From the NCBI GenBank assembly GCA_937910235.1, contig CALENB010000254.1:9690-73689 (forward strand): a stretch of DNA of 64,000 nucleotides. The letters are read 5' to 3'. Below the pieces are notes generated by a model. The model was given only the letters and a program-made list of their open reading frames with translations, was not told the origin of the DNA and did no database searches. Origin of the DNA: an uncultured Myxococcales bacterium (GTDB taxonomy: Bacteria; Myxococcota_A; UBA9042). This document shows, piece by piece, positions 1 to 64,000 of the stretch. Made by a program: the position numbers and the translations under genes. How positions within the stretch are numbered: position 1 is the stretch's first letter; each line of letters begins with the position of its first letter.

Positions 1-1
1 G

Positions 2-448
2 GACCAGGTGCGCGCCAACATCGCCGGCGAGACGACGCCGACCGCGCCAGAGCCCACGCTCTACCCGGTTGAATCAGCGGACGCGACGCCGCCGGCCGCC
101 GCGCCCCAAGGGGTACAGGGCTCTGTGTTTGACGCGCGTCCGGCGACGGCGCTGGGGTCGCAGCCGGGGACCACCGCAGGACGCAAATCGCTGAGAACGC
201 TGGGGCCCGGCAGCCTCCCGGATGCGGTGCTGCGGCTGGAGTCAGCGCCGATCGTCGACGTGCAGGCGGTCGAGATCGGACCCGAGAAAAAACCGCTCAA
301 GCTGGCGCCGGTGCGGCTCCATGTGCGCGTTCCGGGTGTCGGTTTGGCGATGATTCGCGCCACCGAACGCCTGACCGTCGCGCCGACCGCCCACTTGATC
401 GGCGAGATCGAGCGATTGCTGGGCCGGGGCACGGTCGCGTTGGGCTAG
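2..448 (+). CDS. hypothetical protein, C-terminal fragment (frame is open to the window edge)
   Basis: The ORF frame runs from nt 2 with no upstream stop and ends TAG at 446-448. GC3-rich codons. No recognisable motif. Confidence 0.35.
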   Translation, partial: DQVRANIAGETTPTAPEPTLYPVESADATPPAAAPQGVQGSVFDARPATALGSQPGTTAGRKSLRTLGPGSLPDAVLRLESAPIVDVQAVEIGPEKKPLKLAPVRLHVRVPGVGLAMIRATERLTVAPTAHLIGEIERLLGRGTVALG

Positions 449-539
449 GACCGCGAGCGCCTCCCCGCGAAGGTCGTTCCGGAGACTGCACCCAGGATCC
501 GTCACTCCGCAGCGCCGGGCGCCGCATTGAGTCCTGCCA

Positions 540-1115
540 TTACAGCGAGTTGTTGTAGATCATCCAGCTGTTTCCCTCACGCTTCAACGTGATCGGCGCG
601 GGATTGTCGCGGTGCCGGCTCGAGAGGAACACCTTCACGCTGCTGGTGTCCGGCGTAGGCTTCGCTGGCACGATACGGGTGACCTGCAGGCTGAACGTCT
701 TGCCCTTGCCGACGTAGCTGGCCGCGTATTTGCGGAAATGCCGCCACTGGTAGCGGCGCAGGTGGATGCGAGCGTTCGGGTTGTGGCGATTGATCTCGAC
801 GTTCAGCGGGACGTAACAGTCAAACCCGCTCGACTCGTCGAAATCGAGCACGCAATGAAAGGCCTGGCGAACGGTCCACAGTGGCTCGCCTGACGGGAAC
901 TTGACCACCCGTTGCCCGACGTCCTTCTTGGCCGGGGCGGCGTGGCCACGCGATGGCGCGGTAGGCGTTGGCCGCCGCACACTCGGCGGTTTGGCGCGTT
1001 TCTTGACGCGGACTTGCGCGTCGGCGGCGCCCGCGGTGGGCGCGTCGACGAGGGTGATCGCCGCGCACGCGATCAGCACAGCGAGAACGCGGGTCAGGGA
1101 GCGATGCACGATCAT
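540..1115 (-). CDS. secreted hypothetical protein
   Basis: Internal ATG at 1115 gives MIVHRSLTRVLAVLIACAAITLV..AGAADA, a signal-peptide-like N-terminus, with GGAG upstream. The longer 233-aa version has an Arg-rich non-native looking leader. Confidence 0.55.
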   Translation of the reverse strand: MIVHRSLTRVLAVLIACAAITLVDAPTAGAADAQVRVKKRAKPPSVRRPTPTAPSRGHAAPAKKDVGQRVVKFPSGEPLWTVRQAFHCVLDFDESSGFDCYVPLNVEINRHNPNARIHLRRYQWRHFRKYAASYVGKGKTFSLQVTRIVPAKPTPDTSSVKVFLSSRHRDNPAPITLKREGNSWMIYNNSL

Positions 1116-1362
1116 GAGGAGACTCCGGTGATAGGCCCAGCGAGCGACCAAACTGAGGCGCTCTGTGGGGGAGATTGGACGGTAGCAGAGCGGCGAAAAC
1201 GGAACAACGCGGCGCCGGACGCGGCCCAGGGGGCAGCGCACACCTACGGAGAACGTGCCAACGGACCCGACGATTCACTTACGGCAGCCGCGGCGGGGTT
1301 GCGCCGGCGACATTTGCACGGTGATACGGTAGATCAGGAGCGCACCATCACGTTGGAGAGGA

Positions 1363-1848
1363 GTGAGTCACATGCAGCGTCCCCGCATCGAACCAGCGCT
1401 GGCGACCGACAAATCCGCGGTGATCGCGCTCTTCGCCGAAGACCTGACCGCGCTGCGCATGACTGTGGACCTCGCGATCCTGGGCAGCGTGTTCGACGGT
1501 ATGCAAGCGGATCCGCGAACGGTCGTGCTGGTCTGCAGAGCGGAAGCAGCGGGCGTCGCAGCGGGGGTGCTGGTGGCCAGCCGCATTCTGAGCGTCAAAC
1601 ATGGCGGCCAGTCGCTCTGGATCGAGGAGCTGTATGTTGGCAACCTGCACCGACAGCGTGGTTTTGGCCGCGCGCTCGTCGCGGGGCTGCTGACGCTGGC
1701 GCGCGAGGAAGGCATCAAGGGCATCGATCTTGAGGCGTATCACGGCAACGACACGGCGGCGCTGCTCTACCGCAGCGTCGGATTTCGGCGACTCGGGCGC
1801 GAGCGCTTCACCTATCATACCGACTGGGACGTCGACGACGACGAGTAG
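1363..1848 (+). CDS. GNAT family N-acetyltransferase
   Basis: Acetyl-CoA binding motif region ..IEELYVGNLHRQRGFGRALVAGLL.. (Q/RxxGxG/A). Size 161 aa. GGAGAGGAG upstream. Confidence 0.8.
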   Translation: MSHMQRPRIEPALATDKSAVIALFAEDLTALRMTVDLAILGSVFDGMQADPRTVVLVCRAEAAGVAAGVLVASRILSVKHGGQSLWIEELYVGNLHRQRGFGRALVAGLLTLAREEGIKGIDLEAYHGNDTAALLYRSVGFRRLGRERFTYHTDWDVDDDE

Positions 1849-2005
1849 CCGCGGCCCGTGCCATTGGCGCAGCCCCACCGGTCACAGCCGCACCAGCCAC
1901 GGCCGCAGCGGCCACAGTGACCCCAGCTGCGGTCGCCACGACTGATTGATTTCCTCCGAGCGAGGGTTGAGCGTCGGCAGTCCGACGCAACCGGGAGTTC
2001 TGCAC

Positions 2006-2569
2006 ATGCACGTCCGCACGCCCGAGAAGAGCGCCGCATTTGCCGCCTTGTTGGCGAAGGGCATCACCGCCCTCCACATGGATGCGCGCGTCGCTGGCCT
2101 GCGCGTGCCCTCGCACCTGCGTGATCGCAGTTGGCTGGTGCTGAACTTCTCCTACGGCTACCAGCTCAGCGATTTCAACTTTGACGACGACGGCGTGCAG
2201 GCCTCTCTGTCCTTCGGAGGCCGACCTTTTCCGTGTTTTGTGCCCTGGGAGGCCGTGTTTGCGATGTCGGACGAGTCGCGCGACACGTTTCATTTTTGGC
2301 AGGAGGAGATGCCGCCGGAGGCCTTGGCGTCGCTGGCCGAAGCCAGCGCAGCGGCCGTCTCGCCGGACCGAGAGGCCGACGTCGCGGCGCCGACTGACAC
2401 CGATCGCGGGCACCGCAGTCCCGCGCTCGCGCCAGCGCGAGCATCGCCAATGGGTGCCGCCCCGGACGAAGATGCAGCGCCGGCACGGAAGCGGCCGACG
2501 TTCGGTGTGATCGACGGCGGTGGCGAACGCTCAGGCGGTCGTGACGGCCACCTCGAAAGGATCAAGTAG
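2006..2569 (+). CDS. SspB-like ClpXP adaptor (stringent starvation protein B fold)
   Basis: ..LHMDARVAGLRVPSHLRDRSWLVLNFSYGYQLSDFNFDDDGVQASLSFGGRPFPCFVPWEAVFAM.. parallels E. coli SspB ..HLVVDVTLPGVQVPMEYARDGQIVLNI..NLELANDEVRFNARFGGIPRQVSVPLAAVLAIY. It has a long acidic/Pro-Ala linker and a basic C-terminal tail ..GHLERIK (cf. SspB ..ALRVVK). Start chosen at the internal ATG 2006. Confidence 0.6.
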   Translation: MHVRTPEKSAAFAALLAKGITALHMDARVAGLRVPSHLRDRSWLVLNFSYGYQLSDFNFDDDGVQASLSFGGRPFPCFVPWEAVFAMSDESRDTFHFWQEEMPPEALASLAEASAAAVSPDREADVAAPTDTDRGHRSPALAPARASPMGAAPDEDAAPARKRPTFGVIDGGGERSGGRDGHLERIK

Positions 2570-2604
2570 CGCTGTCCGGTCCCCAAGGCGCCTGAAGGTC
2601 CACT

Positions 2605-3852
2605 ATGCACATCCTCGTGGTCTCTCAGTTCTTCCACCCCGAAATGGGCGCGCCGGCCGCGCGTTTTGGCGATTTCGGTCGCTACTGGCTGGAGGCTGGT
2701 CATCGCATCACCGTCCTGAGCACGTGGCCCAACGCCCCACGCGGCCTCGTCTACGAAGGCCACCAGCAGCGACCGTGGGCGGTGGAAGACATCGGTGGCA
2801 TTCGGGTGATTCGCACGCCGGTGCTGGCCTTGGGTGGCTACAGCCCCGGTCGTAAGGCGTTGCTGTACGCGACCTTCGCGGCGAGCGCGCTGATGCAAGG
2901 CGCGCTGCGCAACCTGCGACCGGACATTGTGATCGGCACCACGCCGCCGCCGACGGTGGGATACGTCTCCCTGCTCCTGGCGCGGCGGTTTGGCGTACCG
3001 CACGTGCTCGACGTCCGTGATATCTGGCCAGAAGCGGTGCTGAACGCTGGCCGCGTGCAAGCCTCGGTGGCGGTGGCGACCCTGGAGCGGCTCAACGGTG
3101 TGGTCTTGCGCCGGTCCGCCGCGATCACGACGGTGAGTGAAGGCAAACGGACGCGGTTGCTGGAGTTGGGCGCCAAACAGGGGCACGTGCATGTGATCCC
3201 GAATGGTGTCGATCTGGACCGATTCGACCGCGAGGCGACGGAGTCCCAGGCTGAGACGGAGGCGGTGCTGCGCAAGGCGGGCGTGCCGGCTGGTGCGACG
3301 CTGGTGACCTACGCTGGCGTCTTCAACCCGCCCCAGGGGCTCGATCTCGTGCTGGATGTGGCGCAGCTGCGGTTGAGGCGACCGGCCGATCCGGTCCACT
3401 TCTTGTTGATCGGCGATGGTGAGCTGCGGACGCACTTGGGGCGGCGGGTCGCGGCGGAAGGGCTGACCAACGTGCACATCAGCGGACCTGTGCCACGCGC
3501 GCTGGTCGCCCCGATCTATCGACGATCCTGGGCTTCCGTGGTTATTTTGCGGCCTCGCAAGGACGCGCATACCGTGCCCAGTAAGCTCTACGAGTGCATG
3601 GCGACACGCCGGCCCGTGCTGCTGAGCGCCGACGGTGAGGCAGCTGACCTCGCGGCTGCCGCCCGCTGCGGTCCCATCTCACGAGCGGGCGACATCGCGG
3701 GGTTGCAGCGCGGTATCGACGCGCTGCTCGCCGACCCTGTGGCGGCGCGGAGCCATGGCCTCGCGGGCCGCGCCTACGTGGAGGCCAACAACGATCGGGC
3801 CGGGCTGAGTCAACTCTTTCTCGAGGTGCTCTGCGACGCGGTGGCGCGGTGA
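2605..3852 (+). CDS. glycosyltransferase family 4 (WbuB-like)
   Basis: N-terminus MHILVVSQFFHPEMGAPAARF..GHRITVL and C-terminal ..PSKLYECMATRRPVL.. are typical of the GT4/GT-B fold. Confidence 0.8.
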   Translation: MHILVVSQFFHPEMGAPAARFGDFGRYWLEAGHRITVLSTWPNAPRGLVYEGHQQRPWAVEDIGGIRVIRTPVLALGGYSPGRKALLYATFAASALMQGALRNLRPDIVIGTTPPPTVGYVSLLLARRFGVPHVLDVRDIWPEAVLNAGRVQASVAVATLERLNGVVLRRSAAITTVSEGKRTRLLELGAKQGHVHVIPNGVDLDRFDREATESQAETEAVLRKAGVPAGATLVTYAGVFNPPQGLDLVLDVAQLRLRRPADPVHFLLIGDGELRTHLGRRVAAEGLTNVHISGPVPRALVAPIYRRSWASVVILRPRKDAHTVPSKLYECMATRRPVLLSADGEAADLAAAARCGPISRAGDIAGLQRGIDALLADPVAARSHGLAGRAYVEANNDRAGLSQLFLEVLCDAVAR

Positions 3853-5603
3853 CCGGGCCGGAACGTGGCGCACTCGGACCGCGGCGGGTCTGGCGTACGC
3901 TCGCGCCGCTGCCGCCCCTTCAGCACGTTCATCGCGCCGCCAACGTGCTGCGCAAACGGACTTGGGCGCCGTGGTTGCCACAGCTCGTCGCCGCGTGGCG
4001 ACGACGCGCTGCGTCGATCGCGATCGACGCGACCGCGATGGAGCGACTCGACGTCGCGCTCAGCGTTGCGCCCCGGCTCGATAGCGCTGCCGCGAGCGCT
4101 GGCCACCTCGTCGCCGCCGGTAGACACGTCGCGAGCCTGCCTCCCGCCTCCTGGCAGCTCGACGGTGCCCGGCCGCTGGAGGTCTACGAGGCCCACTACC
4201 TCGGCTGGGCGGAGGCGCTGGTGGCGACGGGCGATGACGCCGATTTCGCGCGCTGCTGGCGCAGCGTCGAGTCCTGGCACCGCCAAGCACCGGCGCTCAC
4301 GCAGCCGTGGGAGCCGTATCCACGGGCCCGCCGCGCGCTGTCGTGCCTGCGCGCGGCGGCGCGCCTCAGGCGCAGCGCCGACCCACGAGCGCCGCTGCTG
4401 CAGCGGTGGTTGCACGAGATCGCGCTGACGGCGGCGCTGCCGCTGGGCGGCCTGCTCGAACGCCATCTCGGCGCTAACCACCTGCTCGTCAATCGGCTCG
4501 CCCTGGCGGCGATCGGCGCGGCGATGGCGCCACCAGCGAGGCGTGCGCATGCCGACGTTGAGTCTTGGCCGGCGGCGCTGATCCGCGAGTGGCGCGGCCA
4601 ATTCCGCTCGGACGGCAGCCACGTCGAAGGGTCGGCGATGTACCACGCGCAGTTGCTTGAAGACGCGCTCACCGTCGCGCACCTCACGGGGCCGACGCAC
4701 GGGCTGGCAGCGGACATCCGCACAGCGACGCGCTGGTGCAGCGGCATGCAGCACCCAGACGGCGCGCTGCCGGCGTTTGGCGACTGCGACCCCGGCGTGC
4801 TGGCAGACCTGCCCCTGCTGCGCCACGCGCTCGCCAGCGCGACGCCGTCGGCGCCCGCGCCGCACCAGAGCGCGTGGGTCGCGCGGGCCAACGGTGGCGA
4901 CGTGATGGTGCACACCGGCCCGATGGTGTTCACGCCCCAGCCAGGTCACGCGCACGCCGACGGGCTGTCCCTGGAGTACAGCCACCAAGGCCAGCGCGTG
5001 CTCTGCGACGCCGGACTTTCGGGCTATGCGCTGGCTCCGTTGCGGCCTTGGAACCGCAGCGAAGCGGCGCACAGCGTCGTGGAGGTGCCGGGCGATGGGC
5101 AGTTGGAGCTCTGGGGCAGCTTTCGGGTCGGCGCGCGCGGCGAGACCAGCGTCGTCGCGACAGGCGTCCACGCAGGCTGGCAATGGCTCGCGGCGCGCCT
5201 GTCTTGGCCCAGCGGGCGCCATCACCAGCTGCGCCTCGTCGCCCTGGGCCCGTTGGGGTCGCTCTATCTGGTGGACCAGGTCGATCACCGCTCACCGCCG
5301 GTGCTTGCGGCCTTGCAGCGGCTGCGCCTGCACGAGGCGATCGCGCCGATCAGCGATCGCGGCGATTGGCGGCTCACGGGCGCTGGCGCGCTGAGTGTTC
5401 AGAGCTCGGGCGCCTACGTCGCCGAGCCATCGCGCCGGTTTCCGCGGCGTGGTCGCGAGGTCGCGACCACAACCCTGGTCGGGATCATGCCTTCCGGGGT
5501 GCCACGCCACACGTTGCTGAGCGACAGGTTGGGGTTGGCCGATGTCCGCGCGCGCTTGGCGCCGGTGTGGAAGTCGGTAGCCGCGCGGGCGCACATCCGG
5601 TAG
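3849..5603 (+). CDS. heparinase II/III-like (alginate-lyase superfamily) protein
   Basis: ..PQPGHAHADGLSLEYSHQGQRVLCDAGLSGY.. matches the heparinase II/III C-terminal signature (GHxHAD.LS). The GTG start overlaps the GT4 stop (GTGA). Confidence 0.65.
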   Translation: MTGPERGALGPRRVWRTLAPLPPLQHVHRAANVLRKRTWAPWLPQLVAAWRRRAASIAIDATAMERLDVALSVAPRLDSAAASAGHLVAAGRHVASLPPASWQLDGARPLEVYEAHYLGWAEALVATGDDADFARCWRSVESWHRQAPALTQPWEPYPRARRALSCLRAAARLRRSADPRAPLLQRWLHEIALTAALPLGGLLERHLGANHLLVNRLALAAIGAAMAPPARRAHADVESWPAALIREWRGQFRSDGSHVEGSAMYHAQLLEDALTVAHLTGPTHGLAADIRTATRWCSGMQHPDGALPAFGDCDPGVLADLPLLRHALASATPSAPAPHQSAWVARANGGDVMVHTGPMVFTPQPGHAHADGLSLEYSHQGQRVLCDAGLSGYALAPLRPWNRSEAAHSVVEVPGDGQLELWGSFRVGARGETSVVATGVHAGWQWLAARLSWPSGRHHQLRLVALGPLGSLYLVDQVDHRSPPVLAALQRLRLHEAIAPISDRGDWRLTGAGALSVQSSGAYVAEPSRRFPRRGREVATTTLVGIMPSGVPRHTLLSDRLGLADVRARLAPVWKSVAARAHIR

Positions 5604-5807
5604 AAGGCGGAGCCAGTGGCACCCAATAAGAGAGATCCAACGGATGCCGCGCGGCAACAAACTATGTTGATGGCGACACCGCGTCGTTTTTAACACGCGA
5701 TGCGCCGCAGATACCGCTTCCGTCTCGACACACCATCGGCCTGATCCCACCCATATCGTCGACCGTCGGTCGTCTTGTTCTCCAGCCTCAGCGTCCATAG
5801 GAGCCCC

Positions 5808-6902
5808 GTGCGTAGCTATCTCGTCGCATTCTTGCTAGCGCTGGGAGTCTCCGCCTTGCTCACACCGATGGTGTTAGGGGCCGCCCGCCGATTGCGACTA
5901 TTCGACGCGCCAGACGGTGTTCGGAAGATCCACACGACCGCCACACCCAGGCTCGGCGGCATCGCGATCGCGGCCGGGTTCTTCGCGCCGATCATCGGGC
6001 TGGTGCTGTACACCAACAAATTCGCCGTGAACCTGCAGAGCGACATCGTCCGGCTGACGCTCTTCATCGCCGGCGGCATCGCGATCTTGCTGCTCGGCCT
6101 GGTCGACGACATCAGGGGCGTCGGCGCCTGGGGCAAACTCACCGTTCAGACGGGCGTCGGTGTCGCGCTGTGGTACGGCGGGTTGTCGTTCGATCACATC
6201 TTCATATTTGGCCACGACCTGACCTTCGGCGTGCTCAGTCTGCCGCTGACGGTGGTGTGGGTCGCGGGCATCATCAACGCGATGAACCTCATCGACGGTC
6301 TCGACGGCCTCGCCGCCGGCGTCGCCTTTTTTGCCGCGTTTTCGCTGTTTCTAATCTCGCTGATCGACGGCAACACCATGCTCGCGCTGTTCGCCGCGGC
6401 GCTCGCAGGCAGCGTGTTGGGCTTCCTGCTCTACAACTTCAATCCGGCGCTCATCTTCATGGGAGACTCCGGCAGCATGACGATCGGCTACGTTTTCGCG
6501 GCCTGCGCGCTGTGGAGCGCGGGAAAGCGATCGACCGCGGTGAGCCTCGCGCTGCCGATTCTGGCCCTCGGCCTGCCGATCTTCGACACGCTGTTTGCCT
6601 TCGGTCGGCGGGCGGTTCGCGGCCAATCACCCTTCGAATCCGATCGCGGCCACATCCACCATCGCCTCGTGGATTCGGGGTTCAGCCACCGTCAGTCCGT
6701 GCTGCTGCTCTATCTGCTGTGCTGCATATTTACCGGCGCGGCTGTCATCACGCGCGCCACGGACGACCCGGTCTACAGCGTCGTGCTGGTGTCCCTGACC
6801 ATCGTGGTCTTCGTCGCGGTGCGCGCGGTGCGAAGCCACTTCGAAGGACACGCGGCGCCCGCGGCCGAAGAGCTCACGCCGCCGACGCAGCCCGACGCCT
6901 AG
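5808..6902 (+). CDS. polyprenyl-phosphate N-acetylhexosamine-1-phosphate transferase (MraY/WecA family)
   Basis: ..LFDAPDGVRKIHTTATPRLGGIAI.., ..NAMNLIDGLDGLAAG.., ..FMGDSGSM... About 10 TM segments. The GTG at 5808 is preceded by AGGAG; the ORF track start at 5775 is a TTG. Confidence 0.85.
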   Translation: MRSYLVAFLLALGVSALLTPMVLGAARRLRLFDAPDGVRKIHTTATPRLGGIAIAAGFFAPIIGLVLYTNKFAVNLQSDIVRLTLFIAGGIAILLLGLVDDIRGVGAWGKLTVQTGVGVALWYGGLSFDHIFIFGHDLTFGVLSLPLTVVWVAGIINAMNLIDGLDGLAAGVAFFAAFSLFLISLIDGNTMLALFAAALAGSVLGFLLYNFNPALIFMGDSGSMTIGYVFAACALWSAGKRSTAVSLALPILALGLPIFDTLFAFGRRAVRGQSPFESDRGHIHHRLVDSGFSHRQSVLLLYLLCCIFTGAAVITRATDDPVYSVVLVSLTIVVFVAVRAVRSHFEGHAAPAAEELTPPTQPDA

Positions 6903-7876
6903 GCTCGGGGGTGGGCCCGATCGTAGATCACCCGCAGCCGCTCACGGTGCACGTGGGTGTAGATCTGCGTCGTGCCGATGTCGGCGTGGCCGAGCATGGC
7001 TTGCACCGAGCGCAGATCGGCGCCACCGGCGAGCAGGTGCGTCGCGAACGAATGGCGCAGGCGGTGCGGTGAAATCGACTTCTCGATCCCGGCCGCCTCG
7101 GCGTGACGTTTGATCAACTTCCAGAAGCCCTGGCGCGTCATCTGGCGACCTTGACCCGTGATGAACAGCGGCGCCGTGTGCCCACCGCGGCGGCTCCGGG
7201 CGGCGGCGCTCCGCGCGATGAAAGGTCGTCCATCCGACAGGTAACACAGCAACGTCGCGCGGGCTTGCTCGCCAATCGGCACGAGGCGCTCCTTGCGACC
7301 CTTGCCCATGCACGTGACCACGCCGCGATCGAAGTCGACGTCGCCGTTGCGAAGCGACACCAGCTCGGTGACGCGCAGCCCCGTGGCGTACAAGGTCTCG
7401 AGCATCGCGCGGTCGCGCAGGCCACGCGCCGTGTCGGCGTCGGGCGCCGCCAGCAGACTCGCGACTTCGGCCGGGGTCAGCACGTCGGGCAGCGTCCGGG
7501 GCTGTTGTGGCATGTCGAGCAGCGCGGCCGGGCTCTCATCCAGCTCACCCAGATCGACGAGGAAGCGCGAAAAGGCCCGCAACGTCGACATATGGCGCGC
7601 CACGCTGCGGTCGTGCAGACCGCCCTCGCGGAGATCGCCGAGATATTCCATGAGCACATCGCGCGTCAGATCGCTGGGCGCGGTGAGCTTGAGCGTCGTC
7701 AGGACGAACCGCTCGAAACGGTGCAGGTCGCGGCCGTACGCGGTCACCGTGTTCACCGAGAGGTTTCGCTCCAGGCGTAGGTGCAGCAGAAACCGTTCGA
7801 TGGTTGCGGAGAGACGAGCGGATGTTTCTTGTGTCTGTATTGGCATGGCAAGACCGATCTTGTTGAGGGATGCCAA
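6899..7876 (-). CDS. xerD: tyrosine site-specific recombinase, XerC/XerD family (XerD-like)
   Basis: ..RLERNLSVNTVTAYGRDL.. and the C-terminal catalytic box ..HRLRHSFATHLLAGGADLRSVQAMLGHADIGTTQIYTHV... An alternative start is at 7846. Confidence 0.75.
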   Translation of the reverse strand: MASLNKIGLAMPIQTQETSARLSATIERFLLHLRLERNLSVNTVTAYGRDLHRFERFVLTTLKLTAPSDLTRDVLMEYLGDLREGGLHDRSVARHMSTLRAFSRFLVDLGELDESPAALLDMPQQPRTLPDVLTPAEVASLLAAPDADTARGLRDRAMLETLYATGLRVTELVSLRNGDVDFDRGVVTCMGKGRKERLVPIGEQARATLLCYLSDGRPFIARSAAARSRRGGHTAPLFITGQGRQMTRQGFWKLIKRHAEAAGIEKSISPHRLRHSFATHLLAGGADLRSVQAMLGHADIGTTQIYTHVHRERLRVIYDRAHPRA

Positions 7877-7992
7877 ACGGTCAAACTTTTCTTGGTTCCG
7901 AAGGGTTCGGGGATTTTCTTGACACCGAAAGTCGGCCCCTTGAGGTCGCCGATCGACCTTAGATCGCGGCCGATTCGCGGCAGTTGCCCCGC

Positions 7993-10596
7993 TCAGGAGG
8001 TGGCTGTCTTCTGCGCCTGCGCGTGGAGCCGGTACAGCAGGTCGAGCGCGGCGCGTGGCGTCAAAGTGTCCGGATCGAGCGTCCGCAGGTCCTCGATGAG
8101 CGCGATGGACTCCGGGGCGATCCTGGGCGCTGGCGAGGGCGGGCTGTCGAAGAAGCTCAGCTGCTGCGGTGGCTGGCCTGAGGGCACGGTGCGCGCGCCC
8201 CGCTCTAGCTCGGAGAGCACGCCTCTGGCCTGATCGATCACCGATTCGGGCAGCCCAGCGAGGCGCGCGACGGTGATGCCGTGAGAGCGATTGGTGGGGC
8301 CCGGCTGCAGGCTGTGCACAAAGACGATGTCGTCACCGTGCTCACGGACGGCGACATGCACGTTGTGCAGATGCGAGAGCGACCCCTCAAGCGCGGTCAG
8401 CTCGTGGTAGTGGGTCGCAAACATGCAGAGCGCGCCGGCGTCGTCGTGCAGCGACTCGACGACGGCCTGGGCGATCGCGAGGCCATCCCACGTCGAGGTG
8501 CCGCGCCCGATCTCGTCGAGCAGCACCAGCGTTCTCGGGGTGGCGTGGCTCAGAATTGCGGCGGTTTCGCGCATCTCGACCATGAACGTAGAGGCGCCTT
8601 CGGAGATGTCGTCGGACGCGCCGATGCGCGTCATGACGGCGTCGAGCACAGACAGGCGCGCGACTTCAGCGGGCACAAAACCGCCGGCCTGCGCCAGGAT
8701 GACGGCCAACGCCACCTGTCGCATGACCGTCGACTTGCCCGCCATGTTGGGGCCCGTGAGCAGCATGACGCGTGTGCCGTCGTGGCTCAGGTGCACATCG
8801 TTGGGCACAAAGGCGCGCGACTCCAGCATCTGCTCGACGACTGGATGCCGACAGGCGAGCAGCTCCAGACGGACGGGATCGTGATCAGGCCGCAGCTCCG
8901 GGCGGCAATAGTGATGCGTCACGGCGACGGCGGCGAACGAGGCGTGCACGTCGATCTCGGCGAGCGCGGCGGCGATGCGACGGAGGGCGCCGGAGCGATC
9001 GGAGAGCCACGCCGTCAATTGCAGAAAGATCTGGGATTCGAGGGCGACGCGCTGGTCACGGGCGGTGAGGAGGCGCTGCTCAAAGTCCGATAATTCGGGC
9101 GTTGTGTAGCGTTCGACGTGTTTGAGGGTCTGCACCCGGCGATAGTGCTCCGGCACAACGTGGCTGCGCGCGCGTGACACCTCGATGCCATAGCCGGCGA
9201 CGCGGTTGAACCGCACCTTGGTGGTGGCGATCCCCAACAACTCACGCTGCTGCAGGGTGAAGCGCTCGAGCCAACCGGTGCTGTGGTCGCAGAGCTCGAT
9301 CAGATCATCCAGGGCGCCGTTGACGCCAGGACGAATCACGCCGCCGTCGGACAGCTGGTTGTGGGGTTCGTCAGCCAACACCGCGCACAGCTGCGCGGCG
9401 ATCTCGGCGCCTTCATCGAAGGCGGCGACGAGGTTGGCGAGACGTGGGGCGACAGGGCCGAGCGGAGCCAACGCGGCGGCAAGATCGGGGAGGCGCAGCA
9501 GCGTTGTTCGCGCCGCGACGAGCTCGCGCGGGGTCACCAAGCCGACGGCGGCGCGCCCCACCATACGCGCCAGATCGGCGCTGCCGGTCAGCAGCGAGCG
9601 GACCTCATCACGTGCGCCGCCGAGCAAGGCCTCAACGGCGCCGTGGCGCGCGCGCAGGTCGTCACGGTCGGCCAGCGGCGCCAGCAACAGCCCTCGGAGG
9701 GCGCGCGCCCCCCCAGCGGTACAGGTCCGGTCCACCGCCGCCAGCAAGGCGCCCGCGCGCCGGCCGTGGCGGGAGGTCTCGAGCAGCTCCAGGTGGCCGA
9801 CAGCCTCGCGGTCAAGCCGCAAGTGCGTCAGGGCGTTGAGCGGCGCCGGTTGTCCGAGCAATCCGAGACTCGCCGGGCGAACCTCGGCGAGATACTCGCG
9901 CAGATAGCCAGCGGCGCAGCCCGCCGCGTCGTCTCGATGCGCCTTCTGGACCGCCGGTGGCACCGGGCGCACCGACCACAACGGCTCTCTGCCACCCGCC
10001 GCCGCTTCCAGCCAAGGCCGCACGACCTCGGGCAGCAGGATCTCACGCGGCTCCAGGCGCACCAGCAGCGTCGCCAACCCGGCGGCGTGGGCCACCTCTG
10101 CGACCCGCAGATCGCCGGTGCTGACCTCGGCGACGGCGACGCCCAGCCCACCGCCGCGCCGCGGCACCAGCGCGACGAGGTGGTTAGCGCGCTTGCCGTC
10201 GAGGGCTTCGGTCTCCAACACCACGCCAGGCGTGATCACCCGCGTGACGCCGCGCTTGACGCACCCCTTGGCGAATTTGGGATCCTCGAGCTGCTCGACC
10301 ACCGCCACGGAGCGGGACAACTCCAGCAGCTTCTGGAGGTAGCCGCTCATCGCGTGGTGGGGAAAGCCGCACATCGGGATCGGGCGCGCGTCGTTCTTGT
10401 TGCGCGACGTCAGCACCATGTCGAGCAGCGGCGCCGCTTCCAGCGCGTCCTCGAAAAACAGCTCATAGAAGTCGCCGAGCCGAAAAAAGACGATGGCGCC
10501 AGGATGGAGCCGCTTGGCGTCGATGAGCTGGCGCATCACCGGCGTGAGGGCGTCGTAGTCAGCGTCGGCGCTAACCAACCAATCGCGTTCGATCAT
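7993..10596 (-). CDS. mutS: DNA mismatch repair protein MutS
   Basis: ..TPVMRQLIDAKRLHPGAIVFFRLGDFYELFFEDA.., Walker A ..LLTGPNMAGKST.., ..LVLLDEIGRGTSTWDG... 867 aa. Confidence 0.95.
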   Translation of the reverse strand: MIERDWLVSADADYDALTPVMRQLIDAKRLHPGAIVFFRLGDFYELFFEDALEAAPLLDMVLTSRNKNDARPIPMCGFPHHAMSGYLQKLLELSRSVAVVEQLEDPKFAKGCVKRGVTRVITPGVVLETEALDGKRANHLVALVPRRGGGLGVAVAEVSTGDLRVAEVAHAAGLATLLVRLEPREILLPEVVRPWLEAAAGGREPLWSVRPVPPAVQKAHRDDAAGCAAGYLREYLAEVRPASLGLLGQPAPLNALTHLRLDREAVGHLELLETSRHGRRAGALLAAVDRTCTAGGARALRGLLLAPLADRDDLRARHGAVEALLGGARDEVRSLLTGSADLARMVGRAAVGLVTPRELVAARTTLLRLPDLAAALAPLGPVAPRLANLVAAFDEGAEIAAQLCAVLADEPHNQLSDGGVIRPGVNGALDDLIELCDHSTGWLERFTLQQRELLGIATTKVRFNRVAGYGIEVSRARSHVVPEHYRRVQTLKHVERYTTPELSDFEQRLLTARDQRVALESQIFLQLTAWLSDRSGALRRIAAALAEIDVHASFAAVAVTHHYCRPELRPDHDPVRLELLACRHPVVEQMLESRAFVPNDVHLSHDGTRVMLLTGPNMAGKSTVMRQVALAVILAQAGGFVPAEVARLSVLDAVMTRIGASDDISEGASTFMVEMRETAAILSHATPRTLVLLDEIGRGTSTWDGLAIAQAVVESLHDDAGALCMFATHYHELTALEGSLSHLHNVHVAVREHGDDIVFVHSLQPGPTNRSHGITVARLAGLPESVIDQARGVLSELERGARTVPSGQPPQQLSFFDSPPSPAPRIAPESIALIEDLRTLDPDTLTPRAALDLLYRLHAQAQKTATS

Positions 10597-10608
10597 CGAG
10601 GCAGCGTC

Positions 10609-11052
10609 CTAGGGTTCGCTGGTGCAGTGCAGCACCCGCACGATCGTTGGCCCGTTCTTCTCGGTGGCGCCGTCTGGCGCCGGGCAGGTGATCGCCTCTC
10701 TCCACTGCCACGCGGTGTCCGCACGCGCGATGAATTGGCCCGTGCCGCCGCGGGGAATCGTGGCGCACGTGCGGGTCTTGTCGCCTGGCTTCCAGATGTT
10801 GGGCTCGAGCTGACCGCCGATCAGGATCTCGACCAGCGCCACCTTTGAGCCACACGATTCGGGATCGACCTCGACCTGTAGGTCGCAGACTGACGTTGGG
10901 CACGTGCTGCCGACCGTCGCGGCACCGGCGGCGTCCTGACAGGCGCACGCGCCGAAGGGCAACGGGTCGATCGGCGCGACTGCGGTCGCGCAGCCCACGC
11001 AAACAAGCACGGCGACGGTCGCGGCAAAGAACGGCAGGACGCTGGTGGACAT
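10609..11052 (-). CDS. small Cys-containing lipoprotein, hypothetical
   Basis: MSTSVLPFFAATVAVLVCVGC.. is a signal peptide plus lipobox. Only this 3' part of the 501-aa ORF is credible; the rest is antisense to 11176..12240. Confidence 0.55.
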   Translation of the reverse strand: MSTSVLPFFAATVAVLVCVGCATAVAPIDPLPFGACACQDAAGAATVGSTCPTSVCDLQVEVDPESCGSKVALVEILIGGQLEPNIWKPGDKTRTCATIPRGGTGQFIARADTAWQWREAITCPAPDGATEKNGPTIVRVLHCTSEP

Positions 11053-11175
11053 AGGATTCACCCCGACAGGATGCGAACGACTGTGCGGTTGCGTCAACCA
11101 CGGTGCGTCAGGTTGCGCCCGTCTCCTGGCTGATGCAGGCTCCCTGCGCCGCTTTTCCACACCGAGAGTGCTTCG

Positions 11176-12240
11176 ATGATGTACCGAATTCTCGCGCTTT
11201 GTCTGGTCGCTGAGCTCTCCGCTTGTGGTGGCACGTTCAAGGTCGTCGAGGACAAACCACTGGCAGCGAAAGGCCCGAAAATCAAGGGTTTCATCGTCTT
11301 TCCGGTAGCGGACCTGACCCACGACGCCAAGACGATCGACGCTGCCGTGCGGGGCTCCGATGTGGCCGCGTGGTTGCTCGACCGCACCGAACAACCGGTG
11401 CTCGGCCTGCTCGACTTCAAGATCTTCAAGGTGCCAGATGACCTGCGGATCGCCAGCGTCGACACCAACCTCGCGACGCGTGACGACGGCCGACGCAAAG
11501 ACCTCAACGGCTGGATCGCGGTGTGGGTGCAAATCACAGAGAATCGCGCGACCAACATCCGCGACATCGTCGACGCGCGGAAGAAGGGCAAGAAAAACCA
11601 GTCGGTGTACCGAATTCACGGCGTGGAAGCGACGGTCCGGGTCGAGGTGCAGTTCCTCGATGCCATGCGAGGCACGCGCCTCGCCACGATCGTGATCAAG
11701 GATGTGGACGACCCAACCCAGATGCAGCTGAAGGGCGATCCGCGACCACGCGTGACGCAGCTCGTTCACAGAGCCCTGCGGATGGCGCTCGCCGAGGCGA
11801 AGGAGCGCATCGCCGCCGAGACCCCCACTCGCATCGTCCGCCGCGCCGGGACCAAGCCCAACGCCCCCGCGTTGGCCGGTTTCAGCACGCCCGACAAGCC
11901 CTCGCTCGCCGAGGTGTATGCGAAGAAGGGTGATATCGATCTGAAGATCGCGATCAGCACGCTCTGGAGCAGGCTCGCGCCAGATCTGGGTGTACGCGAC
12001 ACGTATTTCGCGACCAAGTACCCCGGCGTGCTGCTGACGGCCGACCGCGCGCCGTTGAAGCGTGGCGATGTCATCCTCTCTGTCGACGGCGTCACCGTGT
12101 TGGGCCGCTACCAACTCGACCGCGCCGTACGCGCGTGCAAGGGTCGACCGTGCAAGGTGAAGATCCAGCGCGCCTTCAAGTCACTGACGGTAGACGTCAT
12201 CTGGCTGCCGGTACCTCGCCCGGAAGCCGCTACGGACTGA
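11176..12240 (+). CDS. lipoprotein with C-terminal PDZ-like domain, hypothetical
   Basis: MMYRILALCLVAELSACGG is a lipobox. The C-terminus ..GVLLTADRAPLKRGDVILSVDGVTVLGRYQLDRAV.. is PDZ-like. Confidence 0.6.
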   Translation: MMYRILALCLVAELSACGGTFKVVEDKPLAAKGPKIKGFIVFPVADLTHDAKTIDAAVRGSDVAAWLLDRTEQPVLGLLDFKIFKVPDDLRIASVDTNLATRDDGRRKDLNGWIAVWVQITENRATNIRDIVDARKKGKKNQSVYRIHGVEATVRVEVQFLDAMRGTRLATIVIKDVDDPTQMQLKGDPRPRVTQLVHRALRMALAEAKERIAAETPTRIVRRAGTKPNAPALAGFSTPDKPSLAEVYAKKGDIDLKIAISTLWSRLAPDLGVRDTYFATKYPGVLLTADRAPLKRGDVILSVDGVTVLGRYQLDRAVRACKGRPCKVKIQRAFKSLTVDVIWLPVPRPEAATD

Positions 12241-12252
12241 CCGCGGGACGGT

Positions 12253-14490
12253 ATGAACGTGCGCACAGAAACGGATGTTGAGCGGCTCTGTGGCGAGCTG
12301 GGGCGTGTGCTGTGGTCCGATCCCAGCACAGGCTTCAGCATCGCGCGTTTGCGAATGGACGACGAGCGGGTCTGGGTCATCAAAGGGGATCTTGGCGGCT
12401 TGCAGAGCGGCGAGCGCATCGAGGTCGGTGGCCGGTTTGTGGAGGACAGTCGCTGGGGCCGCCAGTTTCGGGTGCAGACGGCGCGGCCGGTGCTCCCCAC
12501 CACCGCCGACGGAATCGCGCGCTACCTGGGTGCGATTGGCGTCCGTGGTGTGGGCAAGCGCACCGCTGAGCGCATCGTTGAGGCGCTCGGCGCGGAGACC
12601 CTGCAGATCATCGCGACGGAGCCGGAGCGCCTAGGCGAGGTCAAGGGGCTAGGAGCAACACGCCGCGCAGCGTTGGTCGAGACGTTGGGGCCGCGACTGC
12701 AGCGCGACGCGGCGCTGCTGTACCTGCATGGCCTTGGGCTGTCGCCTTGGCAGGTCCGACGCGTCTTGCAGACCTGGGGCGACAACGCGGTCCGCCATGT
12801 GCGCGCCAACCCCTACCGGCTCGCCGAGGTCGGCGGGCTCGGCTTTGCGGCGGCAGATGGCGTGGCGCGTGGTCTCGGCGTCGGCGAGGAGGCGGCAGAG
12901 CGGATCGACGCCGGCATCCTGCACGCCTTGGGTGTCCTGGCGCAGCGCGGCCACACCGCGCCCGCGAACACGCTCGTCGATGCCATCGCAGCGCAAGCGC
13001 TCCGGCTCGACGACCTCGCGATTGTCGGGCGTCGCGAGGCGCTCGTGCGCAGTGGCGCGCTGATGGCTGTGGGGGAATGTGTCGCCAGCGCGCAGCACGA
13101 TCGCGAGGAGCGTCGGCTCGCGGTGACGCTGCTGCGTCTGGCTGACAGCCGCGGCGCGACGCTGACGGATGGAGAACAGCAACGACGTCTCACCCTGGCC
13201 GCGGAAGCCCTGGGTTTCCCGCTTGAAGGCGCGCAACGCGCTGCGGTGCAGGCGACGCTGACCGGCGGCCTGTTGGTCGTCACCGGCGGGCCGGGCACTG
13301 GCAAGACCACCCTGATCCAGGGGGTGCTCGCGGCGAGTGAACCCGACGGCCTGCGGGTCGCGTTGGCCGCGCCAACGGGACGGGCGGCGCGGCGACTCGG
13401 AGAGGCCACAGGGCACGACGCGGTGACGGTCCACCGTTTGCTTGAGGTGGACCCGCACACCTTGAAGTTTAATCGCAACGCCGAGCAGCCTCTCGAGTTC
13501 GACTTGGTGATCATCGACGAGAGCTCGATGCTCGACGTACGGCTGGCGCGCTGCCTCTGCGAAGCCGTGCCGCTGGGCGGGCGGCTGCTGCTGGTCGGTG
13601 ATGTCGACCAGCTGCCGAGCGTAGGCCCGGGCGCGGTGCTGCAGGACCTGATCGACTCCGAGCGCTGCGCGGTGGTGCGCCTGGAGGTGGTGCATCGCCA
13701 AGCGGCGCGCTCGAGCATCGTCCACAACGCCCATCGCGTCCGGCGCGGGCAGATGCCGATCAGCGACGGCGCCGACTCAGACGGCGACTTCTTCTTGATC
13801 GCCCGCGACGACCCCGAGCGCATCGTGAGCACGGTGGTGGAGGTCGTGCAACGGCGGCTGCCGCAACGCTATGGCTTCGATCCACTGCAGGACATTCAAG
13901 TGCTGGTGCCTGTCCACCGTGGCGCGGTCGGGACGGAGGCGCTCAACACCGCGCTGCGGACCGCGTTGGTGCCCAATGGGGCCGTGCTTCGTGGCGCAGT
14001 CGGACGCCGCGGGGCGGTGGGCGTCAACGCCGGAGTGAACGGTGGCCACAGCCTGCGCGCCGGGGAGAAGGTCATTCAACTGCGGAACAACTACGACCTG
14101 GAGGTCTTCAACGGCGACATCGGCCGAGTCGTCGGCGAGCGCGAAGGCGGCGGGCTGGAGGTGCGGTTCGGCGATCGGGCGGTTGATGTCCCGGCCGACG
14201 CGATGGTGGACCTGCGCCCGGCCTACGCGATCACGGTGCACAAGTCTCAGGGCAGCGAGTACGATGCCGTGGTGCTGGTGTTGCACCCGCAGCATCATCT
14301 TCTCCTGCAACGGAACCTCGTGTACACGGCGCTCACCCGCGCGCGACGATTTTGCGTGATCATCGGGTCCATGGACGCGCTCGATCGCGCCGTGCGCAAC
14401 GCCACGCCGCAGCAACGGATGACGCAACTGAGGGGTCTACTGTGCAGCACAGAACGCAGCAGGGAACGGGGCAGCAAGGACCAGTCGTGA
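12253..14490 (+). CDS. recD2: RecD2-type SF1B ATP-dependent DNA helicase
   Basis: Walker A ..VVTGGPGTGKTT.., ..LVIIDESSMLD.., ..LLLVGDVDQLPSVGPG.., ..AITVHKSQGSEYDAVVLV.., ..LVYTALTRAR... Confidence 0.9.
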   Translation: MNVRTETDVERLCGELGRVLWSDPSTGFSIARLRMDDERVWVIKGDLGGLQSGERIEVGGRFVEDSRWGRQFRVQTARPVLPTTADGIARYLGAIGVRGVGKRTAERIVEALGAETLQIIATEPERLGEVKGLGATRRAALVETLGPRLQRDAALLYLHGLGLSPWQVRRVLQTWGDNAVRHVRANPYRLAEVGGLGFAAADGVARGLGVGEEAAERIDAGILHALGVLAQRGHTAPANTLVDAIAAQALRLDDLAIVGRREALVRSGALMAVGECVASAQHDREERRLAVTLLRLADSRGATLTDGEQQRRLTLAAEALGFPLEGAQRAAVQATLTGGLLVVTGGPGTGKTTLIQGVLAASEPDGLRVALAAPTGRAARRLGEATGHDAVTVHRLLEVDPHTLKFNRNAEQPLEFDLVIIDESSMLDVRLARCLCEAVPLGGRLLLVGDVDQLPSVGPGAVLQDLIDSERCAVVRLEVVHRQAARSSIVHNAHRVRRGQMPISDGADSDGDFFLIARDDPERIVSTVVEVVQRRLPQRYGFDPLQDIQVLVPVHRGAVGTEALNTALRTALVPNGAVLRGAVGRRGAVGVNAGVNGGHSLRAGEKVIQLRNNYDLEVFNGDIGRVVGEREGGGLEVRFGDRAVDVPADAMVDLRPAYAITVHKSQGSEYDAVVLVLHPQHHLLLQRNLVYTALTRARRFCVIIGSMDALDRAVRNATPQQRMTQLRGLLCSTERSRERGSKDQS

Positions 14491-16685
14491 ACACACCGGA
14501 GCATGGCGCCATCGTGCTGATCCACACCGACGACGGGCTCGTGACGGCGCGCGTGGTACGCGGCAAGCGGGATCAGATCCGAGTCGAGACGTCGGCCGGC
14601 ACCCGGGAGCTCGACGGCCGCGAACGGTGGCAGGCGCTGCCGCTGCGCGCGCCCACGCTGCAGGCGGCGCATGCCCTCGTCGCCGCGCTTCGCGCTCGCG
14701 TTTCCAGCGCCGAGCTCGGCCTGCTGCTCGACGCGCTCGAGGGCCAAGACACCACCGTCGGCACACTGTCAGATGCGTTGCTTGGCGCGATTGGGCCGGA
14801 AGATCGGGCGGCGACGCTCATCGCGCTGCTCGACGAAGACGGTCGCGTGGCGGTGCAGGGTCACGACGTGCGCACGCGCAGCGCGGTGGAGCGGGCTGAG
14901 CACGCTGCGCGTCGCGGTGCCGCGCGCGAGGCCGCGGCCTGTCTCACCGAGCTGACCCAGGCGCGCACGGCGGTCCTCACCTACGGACGTTTCGACGGCA
15001 CGCCGAGCCCTGCGCTCGTCGCGCTGCTCGAAGGCATGGCGACGGGTCGGCCCGCACCGACGGCGACCTGGGAGCAAGCGCTGCTCGGTCGCGCCAGCAT
15101 CGGCGCCGCGACGTCGACCCGCCGCACCTTGGCGGCGGGGGCCGCGCGCGCGCTGGCCGATCTCAAGATCTGGGATGGCCACGAAGACCTCGCGTTGCTG
15201 CGCTCTGGGCTGCTCGCGCCATGGCCCGCGTCGGCGGACGTTGGGCTCGCGTCCGCGCCGAATCTAGCGACGCGCGCGACGGCCACGACGACGGTCAGAT
15301 TTGGCGCGGTGCAGGCCCAGGCGACGCCTCTGCATGAGACGCCCCTGCATGCGACGCCGTGCCAAGCGACACCCCTGCTGGCGACGCCCAGCGGTGAGCC
15401 CCAGAACCCGACGACAAAGTCCCATGACAGCGCGGACATGACGCGGTGTGACCTGCCCTTTCGCGCCATCGACAGCGTCGATCCTGACGAGGTCGACGAC
15501 GCCCTCTGGGCTGAGCGAGTCGGCGACGACGTGCGTCTGGTGGTGGCGTTCGCCAGCCCCTCGCTCTGGATCGCGCCGCGCTCGCCAGCCGATCTCGAGG
15601 CGCGGCGGCGAGGTGTGACGCTGTACCACCCCCGCCATCTCGGGCGCATGTTGCCGGCCGGGTTGCTGGAGCAGAGCTCGCTCACCGTCGGCGCGATGCG
15701 GCCGGCGCTGATCTGCGAGCTGCTCATCACGCCGGACGGCAGCTGTGCGCTGGTGCGCCTGCACGAAGCCCGGATCGAGCTGGCCGAGGCGCTGGTGTAC
15801 GACGACGTGCAGGTCCTTCTGGACGCGGCCGGCCACTCGGGCGCGCGGCACGACGGCACGCCTGCGGCAGCGACCGGCGAGGGGGCGGCGCCGCTGCCGG
15901 ACTGGTTGGACGCCCTTCGCGAAGCGACCGAGCGCGGCGAGGCGGCGCGCATCCGGGCGGGCGGCTACCTCCTGTATCGGCCGGACATCGAGGTGCGCGC
16001 GCCAGCCCATGTGCCTGCGACGCTGCGACCGGCGCCACAATCGAGTCTGGCCCGAAGGTTGGTCGCCGAGGCGATGGTGCAAGCCTGCGCAGCGGTCGGC
16101 GTGTACATGCGCGCCGAGGGGCTGCCCCTGCCCTACCGCACGCAGCAGATTCGGCGCGATCCGCCGCTTGAGCCGGGCTTCTACGTCGAGCCGGCCGACG
16201 TGCAGAGCATGCTCGGCCACCTAGGCCCAGCGCAGACCAGCGCCCGACCGGGCCGACACGATATCCTCGGCGTAGACAGTTACGTCCAGATCAGCTCGCC
16301 GCTGCGCCGCTACCCCGACCTGCTGGCACATTATCAACTCATCGCCTGGCTGCGTGGCCAAAGGCCGCCCTTCGACCGCGGCCAGATCGACACGGCGCTG
16401 GGCGGTCAGCGCGCCGCGGTGCGGGAACGACGCGCGGCGGGACAGCGAGGCCAGCGCTACTTCCAGCTGCTCGACCTCGCGCGCGAAGGGCTTGGCGCCA
16501 AGCTGCGCGCCCAGGTCATCCGCGCCGGCGGGCCCCAAGGCCGCAGCATCGCGTTTGATTCGCAGCGGGTGCTTCAGATCGACCTGCCGTCCTACCTAGC
16601 CCCAGTCGGCGCGTGGCTCGACCTGGAGGTGGTGGCGGTCGACGCGGCGGACGGCAAGCTGGAAGTCCGCGCGGTCAACGGATAG
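14487..16685 (+). CDS. RNB-domain exoribonuclease (RNase II/R family) with a non-canonical N-terminal region
   Basis: ..FRAIDSVDPDEVDDALWAE.. (RNB motif I, DxxDxDDA), ..VTLYHPRHLGRMLP.., ..QISSPLRRYPDLLAHYQL... The GTG at 14487 overlaps the recD2 stop (GTGA); the ORF track start at 14352 lies inside recD2. Confidence 0.8.
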   Translation: MNTPEHGAIVLIHTDDGLVTARVVRGKRDQIRVETSAGTRELDGRERWQALPLRAPTLQAAHALVAALRARVSSAELGLLLDALEGQDTTVGTLSDALLGAIGPEDRAATLIALLDEDGRVAVQGHDVRTRSAVERAEHAARRGAAREAAACLTELTQARTAVLTYGRFDGTPSPALVALLEGMATGRPAPTATWEQALLGRASIGAATSTRRTLAAGAARALADLKIWDGHEDLALLRSGLLAPWPASADVGLASAPNLATRATATTTVRFGAVQAQATPLHETPLHATPCQATPLLATPSGEPQNPTTKSHDSADMTRCDLPFRAIDSVDPDEVDDALWAERVGDDVRLVVAFASPSLWIAPRSPADLEARRRGVTLYHPRHLGRMLPAGLLEQSSLTVGAMRPALICELLITPDGSCALVRLHEARIELAEALVYDDVQVLLDAAGHSGARHDGTPAAATGEGAAPLPDWLDALREATERGEAARIRAGGYLLYRPDIEVRAPAHVPATLRPAPQSSLARRLVAEAMVQACAAVGVYMRAEGLPLPYRTQQIRRDPPLEPGFYVEPADVQSMLGHLGPAQTSARPGRHDILGVDSYVQISSPLRRYPDLLAHYQLIAWLRGQRPPFDRGQIDTALGGQRAAVRERRAAGQRGQRYFQLLDLAREGLGAKLRAQVIRAGGPQGRSIAFDSQRVLQIDLPSYLAPVGAWLDLEVVAVDAADGKLEVRAVNG

Positions 16686-16813
16686 GTCCCGACGTGTAGG
16701 TCTCAACGTGACGTGTCGGTCGCCACAGGCAGGGCGATGGCGCGTTGCCGGGGCGGCGCGGGGCAGGCTATAATCCGGTGGCCGCACAAGGTGCGACGCT
16801 GTGGAGGTCCAGG

Positions 16814-17428
16814 GTGAGCGCGGAAGGCTTGAAAAACACGCATGGCGCTGAGCAGGAGCCCGCGTTTCAGGCGCTAGCCCCCGGCATGCTGATCGCGGTG
16901 CCGTCGCTCGCCGACCCCTTCTTCGCCAAGACGGTGATTCTGCTCGTGGACAGCGATCACGATGGCAGCTTCGGTGTCGTCTTGAACCGGCTCGCGCCCG
17001 TTGACATGGGCACGCTGCTGGACGGCGCCGGCCTCGCATCGCCGATGAACCTGCGTGAAGATCCCGTCTGGTGGGGCGGCCCGGTTCAGCCAGAGGCCGG
17101 CATGGTGCTCTACCTCGAAGAGGACGACCTACCCGAGTACGAGCCGAGCGTGACGATCGCAACCGGACTCCGAGTGTCTTGGTCCATGGCGCTCCTGCAG
17201 GACATCTCGGAGAGTCGCGGCCCGAGCATTTACTCGCTGTTTCTCGGCCGCGCGGCGTGGTCGTCGGGTCAACTCGAAGGGGAGCTGGAGCAGGGCAGCT
17301 GGCTACCGGTCGACCTGAACCGAGCGCTGCTCTTCGCCCGCACCGGCGACGAGAGTTGGGGACGCGCTTTGGACCATCTCGGCGTGAACCCTCAGGACAT
17401 CGCGTCTGGCAGCCCAGCCCAAGCGTAG
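16814..17428 (+). CDS. YqgE/AlgH family protein (UPF0301)
   Basis: ..GMLIAVPSLADPFFAKTVILLVDSDHDGSFGVVLNRL.. is the family signature. GGAGG lies 6 nt before the GTG at 16814. Confidence 0.8.
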   Translation: MSAEGLKNTHGAEQEPAFQALAPGMLIAVPSLADPFFAKTVILLVDSDHDGSFGVVLNRLAPVDMGTLLDGAGLASPMNLREDPVWWGGPVQPEAGMVLYLEEDDLPEYEPSVTIATGLRVSWSMALLQDISESRGPSIYSLFLGRAAWSSGQLEGELEQGSWLPVDLNRALLFARTGDESWGRALDHLGVNPQDIASGSPAQA

Positions 17429-17762
17429 CCGGCCTGCCAGATCTCGCTCGCCGTCTCGGCCCGCGGACAATCGGCCTAGTTCAACCGAGTATGGGCATCA
17501 TTCCGACGAGCTCGGGGAATAGACGGGGGTCGTCATGAACTTTCTGCGGGACATTGCCATCGAATTCCGGTAGACGGTGCCGCGACAGCCAGTCTCGAAC
17601 GATCTTCGCCCAGGCGCAGGTCACCCCGAACGTAAGGTCATCCAGGAGGACTGGCACGCGGCGCCTGGGAGCAGACCTCTCGTGCCAAACGCTTGTATTG
17701 CCGCGTCCCCCCGATCCACGCCCGGTCCAGTTCGCCCAGGGGCGATGCGGCCGCGCCCGGAG

Positions 17763-19073
17763 ATGTTTGTGCTCGACTCCTCCCGCATCGTCTCGGCGGC
17801 GCTCCTGCAGTCCTACGATCTGCATCGGGGCGCGATGCAGACCGTGGTTGGCGGGCGCTCAGCGATTGATATCTCGCGGCTGGAGGTGGTTGACGTCGAC
17901 CAGGCCCGCGCGTTCCTGCTGCGCTATGGGTACGACGTCGACGATCCGTCGCATATCGACGCCATCGAAAAGAACCGCTCCCAAGCCATCGGCTTCCTTC
18001 GTGGCGTCTTGCTGAGTCGAGTCGATCTGGAGATGCCAGCCTGGCTGGACGACCTGCCCGTGTTGGAGCTGCTCCTCACCGCCGCTATCGGGCTTCACCA
18101 TGCCGATCCAACGATCGCGCTGCGGCAGGCGTGGGCCTGCGCGCTGTTGCGGGTGATGCATACGTTCGCGCACGCTGAGAACTACTTCCAGCACGCGTAC
18201 TACCCTCAAATCCGCGAGTCGATCCTCAACCGTTTCGTCGAGCAGGTCGGCACCCGCCAGGATGGTTCGCCTGTGCTGCACGGTCGGACCCATGATGTGC
18301 CGCTCGTCGGATTTGACGTCAAAGAAGCCAAGCCGCTGCGTTCGGTCGTGCTCAAGCTCCTGCACAAGGCGGAGAACGTCGCGACAGATCTGTTTGATCA
18401 CATCGGCGTGCGCATCGTCGTCAACCGGCCCATCGACGCCATCTTCGCGGTGCGCGCCCTGCTCGACACCCACACCATCATGTTCGCGAACATCAAGCCG
18501 ACGCGGTCCCGCAACACGCTGGTGGACATCGACGCCCTCACCCGAGAGATCGCCGGCGTGACCCAGCGCGTGGAGGCTGGCCTGCTGAGCGAAGCGGAGG
18601 CCACCGAGGAACTCAACCGGTTTCAAGTGCGGCCAGAGGGCGACGAACAGACCACCTGGAACCAGCACTCATCGGCCCGGTACCGCTCGATGCAGTTCAC
18701 GTGTCGCCAGCTGATCCGCCTCACGAACCCTGTGTGGCAGCGGCTTGAGCGCGCCAAGCAGGTGGCCCGACAGCACCTGACGGGCGACGCGCTGGCGATG
18801 ATGGTAGCCGAGCTCGACAGCGTCGGTGTGGAACAGGAGATCCAGTTCTTCTTTCCGTATGAGGTTCAGATCATGGACCAAGAGAGCCGGCAGGAAGCCA
18901 CACAGGGGCGCGCCTCGTACAGCGAGTACAAGCGTCGTCAGATCGTCGCGGTGCGCAAACGTGTGCTCGGCCGGGTGATGGCGCTGGAAGGCCTTGATCC
19001 CGACGCGGAGCCGCGCCGGTTGCGCCAGACGGTGCCGCTGCGACCGCTGCACGAGCTGCTCAACGCCCGCTGA
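17763..19073 (+). CDS. divergent RelA/SpoT-fold (nucleotidyl/pyrophosphokinase-like) protein, function unknown
   Basis: ..LFDHIGVRIVVNRPIDAIFAV.. (cf. D.aGiRii), ..ARYRSMQFTCRQLIRL.. (cf. GYrSlHl), ..FFFPYEVQIMDQESR.. (cf. vEiQiRT), ..YSEYKRR... Start uncertain (17577/17745/17763). Confidence 0.55.
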   Translation: MFVLDSSRIVSAALLQSYDLHRGAMQTVVGGRSAIDISRLEVVDVDQARAFLLRYGYDVDDPSHIDAIEKNRSQAIGFLRGVLLSRVDLEMPAWLDDLPVLELLLTAAIGLHHADPTIALRQAWACALLRVMHTFAHAENYFQHAYYPQIRESILNRFVEQVGTRQDGSPVLHGRTHDVPLVGFDVKEAKPLRSVVLKLLHKAENVATDLFDHIGVRIVVNRPIDAIFAVRALLDTHTIMFANIKPTRSRNTLVDIDALTREIAGVTQRVEAGLLSEAEATEELNRFQVRPEGDEQTTWNQHSSARYRSMQFTCRQLIRLTNPVWQRLERAKQVARQHLTGDALAMMVAELDSVGVEQEIQFFFPYEVQIMDQESRQEATQGRASYSEYKRRQIVAVRKRVLGRVMALEGLDPDAEPRRLRQTVPLRPLHELLNAR

Positions 19074-19074
19074 C

Positions 19075-19797
19075 ATGGACGTACGATTTCCAGCCAGCGA
19101 GACGTTGCCCGAGGGGAGCGTGGCCGGCCGTCGGCTCTGCGCCTATGAAGAGGCCTTGGCCGTGATGAACACGCTCGTCGCACGCCGGCGCGACGAGCCC
19201 GATGTGCTGCTCAGCCTGGAACACCCGCCGACGATCACCCTCGGCCGGCGTGGCGGGCACGACAGCGTGCACAGCCAGGTCCTGACGCTGCCGGGCCGCG
19301 GCGCCTTTCCAGTGGCGGTGCACGAGGTGGCGCGTGGCGGCGCCGTGACCTATCACGCCCCTGGTCAGCTGGTGATCTACCCGGTCGTGCAGCTCCGCGC
19401 GCTGAGCGGCCTCCTGGGGCGTGGCCCTTTGGGGGACCTGGGCGGCTACGTCCGGGCGCTTGAGCGCTGCATCGTCGAGACCTGCGCGGCGTTTGGCCTG
19501 GAGACGCACCTGCAGACCGGCCGCTCTGGCGTGTGGATTGGGCCGCAGGTGAAGCTAGCTAGCATCGGCGTGGGCGTGCGCGGCGGCTGGACCTTCCACG
19601 GTCTGGCGCTGAACGTGAATCCGCACCTGGAAGGGTTCGACCTTGTGACCCCGTGCGGCCTCGATGGCGTCACGATGACGACGTTGTGGCGTGAGTTGGA
19701 GCAACGCGACCAGCCCGTGCCGGCGTTTGCGGACGTCGAGGCCGATCTGATCAGACGCCTCGCGGCGGTGCTCGACCGGGCGGTCGTCCCAAGCTAG
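19075..19797 (+). CDS. lipB: lipoyl(octanoyl) transferase
   Basis: ..LLSLEHPPTITLGRRG.., ..VARGGAVTYHAPGQLVIYPV.., ..KLASIGVGVRGGWTFHGLALNVNP..VTPCGL... Confidence 0.9.
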   Translation: MDVRFPASETLPEGSVAGRRLCAYEEALAVMNTLVARRRDEPDVLLSLEHPPTITLGRRGGHDSVHSQVLTLPGRGAFPVAVHEVARGGAVTYHAPGQLVIYPVVQLRALSGLLGRGPLGDLGGYVRALERCIVETCAAFGLETHLQTGRSGVWIGPQVKLASIGVGVRGGWTFHGLALNVNPHLEGFDLVTPCGLDGVTMTTLWRELEQRDQPVPAFADVEADLIRRLAAVLDRAVVPS

Positions 19798-19952
19798 CGA
19801 CCCAGCTGTCCAGCGACCCAGCGACCCAGCTGTCTAGCTGTCTAGCGACCTGCACCGCGCGGACCGCCGCTGGGAATGGCCGACGCCTGCCCCGGGTTTG
19901 CGGTGCCACAGGCGTTCTCGTGGCCAGCGCGGCCGCGGCCTGACCGCGCACG

Positions 19953-19980
19953 TTGACAGCGCGGAACCCGCGCTTATACT
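19953..19980 (+). promoter_or_regulatory. candidate sigma70-type promoter with an embedded palindrome
   Basis: TTGACA (19953-19958), 16 nt, TATACT (19975-19980), about 90 nt upstream of the 20071 ATG. The spacer is the perfect inverted repeat AGCGCGG-AAC-CCGCGCT. Confidence 0.5.
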
Positions 19981-20070
19981 CGCGCGCCATTATCTGCGGC
20001 AGGTTCGCCGTACGGAAGCCCGCGTTATCCGGCCAAGTGGCCCAACACGGCAAGGGAGACAAGGGACAAT

Positions 20071-22044
20071 ATGAATATGATCAGCAAGACCCTCGCCGCT
20101 GCCGCCATGCTGAGCCTCGTGCTCACGGGCTGCGGCGACAAGAAGAAGACGGACGGTGCCAAGCCAGCCGTGAAGACGGCCGCACCGGCCAAACCTGTCG
20201 CGGAGGCGCCGACCGAGTCAGCGATCCCGGCGACGATGCCCGTAACGGGAGGCAAGGACGCCCTCGTCACGATCATCGAGGTGTCGGACTTCCAGTGCCC
20301 CTTCTGCAGCCGCGTCGGACCGACGATGAAGCAGATCAAGGCGGCCTACAAGGATCAGGTCCGGATCGTGTGGGTCAACAACCCGCTCTCTTTCCACAAC
20401 CGCGCCAAGCCGGCCGCGCTCGCCTCCATGGCGGCGCATCGCCAGGGCAAGTTCTGGGAGATGCACGACAAGCTCTTCGCCAACCAACGCGAGTTGACGG
20501 ACGAGAACTTCAAGAAGTGGGCCACCGAGCTCAAGCTTGACCTCGCCAAGTTCGACGCCGACATGAAGGACCCGGTCCTCAGCAAGCAGATCGACCGTGA
20601 GCAGCAGGCCGCCCAGGCGACCGGCGCTCGTGGCACGCCCGGCTTCTTCATCAACGGCAAGCTGCTCTCCGGCGCTCAGCCCTTCCCGGCGTTCAAGAAA
20701 GAGATCGACTTGGCGCTCGAAGCCGCGAAGAAGTCTCGCGACGGCGGCAAGAAAGGCATGGCGCTCCTCGAGGAGACCTTCGCCGCGCGTGACGCCAAGA
20801 TTGGCCCGCAGGTGGTCGGTTACTTCTTCAAGGGCGAGAAGATCGTCGCCGCCGCGCCGGAGAAGCGTGAAGCTCCGAAGGGCCCGGTCACGCCGCCCAA
20901 GGACAGCTACACCATCTGGAAGGTCCCGGTCGACGTCAAAAACGACATGATCATGGGCAACAACGACGAAGCGGTCGTCACGATCGTCGAGTTTTCGGAC
21001 TTCGAGTGCCCCTTCTGCAGCCGCGGCAAAGACACCGTCACCGAAGTGAAGAAGCTGTACGGCGACAAAGTCCGCGTGGTCTTCAAGCACCACCCCCTCC
21101 CCTTCCACCGCAACGCCCGCGGCGCTCACCGCGCCTCGATCGCGGCTGGCAAGCAGGGCAAGTTCTGGGAGTTCCACGACAAGGCGTTCGCCAACTCGCG
21201 CGCGCTCAACGACGAGAACTACAAGAAGTGGGCCACCGAGCTGAAGCTCGATCTGGCCAAGTTCGAGAAGGACTCGAAGGATCCGGCCTCGGACAAGCAG
21301 GTCGTCAGCGACATGGAGATGGCCGGTACCGTCTCGGTGCGTGGTACGCCGAACTTCGTCATCAACGGTCGCAAGATCGTGGGTGCGCAGCCGGTCGACA
21401 TGTTCAAGGCCATCGTCGACGAGGAGTTGAAGAAGGCTGGCGACAAGAAAGGCCACGGCTACTACGAGGAGATCATCGGCAAGGGCAAGATCTTCAGCGA
21501 GCTCGACGCGACCGTTCATGAGTTTCAGGACATTGGGCTACCCACCAAGGGTCCCAAGAACGCGAAGGTCACGATCCACGAGTTCTCGGACTTTCAGTGC
21601 CCCTACTGCAGCCGCGTCGCCGCGCCCGTCGCCGAGATCGCGAAGCGCTACAAGGGCAAAGTGAAGGTGGTGTTCGCTCACTATCCGCTGAGCTTCCACA
21701 AGAACGCGCGGCCTGCGTCGTGGCTCGCGCAGCACGCCTTCGAGAAGGGCGGTGCGGATGCCTTCGGCAAGATCCATGACAAGCTCTTCGCGGAGCAGCG
21801 CGCGCTGTCGCCCGAGAAGATCGCGGAGATCGCCAAAGAGTTCGGCTACGACATGAAGGACGTCGAGGCCAACAAGGACAAGTACGACGCCATCATCACC
21901 AAGGCCATGGCCATGGGTGATAAGGCTGGCCTTCGCGGCACGCCGACCGTCTACATCAACGGTCGCAAGTATGAGCCTGGCGCGGGCTACACCCCGGCCG
22001 CGTTCAGCAAGACCATCGACAAGCTGCTCGCTGGCAAGCTGTAG
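20071..22044 (+). CDS. lipoprotein with three tandem DsbA-like thioredoxin-fold domains
   Basis: Lipobox LVLTGCG. There are three CxxC centres: SDFQCPFCSRV, SDFECPFCSRG and SDFQCPYCSRV. Each is followed by ..HPLxFH.. and ..GTPxFxINGR... Confidence 0.85.
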   Translation: MNMISKTLAAAAMLSLVLTGCGDKKKTDGAKPAVKTAAPAKPVAEAPTESAIPATMPVTGGKDALVTIIEVSDFQCPFCSRVGPTMKQIKAAYKDQVRIVWVNNPLSFHNRAKPAALASMAAHRQGKFWEMHDKLFANQRELTDENFKKWATELKLDLAKFDADMKDPVLSKQIDREQQAAQATGARGTPGFFINGKLLSGAQPFPAFKKEIDLALEAAKKSRDGGKKGMALLEETFAARDAKIGPQVVGYFFKGEKIVAAAPEKREAPKGPVTPPKDSYTIWKVPVDVKNDMIMGNNDEAVVTIVEFSDFECPFCSRGKDTVTEVKKLYGDKVRVVFKHHPLPFHRNARGAHRASIAAGKQGKFWEFHDKAFANSRALNDENYKKWATELKLDLAKFEKDSKDPASDKQVVSDMEMAGTVSVRGTPNFVINGRKIVGAQPVDMFKAIVDEELKKAGDKKGHGYYEEIIGKGKIFSELDATVHEFQDIGLPTKGPKNAKVTIHEFSDFQCPYCSRVAAPVAEIAKRYKGKVKVVFAHYPLSFHKNARPASWLAQHAFEKGGADAFGKIHDKLFAEQRALSPEKIAEIAKEFGYDMKDVEANKDKYDAIITKAMAMGDKAGLRGTPTVYINGRKYEPGAGYTPAAFSKTIDKLLAGKL

Positions 22045-22080
22045 GTCGATCGCCGCCTCACCCGCGGTGATGTGAACGTG

Positions 22081-22125
22081 CAACGGGCCGCCCTCCTTCG
22101 TGGAGGGCGGCCCGTTGCCGTTTTG
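22081..22125. terminator. rho-independent terminator between convergent genes
   Basis: CAACGGGCCGCCCTCC-ttcgt-GGAGGGCGGCCCGTTG, a 16-bp perfect stem, followed by CCGTTTTG on the plus strand. Confidence 0.8.
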
Positions 22126-22171
22126 TCGTGTCGATTCTTGGGGAGCCAGCTGGCGAACGAACGCGCGCAGC

Positions 22172-22423
22172 TCACGGCACAGGAAAGATCGACTCGATGC
22201 GGATCGCCGGGTAGTGGGCCAGGCCGTTGGTCAGCAGGACGACGCTCAGCAAGCTCAGGCTGAACACGGCGATGAAGCCGACGACGTATTCATCCCAGCG
22301 CCGCCCGCGAAACCAGAGCGCCAACACCAGCACGGCGAGCGCAGCGCTGAAGAGCGCCGACGATGAGACGAGGCGTACGTCGAGCAGAATCCAGCCTGCG
22401 TATCGAAACCCGGTCTCCGTCAC
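22172..22423 (-). CDS. small membrane protein, hypothetical
   Basis: 83 aa with two hydrophobic spans (..ALFSAALAVLVLALWF.., ..VVGFIAVFSLSLLSVVLL..). Confidence 0.4.
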   Translation of the reverse strand: MTETGFRYAGWILLDVRLVSSSALFSAALAVLVLALWFRGRRWDEYVVGFIAVFSLSLLSVVLLTNGLAHYPAIRIESIFPVP

Positions 22424-22618
22424 GACGTCTCCAGTGGTAGAGGTCGCGCCAGTCTACGCAGGTTGCCAGCGTTGACAACGCGGTGCAGCGCAGCCCGCGA
22501 TTTGCCCGGATCGACGGCCGATGCGCGACCAATCTGGCGACGCCGCGGCGCTTCAACGAAAAAATGGAAATTGTGGGGTGGCCAGCTAGGCTCGGGGCGC
22601 CGTCAGCCCCGCGATGCC

Positions 22619-23083
22619 ATGACCCGTCTACTCCTCACCCTGCTGCCTCTCCTGTTCACCTTCACAGGGTGCGATCGTGTTGCACGTCTGTCGCCGAAGG
22701 CGCCCGAGCGTCGCCTCACCGTCATCCCGAGCGCAGCGCCGCGGCAGTCGTTCCAGGTCACGGTGACGGATGAGCGCTATCTGGCCGACGTCGCCCGCCG
22801 TCTGGGCACGACGGTCGAGGCGATCATCCGCGACAATCACCTGCCCGACAGCACGATCCACGCCGGACAGCAGCTGAAGGTGCAGAGCACGTCGCGACGC
22901 TTCGTGGAGTTTGAGCGTCTGCAGCAGGTTCGAGCTGAGCGCCGATTGAAGCGAGCCGAGGCCCGACGCGTGGCTGAGGCCGCCAAGGCCGCGGAGCTCA
23001 ACGCCAAGAAGCACCGTCGCGTGCGCAGGCGTCCTAAGCGCCGCCACAAGGGCGGCAAGCGCCGCAGCCCCTTGCACCGCTAG
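22619..23083 (+). CDS. LysM-domain lipoprotein with a highly basic C-terminal tail
   Basis: MTRLLLTLLPLLFTFTGC is a lipobox. LysM: ..YLADVARRLGTTVEAIIRDNHLPDSTIHAGQQLKV... Tail: ..KKHRRVRRRPKRRHKGGKRR... Confidence 0.7.
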   Translation: MTRLLLTLLPLLFTFTGCDRVARLSPKAPERRLTVIPSAAPRQSFQVTVTDERYLADVARRLGTTVEAIIRDNHLPDSTIHAGQQLKVQSTSRRFVEFERLQQVRAERRLKRAEARRVAEAAKAAELNAKKHRRVRRRPKRRHKGGKRRSPLHR

Positions 23084-23116
23084 CCGGCGGGGCGCTCTCG
23101 GGGCTGAGCGCGACCT

Positions 23117-23205
23117 GGCGCGGCGCTGTGGCGGCGTGTGGCGCGGCACGAGACCGTGGTGGCGCGGCAATGTCGTGCGGCGCGGCAATGTCGTGCGGCG
23201 CGGGC
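23117..23205. repeat. short tandem repeat array (GGCGCGGC-containing units)
   Basis: The exact 18-mer GGCGCGGCAATGTCGTGC occurs twice in tandem (23161-23178 and 23179-23196). It is flanked by degenerate copies (..TGGCGCGGCGCTG.., ..TGGCGCGGCACG.., ..GGCGCGGGCG..). Confidence 0.7.
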
Positions 23206-23238
23206 GACGACGTCCTGAGAACGAACGTGTTGAAACGG

Positions 23239-23275
23239 CGAAGGGCAGCTGAGTCTTGGACTCAGCTGCCCTTCG
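23239..23275. terminator. bidirectional terminator-like hairpin between convergent genes
   Basis: CGAAGGGCAGCTGAGTC-ttg-GACTCAGCTGCCCTTCG, a 17-bp perfect stem with a 3-nt loop. Only weak T-runs flank it. Confidence 0.65.
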
Positions 23276-23319
23276 CTGTGTCGCCGGAGTCGGCGTCGGT
23301 TTGGATGTGTTGGTTGGAC

Positions 23320-25089
23320 CTACGGCGTACCGTCGGCGCAGTAGCCACCGGCGCCGCTGGTGCCGCCGCCCGTGCCCATGGCAGCCGTCAAGCAGCTCAG
23401 GTCGGAGCAAGACTTGCCACCGTAGCAGGTCGGGTCTGGCTTGCTGCCTGTGAGCGCGGAGAGGCAAGTGAGCAAGCTTAGCGGGTTGCCGCCGCCGCTA
23501 CCGCCCTTCGACTGGCAGCACGAGCCGAGGCCTGCCGGGTCGCAGGCCTTGCTCTTCGCGTCCTTGGTGCAGTCACAGGCCGACAGGCTGAGCAGCTTGC
23601 AGATCGAATCGTCCCACGTAGAGCCGCCCGTGCTGGCGCTGCCGCAGCTGCACACACCCGCGCCCGAGGAGGCGGGCGTCGTGCTCGGCAGCCCCGGAAT
23701 CGAGGGCAAGCCGCCGCCACCCAGCCCAAGCAGGTCGAATGGTTTACAGACGCTGCCGGCCTTGGCGTTGCAGAACGCGACGACGTTGTCGCACTGACCC
23801 TTGGTGTCGTAGCAGGTCTCGGTGGCGACATCGCAGACCAAGGTAAAGCCCGAGGTACCGGCCTTGCAGTCGGCGTCGGCCTTGCATTTGGTGGTCGGCG
23901 TTATCGTGCCCCCGGTCGAGCCGCTGCACGTGAACGTCTTGGCGGAGCAGCTGCCCTTCCCCGACTTCTTACAGTCGTCATCCGTCGCGCACTCCACGCA
24001 AGACCAAGCGCCGTTGATCTCAACACAGCCGGGGTAAGGATCTTGGCAGACCGAGCACTCGTTGCTCTGATTGGCCTTGGCGCAGCTGTTACCGATGCAC
24101 TTGGGTCCGACGCTACTGGCAGCGCAGTGGGTGTCATTGGTACAGGCCACGCACTCGCCGGTGACGAGCTTCTGCGGCTTGTCGTCCGGGCACTTCGCCA
24201 GCTGGCAGGTGTGCGACGACACGATGCAGCTGCCGTCCTTACAGTCGGCGTCCTGGAGGCACTCGACACATTTGCCGGCGATGCACTTGCCGGCGCAGCC
24301 TTTGCACACCGCGCTGCTGGTGCACGACGCGCCGTAGCAGCACGTCTCAGCCGTGAAGCTGCACGCCTTGATCCCGGTGCCGAAGTCGATGCAGGCCGAG
24401 TTCTCCGGGCAGCTCTCGCCCGCGGCGCAGTTCGGCGCGCACACCTTCTCGCTACCCTGCTTGACGCAGACCATGCCCGCGGCGCAGTCCTTGCTGAGCT
24501 GACAGGTGGCGCACGAGCCGCCGACCTTCATGCACTTCGGCGGTTTGGCCGCGAAATCGCAGTTTTCGTCGCCGGTGCAGCCGTCGACCGCGCAACCTTC
24601 ACACTTGAACGTCGGCGGAATGCAGAACTGCTGGGTCGCCTGGGTCGCCTGCTGGCAGAGCAGCCCGGCCGTGCACTCACTGCTCGCGGTGCACTTCTTG
24701 ACGCAGAAGTTGTGGTCCGTGCTGTTGAGCAGCGGCACGCAGCCGTAGCCATCCGCGCAATCCGCATCGGCCTGGCATGCAGCGCAGTCGCCGCCGTCCT
24801 TCGTGCCGGTCTTGCCGGTATCTTGGGCGGTCGTCGCGTCGGTCGCCGCGCCAGCGTCGTCGGCGGTTCCGGCGTCAAAGCCCGCTGCGACGTCACCGCC
24901 ACCAAAACCGACCGTACACTTCGACTGCACGCACGTCTGACCAGAGTCGCAGTCGCCGTCCACGGAGCAGGGCTTGTCGGCACCAGTGTTCGCGGAGCTC
25001 GACGGTTTGTCCGTGCCGCACGCCGTGAGGACGAGCGCGAGCGCGACGGGCAGGAGGATAGCGAGGGCGGCGGGCGTGCGGTGGTGCAT
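23320..25089 (-). CDS. extremely Cys-rich secreted lipoprotein (repeated C..C..D.DC..G..C modules)
   Basis: The start at 25089 gives MHHRTPAALAILLPVALALVLTACG (lipobox), with GGAG 9 nt upstream. My count is about 73 Cys in 589 aa. Modules include CSVDGDCDSGQTCVQSKC, CAACQADADCADGYGC, CATCQLSKDCAAGMVC and CVECLQDADCKDGSC. Confidence 0.75.
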   Translation of the reverse strand: MHHRTPAALAILLPVALALVLTACGTDKPSSSANTGADKPCSVDGDCDSGQTCVQSKCTVGFGGGDVAAGFDAGTADDAGAATDATTAQDTGKTGTKDGGDCAACQADADCADGYGCVPLLNSTDHNFCVKKCTASSECTAGLLCQQATQATQQFCIPPTFKCEGCAVDGCTGDENCDFAAKPPKCMKVGGSCATCQLSKDCAAGMVCVKQGSEKVCAPNCAAGESCPENSACIDFGTGIKACSFTAETCCYGASCTSSAVCKGCAGKCIAGKCVECLQDADCKDGSCIVSSHTCQLAKCPDDKPQKLVTGECVACTNDTHCAASSVGPKCIGNSCAKANQSNECSVCQDPYPGCVEINGAWSCVECATDDDCKKSGKGSCSAKTFTCSGSTGGTITPTTKCKADADCKAGTSGFTLVCDVATETCYDTKGQCDNVVAFCNAKAGSVCKPFDLLGLGGGGLPSIPGLPSTTPASSGAGVCSCGSASTGGSTWDDSICKLLSLSACDCTKDAKSKACDPAGLGSCCQSKGGSGGGNPLSLLTCLSALTGSKPDPTCYGGKSCSDLSCLTAAMGTGGGTSGAGGYCADGTP

Positions 25090-25248
25090 AGCGGTTCTCC
25101 ATGGGCGCCGATCGAACGCCGAGACGGCACGAAGGGTAGAGACGGCTCCGGGTGATTGCAACAACTGACGCGCTGCGCGTGTGACGGCTGGGAACCGGGT
25201 GCCCCAGCGCGCTTGAGATGCGGCGCCATCCTGAGCCATGCTGCCTGC

Positions 25249-26415
25249 ATGCATGGTCGTCTCCTCATTCTTCAGCACGCGAACCAAGCGCAGCTCTCAG
25301 CGTGGGCCCGCAACCTGGGCGCGGGCTGGGCGTCCGTCAGCGCGCCCGGGGTGATGCTGCTCAGCCGCGGCGCGCCGCTACGCGAGAGCGTCGACGGCCG
25401 CGCAGTCGGCGCGCGCACCGGCGTGCTCTATAACCTCGAGCCGCAGCGCGTCGCGCTCGCGGCGCGCGGGGTGCCAACCGATACGCTCGATGGCGACGGC
25501 GTCTGCGTCGCGGCGGTTGGCGCCGGAGGCCCGAGCGCGCTGGGCGCGCTGGCGCGCCACGGGCTGCTGGCTGTGCTGCATCGCGGCCAAGGCGGTGTAT
25601 TGGTCGCCGCCGACGCCCAGGGCATCGCGCCGCTGTACGTGCTGCAGCCGGCCGAGGGCGGCTGGATAATCGGCAGCGACCGAGCCGGACTCGCCGCCGC
25701 CGCGCAGGTCGCGCTGCCGCGTCGCGATGCGCGCTGGCAGGACGCCAGTGGCCCGCAGACCGGGATCTCCGGGCTCTGGCGCGCGCCAGCGAGCGTCGCG
25801 GTCATGGTCGGGGCGAGCGGGATTACGGCGATGCCATGGCAGGCCAGCGGCGACGCGGCGCCCTTCCTCCGTCATCGCCCGGCCCAGTTGACGGGGGGCA
25901 GCCCAGCTCAGATTCAGGCTGCGATCGCGGCAACCCTGGCCTCGGCCGCCGCGTCATGGCGTCTGGATCGTGGCGCGCTGGCGGCGCCAATCGGCCCTGA
26001 ATTGATGTGCGCAGGGATCGACCCCGGCGATCCACCGCCAGCGACGCCCTGGCCGTGTCTGGCGCAAGCGGCGCTCAGCGCCGAGTTTGTCGGGTACACG
26101 GCCGTGGCAACGTGCCCGCCCGTGTCTGCGGCGCAGCTAGTCGACGCGTACGACGCGGCGCACGCAGGCAGCCCGTTCCGCGTCGTCCCCCTCCCTGAGC
26201 CCGAGGCGCGGCTACCCGAGGCGCGACGCCGAGCCCGCTGGCTGCGCTACACGTGGTGGCGCTGTGCGGTCATCGAAGCGGCGTTGGACGCAGCGGCAGC
26301 CACAGACACCGCGATCGCGCTGCCCCACCTGGCGCCAGCGGTTGTCGCCGCCCTCGGCGCCCTCTCGGAGCGCGCGCAGCCCTGGCCGACCCTGACCCCT
26401 GCCACCGGCAGCTAG
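25249..26415 (+). CDS. asparagine-synthetase-like (Ntn amidotransferase fold) protein lacking the Cys nucleophile
   Basis: It begins MHGRLLIL, where AsnB has MCG. ..GVLYNLEPQRVALAARG.. and ..VLVAADAQGIAPLYVLQPAEGGWIIGSDRAGL.. parallel AsnB ..GEIYNHQALRAEYG.. and ..YLIGRDHLGIIPLYMGYDEHGQLYVASEMKAL... The SGGxDS motif is degenerate (CAGIDPG). Confidence 0.45.
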   Translation: MHGRLLILQHANQAQLSAWARNLGAGWASVSAPGVMLLSRGAPLRESVDGRAVGARTGVLYNLEPQRVALAARGVPTDTLDGDGVCVAAVGAGGPSALGALARHGLLAVLHRGQGGVLVAADAQGIAPLYVLQPAEGGWIIGSDRAGLAAAAQVALPRRDARWQDASGPQTGISGLWRAPASVAVMVGASGITAMPWQASGDAAPFLRHRPAQLTGGSPAQIQAAIAATLASAAASWRLDRGALAAPIGPELMCAGIDPGDPPPATPWPCLAQAALSAEFVGYTAVATCPPVSAAQLVDAYDAAHAGSPFRVVPLPEPEARLPEARRRARWLRYTWWRCAVIEAALDAAAATDTAIALPHLAPAVVAALGALSERAQPWPTLTPATGS

Positions 26416-28181
26416 GGCTGCGACAACACTGTGGCTGGATCGAGGCGCGTGGCGCGGCGCGCTGGGATGATCGAGCCGATCACGCAAAATCCGATCGCCA
26501 CACCCAGCGCGGCTGGGAGCAACCACGGCGGAAAATCGAAGAACTGATCGGGCACGAGCGGCATGCCCCGCAGCGCGTCAGCAGCGAACCGCTCCACGCC
26601 GCGGGCACCGGCCCAAGCCAGGATGATCCCCAGCAATCCGCCGCCCAACCCAAAGACTGCGCCTTCGAGCACGACGATCAACGCCACGTCGAGCGTCGTC
26701 GCGCCCAGCGCCCGCAACACGGCGAGCTCGCGGCGGCGCTCGTGCACCAACATGGCCAGCGTGTGCGTGATGTTCGCCGCCGCAACACCCAGGACCACAA
26801 AGCTGAGCAGCACGAGCGCCAGGTAGATCAGAAACACGACGGTGCCAAACGTACGCGCGACGCGGGACCGACGACTGAGCGAGAAACCCATCGACTCAAC
26901 CGCGCGGATGACCCCGGCGACGTCTTCATTCGAGCGGACCTGCACCAGCACGGCGTCAAAGGAGGCGGCGGCGTCCTGGCCGCGGATTCGCGCGTTGTTG
27001 TGCTGCACAAACGCCAGCGGCAACGCGACGCCTAGCTCCGGCGCTTTGGGCGAGAAGCCGACAACCACGGCCTGCTTGACCTGTTGGCGCGCGCGCGCGG
27101 CGTCTTGGGTGAAGTGCGAGTCGCCAACGGCGATGTGATAGCGCACGCCGTAGAGAATCTCCGGCGACGCGACACGCGCGAGGTTGAGCGACGCGGCCAT
27201 GTCGCTGTTGAACACCTCGAGCAGCAGCGGGTTCACGACGGTAGGCAGCGGCCACTCGCACGTCCCCTCGCGACTGTCGGGATCATCGGCGGCGCAGTAG
27301 AGGCGGCTGGGGCAGGGACGCTCGGTTGGGCACTGGCCGGCGATGCAGCTTGGGCCTTTGCCGGCCGTGGTGATTTTGCCGCGCGCCAGCGCCGGATCGA
27401 GGCTGCGCTGATCGGCGGCGGCGGCGAGTCGACAGCGAATCGGCTCACAGGTGGCGCGTCCGTCGTGGCTGGCGCAGCGCTGATGTTCAGGGCACGCCCC
27501 GTGGTCGCCCTGGTCAAGCTGACACGACCGCAGCGTGGACGCGGCGGCGCAGCGGCCACGAACGCACGTGAGTCCGGCCGCGCATTCGGTGTCGGTGCCG
27601 CAGCGCAGATGGAGGGTCGCAGCGTCGAAGCGCTGCGCCCACGCCACGTCTTCGCAGCCGCCGTCAAGACAGCGCGCTCCGGCTGGGCAGTCCTCTTCGA
27701 CGTCACAGCGTTCCGCCGAACGCCGGCCGCGCGCGACGGCACTCGCGGCGACACGCTCGGTCTGGGCCAGCTCACCGCGCAGCAGCTCTGCTGGCAATCC
27801 GTCAAAAAACGCCTCCGTGTGCAAGTCGTAGCCGAGCAGCTGCCGACCGCCCCACAACTTCGCGGGAAAGGCAGACTTCTGTTTGCCCAGGGCACGAACA
27901 ACCCCGGGGATCTGGGCGACACGCGCGACTCGCGCCTCGCTGAGCCCGGGCTGTCCTGGCGTGCCCTCGACCCCAAAGATCCGGACAGCGCGCGGTTCGA
28001 TCTCAAGCTGATCGGCCGGAAAGATCTTGTTGAGGACGCGTGCGCGCACGCCCTCGCCGAGGCCGACGAAGAAGCAGAGGAACGCGACACCGACCGACAC
28101 ACCGACGATCGCAAACGCTGCGCTCACACGGCTGGCGCGGAGGTGGACACCTACGAGCCCGAGAAGACGGCCCGCTTTCAT
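26412..28181 (-). CDS. ABC transporter permease, FtsX/MacB-LolCE type, with a Cys-rich periplasmic insertion
   Basis: N-terminal TM ..AAFAIVGVSVGVAFLCFFVGL... C-terminal FtsX domain ..VHERRRELAVLRALGATTLDV..IIPARRATRLDPATVL... The periplasmic loop carries 18 Cys. Confidence 0.8.
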   Translation of the reverse strand: MKAGRLLGLVGVHLRASRVSAAFAIVGVSVGVAFLCFFVGLGEGVRARVLNKIFPADQLEIEPRAVRIFGVEGTPGQPGLSEARVARVAQIPGVVRALGKQKSAFPAKLWGGRQLLGYDLHTEAFFDGLPAELLRGELAQTERVAASAVARGRRSAERCDVEEDCPAGARCLDGGCEDVAWAQRFDAATLHLRCGTDTECAAGLTCVRGRCAAASTLRSCQLDQGDHGACPEHQRCASHDGRATCEPIRCRLAAAADQRSLDPALARGKITTAGKGPSCIAGQCPTERPCPSRLYCAADDPDSREGTCEWPLPTVVNPLLLEVFNSDMAASLNLARVASPEILYGVRYHIAVGDSHFTQDAARARQQVKQAVVVGFSPKAPELGVALPLAFVQHNNARIRGQDAAASFDAVLVQVRSNEDVAGVIRAVESMGFSLSRRSRVARTFGTVVFLIYLALVLLSFVVLGVAAANITHTLAMLVHERRRELAVLRALGATTLDVALIVVLEGAVFGLGGGLLGIILAWAGARGVERFAADALRGMPLVPDQFFDFPPWLLPAALGVAIGFCVIGSIIPARRATRLDPATVLSQP

Positions 28182-28879
28182 GCTGACCTCCGCACATCGC
28201 TGGTGAGACGGCCATGCTCAAGGGTCACGACGCGGCCGCAGCGATCGCGCACGACGTCATCGTGAGTCACGAGCATCAAGGTTGTGCCGTGTTCCTGTCG
28301 CAGGTCATCAAAAAGCGCCAGGACTTCGGCGGCTGTCGCCAGATCCAACGCGCCCGTCGGCTCGTCGCACAGCAGCAGCTTTGGTTGGAGGAGCAACGCC
28401 CTCGCGATCGCGACGCGCTGGCGTTGGCCTCCCGAGAGGGTGAGCGGGCGCTTATCCCAGACGTCAGGCAACCCCACACGCTCAAGCAGGGCGCGACCGC
28501 GACCGATCGCGTCTGCAGTGGGCAGATTGGCGGCGAAGTGAGCCGGCATGATGACGTTGGCGCCCACCGTCAGGTCGGGTAGCAGATTGAACGCCTGAAA
28601 GACGAACCCGATGTGACCGTTTCGAAACCGCGACAGCGCGCGATCGCCGAGCGCACGTAGCTCGCGACCGTCGATCTTGAGCGACCCCTCGTAGCCCCGA
28701 TCCAGCGCGCCAAGAAGCTGCAAAAACGTTGTTTTTCCGGCGCCGCTGCGGCCGACAATCGCGACCATCTCGCCCGCCTCGACCTGCAGATCCAGGTCCG
28801 ACAGGGCGACGACCGCACCCTCCTTCGTCGCAAAGCGGCGCGTCAGCCCCTTCGCGTCGACCACCAACGCTATGCTCAT
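28178..28879 (-). CDS. ABC transporter ATP-binding protein (LolD/MacB-type)
   Basis: Walker A ..GRSGAGKTT.., signature ..LSGGQRQRVAIARAL.., Walker B ..LLLCDEPTGALD... The start at 28879 overlaps the upstream stop (ATGA) and the stop overlaps the permease start (ATGA). Confidence 0.9.
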   Translation of the reverse strand: MSIALVVDAKGLTRRFATKEGAVVALSDLDLQVEAGEMVAIVGRSGAGKTTFLQLLGALDRGYEGSLKIDGRELRALGDRALSRFRNGHIGFVFQAFNLLPDLTVGANVIMPAHFAANLPTADAIGRGRALLERVGLPDVWDKRPLTLSGGQRQRVAIARALLLQPKLLLCDEPTGALDLATAAEVLALFDDLRQEHGTTLMLVTHDDVVRDRCGRVVTLEHGRLTSDVRRSA

Positions 28880-30540
28880 GGTTTCGCCTCTGCACGCGGC
28901 CGCAGCTCCACGGCTGCCCCCACCCCGTCGGCGTCCAGCTGAACCGCCATCGTGACGGCGGCGACCCCTCGCACCATTCGCACGAAGGCGTCGGGCACAC
29001 CTCGTCGCCGCGCCGCCCTGACGATGCGTCCAGTCGTGCTGCCAAGCCCAACCCATCCGATTGCATCGGCGGCCATCGCTTTTTCCATGGATGTGACGGC
29101 CACTTTGCCAAGCGACGGGAAGCGACCGCGGGCCACACGCTCAAATCGCGCCCGCTCGCCGCGGCCAGCGATCAGCAGCAGCGCGTTGCCACGCCGCAGC
29201 AGAGCCACCTCAGTTCCGAGCATTGCACCGGACCAACCCTGCCAGCGCCCGAGGGTCAACGGTGTCAGCTGCTCTCCCGCTCCTGACAACGCCGCGCGCA
29301 CTGCGCCGCTGAGGGCGACCGCGTCTGCCTCCTTCCCCAGCGTTCCGGCGACGAAACCGCTCAGAACGCGCTGTAGCCCGGTGCGGATCCAGGACCGCGG
29401 GTCGAGGGAGGCCTTGTCGTCGATGCCCAACACGCCCGCGGCGAGTCTGCCCTCGAGACGATCGATGAACAGAGCGCGCGCGTCCACCTGCGCGAGGGCG
29501 GGGTGGAGCGCTGCGAGCAAGGTGGCCGGCAACAAGCGATTGCGCAGAAAACTCGGGATCATATCGAGTTGCCGCGGGTTGATGTGGACACGAGCCCACA
29601 GCGCGATCTCGTCGGGCAGCACGTCACCCAGATCGAGCGCGACGCTGTCCTTGGCCAAGAAGCCGTCGTGGTAGCGTGCGATGTCGGTGTTCGCCTTCGG
29701 CGTGGATAGCAGCCGAAATGCGAGCCGCACGGCTCGGCCACGCAGCCGCAGGTCGGCCCGAAGCCCTTGAATTCCGTCGATGAGCCCACCAAATAGCAGG
29801 GAGGCCAGCCCCAACCCACGCCGCAGCAGGGGCCGAAGCGCGTCGTTCTTGCCCAGTCGCGCGTTGAGGTGCACACCGCCGTCTCCGGCCAGGGGCAGCC
29901 CTTTCTCGGCGGCCTCCAGCTCAGCGAGCAGCGCGCTGCGGGCCAAGACCGGCGCCGCGACGGCCTTGCCGGTCGCCACTGGCGGCCTCGATTCGCCGCC
30001 CAACGCCGCCGCCCAGGTCGCCGGTAGCGCCGCGCGAACCAGCAGGGTGCTGCCCCGCAGCCAAACCAGCGCCGCGGGCGATGTAGCGTTCGGGCGTCGG
30101 ATGAGCCACGTCCCCGGCGCGGGTTCCTCCAGGAGGTCGAATCCGCGCTGACCGAGCCACGTGCGCACGTGCGGGATGCCGCGGCTCGGATGCAGCGCCA
30201 CGCATGCCCAAGCCGCGCCGTGCCAGACGAACGCCACCGCGCCCGAGGACACGACTAAGCCCGCCTGGTCAAACGCTGCGGGCGTTGGTCGCTCCACGCC
30301 GAGCGACAGCGCCAGCGCCTCCGGGATCCCTGCCGCACCCTCGAGTCGGGTCCCCAGTTCATCCAGATCGGCCAGCAGCGCGCCGAGGTCGTCGAGCCAC
30401 ATCACCGCGACCGCGTCACGCGGCGTCCACGCGGCGAGGTCGACGGCGCCGCCACGTGACGTTCGGTGACGAGCCAAGAAAATACAGGCTACCATGATCA
30501 GCCCCACACCGATCCCGACCATCCAGGCGCGTTTCTGCAT
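28876..30540 (-). CDS. membrane-anchored hypothetical protein, first gene of the ABC operon
   Basis: N-terminal anchor MQKRAWMVGIGVGLIMVACIFLA. 554 aa with no recognisable motif. Translationally coupled to the ATPase gene. Confidence 0.6.
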   Translation of the reverse strand: MQKRAWMVGIGVGLIMVACIFLARHRTSRGGAVDLAAWTPRDAVAVMWLDDLGALLADLDELGTRLEGAAGIPEALALSLGVERPTPAAFDQAGLVVSSGAVAFVWHGAAWACVALHPSRGIPHVRTWLGQRGFDLLEEPAPGTWLIRRPNATSPAALVWLRGSTLLVRAALPATWAAALGGESRPPVATGKAVAAPVLARSALLAELEAAEKGLPLAGDGGVHLNARLGKNDALRPLLRRGLGLASLLFGGLIDGIQGLRADLRLRGRAVRLAFRLLSTPKANTDIARYHDGFLAKDSVALDLGDVLPDEIALWARVHINPRQLDMIPSFLRNRLLPATLLAALHPALAQVDARALFIDRLEGRLAAGVLGIDDKASLDPRSWIRTGLQRVLSGFVAGTLGKEADAVALSGAVRAALSGAGEQLTPLTLGRWQGWSGAMLGTEVALLRRGNALLLIAGRGERARFERVARGRFPSLGKVAVTSMEKAMAADAIGWVGLGSTTGRIVRAARRRGVPDAFVRMVRGVAAVTMAVQLDADGVGAAVELRPRAEAKP

Positions 30541-30606
30541 CGACTAGCCCTCGCGCTGCGTCCAAATGGCGGTCGCTGACGACAGGGAAAAGTGACCGTT
30601 CTACCC

Positions 30607-31596
30607 CTACGGGCGCCACTTCTCGCCACGCCGTCGCGGTTCTTCACTCTTGAGGCTGGCCCGCACTTGACGCTGTCCGGCTTCGTCCGTCTGCACCTTC
30701 GAACCGCCGATATGTGCGTTACGCCGCCGCGGATCAGGTGGCAACTGGAAGCGGCCGACGTGGCCACGTTCGGCCAGCTGGGCGACCTCATCGTCCGTGA
30801 GCTGGCGCCACTCGCCGGGCTTGAGCTGGCCAGCCGTGATACCGGCGAACCGTGACCGGCGCAGCCGCATGACCGGGTGGCCGACGCGCTCCATCAGGCG
30901 GCGAACTTCTCGGTTGCGTCCCTCAGTCAACGTCAGGCGAACCCAGGCGTTTTTGTCGGTTCGTTTCATGATCTCGACCGACTCAACCTGAGCGGGGCCG
31001 TCCTCCAACTCCACCCCGCGCACCAGCCGATTGAGCGTCGCCTCGTCCGGAATGCCACGAACCCGCACTTCATAGGTTCGCTGCACGCCAAAGCGCGGGT
31101 GAGTTAGCCGCAGCGACAGGTCGCCGTCGTTGGTGAAGAGCAGCACACCCTCAGTGTTGAAGTCGAGCCGGCCCACTGTGCGCAAAGCCAGCTCCTTCGG
31201 CACGAGATGGTGCACGAGCGGCCGATGCTCAGGGTCGCTCTCCGAGCACAGCGTCCCGACGGGCTTGTTCAGCACCAGCACGATCTGTGTGGGCGGAGGC
31301 TTGATGCGCTCGTCGTCAAAACGCACGTCATCCACGGAGAGATCAACGCGCGTGCCCATCGTGTCGACGACAACGCCGTTCACCGTCACCCGACCCTCCG
31401 CGATCAGCTGCTCGGCGCCGCGTCGCGAGGCCACGCCACACCGCGACAACACCTTCTGCAGTCGCTCGCCGCTCTGCGGCTCCGTCTCCGCTGCCGACCC
31501 AGATTTCCGGCCTTTCGGCGCCTTCTGGGCGCCTGGTTTGGACGTAGGTTTCCGCGACTTCGATGCCCGCTGGCCAGATCCGCCTATCTTCACCAT
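30607..31596 (-). CDS. rluB: 23S rRNA pseudouridine synthase, RluB/RsuA family
   Basis: S4 domain ..RLQKVLSRCGVASRRGAEQLIAEGRVTVNG... Catalytic ..GRLDFNTEGVLLFTNDGDL... ATG at 31596 with GGAGG upstream. Basic N- and C-terminal tails. Confidence 0.85.
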   Translation of the reverse strand: MVKIGGSGQRASKSRKPTSKPGAQKAPKGRKSGSAAETEPQSGERLQKVLSRCGVASRRGAEQLIAEGRVTVNGVVVDTMGTRVDLSVDDVRFDDERIKPPPTQIVLVLNKPVGTLCSESDPEHRPLVHHLVPKELALRTVGRLDFNTEGVLLFTNDGDLSLRLTHPRFGVQRTYEVRVRGIPDEATLNRLVRGVELEDGPAQVESVEIMKRTDKNAWVRLTLTEGRNREVRRLMERVGHPVMRLRRSRFAGITAGQLKPGEWRQLTDDEVAQLAERGHVGRFQLPPDPRRRNAHIGGSKVQTDEAGQRQVRASLKSEEPRRRGEKWRP

Positions 31597-31677
31597 GGCT
31601 GCCTCCGCGGATTCACCGCTGGCGCGTGCTACCACACCACGCGCCACTTCGCACGACACTGATTTGACCGAGGCCGA

Positions 31678-33315
31678 TTAGGAGCCAGCGACGCCCTCAT
31701 CGCGCTCCACCCCAACCCGCAGCCCAGCGCGACGGCGCCATTCAACTAGCAGCAACAGCCCCGCCACAAGCGCCGCCAGCGCGCGCGCCGGCCACGGACC
31801 CCAGACGCGAAACGGCGAGCCAACGTCCCGCAGCTGCACGCGCACCACACGCGTCGCCGTCTGCCACACTGGCGTCCGCGCAGTCACCCGGCCGCCAGCG
31901 TCCACCATCGCCGAAATGCCCGTCGCAGTGGCCCGCAGCAGTGGCCGGCGCAGCTCCACCGCGCGTGGGATCTGGACCATGAGGTGCAGCTCCGGTGCAT
32001 TTGTCGGACCAAACCAGACGTCGTCCGTGAGGTTCAGCAGCACGTCACTGTCTCGGGTCTGGCGCCACATGAACCCCGAGAACAAGGCCTCATAGCAGAT
32101 GCTCATCCCGAGCCTGACGCCGCGCACCTCCAGCACGCTCGTGCCCTGGCCAGCGCCGAGATCGCTCACACCGGGGACGAGATCCTTGAGCGTTGGCATC
32201 AGGTCTCGCCCAGGCAGGTACTCGCCGAAAGGCACGAGCAGGTGTTTGTCGTAGGCCTGCGTGCTTGTGCCGTCAATCACCACCGCCGCGTTCGTCGGAC
32301 GCGCCTTCCATTGCCGGTCCGACATGCGCAGCGTGCCCACGATCAGCGGTCGACCGAGCTTCGCCGCGAAGGCGTGCAGATCCGCGGTGACCCGACGCAG
32401 CACCGGCGGCGCCCGGCCCGGCTTGTCCACCTCCAACGGCACATAGAAGAAGGGCAGCGCGCCTTCGGGCCAAATCACAAGATCTAGGTCATCGAGCGGC
32501 AGCTGCGTCGTCAGCGCAATCGCGCGGGAGAACATGGGCAGGCGCGGCCCCGGCTTCAAGCTCGTCTTCTCCTTCATGCTCGGATTGTGCTGCACCAGAC
32601 CAACGGCCAGCGTTCGGTTGACAGGGACGGCCTCAACCATCCACAGACGCAGGGCGCCATATCCCGTCCAGCAGCCCAACAACGCGACCAGGAAGAGCCC
32701 TCGGCGCCAACTCTTGGCGCGCAGGGCGTCGACGACCACGGCCGAGCACGCTGCGGCGAGCGCGCTGACGCCCACAACTCCGACAACGTCGGCCGCTTGG
32801 AGCAGCACCGGCGCCGGATAGACCGCGTTGCCGAGGTACCAAGGGAACTGCCAGGGCACGATGACCTCCGCCGCAAGCAGCGTCACGCCGACCCACGCCG
32901 GCCACCAGACCCGCGACTGCCACTGCCGCGTCGCCACGACCGCCGCCGCAAACACAGCCTGATGAAGCCCCATCGCCGCGGCGTGTAGCAAAACCACCAA
33001 CCAGCCCACGACGGTCGGCAGCCCGCTCATCTCCCGAATCGTGAAGCTCAGCCAGTAAAACGACAGCCCGTGCAGCACCGTGCCTGCGACCCAGCCGAGC
33101 ACGAACCCCTGCCGCGCACGCGCGATGCCGGCCACCGCCCACAGCAGCGGGACATAGGCCACAAGCGCCAACCACCACCAGCCAAGACTCGGATACGACG
33201 CAGCCAGCAGCAAACCGGTGAGGCCAGCCAGCGCCAAGCGACGCGTCGACGGTTCGCGGACACTGGCCTTGCCCGGCGTCCCGGTTCGCATCACGCTTGC
33301 CTTTCCCATCATCAC
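31678..33315 (-). CDS. lnt: apolipoprotein N-acyltransferase
   Basis: Multi-TM N-terminal half plus a CN-hydrolase domain ..LVIWPEGALP.., ..KHLLVPFGEYLP.., ..LGMSICYEALF... Confidence 0.9.
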   Translation of the reverse strand: MMMGKASVMRTGTPGKASVREPSTRRLALAGLTGLLLAASYPSLGWWWLALVAYVPLLWAVAGIARARQGFVLGWVAGTVLHGLSFYWLSFTIREMSGLPTVVGWLVVLLHAAAMGLHQAVFAAAVVATRQWQSRVWWPAWVGVTLLAAEVIVPWQFPWYLGNAVYPAPVLLQAADVVGVVGVSALAAACSAVVVDALRAKSWRRGLFLVALLGCWTGYGALRLWMVEAVPVNRTLAVGLVQHNPSMKEKTSLKPGPRLPMFSRAIALTTQLPLDDLDLVIWPEGALPFFYVPLEVDKPGRAPPVLRRVTADLHAFAAKLGRPLIVGTLRMSDRQWKARPTNAAVVIDGTSTQAYDKHLLVPFGEYLPGRDLMPTLKDLVPGVSDLGAGQGTSVLEVRGVRLGMSICYEALFSGFMWRQTRDSDVLLNLTDDVWFGPTNAPELHLMVQIPRAVELRRPLLRATATGISAMVDAGGRVTARTPVWQTATRVVRVQLRDVGSPFRVWGPWPARALAALVAGLLLLVEWRRRAGLRVGVERDEGVAGS

Positions 33316-33370
33316 CCTCTTGCAGCCGCGCCCTGTAGCCCCACGCCCCGCGGCGCTGTAGGATCGCGCC

Positions 33371-34033
33371 GTGCGCAGCGTCTACCTTTTCAGTCATGCC
33401 CCGAGCGAATCTCCCATCCGGGACGCGCTAGAGTATGGGTCCTGTCACGTCGAGACGCACGCGCTCGTCGAAGGCCGCTTCGTTTGCCCGATCACGGCCC
33501 CCCCTCACCTGGCGATCCTCGAGCCCCCGCCGAGCGTCCCGATCGCGCCGCTGCTCAGCGCGATGCGGCGGCACCCCGTCGTGGGCCGCGTGCCAAGCCT
33601 AGTCGTGCTGGACACACGCTGGCTGTCTATGGCGTCGCGCATGCCCTGCACAGACTTCATCCTCCGCGACGCACCACCCGCTGAGATCGTGGCGCGTGTC
33701 TCGCGCCTCGTCGGAGACGACGTGGACACGAGGCAACAGCCGGTCACGTTCGGCAGCCTGCAAGTCGACCTGGAGGGCTTTGAGGCGCGCATCGACGGCG
33801 TGATCTTGCGCCTCACGCCGCAGGAATTCGCCTTGTTGCGCCACTTCGTCACCCATCCGGGACGTGCGTGGAGCCGCGACGTCCTGCTCGCCCGCGTCTG
33901 GGGACACCGCTACAACGGGGGCACCCGCACCGTCGACATCCACGTTCGAAGGCTGCGCGTCAAGCTCGCCGCGCCACATGCTGGCCAGCTCCAGACCGTC
34001 CGCGGCTTTGGCTACAAGTGGATGACCACCTGA
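33371..34033 (+). CDS. OmpR/PhoB-type winged-helix regulator with a degenerate (pseudo-)receiver domain
   Basis: The C-terminus ..RLTPQEFALLRHFVTHPGRAWSRDVLLARVWGHRYNGGTRTVDIHVRRLRVKL..VRGFGYKW is a canonical Trans_reg_C domain. The N-terminal 110 aa lack the acidic pocket and have Glu at the expected phospho-Asp position. Confidence 0.75.
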   Translation: MRSVYLFSHAPSESPIRDALEYGSCHVETHALVEGRFVCPITAPPHLAILEPPPSVPIAPLLSAMRRHPVVGRVPSLVVLDTRWLSMASRMPCTDFILRDAPPAEIVARVSRLVGDDVDTRQQPVTFGSLQVDLEGFEARIDGVILRLTPQEFALLRHFVTHPGRAWSRDVLLARVWGHRYNGGTRTVDIHVRRLRVKLAAPHAGQLQTVRGFGYKWMTT

Positions 34034-34085
34034 CCGCTGCGGACCCTTGCGCCCCCCGCCGCTACGCCCCGCGTCGCCCCAAACG

Positions 34086-34127
34086 CAGAAAACCACGGAG
34101 CCCGATGCGCTGCACCGGGCCCCGTGG
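34086..34127 (-). terminator. rho-independent terminator of the alpha operon (after rplQ)
   Basis: On the minus strand: CCACGGGGCCC-(13-nt loop)-GGGCTCCGTGG, with one mismatch, followed by TTTTCTGCGTTT. Confidence 0.6.
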
Positions 34128-34213
34128 CTCTCGTATCTTCTGCAGAACCGGACGCTGAGTCAGACGACGCGGCGGCCCACGGGCCCGCAACCTGTCAGGC
34201 ACACAGCTCCGAC

Positions 34214-34567
34214 TCAGCCGACGAATTCAATGATCATCATTGGCGCACGGTCACCCGAACGCGGACCAAGCTTCATCCGACGCGTGTAGCCACCTGGACG
34301 CGTCGAGAAACGCGGCGCGAGCTCGGTGAACAGTTTATGAACCAGGCCGCGGTCACGCAGCTTGTTGAACGCCAATCGACGGTTATGAACCGAGTCAGCT
34401 TTGGCAAGCGTGACTAGCGGCTCAACCCAGCTGCGGAGCTCTTTGGCCTTGGCTTCCGTCGTCGTAATGCGCTCGTGCTCGATGAGCGACTTGCACAAGT
34501 TCAACATCATCGACTTGCGATGGGCTGTGTCGCGGCCCAGCTTACGGCCAGACTTAAGGTGTCGCAT
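34214..34567 (-). CDS. rplQ: 50S ribosomal protein L17
   Basis: [36 protein letters not shown].. Confidence 0.95.
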
Positions 34568-34656
34568 CTCTCGTACTCCAGATACTCAGGGGGACTGATC
34601 CCCGCGCCAGCCTCGGTGACCCGAGCGCCGGCCTAGTTTGCCAGGGAAGCCGTCGC

Positions 34657-35748
34657 TCAGTTGGTCAACGTCGCGGGACGGTTGTCCGGATCGAAGTTGT
34701 CCAAGCGCATGCCAAGTTCAAAGCCGAGCTCGTTGAGCACCTCTTTGATCTCTTTCAGCGACTTCCGCCCAAAGTTCTTGGTCTTCAGCATCTCGGCCTC
34801 GGACCGCTGCACAAGCTCGCCGATGTAGCAAATCTGTGCGTTCTGAAGGCAGTTTGCCGAGCGCACTGACAGATCAAGATCCTCGATCGGACGGTAAAGA
34901 TTCTCGTCGAGCGGCTCGATCTCCTCAACGACCTCCTCCGTGTGCTCTTCTTCGGTCTGCTCTTCGAAGCTAACGAAGACCCGGAGCTGCTCACGAAGGA
35001 TCTTCGCAGCGATGCCGACCGCGGTCTCGGGATCCACGGCGCCGTTGCCCCACACTTCAAGCGTCAGCTTGTCGTAGTCGGTGCGTTGCTCAACGCGGGC
35101 GTTGTCGACACGGAAGTTGACGCGGCGAATCGGCGAGAAGATCGCGTCGATCGGCAACAGGTCGACCGGCACATCCTCGCCGTCCTCAGTCTGGCGACTC
35201 GCGGGCGAATAACCCACACCCTCACGAACGGTCATCTCAGCTTCCACTCGGCCGCCAGGCTGGATGGTCATGAGGTGCTGCTCAGGGTTGAGGATCGTCA
35301 CGGCCGACGAGACCTGTAGGTCAGCGGCGGTCACGACGAGCGGCGCGCCATCAGCTGGCGCCTCCGCGACCAGGTGGATGAACTCGGTCATCTCGCCATC
35401 AAGCCGCAGGTTGACCTCTTTGAGATTCAACACGACTTCGGCGACGTCCTCGACGGTATCAGGCAGCGCCTGAAACTCGTGGAGCGCAGACTGCATCTGC
35501 TCGACCATGCGACGCTGAGTCTTGCCCCGCGACTCGTCTTCACGAACCACGCGACCGAGCGCAGCCATCCGGATACCCGTGATCGCGGCGCCACGGACGC
35601 TCGACAACAGAATGCGGCGGAGCGCGTTGCCCAGAGTTTGGCCGTAGCCGCCCTCGAGAGGCTCCACGACGAACTTGCCATAGGTCCCGGTGAGCTCACT
35701 CACTTCAAGGGCCTTTGGACGGATGAGGTGTCGCCAATTGCGCTGCAT
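34657..35748 (-). CDS. rpoA: DNA-directed RNA polymerase subunit alpha
   Basis: ..[15 protein letters not shown].., ..[13 protein letters not shown].., CTD ..[39 protein letters not shown]... ATG at 35748 with GGAG upstream. Confidence 0.95.
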
Positions 35749-35898
35749 GGCTGCTCCAGTCATGTGACCCAAAGTACCTTCAAACAGAGCGCCCCTTGGC
35801 GGTGTTGGTTGGAGGGTCACGAACGTCGCGGGGCAGAGCCCCTGTAGAATCGAAGGATCATGCGGAACAACCGCACGAAGGAACCAAACCAGGCGGGC

Positions 35899-36528
35899 CT
35901 ACTTCGAGTAGAGCTCGATGATCAGCCGCTCCTCGATGGGCGCGGTGATGTCGGCACGGGCCGGCAGGCTCGTGACTTTGCCCATGAAGTTTTTGCGGTC
36001 GGCCTCAAGCCACGCTGGCAAGCCGCGACGGTCGGCGCCGTCCAGCGCCTCGGTGATGCGAGCGTGCTCCCGCGATTTCTCGCGGATCTGAATCTCGTCA
36101 CCGACGCGCACCATCGCCGACGGGATGTTGCAGCGGCGACCGTTGACCAACACATGGTTGTGCCGAACGATCTGGCGAGCCTCGGAGCGGCTCACTGCAA
36201 AACCAAGACGGTACACAGCGTTGTCGAGTCGACGCTCAAGGAAACGCAACAGGTTCTCACCCGTGACGCCTTCCTTCTGGGCAGCGAGCTTGTAGTACGC
36301 GCGGAACTGCTTCTCGACGAGGCCGTACATGCGCTTGACCTTCTGCTTCTCGCGAAGCTGACGGCCGTACTCAGAAACCTTGCTGCGGCGCGCCTGGCCG
36401 TGCATGCCGGGCACGAATGCTCGGCGCTCGTAGGCGCACTTCTCAGTGTAACAACGCTCGCCTTTGAGGAAGAGCTTGAGCCCTTCACGACGGCAGAGAC
36501 GACAGACGGGTCCGGTATAACGAGCCAC
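35899..36528 (-). CDS. rpsD: 30S ribosomal protein S4
   Basis: The GTG start gives (M)[25 protein letters not shown].., with AGGAGAA upstream. Confidence 0.95.
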
Positions 36529-36633
36529 TTTGATTCTCCTGAACAGTAACTTACAAGGCACCTGCCGCTGCGGCCTGCACCTGAATGATCCACGCCTAAG
36601 CGGCCTGGACCTGAGCGCACCGACCCTCGGCAA

Positions 36634-37032
36634 TCAGACGCGGCGACGCTTGCGCGGGCGGCAGCCGTTGTGCGGGATGGTGGTGACATCACGAATCGAA
36701 GACACGCGGAAGCCGATGTTGGCCAAAGCCCGCATCGCGGCCTCGCGACCACTGCCGGGGCCCTTGACGCGAACTGACACGGTTTTCATGCCGTGCTCCT
36801 GCGCCTGGCGTCCTGCATCTTCCGCTGCCATCTGCGCCGCAAACGGCGTAGACTTGCGAGAGCCCTTGAAGCCACGACGACCAGCGGTCGACCAAGCAAC
36901 AACGTTGCCCGCGACGTCGGTGATCGTGATGATCGTGTTGTTGAACGTCGACGTGATGTGAACCACACCGGTCTGTACGTTCTTTCGGTCGCGGCGCTTG
37001 ATGCGCCCTGCGGACTTGTTCGGAACAGCCAT
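36634..37032 (-). CDS. rpsK: 30S ribosomal protein S11
   Basis: ..[44 protein letters not shown].. Confidence 0.95.
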
Positions 37033-37047
37033 CTGAGAGCCCCCGTG

Positions 37048-37416
37048 CTACTTCTTCTTCTTGATTGCGGCGCGACGCGGTCCCTTGCGGGTGCGAGCGT
37101 TGGTATGAGTGCGCTGCCCACGAACGGGCAGACCCCGGCGGTGACGTAGACCACGGTAGCAACCGAGGTCCATGAGCCGCTTGATGTCGAGCGCGACCTG
37201 CCGACGCAGATCACCCTCAACCTTGTATTCAGTTTCGAGGATGTCGCGAATCCGGATAACATCCTGATCCGTCAACAACTCGGTGCGCTTGCTTCCGTCG
37301 ATGCCTGCCTTCAGACAGACATCGTCAGAGATCTTCGGTCCAACGCCGTAGATCGAGCGCAGCGCGATGTCCACCCGCTTGTTGCGCGGAAGGTCTACAC
37401 CAGCGATACGTGCCAT
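37048..37416 (-). CDS. rpsM: 30S ribosomal protein S13
   Basis: [26 protein letters not shown].. Confidence 0.95.
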
Positions 37417-37452
37417 AGGTCGTCTCCTTAGCGAATGGGGGCCCTTTCGGAC

Positions 37453-37566
37453 CTATCCCTGACGCTGCTTGTGCTTCGGGTTGCTGCAGATGACCCGGAC
37501 GACACCACGGCGCTTGACGACGCGGCACGACTCACAGATCGGCTTCACGGAGGCTCGGACCTTCAT
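37453..37566 (-). CDS. rpmJ: 50S ribosomal protein L36 (not in the ORF track)
   Basis: Manual translation of the minus strand gives [37 protein letters not shown], then TAG. 37 aa with the Cys3-His zinc-ribbon pattern. Confidence 0.9.
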
Positions 37567-37666
37567 GACTTCTTCTCCACTGAGCCGCTGTGGCTCATTC
37601 ACTGACACCGGCTGCACTTGCAACGTGGGGTCTCAATTCCTGCGGCAGGTGCGCCGCCGTACTTCA

Positions 37667-38308
37667 TCAACCGGCGGCGCTGACCGCAACCAGGACGTCC
37701 TTGAGGACGTCGCTCGGCGACTGGTTGCCATCGATGGCGACCAGCTGCGCGCGGTATCGATCGACCAACGGCGCCGTTTGGCCATTGTATGCATCGAGTC
37801 GCTTCCGGATCGGACCTTCTTGGTCATCTGAGCGGTGCACCAGCGCCGTCTCGCAGATATCACAGATTCCGTCAACCTTTGGTCGCCGAAATGTCACGTG
37901 GTACGGCGCACCGCAACCGGGGCAAGAGCGTCGTCCAGTCAGACGCTCAACGATCACGTCGACATCCACCTTCAAGTAGATGACGGCGTCCGGACCGAGC
38001 CCCCGATCGTCCAGCGCATCTGCCTGCGGCAGCGTCCGTGGAAAACCGTCCAGCAAAAACTTGGCGGATCCGTCGGCCGCTTTGCAGTCATCCTGACCGA
38101 CCCGCTCCGCAATCAGCGCGACCATCACGTCATCGGGCACGAGCGCGCCCCGGTCCATGAAGGTCTTCGCCAGCATACCCACTTCCGTCCCGGCCTTGAT
38201 GGCCGCGCGAAGCATGTCGCCAGTGGAGAGATGGGTCACTTGTAAGTGATCCACCAAGCCCTTGGCCACGGTGCCTTTACCGGCGCCAGGGGCACCGAGC
38301 AGGATCAT
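37667..38308 (-). CDS. adk: adenylate kinase (Cys4 zinc-lid type)
   Basis: MILLGAPGAGKGT.., ..LLDGFPRT.., lid ..CPGCGAPYH..CDIC... An alternative GTG start at 38332 follows AGGAA. The 346-aa ORF version runs into secY and is not credible. Confidence 0.9.
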   Translation of the reverse strand: MILLGAPGAGKGTVAKGLVDHLQVTHLSTGDMLRAAIKAGTEVGMLAKTFMDRGALVPDDVMVALIAERVGQDDCKAADGSAKFLLDGFPRTLPQADALDDRGLGPDAVIYLKVDVDVIVERLTGRRSCPGCGAPYHVTFRRPKVDGICDICETALVHRSDDQEGPIRKRLDAYNGQTAPLVDRYRAQLVAIDGNQSPSDVLKDVLVAVSAAG

Positions 38309-38411
38309 GCGGTTTGGAGAGGAGCTGGACACGATCGAATTCCTGAGTCTCAAAGAGAACGTGGGAGAGGAGAGAGGCGCGCGCTGGGCTTGGACAGCTT
38401 GTCGACTGTGC

Positions 38412-39738
<1,327 letters not shown>

Positions 39739-39746
<8 letters not shown>

Positions 39747-40188
39747 CGACGACCTCCACCGAACCGCCCGCGGCCTCAATCTTTGCAACTGCGGAAGCCG
39801 TGAACTTGTCCGCGACGACCTGCAGGCCATGCGGCAGCTCGCCGTCGCCCAAGATCTTTAGGCCGTCGGCGCGGCCCTTGACCAAGTTCAACTGACGAAG
39901 CAACGCCTCATCAACCTTGGTTCCGGCCGCGAAGCGTTCGAGATCGCCAACGTTGATGGTCAGCCACTGCTTGCGGAAGATGTTGGTGAAACCAATCTTC
40001 GGCAACCGGCGCTGCAACGGCATCTGGCCGCCCTCGAATCGGGCCGGGGAGTTGCCGCTCTTACGCTGGCCCATACCCTTGTGGCCGTGACCGGCAGTTT
40101 TACCTGTGCGTGAGCCAATACCACGTCCGAGACGTTTGCCCTTGCGGGTGGCTCCCTTCGGCGGGCGCAGATTGCTGAGCTCGTTCAT
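39739..40188 (-). CDS. rplO: 50S ribosomal protein L15
   Basis: [38 protein letters not shown].. Confidence 0.95.
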
Positions 40189-40446
40189 CGTCTTCTCCGT
40201 TCACCAAGCAGCGTATCGCTACTCGGCAGGACTGCGCCTCGCTAGGAGACTGGCTCGGCCAAGCGCCCTTCGCCGAATGGTCGACGCGGGCACCCGGGAT
40301 TCCGGGCGTTCTTGCAGGGTGATGACCGCTCGAAGGCGATCCTCACCACTCCCCCCTGTGGTGGGGCGCGAGAGACTACGCGCGGTCCCACTGGGATGCA
40401 AGAGCGAAATGGACCCTGGGGTCCGTTTATTGGGTAGGACTTCGGA

Positions 40447-41037
40447 CTAGCCGCGGATTTCGTCCACTGACTTGCCACGCGCGTGGGCAACTTGCTCGAT
40501 CGTTCGCAGGCTCTGGAGCGCATCGAGCGTCGCACGAACCACGTTGTGCGGGTTGTTGCTACCGAGGCACTTCGTGATGATGTTTCGAATGCCAGCCTGC
40601 TCGAGAACGGCACGCACTGGGCCGCCGGCGATGATACCGGTGCCCTGACTAGCCGGGAGCAGAAGCACCCGACCCGCGCCGTGATGGCCGATGACGTCGT
40701 GCGGGATGGTGCCCTTGACCAGTGGCACCTGAAACACGGCCTTCCGCGCCTTCTGCGTTCCCTTTCGGATCGCCTCTGGCACTTCGTTCGCCTTGCCCAT
40801 GCCAACACCGACGTTGCCAGTGCCGTCACCAACCACCACGAGGGCTGAGAAAGAGAAGCGGCGGCCTCCCTTCACGACCTTGGCGGTACGATTGATGCCG
40901 ATGGTCGCAGCGTTGAAGCCGTCCTCGGGCTCATTGCGATCGCGACGCCCACGCGGTCCGCCGCCGCCACGGCGATCTGGACCGCCGCCGCCACCACCAC
41001 CACTACCACCACTGCCACCAGGTCGGTTGTTCGACAT
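40447..41037 (-). CDS. rpsE: 30S ribosomal protein S5 (Gly/Arg-rich N-terminal extension)
   Basis: ..[36 protein letters not shown].., ..[13 protein letters not shown].. Confidence 0.95.
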
Positions 41038-41040
41038 CGT

Positions 41041-41463
41041 CTACTCCTCGTTGGACGACGATGCCGTAGCGTCGTCGACGTCGCCCGTGGGCGCATATCC
41101 GTCTTTGGTCAGGAGTCCCAACTTGTGGGCTCCCGTCGACACCGCCGCGACGCGACCGATGTACTTGAAGCCGTTGCGGTCGAAGACGAGCTTCGACACG
41201 CCCGCCGCGACAGCGCGGTCGGCGACAAGCGCGCCGACCTGTTTGGCCGCGGCGGTCTTGTCGCCCTCGAAGCCCGCAAAGCTGTCTTCTAGTGTCGACG
41301 CTTGGGCCAGGGTGCGCCCCGAGTCATCGTCGATGACTTGGGCGTAGATGTGTTTGGCAGAGCGGAAGACGCTCAAGCGCGGACGGTCCGTGGTACCACG
41401 GATCGTGAAGCGCAGACGGTACTTCCGGTGCTGCCGGCGATTTGAAAAGCGAGGCGTGAGCAT
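41041..41463 (-). CDS. rplR: 50S ribosomal protein L18 (acidic C-terminal extension)
   Basis: ..RPRLSVFRSAKHIYAQVIDD..FDRNGFKYIGRV.. Confidence 0.9.
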   Translation of the reverse strand: MLTPRFSNRRQHRKYRLRFTIRGTTDRPRLSVFRSAKHIYAQVIDDDSGRTLAQASTLEDSFAGFEGDKTAAAKQVGALVADRAVAAGVSKLVFDRNGFKYIGRVAAVSTGAHKLGLLTKDGYAPTGDVDDATASSSNEE

Positions 41464-41505
41464 CGTGGCTCCCTCCAGGTGCGGCTGGACTGCCAGCCGC
41501 GTCGG

Positions 41506-42066
41506 TTACTTCTTGCCGCCCGACTTGCCGGCCTTGCGGCGCACGACCTCGTCGGAGTAGCGAATACCCTTGCCTTTGTAGGGCTCGGGCGGGCGAATGG
41601 CTCGGATGCTGGCAGCGCACTGGCCGACGAGTTCCTTATCACAGGACTCGAGGACCAAGTGTGTTTGACCTTCCACCGTGCCAGCGACACCTGCAGGCAG
41701 GCTGTACGGCACCGTGTGCGAAAAGCCAACCTGGAATACCAGGTCACTGCCCTTCAGATCAATACGAAAACCAACGCCTTGAACGTCGAGTTCCCGCTTG
41801 TAGCCGGTCGAGACTCCGGTGACCATGTTGAAAAGCAGCGAACGACCGAGGCCGTGCATGGCTTTGCCACCACGAGAGGAGTCAGCGGGATGCACCACGA
41901 TCTCGGTGTCGCCTTGCTCGAAGGTGACTCCCTTGAAGGTGCGTGACAGCGAGCCCTTCGGGCCCTTCACCGTGACATCGAGGCCAGAGATGGCCACGTT
42001 GACACCCGCGGGAACCGAAACTGGGGCCTTGCCAATACGAGACAATACGATCTTCTTGTCAGCCAT
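41506..42066 (-). CDS. rplF: 50S ribosomal protein L6
   Basis: MADKKIVLSRIGKAPVSVPAGVNV.., with GAGGGA upstream of the ATG at 42066. Confidence 0.95.
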   Translation of the reverse strand: MADKKIVLSRIGKAPVSVPAGVNVAISGLDVTVKGPKGSLSRTFKGVTFEQGDTEIVVHPADSSRGGKAMHGLGRSLLFNMVTGVSTGYKRELDVQGVGFRIDLKGSDLVFQVGFSHTVPYSLPAGVAGTVEGQTHLVLESCDKELVGQCAASIRAIRPPEPYKGKGIRYSDEVVRRKAGKSGGKK

Positions 42067-42074
42067 AGTGTCCC

Positions 42075-42476
42075 TCACCACACGGTGCAGAGGAGCTCGC
42101 CGCCAACTTTGGCTTTGCGCGCTTCTGCACCGGTCATGACGCCACGTGACGTCGAAAGGATTGCAATCCCGAGGCCGTTCTTGATGCGCGGGATCTCAGC
42201 GGACCCGACGTACTTGCGTCGGCTGGGCTTCGAAATCCGCTTCAGGGCCTTGATCGCATTGCTGCGGTCACCGAGGTAGCGCAGGTGCACCACAATCTCG
42301 CCCTGCGGGCCTTCATCAACATTCTCGACACCGTTGACGTATCCCTCAGCCTTCAGAATCTCGCTGATGCTAAGCAGCATCTTTGAGCGCGGAACGCGGA
42401 GCGATTCATGCCTCGCCTGAATGGCGTTGCGGATACGTGTCAAGTAATCAGAGATGGGGTCGTTTGTCGTTGCCAT
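42075..42476 (-). CDS. rpsH: 30S ribosomal protein S8
   Basis: [23 protein letters not shown].., with GAGGAGAG upstream of the ATG at 42476. Confidence 0.95.
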
Positions 42477-42545
42477 CTTACTCTCTCCTCGGGTCCAGGT
42501 CTCGATGGGCTGCAGCGCTTGCACGTGCCCCTCGACGCGGAACCT

Positions 42546-43088
42546 CTACTTGCGAAACGGCATACCGAGGGCCTTTAGCAAAGCGCGACCCTCCTCGTCC
42601 GTGGTTGCGGTGGTCACGAACGTGATATTCAAACCACGAACCTTGTCCACCTGGTCATACTGGATCTCAGGGAAGATGATCTGCTCCTTGATCCCCAGCG
42701 TGTAGTTGCCGCGACCATCAAACGCCTTCGGGCTGACGCCACGAAAGTCTCGGACGCGCGGTAGCGCGACGCTGAACAGTCGGTCCAGGAACTCCCACAT
42801 CTGCACGCGTCGAAGGGTCACTTTGACGCCAATGGGCATGCCTTCGCGCAGCTTGAAGTTCGAGATCGACTTGCTAGCGCGGGTGATCACGGGCTTCTGA
42901 CCGGCGATGGCGGTCATCTGCTGGACGCAGCGTTCGATCACCTTGGGGTTCTGCACGGCCTCGCCAAGACCGAAGTTGACGACGATCTTGTCGAGCTTCG
43001 GCACCTGCATGACGTTGTCGTACGAGAACTCAGTCCGCATAGCGCTGATGACATCGGTTTTGTACTTCGTGTGAAGCCTGGGAATCAT
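42546..43088 (-). CDS. rplE: 50S ribosomal protein L5
   Basis: ..[19 protein letters not shown].., ..[28 protein letters not shown].. Confidence 0.95.
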
Positions 43089-43256
43089 GTGAAAACCTCA
43101 TCCTCGGACTGATCGTGTGCCTGCGTCGCGCAGTTGCGGTGCAGCCCACGCTTCAGGCCTGTCTTCGTCTACGTATGCGCGTCCTTCTCAAGACGCGTCA
43201 CTTCTTGGATCGTTCGCTGTCGTGCCGACCAGGGAGGTCGACCTCGCCACCCGCGC

Positions 43257-43589
43257 TTAGCTGGGATCGAGCTGCTCGCCGGTCTGCTTGGCGACGCGGA
43301 CTTTCTTCTGCTCACCGTTTGCAGCGATGACAGTCTGGAAGCCTGTTCGGACGGCTTTCCCCGTCGAGGGGCTCACCAGCGCAAGGTTGGAGACGTGCAA
43401 GGACGCCTCCTTCCGAACGATTCCGCTCTCGCGGCCCTGCTGATTGGGCTTGACGTGGTGTTTGTGGAAATTGACGCCTTCAACGACGACGCGCTCTCCA
43501 TCTTTGACAACGCGCATGACCTTGCCGGTCTTGCCCTTGTCTTTGCCTGCGAGCACGGCGACGAGGTCGCCTTTGCGGATCTTGTTCAT
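43257..43589 (-). CDS. rplX: 50S ribosomal protein L24
   Basis: MNKIRKGDLVAVLAGKDKGKTGKVMRV.. (KOW motif). Confidence 0.95.
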   Translation of the reverse strand: MNKIRKGDLVAVLAGKDKGKTGKVMRVVKDGERVVVEGVNFHKHHVKPNQQGRESGIVRKEASLHVSNLALVSPSTGKAVRTGFQTVIAANGEQKKVRVAKQTGEQLDPS

Positions 43590-43618
43590 GATGAACCTCT
43601 GCAGCTGAGCCTAGTGGC

Positions 43619-43987
43619 TCAGATCACTTCTGGGGCCAAAGACACAATCTTCATGTACCGCTTCGCGCGCAGCTCGCGTGCGACCGGTCCGAAGATGCGT
43701 GTGCCGATTGGCTCGCCCTGCTTGTTAATAAGGACGGCGGCGTTGCCATCGAACTTGATGTACGAGCCATCATCGCGACCCACTTCTTTGGCGGTCCGAA
43801 CAATAACAGCGCGCACGACTTCGCCGACCTTCACTTTGGAGCGGGGCAGCGCCTCGCGCACAGAGCAGACGATGACGTCACCCACGGAGGCGTACTTGCG
43901 CTTGCTACCGCCGAGCACCTTGATGCAGCGGAGGCGTTTGGCGCCCGAATTGTCGGCAGCTAGCAGCTGGCTTTCGCTCTGGATCAT
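43619..43987 (-). CDS. rplN: 50S ribosomal protein L14
   Basis: [28 protein letters not shown].. Confidence 0.95.
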
Positions 43988-44061
43988 GTCATCCCCGGCT
44001 GTCGCCCACGGTTTGGGGCTCTTGAGGTCTTGGCCAACGACGGGCCACAGACGTCATTCGT

Positions 44062-44388
44062 TCAGATGTTCTTGCGCAACACCGAGCGCAAGCGCCAGCG
44101 CTTGTGCTTGGACATCGGGCGGCACTCCTCGATAAGCACCTGGTCACCCTCGCCGCACGTGTTGTGCTCGTCGTGTGTCATGTACTTCTTCGAGCGGCGC
44201 ACGTACTTGCGGTACTGCGGGTGCAGGTAGGTTCGCGTAACGCTCACCACTGCGGTCTTCTCGCCCTTGGCCGACACGACTTGGCCCATCAACTGACGAC
44301 GATGGCGCGATGCGCCGCCAACTTCATCGGCGATCGTCTCGGCGTCGGTCACGTTCGCGACTGCTGTGTTCTCGGTGATGTCAGACAT
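44062..44388 (-). CDS. rpsQ: 30S ribosomal protein S17 (about 30-aa N-terminal extension)
   Basis: ..GQVVSAKGEKTAVVSVTRTYLHPQYRKYVRRSKKYMTHDE..GDQVLIEECRPMSK.KRW.. Confidence 0.9.
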   Translation of the reverse strand: MSDITENTAVANVTDAETIADEVGGASRHRRQLMGQVVSAKGEKTAVVSVTRTYLHPQYRKYVRRSKKYMTHDEHNTCGEGDQVLIEECRPMSKHKRWRLRSVLRKNI

Positions 44389-44389
44389 C

Positions 44390-44608
44390 TCAGGACTCCT
44401 TCGCCAGCGGCTGGACGTCGCCCAACTGGAAGGCGCGGATGCGGGTCATCACGCGGGCTAGGCTCCGGCGTGTGGTGCGCAACTTGATCGGGCTAGCCAG
44501 CTGACCTGTGTGGTGCTGGAAGCGTAGGCGGAAGATCTCCTCGCGGAGCTCGGTCTCTGAGCGACCCAACTCTGGCAAGGTCATCTCGCTAATAACGCTC
44601 TTCTTCAT
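44390..44608 (-). CDS. rpmC: 50S ribosomal protein L29
   Basis: ..[18 protein letters not shown]..; position between rplP and rpsQ. Confidence 0.9.
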
Positions 44609-45021
44609 CGGATTTCACCTCGGCTGACGACCTGCGTCCGCAGTGGCAGTTTGTGTGCTGCGAGTGTGAAGGCCGCGCGAACGAGCGCCTCGTCTTCCGA
44701 CTGGATCTCGTACAGCATGTGCCCAGGCTTGATGACGGCAACCCAGTGATCCGGACCGCCCTTACCTTTACCCATGCGGGTCTCGGCGGGCTTTTTGGAG
44801 ATGGGCTTGTGTGGGAAGATTCGGATCCAGATCTTCGCGCCACGCTTCATCTTGCGAGTCATGGCGATACGAGCGGCCTCAATCTGGCGGCTGGTGAGCC
44901 ACCCGCACTGAGTGGCCTGTAGACCGAATTCCCCGAATGATACTTCCGTGCCACGGCAGGCAGTGCCGCGATTGCGGCCCTTCTGTACCTTGCGCCAGCG
45001 GATTCTCTTGGGAGCCAACAT
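44605..45021 (-). CDS. rplP: 50S ribosomal protein L16
   Basis: [37 protein letters not shown].. Confidence 0.95.
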
Positions 45022-45114
45022 GCCGGTTTCCTTGATAGATCAGGCGCCCGTGGATGGGCGGCGTACTTGATAATTCAGTCGATGAGGGCTGGTACCGCGG
45101 TGCGGCACCGGCTC

Positions 45115-45762
45115 TCACGCGTTGGCGCCCGAGCGCTCTGGAATGATGTCGCCGTGATAGATCCAGGTCTTCACACCGATGATTCCGTAGGTTGTCGAGG
45201 CCAAGGCCTCCCCGTACTGGATGTCGGCCCGCAGCGTGTGCAGCGGAACCCGACCCTCGAGGTACCACTCGTAGCGGCCCATCTCAGCGCCGCCGAGGCG
45301 GCCCTTGCAGGAGACACGAATGCCCTTGGCGCCGAACTTCTGCGCTGCCTGCATCGCCTTGCGCATCGCGCGGCGGAACGCCACGCGGCGCTCAAGCTGG
45401 GTCGCGATGTTCTCTGCCACAAGCTGCGCGTCGGTCTCGGCGCGTCGGATCTCGTGGATCGATAGGTAGACTTCGCCGCTTGCGATCTTGCCGATCGCGA
45501 GCTTGAGCTTGTCTGCCTCCTTGCCTTTCGGCCCAATCAGGATGCCGGGACGCGCGGTGTGGACACCGATCCGGATCTGGCGGGCGCGGCGCTCGATCTC
45601 TACCTTCGAGATGCCCGCATGCTTCATCGTCGTCTTGACGAGCTTGCGGATCTCTAGGTCCTCGTGCAGCCACTGCATGTAGTTCTTTTCCTCGAACCAC
45701 TTGCTGTTCCAGGATCGAATCACGCCAAGTCGTAGGCCGTTCGGATGGGTCTTCTGTCCCAT
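45115..45762 (-). CDS. rpsC: 30S ribosomal protein S3
   Basis: [23 protein letters not shown].., ..[28 protein letters not shown].. Confidence 0.95.
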
Positions 45763-45793
45763 GATGGGTCTCTCCGTGTTCGCTGGGCGGAGC

Positions 45794-46129
45794 CTAGCGG
45801 ACGCCCAGGACCAGCGTTACGTTGCTGGTCTTCTTGTTGATCCGCGTGGCCCGACCCATGGCGCGTGGGCGCCAGCGTTTGATCGTTTGCCCCTGGTCCA
45901 CGTAGACGTCGGACACAAAAAGTGCATCGGCGTCCATTTCGTGGTTCGTCACGGCGTTCGCGACGGCGCTGTCTAACAGCTTGCGCACCGGCTCGCCACC
46001 CTTTTTTAGGGTGAAGTGCAGGATGTCGAGAGCTTCTGCAGCTCCCTTGCCGCGGATCTGATCCACGACCATGCGCACCTTACGAGGCGCGATGCCCAGG
46101 TTGCGGAGATGTGCCTTTGTGCTGGTCAT
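45794..46129 (-). CDS. rplV: 50S ribosomal protein L22
   Basis: ..[26 protein letters not shown].. Confidence 0.95.
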
Positions 46130-46201
46130 CTTCGTTCTCCAGTCCAGTCGTGCGAACTTGGCGCAACTAGCGCTTAAGTTTCATACCACTGGCGCGTCGC
46201 T

Positions 46202-46480
46202 CTAGCGGCGCTTCGTCTTCTTGTCAGCGGCGTGGCCGTAGAAAGTCCGGGTCGGCGAGAACTCGCCGAGCTTGTGCCCAACCATGTTCTCCGTCACGTA
46301 CACCGGCACGAACTTCTTGCCATTGTGGACCATGAAGTTGTGCCCGACGAACTCGGGGAAGATGGTGGAGCGCCGCGACCAGGTCTTGATGGGGCGCTTG
46401 TTGTCGGTCCGATTGGCTTCGGCCACCTTTTTCATGAGGTGGTCGTCTACGAATGGACCCTTTTTAATGGAACGAGGCAT
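46202..46480 (-). CDS. rpsS: 30S ribosomal protein S19
   Basis: [43 protein letters not shown].. Confidence 0.95.
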
Positions 46481-46491
46481 CGTCTTGCTCC

Positions 46492-47319
46492 CTACTTCTT
46501 CTTACGCCGGCTGACGATCAGGTAGTTGCTGCGCTTGTTTTTACGCGTCTTGGCACCGAGTGTCGGTTTGCCCCAAGGCGTGCAAGGGTGGCGTCCACCC
46601 GAGGTGCGACCTTCGCCACCACCCAGAGGGTGATCGACGGGGTTCATTGCGACGCCACGCACGTGCGGACGGCGACCGAGCCAACGAGTACGTCCGGCCT
46701 TGCCGAGCTTCTCGTTGTTGTGCTTCGCATTGCCGACCTCGCCAATTGTGGCGCGGCATCGGCAGATGACCTTGCGGAGCTCACCACTTGGTAGACGAAG
46801 CAGGGCATGCTTGCCCTCAAGCGCCATGAGCTGGGCTTTGGCTCCCGCGCTGCGGCAGAGCTGTGCGCCGCCACCGACCTTCAGTTCGATGGCGTGAACC
46901 GTCGTACCAACGGGCATGGCCTCAAGCGGCATGGCGTTGCCAGGCTGGATGTCTGCGTTGCGACTGGAGACGACCTCGCTGCCCACGGACAAGCCGTTGG
47001 GAGCCAGGATGTATCGTTTCTCACCGTCGGCGTACGTCAGGAGGGCGATGCGGGCGCTGCGATTCGGATCGTACTCGATCGTCGTCACGCGTGCCGGCAC
47101 GCCGACCTTGTCGCGCTTGAAGTCGATGATTCGGTAGTGTCGTTTGTGTCCACCACCGCGATGGCGGATGGTGATGCGACCGAGGTTGTTGCGTCCGGCC
47201 TGCTTTCGCAGCGGAGCGAGCAACGACTTTTCGGGCGTCGTGCACGTCACTTCGGAAAAATCGGGACCTTGACGGTCGCGCTGCCCTGGTGTCGTTGGAC
47301 GGTATTTACGGATGGACAT
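46492..47319 (-). CDS. rplB: 50S ribosomal protein L2
   Basis: ..[18 protein letters not shown].., ..[17 protein letters not shown].. Confidence 0.95.
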
Positions 47320-47374
47320 AACTCAGTCTCCCGGGATTTCCGGTGGTAGTCAGCTGCCTTCTACGGCCCTGAAA

Positions 47375-47668
47375 TCAGACGCCCTCGAAAAAATCGATGC
47401 TCTGCCCGCCGCGAAGACGGACGATCGCTTTCTTGTAGTTTGGACGCCTGCCGGTGTACTTGCCGACGCGACGGTTCTTGCCGCGTTGCACCAGGGTGCG
47501 TACGTCGGCGACGTTCACCGCAAACAGCGTCTCGACTGCCTCGCGGATCTGGTTCTTGTTGGCCTGGAGATGGACTTCGAAGACGTACTCATTGTCCGCT
47601 TCGCGGAGAATGTGGTTCTTCTCCGTCATCAGAGGCTTCATCAAGATTTGGGTGGGATGCAGGTTCAT
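47375..47668 (-). CDS. rplW: 50S ribosomal protein L23
   Basis: ..[10 protein letters not shown]......YVFEV...ANK.QIREAVE.LF.V.V..V.T.. Confidence 0.9.
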
Positions 47669-47682
47669 GGTTCGACTCTCCC

Positions 47683-48303
47683 TTAACCCAACCGCAGTTC
47701 GAGCGCGCGCGCTGCGTCTGCAGTGAGGACCAACTTCTCGTACTTGAGCACGTCGTAGACGTTGACGCCTTCCGCGCGGATGTACTTCACCTTGTGCAGG
47801 TTACGAATGGACATGTGGACATTGTGATCTTCGACCGGCATCACCACCAGCGCGTTGCTCGCGCCGAGCTGCGCGAGCGTCGCCGCGCCGACCTTCGTCT
47901 TCGGCCCGTCAAATGACAAGGCGTCGAGGACGATGAGGTCTCCGCTGATCGCGCGAGCGCTCAGGGCCGAACGCAGCGCTGCTGCCTTGACCTTCTTTGG
48001 CACCGTGTAGCTGTAGTCGCGCGGCTTGGGGCCGTGCGCTCGACCACCACCAACGAAGATCGGAGCTGTCCGGGCGCCGTGGCGCGCGTTGCCGGTGCCT
48101 TTCTGGCGGTAGATCTTCTTGGTCGAGCCCTTCACTTCTGCGCGGGTCTTCGTCGAGTGTGTGCCTGCGCGCTTGTTGGCGCGCTGCATCTTGACGATTT
48201 CCCAGTGCAGGTGTGGCTTGACCTCGGCGCCAAAGATGGCGTCGGCGAGTTCAATCTCACCGACCTCTTGTGCGCTCTGGTTGTACAATTTGAAGTTGGC
48301 CAT
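47683..48303 (-). CDS. rplD: 50S ribosomal protein L4
   Basis: ..[35 protein letters not shown].. Confidence 0.95.
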
Positions 48304-48389
48304 CGTCTTGCCTCCCGATGAGTCGGGTCTTCGATTGGGAATCGGGCCCCCGCGGTGCGGTGCGGTCCCAGCTCTCAGCGTGGTTCTGA

Positions 48390-48695
48390 TTAGGTCTTGA
48401 TCTCGACTGAGACACCTGCAGCCAAGTCGAGGCGCATGAGCGCGTCGAGTGTCTGCTGGGTCGGATCGAGAATGTCGATCAGGCGCTTGTGAGTCCGAAT
48501 CTCGAACTGCTCGCGGCTCTTCTTGTCCACGTGAGGTCCACGCAGCACAGTGTACCGGTTGATACGTGTGGGCAACGGAATGGGCCCCGCGATGCGGGCG
48601 CCGGTGTTGCGCACTGTCGTCATGATTTCTGTCACGGAGGCGTCGAGCAGCTTGTGGTCGTAGGCCTTCAGTCGAATTCGAATGCGGGTTGCCAT
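48390..48695 (-). CDS. rpsJ: 30S ribosomal protein S10
   Basis: ..[53 protein letters not shown].. Confidence 0.95.
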
Positions 48696-48718
48696 GATAT
48701 TCCTCTTGCTGGTTGGGC

Positions 48719-50800
48719 TCAGCGTGCCTGGCTCTTCACCACCTGCTCGGCGATGTTGTTTGGCGCGGGCGCGTAGTGCGCAAACTGCATCGTGTAGGTG
48801 GCTCGTCCCTGCGACATGGAGCGCAGGTCAGTGGCGTAGCCGAAGGTCTCGCCAAGGGCAACTTCGCCGCTGATGACTTTGGATCCGGCGCGGTCATCCA
48901 GGTTCTGGATTCGGCCACGGCGGCGGTTGAGGTCGCCGATGACGTCACCCATGTACTCTTCGGGCGTGACACATTCGATGGAGAAGATGGGCTCCAGCAG
49001 GACAGGCTTGCCTTTGCGCATGCCCTCTTTGAAGGCCATCGAAGCGGCTGTTCGGAACGCCATCTCGCTCGAGTCGACGTCGTGGTAGCTGCCGAAGTTC
49101 AGCGTCGCCTTGAGGTCGACGACCGGGAATCCGGCGAGCACGCCAGCGTTCATCGCGTCCTGAATGCCCTTGTTCACGGCCGGGATGTACTCGCGCGGGA
49201 TGACGCCGCCCTTGATCTCATCGACGAACTCGTAGCCGAAGCCCGGCTCCTGTGGCTCCAACTTCAGCACAACGTGGGCGTACTGGCCGCGGCCACCGGT
49301 CTGCTTGCTGAACTTGTAGTTGACTTCATAGGGCTCGCGCATGGTCTCGCGGTAGGCCACCTGCGGTGCGCCGACCTGAGCGCTCACGTTGAATTCACGC
49401 TTGAGTCGGTCGACGATGACCTCAAGGTGGAGCTCGCCCATGCCCGAGATGATGGTCTGTCCCGTCTCTTCGTTCGAGGTCACCGTGAACGAGGGATCCT
49501 CGCGGCTCAGCTTGCCGAGGCCGTTGCCGAGCTTGGTCTCTTCGGTCTTGTTGTCGGGCTCGATGGCGACGCTGATCACGGGGTCGGGGAAGTTCATCGA
49601 CTCGAGGACGATGGGGTCCTTGCGGTCACAGAGGGTGTGTCCGGTGATCGTGTCTTTGAGGCCCGCGACCGCGACGATGTCGCCGGCGAAGACCTCTTTG
49701 ATGTCTTCGCGCTTGTCGGCGTGCATCTTCATGATGCGGCCGATTCGCTCTTTCTTGCCGTTGTTGGAGTTGATGACTGAATCACCCACCACCGCGGAGC
49801 CTGAGTAGACACGGATGTAGGTCAAGTGACCGACGAACGGGTCGCTCCAGATTTTGAAGGCGAGCGCTGAGAAGGGCGCATCGTCCGATGCTGGGCGCGT
49901 GAGCTTGATGTCTTCGTTGTTGGGATCGAAGCCTTCGAGCGGCGGCACGTCAAGCGGTGACGGGAGCAGTCCGACGACGGCGTCGAGGAGCTCCTGCACG
50001 CCCTTGTTCTTAAACGCAGAGCCGCAGAACATGGGGATGATGTCGAGCTTGAGCGTCGCGGTGCGAAGCGCGCTGTAGACCTCTTGCGGCGAGAGCTCTT
50101 CGCCCTCAAGGTACCGGCCCATCAGGTCGTCGTCTTGCTCGGCGGCAGCCTCGAAGAGTTCGATGCGGTGCTGCGCGACGAGCTCAAGCATGTCGCCTGG
50201 AACGGCTTCAATGCGGAACTCTGCACCCTGGCTATCTTCGTCGTAGATCACAGCGTGGTTGTTGATGAGGTCGACGACGCCGCGGAACGAATCGTACGAT
50301 CCGATCGGCAGCTGCATCGGCACGGGCCGCGCGCCAAGACGTGTGCGAATCTGCCCAACGACGTTGAGGAAGTCGGCACCAATGCGGTCCATCTTGTTGA
50401 CGAAGCCGATGCGCGGGACCTTGTAGGTGTTGGCTTGGCGCCACACGGTCTCGGACTGCGGCTCGACGCCACCGACTGCACAGAACACAGCGACGGCGCC
50501 GTCGAGGACGCGCAGCGAGCGCTCGACCTCGACGGTGAAGTCAACGTGGCCGGGCGTGTCGATGATGTTAATCGTCGTGCCCTTCCAGGTGCACTGCGTG
50601 GCTGCGGAGGTGATCGTGATGCCACGCTCCTGCTCCTGCTCCATGAAGTCCATGGTGGCGGCGCCGTCGTGCACCTCGCCGATCTTGTGAGAACGGCCGG
50701 TGTAGTAGAGCACCCGCTCAGTCGTCGTCGTCTTACCGGCGTCGATGTGCGCCATGATGCCGATATTGCGCATCGTCTTAAGCGGTATCGTGCGTGCCAC
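48719..50800 (-). CDS. fusA: translation elongation factor G
   Basis: ..[25 protein letters not shown].., ..[13 protein letters not shown].., ..FVNKMDR... 693 aa. GTG start after GGAG. Confidence 0.95.
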
Positions 50801-50949
50801 TTGGGACTCCAGGGTGGGGCGATGTGCCCCGGGGACTTCGGGTTCGTCCGTGCCAGCTTTGGCACGTCGTCTCCCGTCGACTCAACGTGGGGCGGGCCCA
50901 GAGGAGGGTCCGCGCGGGAGAGTTGGTTATTCGGTCGTGGTCGTCGCGC

Positions 50950-51420
50950 CTACCAGCGGTAGTGTGCGAACGCCTTGTTGGCCTCAGCCATGCGATGCGT
51001 ATCTTCGCGGCGCTTCACGGCGGTGCCGCGGTTCATTGCGGCGTCGAGAATCTCGTTCGCGAACTTCTCCGCCATGCCTTTCTCGCCGCGCTTGCGTGCG
51101 AATCCGATGATCCAGCGGAGAGCCAGGGCGTTGCGGCGCTCTGGGCGGACCTCAACGGGGACCTGGTAGGTCGAGCCACCGACGCGGCGCGACTTCACTT
51201 CGACGGACGGTCGCACGTTTTCAAGGGCCCGGTGCAAGACGCGGACCGGATCCTCTTTGGCGCGCTGCTCAACCTTGTCGAGGGCCTCATAGATGAGACG
51301 CTCTGCGGTCGACTTCTTGCCGTCGAGCATGAGGCAGTTGGTGAATTTCGTCACAAGCCGATCACCATACTTGGGATCAGGAAGGACGGGTCGTTTCGGT
51401 ACTTGGCGGCGACGTGGCAT
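50950..51420 (-). CDS. rpsG: 30S ribosomal protein S7
   Basis: [39 protein letters not shown].. Confidence 0.95.
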
Positions 51421-51482
51421 GTCGGACTCCTGATCGGGTCGCGTGGGACCCTATTCGGCGGTGCGCTGTGGGCGCAGCTCTC

Positions 51483-51860
51483 CTACTGCTGCTTCGGCTT
51501 CTTGGTGCCGTACTTGCTGCGGCTGCGGTTACGTCCAGCAACGCCCGTGGCATCAAGCGTGCCGCGGATGATGTGGTAGCGAACGCCCGGGAGGTCCTTC
51601 ACACGACCACCGCGGATCAACACGATGCTGTGCTCCTGGAGGTTGTGACCAACGCCCGGGATGTACGACGTGACCTCGATACCGTTCGACAGGCGCACAC
51701 GTGCGACCTTACGGAGGGCCGAGTTCGGCTTCTTCGGCGTCGTTGTGTAGACGCGCGTGCAGACGCCTCGCTTCTGCGGGCAGCTCTGCAGGGCCGGGGC
51801 CGTGCTCTTCTTGCGCTTTGCCTGGCGGCGGTTGCGAACCAGCTGATTGATTGTCGGCAT
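51483..51860 (-). CDS. rpsL: 30S ribosomal protein S12
   Basis: [46 protein letters not shown].. Confidence 0.95.
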
Positions 51861-52173
51861 CTTTAAACCTTCTCCAAATCTCTTGCGCCCGCTGTGGGCG
51901 CTCTGCCGGCTGCAGGGTCAGCTCGTGTTGCCGGCAGCGTGGCTGCGCGTCTAGCCGAGGTGGCCCTGCAATTCTAGCTGCGGCGAATCCGAATCCCGGG
52001 TCCGTTCGCGTGCCAACCCAACACCGCGTGGGTCAACCCGCGGCCGGCAGTATGCTCTGTGAGCACTGACCGACCAGCACGATCCAACCCGAGCATTTGG
52101 CCAGTGGCCATGAGAGGTGACCCTCTCTGCTTCGGCGGGATGCAGCGACCTAGTGGTCTGCTGCGGGGCGCGC

Positions 52174-52202
52174 GTTATCTTCGATGCACAGCCCCATGTC
52201 AA
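52174..52202 (-). promoter_or_regulatory. candidate sigma70-like promoter upstream of rpsL
   Basis: On the minus strand: TTGACA (52202-52197), 17 nt, GATAAC (52179-52174). This would give a leader of roughly 300 nt. It rests on hexamer match only. Confidence 0.3.
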
Positions 52203-52401
52203 GGAGAAAACGCTGCACATGAGACAGGTAGGCAAGCCCTGCGGGGTCGATTGTGCCGATTTATCGGGCGGCCGAGGCATGCAGTCACCGTCAAATGGTT
52301 CAGAAACAAGTAGTTGCGGCGACTTTGGCCGCGGTTGTTTAGGCCGTCGGAGGACGCACAGGACGTCGATCTCGCCGATCGCCTGCGTGATTCTCACTCT
52401 C

Positions 52402-53361
52402 CTAGGTGCGATCGTCGGCGTCGACTTCACTTGCGACTGCGGGGGCGAAAACACGCATCAGGCGGCGAAAACCAAAGCGCTCGAACCGGGTGTAGAGCAG
52501 GTCGCGTTGCGGTGCGGTGGGCGCGAGCGCGCTGAGGGACGCTGGCAGTGGTGCGTCGCGCACCAGGTCAACTAGGCGGCGTGACAACCGCGCTGAGGGT
52601 TCGCCTTCCAACAGCAACCGCTGGGTGCGCGGCGAACCGCTGTCCGCGACGTTGGCGTAGATGCCGTCCAAGCTACCCCAACGTCTAAGCAAGCCGACGG
52701 CGCCCTTGACGCCGATCCCTGGCACGCCGGGGATGTTGTCGACCTTGTCGCCCATGATCGCGAGCAGATCGCCGATGAGCGCCGGGGGGACGCCCCACTT
52801 TCCCTCGACGGCGGCCTCGTCGTAGAGCACGTCGGAGCCAGGCACCAGCTGTTGTGCTCGGCCACCCGCTGGGGCTTCGTCGACGACGAGCTGCATGAGG
52901 TCTTTGTCGCCGCTCACGATGACGACATTGTACCCCTCAGCAAGGGCGTGTGTGGCGTAGGTCGCGATGAGGTCGTCCGCCTCCAACCGCGTGTCGTCCA
53001 GCGCTAGCACACCGAGTTCCTGCGTAACCTCCAAGGCGTGGGGCCACTGGGCAGAGAGGTCTGGCGGCGTTGCCGGGCGGTTCGCCTTGTAGTTCGGATC
53101 GATGTCGCGCCGGAAGCCACCTGCGGTCGCGTCAAAGCACACCAGCGCCGCGGCGGGGTTCCAGGTCTCCAGGAGCCGCATCAGCGTGGCTGTGTAGCCA
53201 TACAGCGCGCCGGAGGCCGTTCCATCTGGCGCGGTCAGGTTGCGGATGGCGAAGTGAGCGCGAAACAGAGCGTGGGAGCCGTCGAGCAGCAGCAGGAGCG
53301 GCCGAGCGTCGGCTTGGCGGTCGTCGAGCCCGCTGTGCGAGGCGTTGGGATCGTGTGGCAT
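52402..53361 (-). CDS. stand-alone 5'-3' exonuclease / flap endonuclease (Pol I N-terminal domain family)
   Basis: ..LLLLDGSHALFRAHFA.., ..LVCFDATAGGFRRDIDPNYKANR.., ..EADDLIATYA..VVIVSGDKDLMQLV.., H3TH ..GDKVDNIPGVPGIGVKGA... No polymerase domain follows. Confidence 0.85.
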   Translation of the reverse strand: MPHDPNASHSGLDDRQADARPLLLLLDGSHALFRAHFAIRNLTAPDGTASGALYGYTATLMRLLETWNPAAALVCFDATAGGFRRDIDPNYKANRPATPPDLSAQWPHALEVTQELGVLALDDTRLEADDLIATYATHALAEGYNVVIVSGDKDLMQLVVDEAPAGGRAQQLVPGSDVLYDEAAVEGKWGVPPALIGDLLAIMGDKVDNIPGVPGIGVKGAVGLLRRWGSLDGIYANVADSGSPRTQRLLLEGEPSARLSRRLVDLVRDAPLPASLSALAPTAPQRDLLYTRFERFGFRRLMRVFAPAVASEVDADDRT

Positions 53362-53501
53362 GGGTACCTCCTGGGGCGATGGTCGCGACGGTGAACCGCT
53401 CGCGGTGGTCCGCTCGACTGTCAGCGGCGCCGCCGCCTTCCCTGCGGCGGGGTGGGGGCCTGTCGGGAGGCCGCGCTAACAAGACTGCGTCGCCCAACAC
53501 G

Positions 53502-54140
53502 CTACCGCGCCAACAAGACGACGTGGCGTTCTGGCGGCGGCGATCCGAGATCGAGGACCGGGGTGGCCGCGACCGGCCAGCCCAAAGCGGCGAGAAAATC
53601 GCTGACGGGGGCTAGGGGCAGATCGATGGCCGGATCGGCGCCGTGCATGGGGACAACCCAGCGTGGCTCCACCGCTCGAGTGAAGGCGGCGGCGCCGGCG
53701 CCGTCGAGCGTGTAGGTGCCGCCAACTGGGACCAGCAACACGTCCACGCCGCGGAGCCAGGCGACGTCTGCGGCCGAGAATCCGGCCAAATCGCCAGCGT
53801 GGACGACGCGGTGGGCGCCGTCGTCCACGCTGGCCATGCGCACCCAACCCATCTGGCGGCCGTCGACCGCGTCGTGGGGGACACCACGAAATCTCACGTC
53901 GTAGGGGCCAACGCTGCCGTCGGCATCAATCATGCGATCGGTTCCGAGGCTCGGCCGCCAGGCGCAGTGGTCTTCGTGGCGGTGCGTGATCAGCACGGCG
54001 TCGAACGGACCCTGAATCTCTGGCAACGCGAAGCGCCCGCCGAGCACCCCAGGGGCGTGCGGGTCAAGGCACAGATGCCCGTCGAGTGCGCCCGGGAGGT
54101 TGATGGAGAAGGCGGCGTGGCCCAGCCAACGCACGATCAT
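53502..54140 (-). CDS. MBL-fold metal-dependent hydrolase
   Basis: MIVRWLGHAAFSI.., ..DAVLITHRHEDHC.., ..HAGD... The ATG at 54140 overlaps the hpt stop (ATGA). Confidence 0.75.
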   Translation of the reverse strand: MIVRWLGHAAFSINLPGALDGHLCLDPHAPGVLGGRFALPEIQGPFDAVLITHRHEDHCAWRPSLGTDRMIDADGSVGPYDVRFRGVPHDAVDGRQMGWVRMASVDDGAHRVVHAGDLAGFSAADVAWLRGVDVLLVPVGGTYTLDGAGAAAFTRAVEPRWVVPMHGADPAIDLPLAPVSDFLAALGWPVAATPVLDLGSPPPERHVVLLAR

Positions 54141-54682
54141 GCGGGGTCCGCGTCGTCGAAGTGCATCACGCCGATAAACGGTACGTCGCGGTATCGCTGC
54201 TGAAAGTCCAACCCGAAGCCGACCACAAAGACATCGTCGATCGTGAAGCCGCAGTAGTCGATCGGCACCTTGATCTCCTCGCGTGCGGGCTTGTGCAGCA
54301 ACGTGCACACCCGAAGGCTGCGAGGCCGGCGGGCCCGAAGCAGGTTGAGCAAGTAGTCCATGGTGAGGCCGGTGTCCACGATGTCCTCGACCAGCACGAC
54401 GTCTCGGTCGGCGATGTCGATCGTCAGATCGTGCGTGAGGCGCACCGCGCCCGTCGATTTGGTGCCGCCGTGATAGGACGAGACAGCAAGAAACGCGCAG
54501 TTCGTGGGCGTGGTGACAGCTCTGAGCAGGTCCGCATAGAACATGATGGAACCCTTCAGCACGCAGACAAACACCGTCGGCTCCACCGGGTCGAGGTCTC
54601 TGCTCAGCTCGGCGCCAATCTCCGCGATCCGCGTCCCAATCGCCTCTGCGCTCAAGTACGGCTCGACGCGTTCAATGGCCAT
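54137..54682 (-). CDS. hpt: hypoxanthine phosphoribosyltransferase
   Basis: ..FVCVLKGSIMFYADLLR.., PRPP loop ..VVLVEDIVDTGLTM.., ..VGFGLDF.QRYR..P.IG.. Confidence 0.9.
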   Translation of the reverse strand: MAIERVEPYLSAEAIGTRIAEIGAELSRDLDPVEPTVFVCVLKGSIMFYADLLRAVTTPTNCAFLAVSSYHGGTKSTGAVRLTHDLTIDIADRDVVLVEDIVDTGLTMDYLLNLLRARRPRSLRVCTLLHKPAREEIKVPIDYCGFTIDDVFVVGFGLDFQQRYRDVPFIGVMHFDDADPA

Positions 54683-54709
54683 GCAGCCTCCTTCCCGTGC
54701 CCTGGCGCT

Positions 54710-55528
54710 TCAAGTCAGCGCGTTGTTCATCACTTCACCCATGCCGCCGGCTCCCGGCACGATATACTGGGTCTCCGTGAGACCGCACTCTTCGTCGGGC
54801 AGCTCGCCCGGGCACGCCGCCAGCGCTGCGTCGCTGCTGAGGCCGCGATCGAGCCGATAAGCGTACACGCTCACCCCGTCAGGAAACGTAGTCGTGAGCT
54901 TTCGAATGAACTCAGGCGTGACGATGAGGTTCAGCGCAAAGCAGTGCCGCGGGGTGCCGTCGAGACCGTCCCGGTAGTAGGAGATCGCCTCTGTGAGCGA
55001 TCCGCCCGTCGCGCCCATCGGGTCCGGGAACAGCACGAAGCGGTCTGCGACGGGGCCAGCGATCTTGCGGCCGTGGGTCGCGGCGCCGGTGACTTGGTCG
55101 GCGGCGTTGGTGGTGCGATTCATGAGGATGTGATCTTGGCGCACGGTACCTGGCGCGAGGATCTCGCTGAGCGCCTCGAAACACACCATCGAAGGCAGGA
55201 TGCCGGCCCGGGCGATGTCGACGGACGTGGCCAAGATGTCCGGATCGATGATGTCGCCCTCGTAGTAGCCACGGTCAGTGAGAGGTAACATGCGCGTCTC
55301 GGTGCGAACCCGCTTGCGAGGGAACGATCGGTTGATCACCTCACGGACCAAGCCGCGGTAGAGCAGCGTGACGATGCGATTGACCTCTGGCTGCACGCAG
55401 CTCGGGTGGCTCAGGCGCGCCAGCCACGTCAGCGCCAGCGGATCGGCGATGAGATGCACCTGAGGGCCGTACTGATGCACCAGCTCCCCATCTTTGGACT
55501 GGATGTCGAAGTAGCAACGTTCGCCCAT
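54710..55528 (-). CDS. uracil phosphoribosyltransferase family protein (long form)
   Basis: ..VDIARAGILP.., ..FVLFPDPMGATGGSL.. (cf. Upp DPMLATGGS), ..YIVPGAGGMGEV... ATG at 55528 after GGGAGG. Confidence 0.75.
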   Translation of the reverse strand: MGERCYFDIQSKDGELVHQYGPQVHLIADPLALTWLARLSHPSCVQPEVNRIVTLLYRGLVREVINRSFPRKRVRTETRMLPLTDRGYYEGDIIDPDILATSVDIARAGILPSMVCFEALSEILAPGTVRQDHILMNRTTNAADQVTGAATHGRKIAGPVADRFVLFPDPMGATGGSLTEAISYYRDGLDGTPRHCFALNLIVTPEFIRKLTTTFPDGVSVYAYRLDRGLSSDAALAACPGELPDEECGLTETQYIVPGAGGMGEVMNNALT

Positions 55529-55609
55529 GGCCGCCTCCCGCGCGTTGTGTCTGTGGCTATGCCCGCGGCGCCTTCCAGTCAAGGGTCGCCGGGCGATCGC
55601 GCCCATCGC

Positions 55610-56416
55610 TCAGCCGGACTTGGGCGGCCGGGGTCCAAAAACAGCGGTACCGATGCGCACGTGGGTGGCGCCGGCGGCGATCGCGGCGGGGAAATCTGTC
55701 GACATCCCCATGGAGAGCACGGCCAGATCGCTCCCGTGCAATGTGAGCGCGGGGCCGTGCTGCGCGCGCAGTCGGGTCTGCCAACTCGCGAGCCTGGCAA
55801 ACCACGGCGCGGGGTCGTCTTCAGCCGGGGGGAGCGTCATCAGTCCGCACCAACGCACCCCGGGCGACCGCAGCAACACGTCCGCGAAGACAGGCACGTC
55901 TGCCTCCTTGCAGCCCCGTTTACTCGGCTCGGAGGCCAGGTTGATCTGCAGCAGCACGTCTTGTCTGACGCCAAGCGCCCAAGCCCGACGGGTCAATTCG
56001 TCGAGGCCAACCATGTCGTCGACCGCATGATGAACGGCGACTTGGCCGACGACCCACTTCATCTTGTTGCGTTGCAGGTGACCGATGAAATGCCAGCGCA
56101 GATCCGTCAGATCCTGCAGCGCGGCGCGTTTGTCACGGAACTCGGCGGCGTAGCTCTCGCCAAAATCCCGCTGCCCAGCCGCGTACGCGGCACGAACCGC
56201 CGCGGCCGGATGGTTTTTACTCACGGCGATGAGCGTGACGGTGTCAGGGCCTCGGCCAGCCGCACGGCACGCGTCGGCGACCTGCTGACGAACCTCACCA
56301 AGGCGCGCCGCGAGACCGGGATGGTCCACGGCGGCGCCCAACACGGCTGCATCGGTGTGGAGAAGCGGGGGCGGCGGCGGGACCATGGCCGAGTCGGCGT
56401 CGTGCGTGGCGCTCAC
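55610..56416 (-). CDS. yggS: YggS family pyridoxal-phosphate homeostasis protein
   Basis: ..VTLIAVSKNHPAAAVRAAYAAGQRDFGESY.., ..WHFIGHLQRNK.., ..LSMGMSTDFPAAIAAGATHVRIGTAVFG... The GTG start overlaps the upstream stop (GTGA). Confidence 0.9.
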   Translation of the reverse strand: MSATHDADSAMVPPPPPLLHTDAAVLGAAVDHPGLAARLGEVRQQVADACRAAGRGPDTVTLIAVSKNHPAAAVRAAYAAGQRDFGESYAAEFRDKRAALQDLTDLRWHFIGHLQRNKMKWVVGQVAVHHAVDDMVGLDELTRRAWALGVRQDVLLQINLASEPSKRGCKEADVPVFADVLLRSPGVRWCGLMTLPPAEDDPAPWFARLASWQTRLRAQHGPALTLHGSDLAVLSMGMSTDFPAAIAAGATHVRIGTAVFGPRPPKSG

Positions 56417-57342
56417 AGCTTGGCGAGCTCGGCCTCAGCCGCGGCGATGAAGCGCTTCTCGCCCTTGTTGCCACGCGCGATCTTCAGGTAGCTCTCAAAG
56501 GCCGCCTTGGCCGCCGCCTTGTCGCCCTTATCCCGCAACGCGAAGGCCAGATTGTAGCGAGCGGGGGTGTAGGTGCGCTTGAGCAAGACGGCCTTCTGAT
56601 ATGCGGCGATCTCCGACCCATAGTCCTTGAGGCGATGGTGCACGACGCCGATGTTGTACCAAGCGCGGTGGTGCTTCGGCGCGTGGTGGATGCACTTGTA
56701 ATAGGTGCGAACCGCCGCCCGGAGCCCCTGCGTCCGGGCCGGCTCTTCGAGCTTGTCGGCCTTGATCTCCTGCGCCTGAGCCAGATCGAACCAGGCCTCT
56801 GGGTTGTCGGGCTTGACCTTGATCGCCGCCTCAAACGCGATGATCGCGGCGTCGACCTTGCCTTCTCGCAACAGCAACATCGCGCGATTGAGGCGCGCAT
56901 CTTGGGCCTCTGGATCAGCAGCGATGGCGCGTTCGTAGTGCGCTAGCGCCGCAGTGGTCTTGCCCAGGTCTTCGAGCACCACGCCGAGGTTAAACTGGGC
57001 CTTCGCGTAGTTCGGATCGAGCTTCACGGCCTCGGCGTAGGCGTTGGCCTCCTGGGGAAAGGCGCGCTTGCGCCCATAGGCCAGCCCGAGATTGTACCAG
57101 CACTCCTTGAGGTCAGGCTTGAGTTGCACGCACCGCTGAAAGCTCCGCACAGCCTCCGTGGTCTCGCCTGCGCCCAGCTGGGAGACCCCCTCGCGAAAAG
57201 CGTCCTCGGCGGTCTGACCGCGCTTGGGTGCGTCTGCGGCCCACGCGGGCGAGACGGGGAAGCTGGGCAGCGCCAGCAGGCTCACGATCAACAGCGCTCG
57301 TGCGTGGGCGCCGGTCGCTTTGGTGGGCTGGAATCTGCGCAT
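56413..57342 (-). CDS. secreted TPR-repeat protein
   Basis: MRRFQPTKATGAHARALLIVSLLALPSFPVSPAWAA is a signal peptide. Repeated 34-aa TPR units (..WYNLGLAY.., ..AQFNLGVVL.., ..AWFDLAQA.., ..AWYNIGVVH.., ..ARYNLAFAL..). Confidence 0.8.
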   Translation of the reverse strand: MRRFQPTKATGAHARALLIVSLLALPSFPVSPAWAADAPKRGQTAEDAFREGVSQLGAGETTEAVRSFQRCVQLKPDLKECWYNLGLAYGRKRAFPQEANAYAEAVKLDPNYAKAQFNLGVVLEDLGKTTAALAHYERAIAADPEAQDARLNRAMLLLREGKVDAAIIAFEAAIKVKPDNPEAWFDLAQAQEIKADKLEEPARTQGLRAAVRTYYKCIHHAPKHHRAWYNIGVVHHRLKDYGSEIAAYQKAVLLKRTYTPARYNLAFALRDKGDKAAAKAAFESYLKIARGNKGEKRFIAAAEAELAKL

Positions 57343-57514
57343 GGCTAAGGTCGCTCCTGGGAAGGACGGGGGATCCGTGGGTGGGAGCATCGTCGCGCCG
57401 GCCAGGGCGGTCAAACGTAATCGCCGCCGACGCCCCCTCCGGCGCATCGCGATCTGTGAACAGTGACGACCCGATGGGTGTTTGATAGAAGTCGTGCTGC
57501 CCAAGGAGAAGACT

Positions 57515-60500
57515 ATGCGCTCAGTGACCCCTCGACTACCCCATGTTCGCTCTCACGTGCCCCTGTTCTGCCTCGTGGCTGCGATGCTGATCGCTCCGGG
57601 TTGCGGCGACACGGACGGCGACACCGGCGACGCGCTGACGCTCCCCGGTGACGCGGCAGGCGACGGCGTGGCGTTCGACGGCGTCACGTTCGACGGTGGC
57701 TGTCCGAACGCCTGTGACGACAAGAACCCGTGCACGGACGACTTCTGCAACGCCGGGGTGTGCAGCAATCCGGCCAACAAGGCGACATGCGACGACGGCG
57801 ACGCGTGCACCGGCGGCGACCGCTGTAACGCCGGCGGCTGCGTCGGCAATACCAACCTGTGCGGCGACGCGGGCAGCGACGCGACGGACTCGGGTGACGC
57901 GGGCACAACCGACGCCGTGACTGGGCCACCGTTGAAGGCTGGCGATCTCACGATCACCGAGATCCTCTACAACCCTTACGGCGACGGCAAGGTCAGCGAC
58001 GGCGATGGTGAGTGGTTCGAGATCCGCAACGACAGCGGCAAAAACCTCGATCTTACGGGCTTGGTGATCCGCGACGACAAGAACGACAGCTACACGGTGA
58101 AGGGCACAAACACCCAGATCGCGGACGGCGCCTACTTCGTGTTTGGACGCAACGATGACAAGACACGCAACGGCGGCGTGGTGATCGATCACGTCTACGG
58201 CGCGGCGATCAACTTGGCGAATTCGCTCGACGCGCTGGTGCTGGAGAGCAACGGTGTCCTGATCGACAAGGTGCTGTGGGACAAGAGCAAGGGCTGGCCG
58301 TCGCTGAGCGGCAAGGCGATGCAGCTCAACAACAACACCAGCACGGCGACCGACAACGACGTGGCGACGGCGTGGTGCGCTGCGACCGAGATCTTCGGCG
58401 CAGGAGACGCTGGCACACCCGGAGCCGCCAACGGGACCTGCGACGCGAAGGACCAGGACAAGGACGGCATCATCGACAGCAAGGACAACTGCCCAGCGGT
58501 GGCGAATCCGACGCAATCGGACGGGGACAAGAACGGCGTGGGCGATGCGTGCGAGCCTGACGCGATCCCCGGCTGCGGCGACAACGTGCTGGTGCAGTCG
58601 GAAGCGTGCGACGACGGCAATCTGTTCAGCGGGGATGGCTGCAGCAAGTACTGCCAGCTCGAGGCCGAGTTTGGCGCAGGCGACTTGGTGATCACGGAGG
58701 TGCTGCCCAACCCCGCGACCGTCAGCGATGACGATGGCGAGTGGGTGGAGGTCTACAACGCGACGGACAAAGATCTCACGATCAACGGGCTGCGCGTGCA
58801 GGTGGGGACGGACAAGCCGTTCTGGAAGGCGGTGGTGTCGACCAAGCCGGTTGTGGTGAAGGCCAAGGGCTACGTCGTGCTGGGCTCGAACCTCGACGCG
58901 GCGACCAACGGCGGCGCGCCCGTCGATGCGACGTACGGCAAGCTCACGATCGGCAACACCGCCGCCACGCTGAGCCTGGTGAGCCGGCATGCCGACAAGA
59001 CGACCGTGCCGGGCGCGACTGACACGTATGTGGTGGTGGACACCATGGCGTGGGACAAGACCTGGAACGTGAAGGCCGGTATCTCCCTGAGCCTCGATCC
59101 AACCCAGACCACCGCCGCGGGCAACGACGGCAAGACCAACTGGTGCCGCGGCCAGTCCGTGTTCGGCGCGGGCGACCTGGGCAGCCCGGGCAAAGCGAAC
59201 CCATCGTGTGCGGGCTGGCTCGATGACGCGGACAACGACGGCGTGCCGGACGGTGTCGACAACTGCAAGCAGATCAAGAACCACTTCCAGACAGACAGCG
59301 ACAAGGACGGGCTCGGCGACGCGTGCGACAACTGCCCGACCAAGGCCAACGCCGACCAGAAAGACGGTAACGCGGATGGCATCGGCGACGCCTGCGAGAA
59401 GGTCTACTGCGGCAACGGCGTGAAGGATGGCGATGAGGTCTGCGACGACGGCAACGCGATCCCTGGCGATGGCTGCACGCCCGGCTGCAACTTCGAAACA
59501 CCGCTGGATGCAGGCGACGTCGTGGTCACGGAGTTGATGCTCGACGCGACCGCAGTCACCGACGCAGACGGCGAGTGGATCGAGCTCTACAACACGACCG
59601 ACAAGACGCTCGACCTGAACGGCGTGGAGCTGCGCAGCGAGAAGAAGGTGCACGTCATCAACGCTGGGACGGCCAAGGTCCCGCTCGCGCCGAAGAGCTA
59701 CTTGGTGGTGGGGCTCAACGCCGACAAGACCAAGAACGGCGGCGTCGTGATGGCCTATGGCTACAGCGCGATCGTGCTCACCAACAGCAAAGGGGTCGTG
59801 GAGCTGTGGTGGGGCAAAACGCTCGTCGACCGGGTCGCGTACACCAACGGCGCTGGCGGCTGGCAGAAGTTCGTCACGGGCAGCAGCCAGCAGCTTTCGT
59901 CCGACAAAATCAACGCGATCGCAAACGACGAGGGCAGCGCCTGGTGCAAAAGTAAGGTCAGCTTTGGCGCTGGAGACAAGGGCACGCCCGGTGGCGCCAA
60001 CGTGATCTGCCCGCCCGACAAGGACGCCGATGAGGCGCCGGACGCGACAGACAACTGCCCGAATCTGGCCAACGCCAACCAGAGCGACAGTGACAAGGAC
60101 GGCATCGGCAACGCGTGTGACAACTGCCCGACCAAGGCGAACGTCGACCAGAAAGACAGCGACAACGACGGGGTGGGCGACGCCTGTGTGCAGCTTCCGC
60201 AGGCCAAGTGCGGCGACGGCAAGATGGAGCTCGACGAGCACTGTGATGACGGCAACACGAAGGGCGGCGATGGCTGCTCGGCGGCGTGCACCCTCGAGCC
60301 GGCGAAGCTCGCGACCGGCGCGCTGATCATCACCGAGTTCATGGCGGACAGCCAGGCGGTCTCCGACGGCGATGGCGAGTGGATCGAGATCTACAATCCG
60401 GGCGCCGCCGACATCGACCTTGAGGGGTTCATGATCGCCGATGAGGTGACGGTGACCGGGCACGTGATCTTGGCGGACGGCAAGGGCGTCATCGTCCCGG

Positions 60501-61624
60501 CTGGCGACTACGTCGTGCTGGCGAGCAACGTGTCCAAAACCAACAACGGTGGCGTCGTAGCGGCGTATGGTTGGAGCGGTTTTGGGCTCAACAACGGCGG
60601 CGACACGATCGCGCTGATGAACCCGGATGGCAGCGTGATCGACACGTTTAACTATAGCTCCGGTGCGCAGGGGTGGCCGAAGGGCGCTAGCGGCGTAGCG
60701 ATGCACCTCAACAGCAGCAAGCTCAACGCGACCGACAACGACGTCGGCGCCAACTGGTGCTTGGCGACGGCGACGTATGGCAAGGGTGACAAAGGCACGC
60801 CTGGCTCGCCAAACGTCGGCTGTGTGACGACGCCGGTGCCCGTGTGCGGCGACGGTAAGAAGGAGGGCGACGAGGCGTGCGACGACGGCAACACCAAGGA
60901 CGGCGATGGTTGCTCCGCGAAGTGCGTCGTGGAGGTCGTCAGCGCCAAGCAGTCGGGCGAGGTGGTCATCACGGAGATCTTGTTTGACCCGAACGCGGTG
61001 ACAGACGCCAACGGCGAGTGGTTCGAGGTCTACAACCCGGGCGACAAGGCGGTCGATCTCAACGGCTGGCAGGTGGAGGACAAGGACGTCGGCGGCCTGC
61101 CGATGGCTGTGACCGGTACGAAGTTGCTGCTGCCGGCGAAGGGCTTCTTGGTGCTGGCGATCAAAGACGACGTCACCGTGAACGGCGGGGTGGCGGCGGC
61201 GTACGCGTATGGCAGCAAAATCGCGCTGTCCAACGCGAGCAGCGGCGGTCGGATCGCGTTGTTGAAGGCCGACGGCACGCTCGTGGACGAAGTGAAGTAC
61301 GAGACCACCGCCGGCAAGCTCGGGTGGCCTGGCAAGGTCGCCGGCGTGGCCATTCAGCTCGCCAACGGCCAGCGGACGGCGATCGGCAACGACGCGGGCG
61401 CGGCGTGGTGCTTGGCGAGCAAGACTTTTGGCAAGGGCGACAAAGGTACGCCCGGCGCCCTGAACGACGCGAGCTGTGGCGCAGCTACCCCGCCGCCGCC
61501 GCAGTCGAACAGCGCCGGTGCGTGGCAGGGGGTTCCGAGTCAGTTCAAGGCGGAGGCGGAGCTGTGGGCGCAGCTGCTGTGGTGGATCATTCAGCAGCGC
61601 TGGCAGCCCGGATTTCCGGCCTGA
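57515..61624 (+). CDS. giant modular lipoprotein with 5 x lamin-tail domain (LTD), TSP type-3 Ca-binding repeats and myxobacterial Cys-rich repeats
   Basis: AAGGAGAAG precedes the ATG at 57515. Lipobox LIAPGCG. LTD cores: LTITEILYNP..DGEWFEIRN, LVITEVLPNP..DGEWVEVYN, VVVTELMLD..DGEWIELYN, LIITEFMAD..DGEWIEIYN, VVITEILFDP..NGEWFEVYN. TSP3: D.D.DG..D..DNCP...N..Q.D.D.DG.GD.C. Cys repeat: CGDG....E.CDDGN...GDGCS..C. Confidence 0.85.
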   Translation: MRSVTPRLPHVRSHVPLFCLVAAMLIAPGCGDTDGDTGDALTLPGDAAGDGVAFDGVTFDGGCPNACDDKNPCTDDFCNAGVCSNPANKATCDDGDACTGGDRCNAGGCVGNTNLCGDAGSDATDSGDAGTTDAVTGPPLKAGDLTITEILYNPYGDGKVSDGDGEWFEIRNDSGKNLDLTGLVIRDDKNDSYTVKGTNTQIADGAYFVFGRNDDKTRNGGVVIDHVYGAAINLANSLDALVLESNGVLIDKVLWDKSKGWPSLSGKAMQLNNNTSTATDNDVATAWCAATEIFGAGDAGTPGAANGTCDAKDQDKDGIIDSKDNCPAVANPTQSDGDKNGVGDACEPDAIPGCGDNVLVQSEACDDGNLFSGDGCSKYCQLEAEFGAGDLVITEVLPNPATVSDDDGEWVEVYNATDKDLTINGLRVQVGTDKPFWKAVVSTKPVVVKAKGYVVLGSNLDAATNGGAPVDATYGKLTIGNTAATLSLVSRHADKTTVPGATDTYVVVDTMAWDKTWNVKAGISLSLDPTQTTAAGNDGKTNWCRGQSVFGAGDLGSPGKANPSCAGWLDDADNDGVPDGVDNCKQIKNHFQTDSDKDGLGDACDNCPTKANADQKDGNADGIGDACEKVYCGNGVKDGDEVCDDGNAIPGDGCTPGCNFETPLDAGDVVVTELMLDATAVTDADGEWIELYNTTDKTLDLNGVELRSEKKVHVINAGTAKVPLAPKSYLVVGLNADKTKNGGVVMAYGYSAIVLTNSKGVVELWWGKTLVDRVAYTNGAGGWQKFVTGSSQQLSSDKINAIANDEGSAWCKSKVSFGAGDKGTPGGANVICPPDKDADEAPDATDNCPNLANANQSDSDKDGIGNACDNCPTKANVDQKDSDNDGVGDACVQLPQAKCGDGKMELDEHCDDGNTKGGDGCSAACTLEPAKLATGALIITEFMADSQAVSDGDGEWIEIYNPGAADIDLEGFMIADEVTVTGHVILADGKGVIVPAGDYVVLASNVSKTNNGGVVAAYGWSGFGLNNGGDTIALMNPDGSVIDTFNYSSGAQGWPKGASGVAMHLNSSKLNATDNDVGANWCLATATYGKGDKGTPGSPNVGCVTTPVPVCGDGKKEGDEACDDGNTKDGDGCSAKCVVEVVSAKQSGEVVITEILFDPNAVTDANGEWFEVYNPGDKAVDLNGWQVEDKDVGGLPMAVTGTKLLLPAKGFLVLAIKDDVTVNGGVAAAYAYGSKIALSNASSGGRIALLKADGTLVDEVKYETTAGKLGWPGKVAGVAIQLANGQRTAIGNDAGAAWCLASKTFGKGDKGTPGALNDASCGAATPPPPQSNSAGAWQGVPSQFKAEAELWAQLLWWIIQQRWQPGFPA

Positions 61625-61654
61625 CAGCGAGGAGACCGAGGGCGCGTCACGAAC

Positions 61655-62416
61655 CTAGCGCCGATGGTCGCGACGGATGAGCTGCACGATGTGGCGCGCC
61701 CGCCAGGCCTGATGTTCGGTCAGGGCGGCGCTTTGACGCAGCAACGCCTCTTCCATGGTTCGCACGCAGCGACCATCAGCGAGCGTGGCGAGACAATCCA
61801 GGGCGGTCTCAACGCCAGCAAACGCCAGCTCCGGGGCCCGATCGCGCAGCTGCTGTGCGATGGCGTCCTGAAGTTCACCGAGCCCGAGGCGCGCGGCGAC
61901 AGTCATCGCGAGCAGCGACAATGGGATGTCACCGGCGACGATGGCGCGGGCGATCAAGCCGCTCAAGGGACCGTGGTTCGCCGCGGTCGCGTCGCCGTCG
62001 GCCTGGCGAAGGCTCTCCAGCACCGCCCACGTGGCATGGACGTCCGTTGCGGAGAGCGCCTCGGCGTGTCTGCGGAGGCCCAGCGCGGTGACGAGGTCGG
62101 CCAGGTTGACGTCCGACAGCGTCGTGACGATCTGCGCGGCGCGCTGGCTGCGCTGCCCGGCGGACTGCTGTAGATGAAGGGGCTCAGGGCGGGGCGGCGC
62201 GACCGGCTCAGAGGCCAGAAAGTCGGGCAGATCGTCGCCGCCAAAGAGATCATCGCTGCCAAAGAGGTCATCGCCGCCGCAAAGATCACCGCCGCCGACG
62301 CGATCATCGCCGCCCAGCAGATGGAGCGCCGCCGCACCAGTCACAGCCGCACCAGTCGCAGCCGGCACCCCTGACGCGATGAATGCTAGGAGGTCATCGA
62401 GCTCTTGCGGCGCCAT
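61655..62416 (-). CDS. hypothetical protein with N-terminal acidic (G)DDLF(G) repeats and a helical C-terminal domain
   Basis: ..GGDDRVGGGDLCGGDDLFGSDDLFGGDDLPDFL... GAGAGG lies upstream of the ATG. It sits 33 nt downstream of the TGA-containing gene on the same strand. Confidence 0.6.
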   Translation of the reverse strand: MAPQELDDLLAFIASGVPAATGAAVTGAAALHLLGGDDRVGGGDLCGGDDLFGSDDLFGGDDLPDFLASEPVAPPRPEPLHLQQSAGQRSQRAAQIVTTLSDVNLADLVTALGLRRHAEALSATDVHATWAVLESLRQADGDATAANHGPLSGLIARAIVAGDIPLSLLAMTVAARLGLGELQDAIAQQLRDRAPELAFAGVETALDCLATLADGRCVRTMEEALLRQSAALTEHQAWRARHIVQLIRRDHRR

Positions 62417-62449
62417 CTTGCCTCTCGGTCCGAGCCACGACGCGCGCCG

Positions 62450-63859
62450 CTAGTGCCCCGGCTTGCTCGGGTACTTCTTCTTGAACTTGGCGATCACCCG
62501 CACGACGCGCTTGTCGTCGTCGATCTCGCTGTTGAGCGGATGCATCGTCAGGCGCACGCGGCCAGCACCAGCAGGCGTCTTGACGTCGCCCGACAGCTCC
62601 AAATCGACCCGCTGCTGCTTGGCGCGCATCCGCGCTAGCTCGCGCTCCATGATCTTGCGGGACTGCGCCGTCAGCTGCACCGGAGAGCCCGGTTTGTCGG
62701 CGTTCTGCAGCTGTTCGCTGAGCTCGACCACCTGCGTGCGCAAGTTGGCCGACTGCTGCCGCAAGCTCGCCTTGAGATCCGCCGCCACCCATCGCTTGGG
62801 GTCGCTGCCTGGCGTCAGCACGATCTCGCCGTTGTACTTACCTTTCGTGAACGTATCGGCGAAATAGCCATCGCCGAGCCCAGCGATCTGCAACGTCAGC
62901 CCCATCGACGCGCTACCCAGCACCAAGTCGATACCTTTCACCTTCTCGCCCAGCAGATCGACCTCGCGCTGCCGCAGCGCCGACAGGCAGATCACCAGCT
63001 GGGCGCCGTTGCTTCGCAGCACACGAACCGCCGCCGCCGCCGCCTTGATGGGATCGTTCACCGCGAGCTCCCGTTTGGCGAAGAGCTCCCCGAGGGCCTC
63101 GGGAGCCGCCGTGACCAGCCCGAAGATGCCCACCTTCATGCCCCCGATCTGCCGCAGGACTGCGGGCTGAAACGTCGGTTTACCGGTCTTTTTGTCGACG
63201 ATGTTGGCGCTGACGAGCTGCAGCTTGTGACGCTTCGCGAGCTTCAGCAGCGTCTGTGGCGGCAGCACCATCTCATGTTCACCCACATTGAGCGCGACGT
63301 AGCCCATCGCTCGAAATGCGCCGAAGAACGCCTCCGCCCGCATCGTAGTTTTGGCCAGCTCCTCGCCATGAAAACGAGGGTTGGCCACAAGCCAGCCGCC
63401 CGTATCCACCGCGAGGGCGCCGAGAAAGCGGCTCTTTCGCTGATTCATCCACTGGGATCGCCGGGCAAGACCGCCCAACGGGTTACGCGCTCAACCGCAC
63501 GGGTCGGTCTCGGCGATCGCGTTGCCTGAAAACCACACGGCGAGGCTGCGCTTGTCCTCCGCTGCGGTGGGCGCGGGCGGGGCCGCCTCCAGACGCGCCC
63601 CCGCGGCGGCCGCGTTGGCGCCAGCTGCGTGCGCCATGGGTAAGGGGAGGCGGTCGTCTGGCTTGAGCTTGTCTGCCCGATCCACGAGGGACGCTTGATT
63701 GCGCAAGGCCGCGTCGAGCTTCGTGTCCAGCAACCGTGGCTGCACCACTTTGACGGCGCTGACGGGCGCGGGCGTGGTCGGCTGCTGACAGCCCCAGATG
63801 CCCATAGAGATGGTCAACATCGCGGCGAGCGTGCCGGCGATGAGCGTTCGCTTGTTCAT
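62450..63859 (-). CDS. lipoprotein with a degenerate metallophosphoesterase/5'-nucleotidase-like domain, containing an in-frame TGA (63491-63493): candidate selenoprotein or pseudogene
   Basis: GAGGAG lies 8 nt before the ATG at 63859. Lipobox TISMGIWGC. Two track ORFs share one frame and are separated only by TGA: ..AIAETDPCG-TGA-ARNPLGGLARR... Motif remnants: VWFSGN, AVDTGG, NVGEHE. Confidence 0.6.
63459..63480 (-). other. candidate bacterial SECIS hairpin
   Basis: mRNA sense: UGA, then 10 nt, then CGUUGGGC-GGUCUU-GCCCGGCG. The stem is 8 bp including two G.U pairs, which are C.A mismatches on the opposite strand. The loop contains GGUC, as in E. coli fdhF. Confidence 0.5.
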
Positions 63860-64000
63860 CGTTGTGGTCTCCTCACGGGCACGCCGGCCCGCGCTTCGCG
63901 CCGGAGCATAGTGGTTCGGCCGCAGGCAGGCTAGATGTAGCGCCAGCAATTGACCGGCCTCAGGTCCGTCGCTACCTTCCGCGCCAGCGTCCACCTTGTC

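Follow-up and report, generated by a model that had tools for sequence, protein, structure and literature searches.

A mis-annotated Myxococcales gene with a very probable in-frame selenocysteine codon: a short, cytochrome-less member of the UshA-like PCGU selenoprotein family

The window analyzed here is a 64-kb stretch of DNA from an uncultured Myxococcales bacterium, and nucleotides 62450-63859 of its minus strand form, with a probability of approximately 0.9, one gene for an UshA-like 'PCGU' selenoprotein of ~469 residues, which would be exported and would work in thiol/selenol redox chemistry. The in-frame TGA of this gene is very probably a real selenocysteine (Sec) codon with its own recoding hairpin. 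The original prediction had presented the product as a candidate new selenoprotein, but the family has been listed since 2008 (PMC2398784) and is curated as NCBIfam NF041198; the window gene is a mis-annotated further member of this known family and belongs to its short subfamily, which has no cytochrome domain.

Reading frame and parts of the gene

Inspection of the open reading frames of the window places 63491..63994 and 62450..63478 in the same frame of the minus strand, and, exactly as was noticed at the outset, only TGA and four codons lie between them. This TGA (63493-63491) is the sole break in the minus-strand frame that runs from ATG 63859-63857 to TAG 62452-62450. Read as a single selenoprotein coding sequence (62450..63859, minus strand), the frame comprises 469 codons and a terminal TAG, Sec falling on codon 123 (63491..63493, minus strand) in a P-C-G-U motif, an assignment based on conservation and on the Sec/Cys comparison described below. 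The nucleotide context is ..WFSGNAIAETDPCG-TGA-ARNPLGGLARRSQWMNQ.., which corresponds to ..ETDPCG-TGA-ARNPLGGLARR.. in the protein; TGC GGT (Cys-Gly) stands directly 5′ of the TGA, and GCG CGT AAC CCG, followed by TTG at 63478, directly 3′ of it. GC3 is of the coding type in both halves (0.79 and 0.83). A strong Shine-Dalgarno sequence, GAGGAG (63869..63874, minus strand), precedes the ATG by 9 nt, and no such sequence was seen 5′ of the downstream TTG 63478 or ATG 63448, so that the predicted difference between the two starts is borne out.

The encoded protein can be divided into three parts. First, residues 1-24 (63788..63859, minus strand) form a predicted N-terminal hydrophobic export signal with a possible lipobox, IWGC. 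The lipobox had been put forward as a feature of the gene, but Cys24 is missing in three orthologues, which keep the N-terminal hydrophobic segment. Second, a UshA/5′-nucleotidase-like domain of the metallophosphoesterase fold extends over approximately residues 105-350 (62810..63547, minus strand) and carries the PCGU loop at the position of motif I (DxH). Third, the C-terminal part (62453..62809, minus strand) consists of two long helices and a small beta/alpha unit, has no cytochrome domain, and terminates in the conserved ...KKYPSKPGH-COOH. In many other members of the family, clear lipoboxes are present.

Public gene calls split the window gene into a 122-aa ORF and a separate 332-aa 'hypothetical protein', as would be expected if translation stopped at the TGA to release a 122-residue exported peptide and the 332/342-residue ORF were a separate gene or an untranslated pseudogene. 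The downstream start without a Shine-Dalgarno sequence speaks against such an arrangement, as do the comparisons below. Reassignment of the genetic code was also considered and was rejected, because TGA serves as the ordinary stop of 13 of the 29 other genes in the window; recoding would therefore be specific to this site rather than the product of a variant code. A scan of the window for other genes with an in-frame TGA returned antisense artefacts only.

Conservation of the UGA codon and its exchange with cysteine

The TGA is kept in every orthologue examined. Downstream of the TGA, the window protein shares 53-71% identity with its closest relatives (P0002-P0006), and all of these have been called as 332-aa proteins from the same Met shortly after it. 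The orthologue contigs, which come from Myxococcales MAGs (L001, GCA_023954815.1; L003, GCA_030425545.1; L005/L006, GCA_002726535.1), each contain an in-frame ORF of 120-123 aa with the TGA in the identical column. The part upstream of the TGA is 42-55% identical in these orthologues, the flanks WFSGNxIxETDPCG and ARNPLGGLARRSxWM are kept around the codon, and the order of genes around the selenoprotein gene is kept as well. Distant full-length homologues (P0007-P0012 and P0014, 24-40% identity) have Cys in the TGA column, for example in ..GELIDCGCRQNPLGGLARR.. and ..GEVDPCGCLKNPLGGLARL... Comparison of the stop column among homologues thus gives TGA in orthologues and Cys in distant relatives, and the ..EPCGC.. 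forms that the original prediction had named for related lipoproteins do occur in homologues, together with ..DPCGC.. forms.

A wider survey of 185,579 species genomes, one genome per species, looked for the motif C-G-[U/C]-x-x-N-P-L-G-G-L-[A/D] with a degenerate DNA pattern. At least 118 loci match this pattern, and among the matches listed, which include one chance match (L031), 92 have TGA and 26 have TGC/TGT. Sec forms are therefore the majority of the sampled family members among the matches listed, whose taxa include Myxococcota, 'Deltaproteobacteria', Marinimicrobia, Acidobacteriota, Calditrichaeota, Planctomycetes, Eisenbacteria, and Chloroflexota. A second homologue search, carried out with a profile, found no further homologues.

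These data leave two separate genes, or a pseudogene, as a very unlikely explanation. Few codons of the family are as well conserved as the 14 that separate the TGA from the called ATG, and in Cys homologues these follow on from the upstream part without a break. Moreover, the TGA is found across phyla in the 92 loci among the matches listed, with both flanks conserved, a persistence that would not be seen with a nonsense mutation. The RNA structure downstream of the codon, which is specific to the Sec forms, points in the same direction.

A Sec-specific hairpin downstream of the UGA codon

A 9-bp hairpin with the apical loop G-GUCU (63459..63480, minus strand) begins 10 nt after the UGA, and it contains a family-conserved 7-bp core (63461-63478) that starts 12 nt after the UGA. 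The structure CGUUGGGCG/GUCU/UGCCCGGCG (63480-63459) is the minimum free energy (MFE) structure, at -14.6 kcal/mol for a 31-nt segment, and the antisense of this segment takes a different fold at -9.1 kcal/mol. Both parts of the earlier description, a hairpin 10 nt past the UGA with GGUC in its loop and a structure specific to the sense strand, are in agreement with these folds. The published model of the bacterial SECIS specifies a stem of 4-16 bp, a loop of 3-9 nt that has G within the first two positions, a UGA-to-loop distance of 16-37 nt, and an MFE of -7.5 or lower (PMC13188914). On all four bSECIS counts the window hairpin lies within the model, with a 9-bp stem, a loop of GUCU (or GGUCUU), a distance of 19 nt, and -14.6 kcal/mol. 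RNAalifold independently finds a 5-bp core, and a search of Rfam with nucleotides 62000-64000 gave no meaningful match.

The UGA-to-stem spacing in Escherichia coli fdhF is 11 nt, compared with 10-12 nt in the window. The two elements are also alike in being hairpins of the coding region just 3′ of the UGA with GGUC at the apex; unlike the fdhF SECIS, the stem of the window has no bulged U, and the sequences are otherwise unrelated.

Taken singly, the hairpin is unremarkable in GC-rich sequence: the 71-nt fold has a z of only -0.72 against shuffles in this window of 66% GC, and approximately 1.5% of the TGA trinucleotides of the window have a hairpin of at least 8 bp that starts 8-14 nt downstream. 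Comparison was therefore needed to establish the significance of the hairpin. The codons of the stem encode P-L-G-G-L-A-[RK]-[RK], a peptide whose conservation is just as high in the Cys forms, and the Cys genes hence provide a natural control for constraint at the protein level. For this purpose, 88 distinct Sec sequences were set against 25 Cys sequences, both sets being phylogenetically non-independent, and stem positions were numbered from the T of TGA as 0, which gives the core pairs 15-32, 16-31, 17-30, 18-29, 19-28, 20-27, and 21-26.

With this numbering, 81.7% of stem cells are paired in the 88 Sec sequences and 55.6% in the 25 Cys sequences, in sets that share ancestry. When the 3′ arm is slid, 39-51% are paired in the Sec set and 53.8% in the Cys set (slid by -1); pairing in the Cys genes is thus no better than in the slid control. 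Double-change cells number 52 in the Sec set against 24 in shuffles, none of 500 of which reaches 52, and they are not enriched in the Cys set, so that covariation among the TGA-containing sequences, one of the checks proposed for the hairpin, is clear. Of the core pairs, pair 15-32 is formed in 100% of Sec but 32% of Cys sequences, and pair 21-26 in 79% and 24%, respectively. The pair types in the Sec set are CG79/UA6/UG3 at 15-32, UG72/UA16 at 16-31, and UA37/GC29 at 17-30. At the loop, a GGT codon is used in 75/88 Sec and 12/25 Cys sequences and a CTN codon in 85/88 and 7/25, and these synonymous positions, fixed only in the Sec genes, yield the apical GGUCU. An MFE of -7.5 kcal/mol or lower is reached by the hairpin segment in 95% of Sec but 36% of Cys sequences. 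Among high-GC sequences alone, however, the total folding energies are close (-13.5 for Sec and -12.5 for Cys), and it is accordingly the specific pairing register, together with the low-GC lineages, that separates the two forms. The stem is extended by two outermost pairs, 13-34 and 14-33, that are clade-specific. Altogether, the sequence comparison supports a role of the hairpin as a SECIS that is specific to the Sec genes.

It is established that a hairpin downstream of a stop codon can promote read-through. The UGA might accordingly be read by a near-cognate Cys or Trp tRNA, or be passed by hairpin-stimulated leaky termination, in a bacterium that has lost the Sec machinery; indeed, a search of the 64-kb window and of the flanks of the loci examined found neither selA, selB, selD, nor tRNA-Sec, nor a tRNA gene of any kind. 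Nevertheless, read-through without Sec is highly improbable, for the GGUCU loop and its spacing fit the SelB-type bSECIS model, the site interchanges specifically with Cys, and the family has been curated as one of selenoproteins (NF041198; PMC2398784; PMC13188914). A sequencing or assembly error that turned TGC/TGT into TGA is negligibly probable, given the identical 90-nt context of the TGA in five independent metagenome assemblies from different samples (L125, L126, L127, L129, and L130) and the TGA in orthologues of three other species.

A phosphoesterase fold with most of its metal ligands replaced

A Sec residue at codon 123 would lie within a protein whose scaffold had been likened to calcineurin-like 5′-nucleotidases, and both profile and structural comparisons agree with this likeness. 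The family profile matches 5′-nucleotidase 2z1a (7e-21), YfkN, UshA, CD73, and SoxB (2e-12) in the PDB, and its match to solved 5′-nucleotidases begins exactly at NPLGGLAR. An AlphaFold model (AF2) of the Cys homologue P0007, which is 40% identical to the window protein, has a pLDDT of 80 and a pTM of 0.75, and Foldseek aligns this model with UshA, NadN, CD73, and SoxB at a probability of 1.0 over ~280 columns at 3.4-4 Å. The structural evidence for the fold comes from this P0007 model; a single-sequence model of P0010 reached a pLDDT of only 41.

UshA, 2z1a of T. thermophilus, CD73, and SoxB thus share the fold of the N-terminal calcineurin-like domain with the window protein, which differs from them in three respects. 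First, the ligands of the dinuclear metal center are largely replaced. Alignment to P0013/P0016 and 2z1a shows DxH changed to N113-A-I115, GD to G-G (in VDTGG, with the bridging D replaced by G155), GNHE to GEHE (N to E194), and GGH to GSA (GH to GS), and comparison with these bona fide 5′-nucleotidases agrees with the degraded motifs FSGN, VDTGG, and VGEHE to which the original prediction had drawn attention. Second, the C-terminal substrate-binding domain (PF02872) is absent, and a helical hairpin and a small unit are present instead. Third, the window protein has a Cys-Gly-Sec loop, which is absent from the four enzymes. Residues invariant in the family are E117, P120, C121, G122, U123, N126-R133, D152, G154, G193, N219, G247, D311, G340, and K341. 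From the alignment and the secondary structure of the homologue model, the C-G-U triad would be located in the beta1-alpha1 loop, which is part of the active site in the metallophosphoesterase fold.

Family membership and gene neighborhood

The window protein matches NF041198 (UshA_like_PCGU) with E = 7e-53 and 180 bits over positions 17-377 of 519, whereas Pfam gives no match, PF00149 and PF02872 included. The score falls below the curated cut-off of 275 because the window protein is short and has no tetrahaem cytochrome c domain at its C terminus; the cut-off assumes this domain, and NF041198 consequently misses the short subfamily. Members above the cut-off (L010, 363 bits; L021, 352; L012, 283) end in a domain that contains four CxxCH motifs and also matches cytochrome c-554-type models. 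The window clade (L017, 195 bits; L122, 180) and a short form from Marinimicrobia (L026, 227) have no tetrahaem domain, and there is no CxxCH in the window protein. In total, 22 of 93 complete family sequences carry the tetrahaem domain, and the C terminus of many short forms is ...PGH-COOH or a His-rich tail.

In common with NF041198, the window protein has P-C-G-U/C followed by NPLGGLA[RK][RK], a 5′-nucleotidase-like N-terminal domain with a helical region after it, an export signal, and Sec/Cys interchange with a SECIS in the same register. It differs in the absence of the tetrahaem cytochrome c554-like domain (profile positions ~380-519), in its ...PGH-COOH end, and in the loss of the GD and GH metal motifs, which are kept in L010-type members. 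A second family of the same superfamily, NF049981 or 'UshA-like (seleno)protein family 2', is weakly similar at 46 bits, below its cut-off of 140, and its motif is CxxU (PMC13188914), in contrast to CxU in the window protein. The NF041198 family, as 'COG0737, UshA-like' with CxU, was among 51 previously described families (Zhang & Gladyshev 2008, PMC2398784), and was represented in the GOS data by 76 selenoprotein sequences from 20 samples and by 92 Cys homologues (PMC2398784). The UshA-like CxU family, with NF041198, appears again in reviews of 2022 and 2026.

Clustering of the neighbors of 117 loci gave mainly housekeeping genes and no informative functional linkage. Cytochrome-fused forms have pal-ybgF upstream and tsaD-ksgA downstream, and the neighbors in Marinimicrobia are pepP, ispG, and tyrS. 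In the window clade, the gene is accompanied by that of a polytopic membrane protein, transcribed divergently and with a weak GT87 match, a 253-aa protein, and a giant LTD-repeat protein. The 253-aa gene (61655..62416, minus strand) starts 33 nt downstream of the selenoprotein gene, has no Pfam match, and is kept beside it within the clade; its product is a possible partner of the selenoprotein.

Proposed function and implications

By analogy with E. coli fdhF, the hairpin 10-12 nt past UGA-123 with its GGUCU apex would be bound by SelB-GTP-Sec-tRNA(Sec), and Sec would be inserted at codon 123 without termination to give ..ETDPCG-U-ARNPLGGLARR... The N-terminal hydrophobic segment of the window protein, together with the lipoboxes of its relatives, suggests that the product is exported, and the fusions to c-type cytochromes imply a periplasmic location. 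The protein would retain the N-terminal metallophosphoesterase fold of the 5′-nucleotidases and SoxB with its metal ligands replaced, and the Cys-Gly-Sec motif is then most likely an extracytoplasmic center for thiol/selenol redox or chalcogen-transfer chemistry and not a phosphoesterase site. A redox center had been proposed originally, and this idea has gained indirect support from the tetrahaem cytochrome c domain to which full-length family members are fused, while the chemistry itself, redox or chalcogen transfer at Cys-Gly-Sec, stays at the level of inference. A literature search for functional studies of any family member found none. The fused tetrahaem domain of canonical members could carry electrons, and the short form, which does not have this domain, would need a separate partner. 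It may be suggested very tentatively, as a rather doubtful extension, that the short Myxococcota form (...PGH) represents a distinct extracytoplasmic selenoenzyme module, in which the Cys-Gly-Sec loop, set on a gutted phosphoesterase fold, would carry out a novel redox or chalcogen-transfer reaction together with a separate partner, for example the 253-aa protein, in place of the fused tetrahaem domain.

As the family has been catalogued since 2008, the result is mainly a correction of annotation, and it reveals no new kind of system. The window gene and its orthologues have been deposited in truncated form, and in each case the two ORFs are to be merged with a Sec transl_except. For the family as a whole, the contrast between Sec and Cys genes on an identical peptide motif constitutes an unusually clean natural control for a SECIS that overlies conserved coding sequence, and the PCGU family is widespread across phyla.

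Annotation and variant forms of the family

In public records the orthologues of the selenoprotein appear as a 332-aa 'hypothetical protein' with a separate ORF of 120-123 aa (close relatives P0003 and P0006 from NCBI MAGs), and the genes of two Myxococcales MAGs are split in this way (L001, 9549-10952; L005, 1625-3037). Public annotation thus splits this selenoprotein systematically. Cys forms also occur in the window's own clade, at loci L101 (6212-6265, minus strand; ..DTDPCGCAHNPLGGLAKR..) and L033 (5135-5188, plus strand; ..DTDPCGCAHNPLGGLAKR..). The Cys form of L101 retains GGTCT and five of the seven core stem pairs, so that its hairpin looks like a relic SECIS, suggestive of a recent Sec-to-Cys switch. 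A further member, L020 (7581-7634, minus strand), carries both the TGA and an intact hairpin, and its frame closes 29 codons past the Sec codon; the most likely causes are a frameshift or decay of this copy, or a fault in the assembly.

In many members lacking the cytochrome domain, which come from various phyla, the C-terminus is ...[KR][YFW]P..PGH-COOH or a tail of the HHGHNH type, as exemplified by the ..PGH of the window selenoprotein (62453-62461, minus strand). In the cytochrome-fused forms, the equivalent position is occupied by ..SGH together with a His-rich linker. A C-terminal His could possibly act as a ligand.

Genomic context

The cytochrome-fused genes occupy a conserved slot, 3′ of genes for OmpA/Pal-like and YbgF/CpoB-like proteins, the latter of the TolA-binding, TPR type, and 5′ of tsaD and ksgA/rsmA. 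Depending on the neighbor counted, this arrangement was found at 11-18 loci among the matches listed, including L010, L027, L028, L045, L056, L059, L061, L092, L093, L106, L107, L110, and L120. In the 8-kb segments that surround members of the family (L007-L124, matches listed), ARAGORN detected tRNA-Gly (26), tRNA-Ala (12), and tRNA-Cys (6) genes, and no tRNA-Sec.

Elsewhere in the window, a 657-aa protein (20071-22044, plus strand) has three DsbA/Thioredoxin_4 domains in tandem, an unusual triple architecture of thiol-disulfide oxidoreductase type. GC content falls to 61-62%, against 65-70%, between 34000 and 48000, a stretch that corresponds to the ribosomal-protein/SecY/Adk/RpoA cluster, an ordinary feature; EF-G is encoded at 48719-50800.

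The selenoprotein operon is met convergently by a gene for a giant secreted protein of 1380 aa (57482-61624, plus strand), containing repeated lamin-tail (LTD) domains, Asp-rich TSP3-like Ca-binding repeats, and Cys-rich DUF4215 modules, and the synteny of this gene with the operon is kept in all orthologous contigs. Between them, 33 nt 3′ of the selenoprotein gene, lies an ORF of 253 aa (61655-62416, minus strand), which gave no matches to Pfam and whose N-terminal part contains Gly/Asp repeats resembling GGDDLF. Its homologues are located directly 3′ of the selenoprotein gene in L001, L003, L005, L118, and L122; in L101 and L062 they lie close by. The short-form selenoprotein may have the product of this ORF as its partner.
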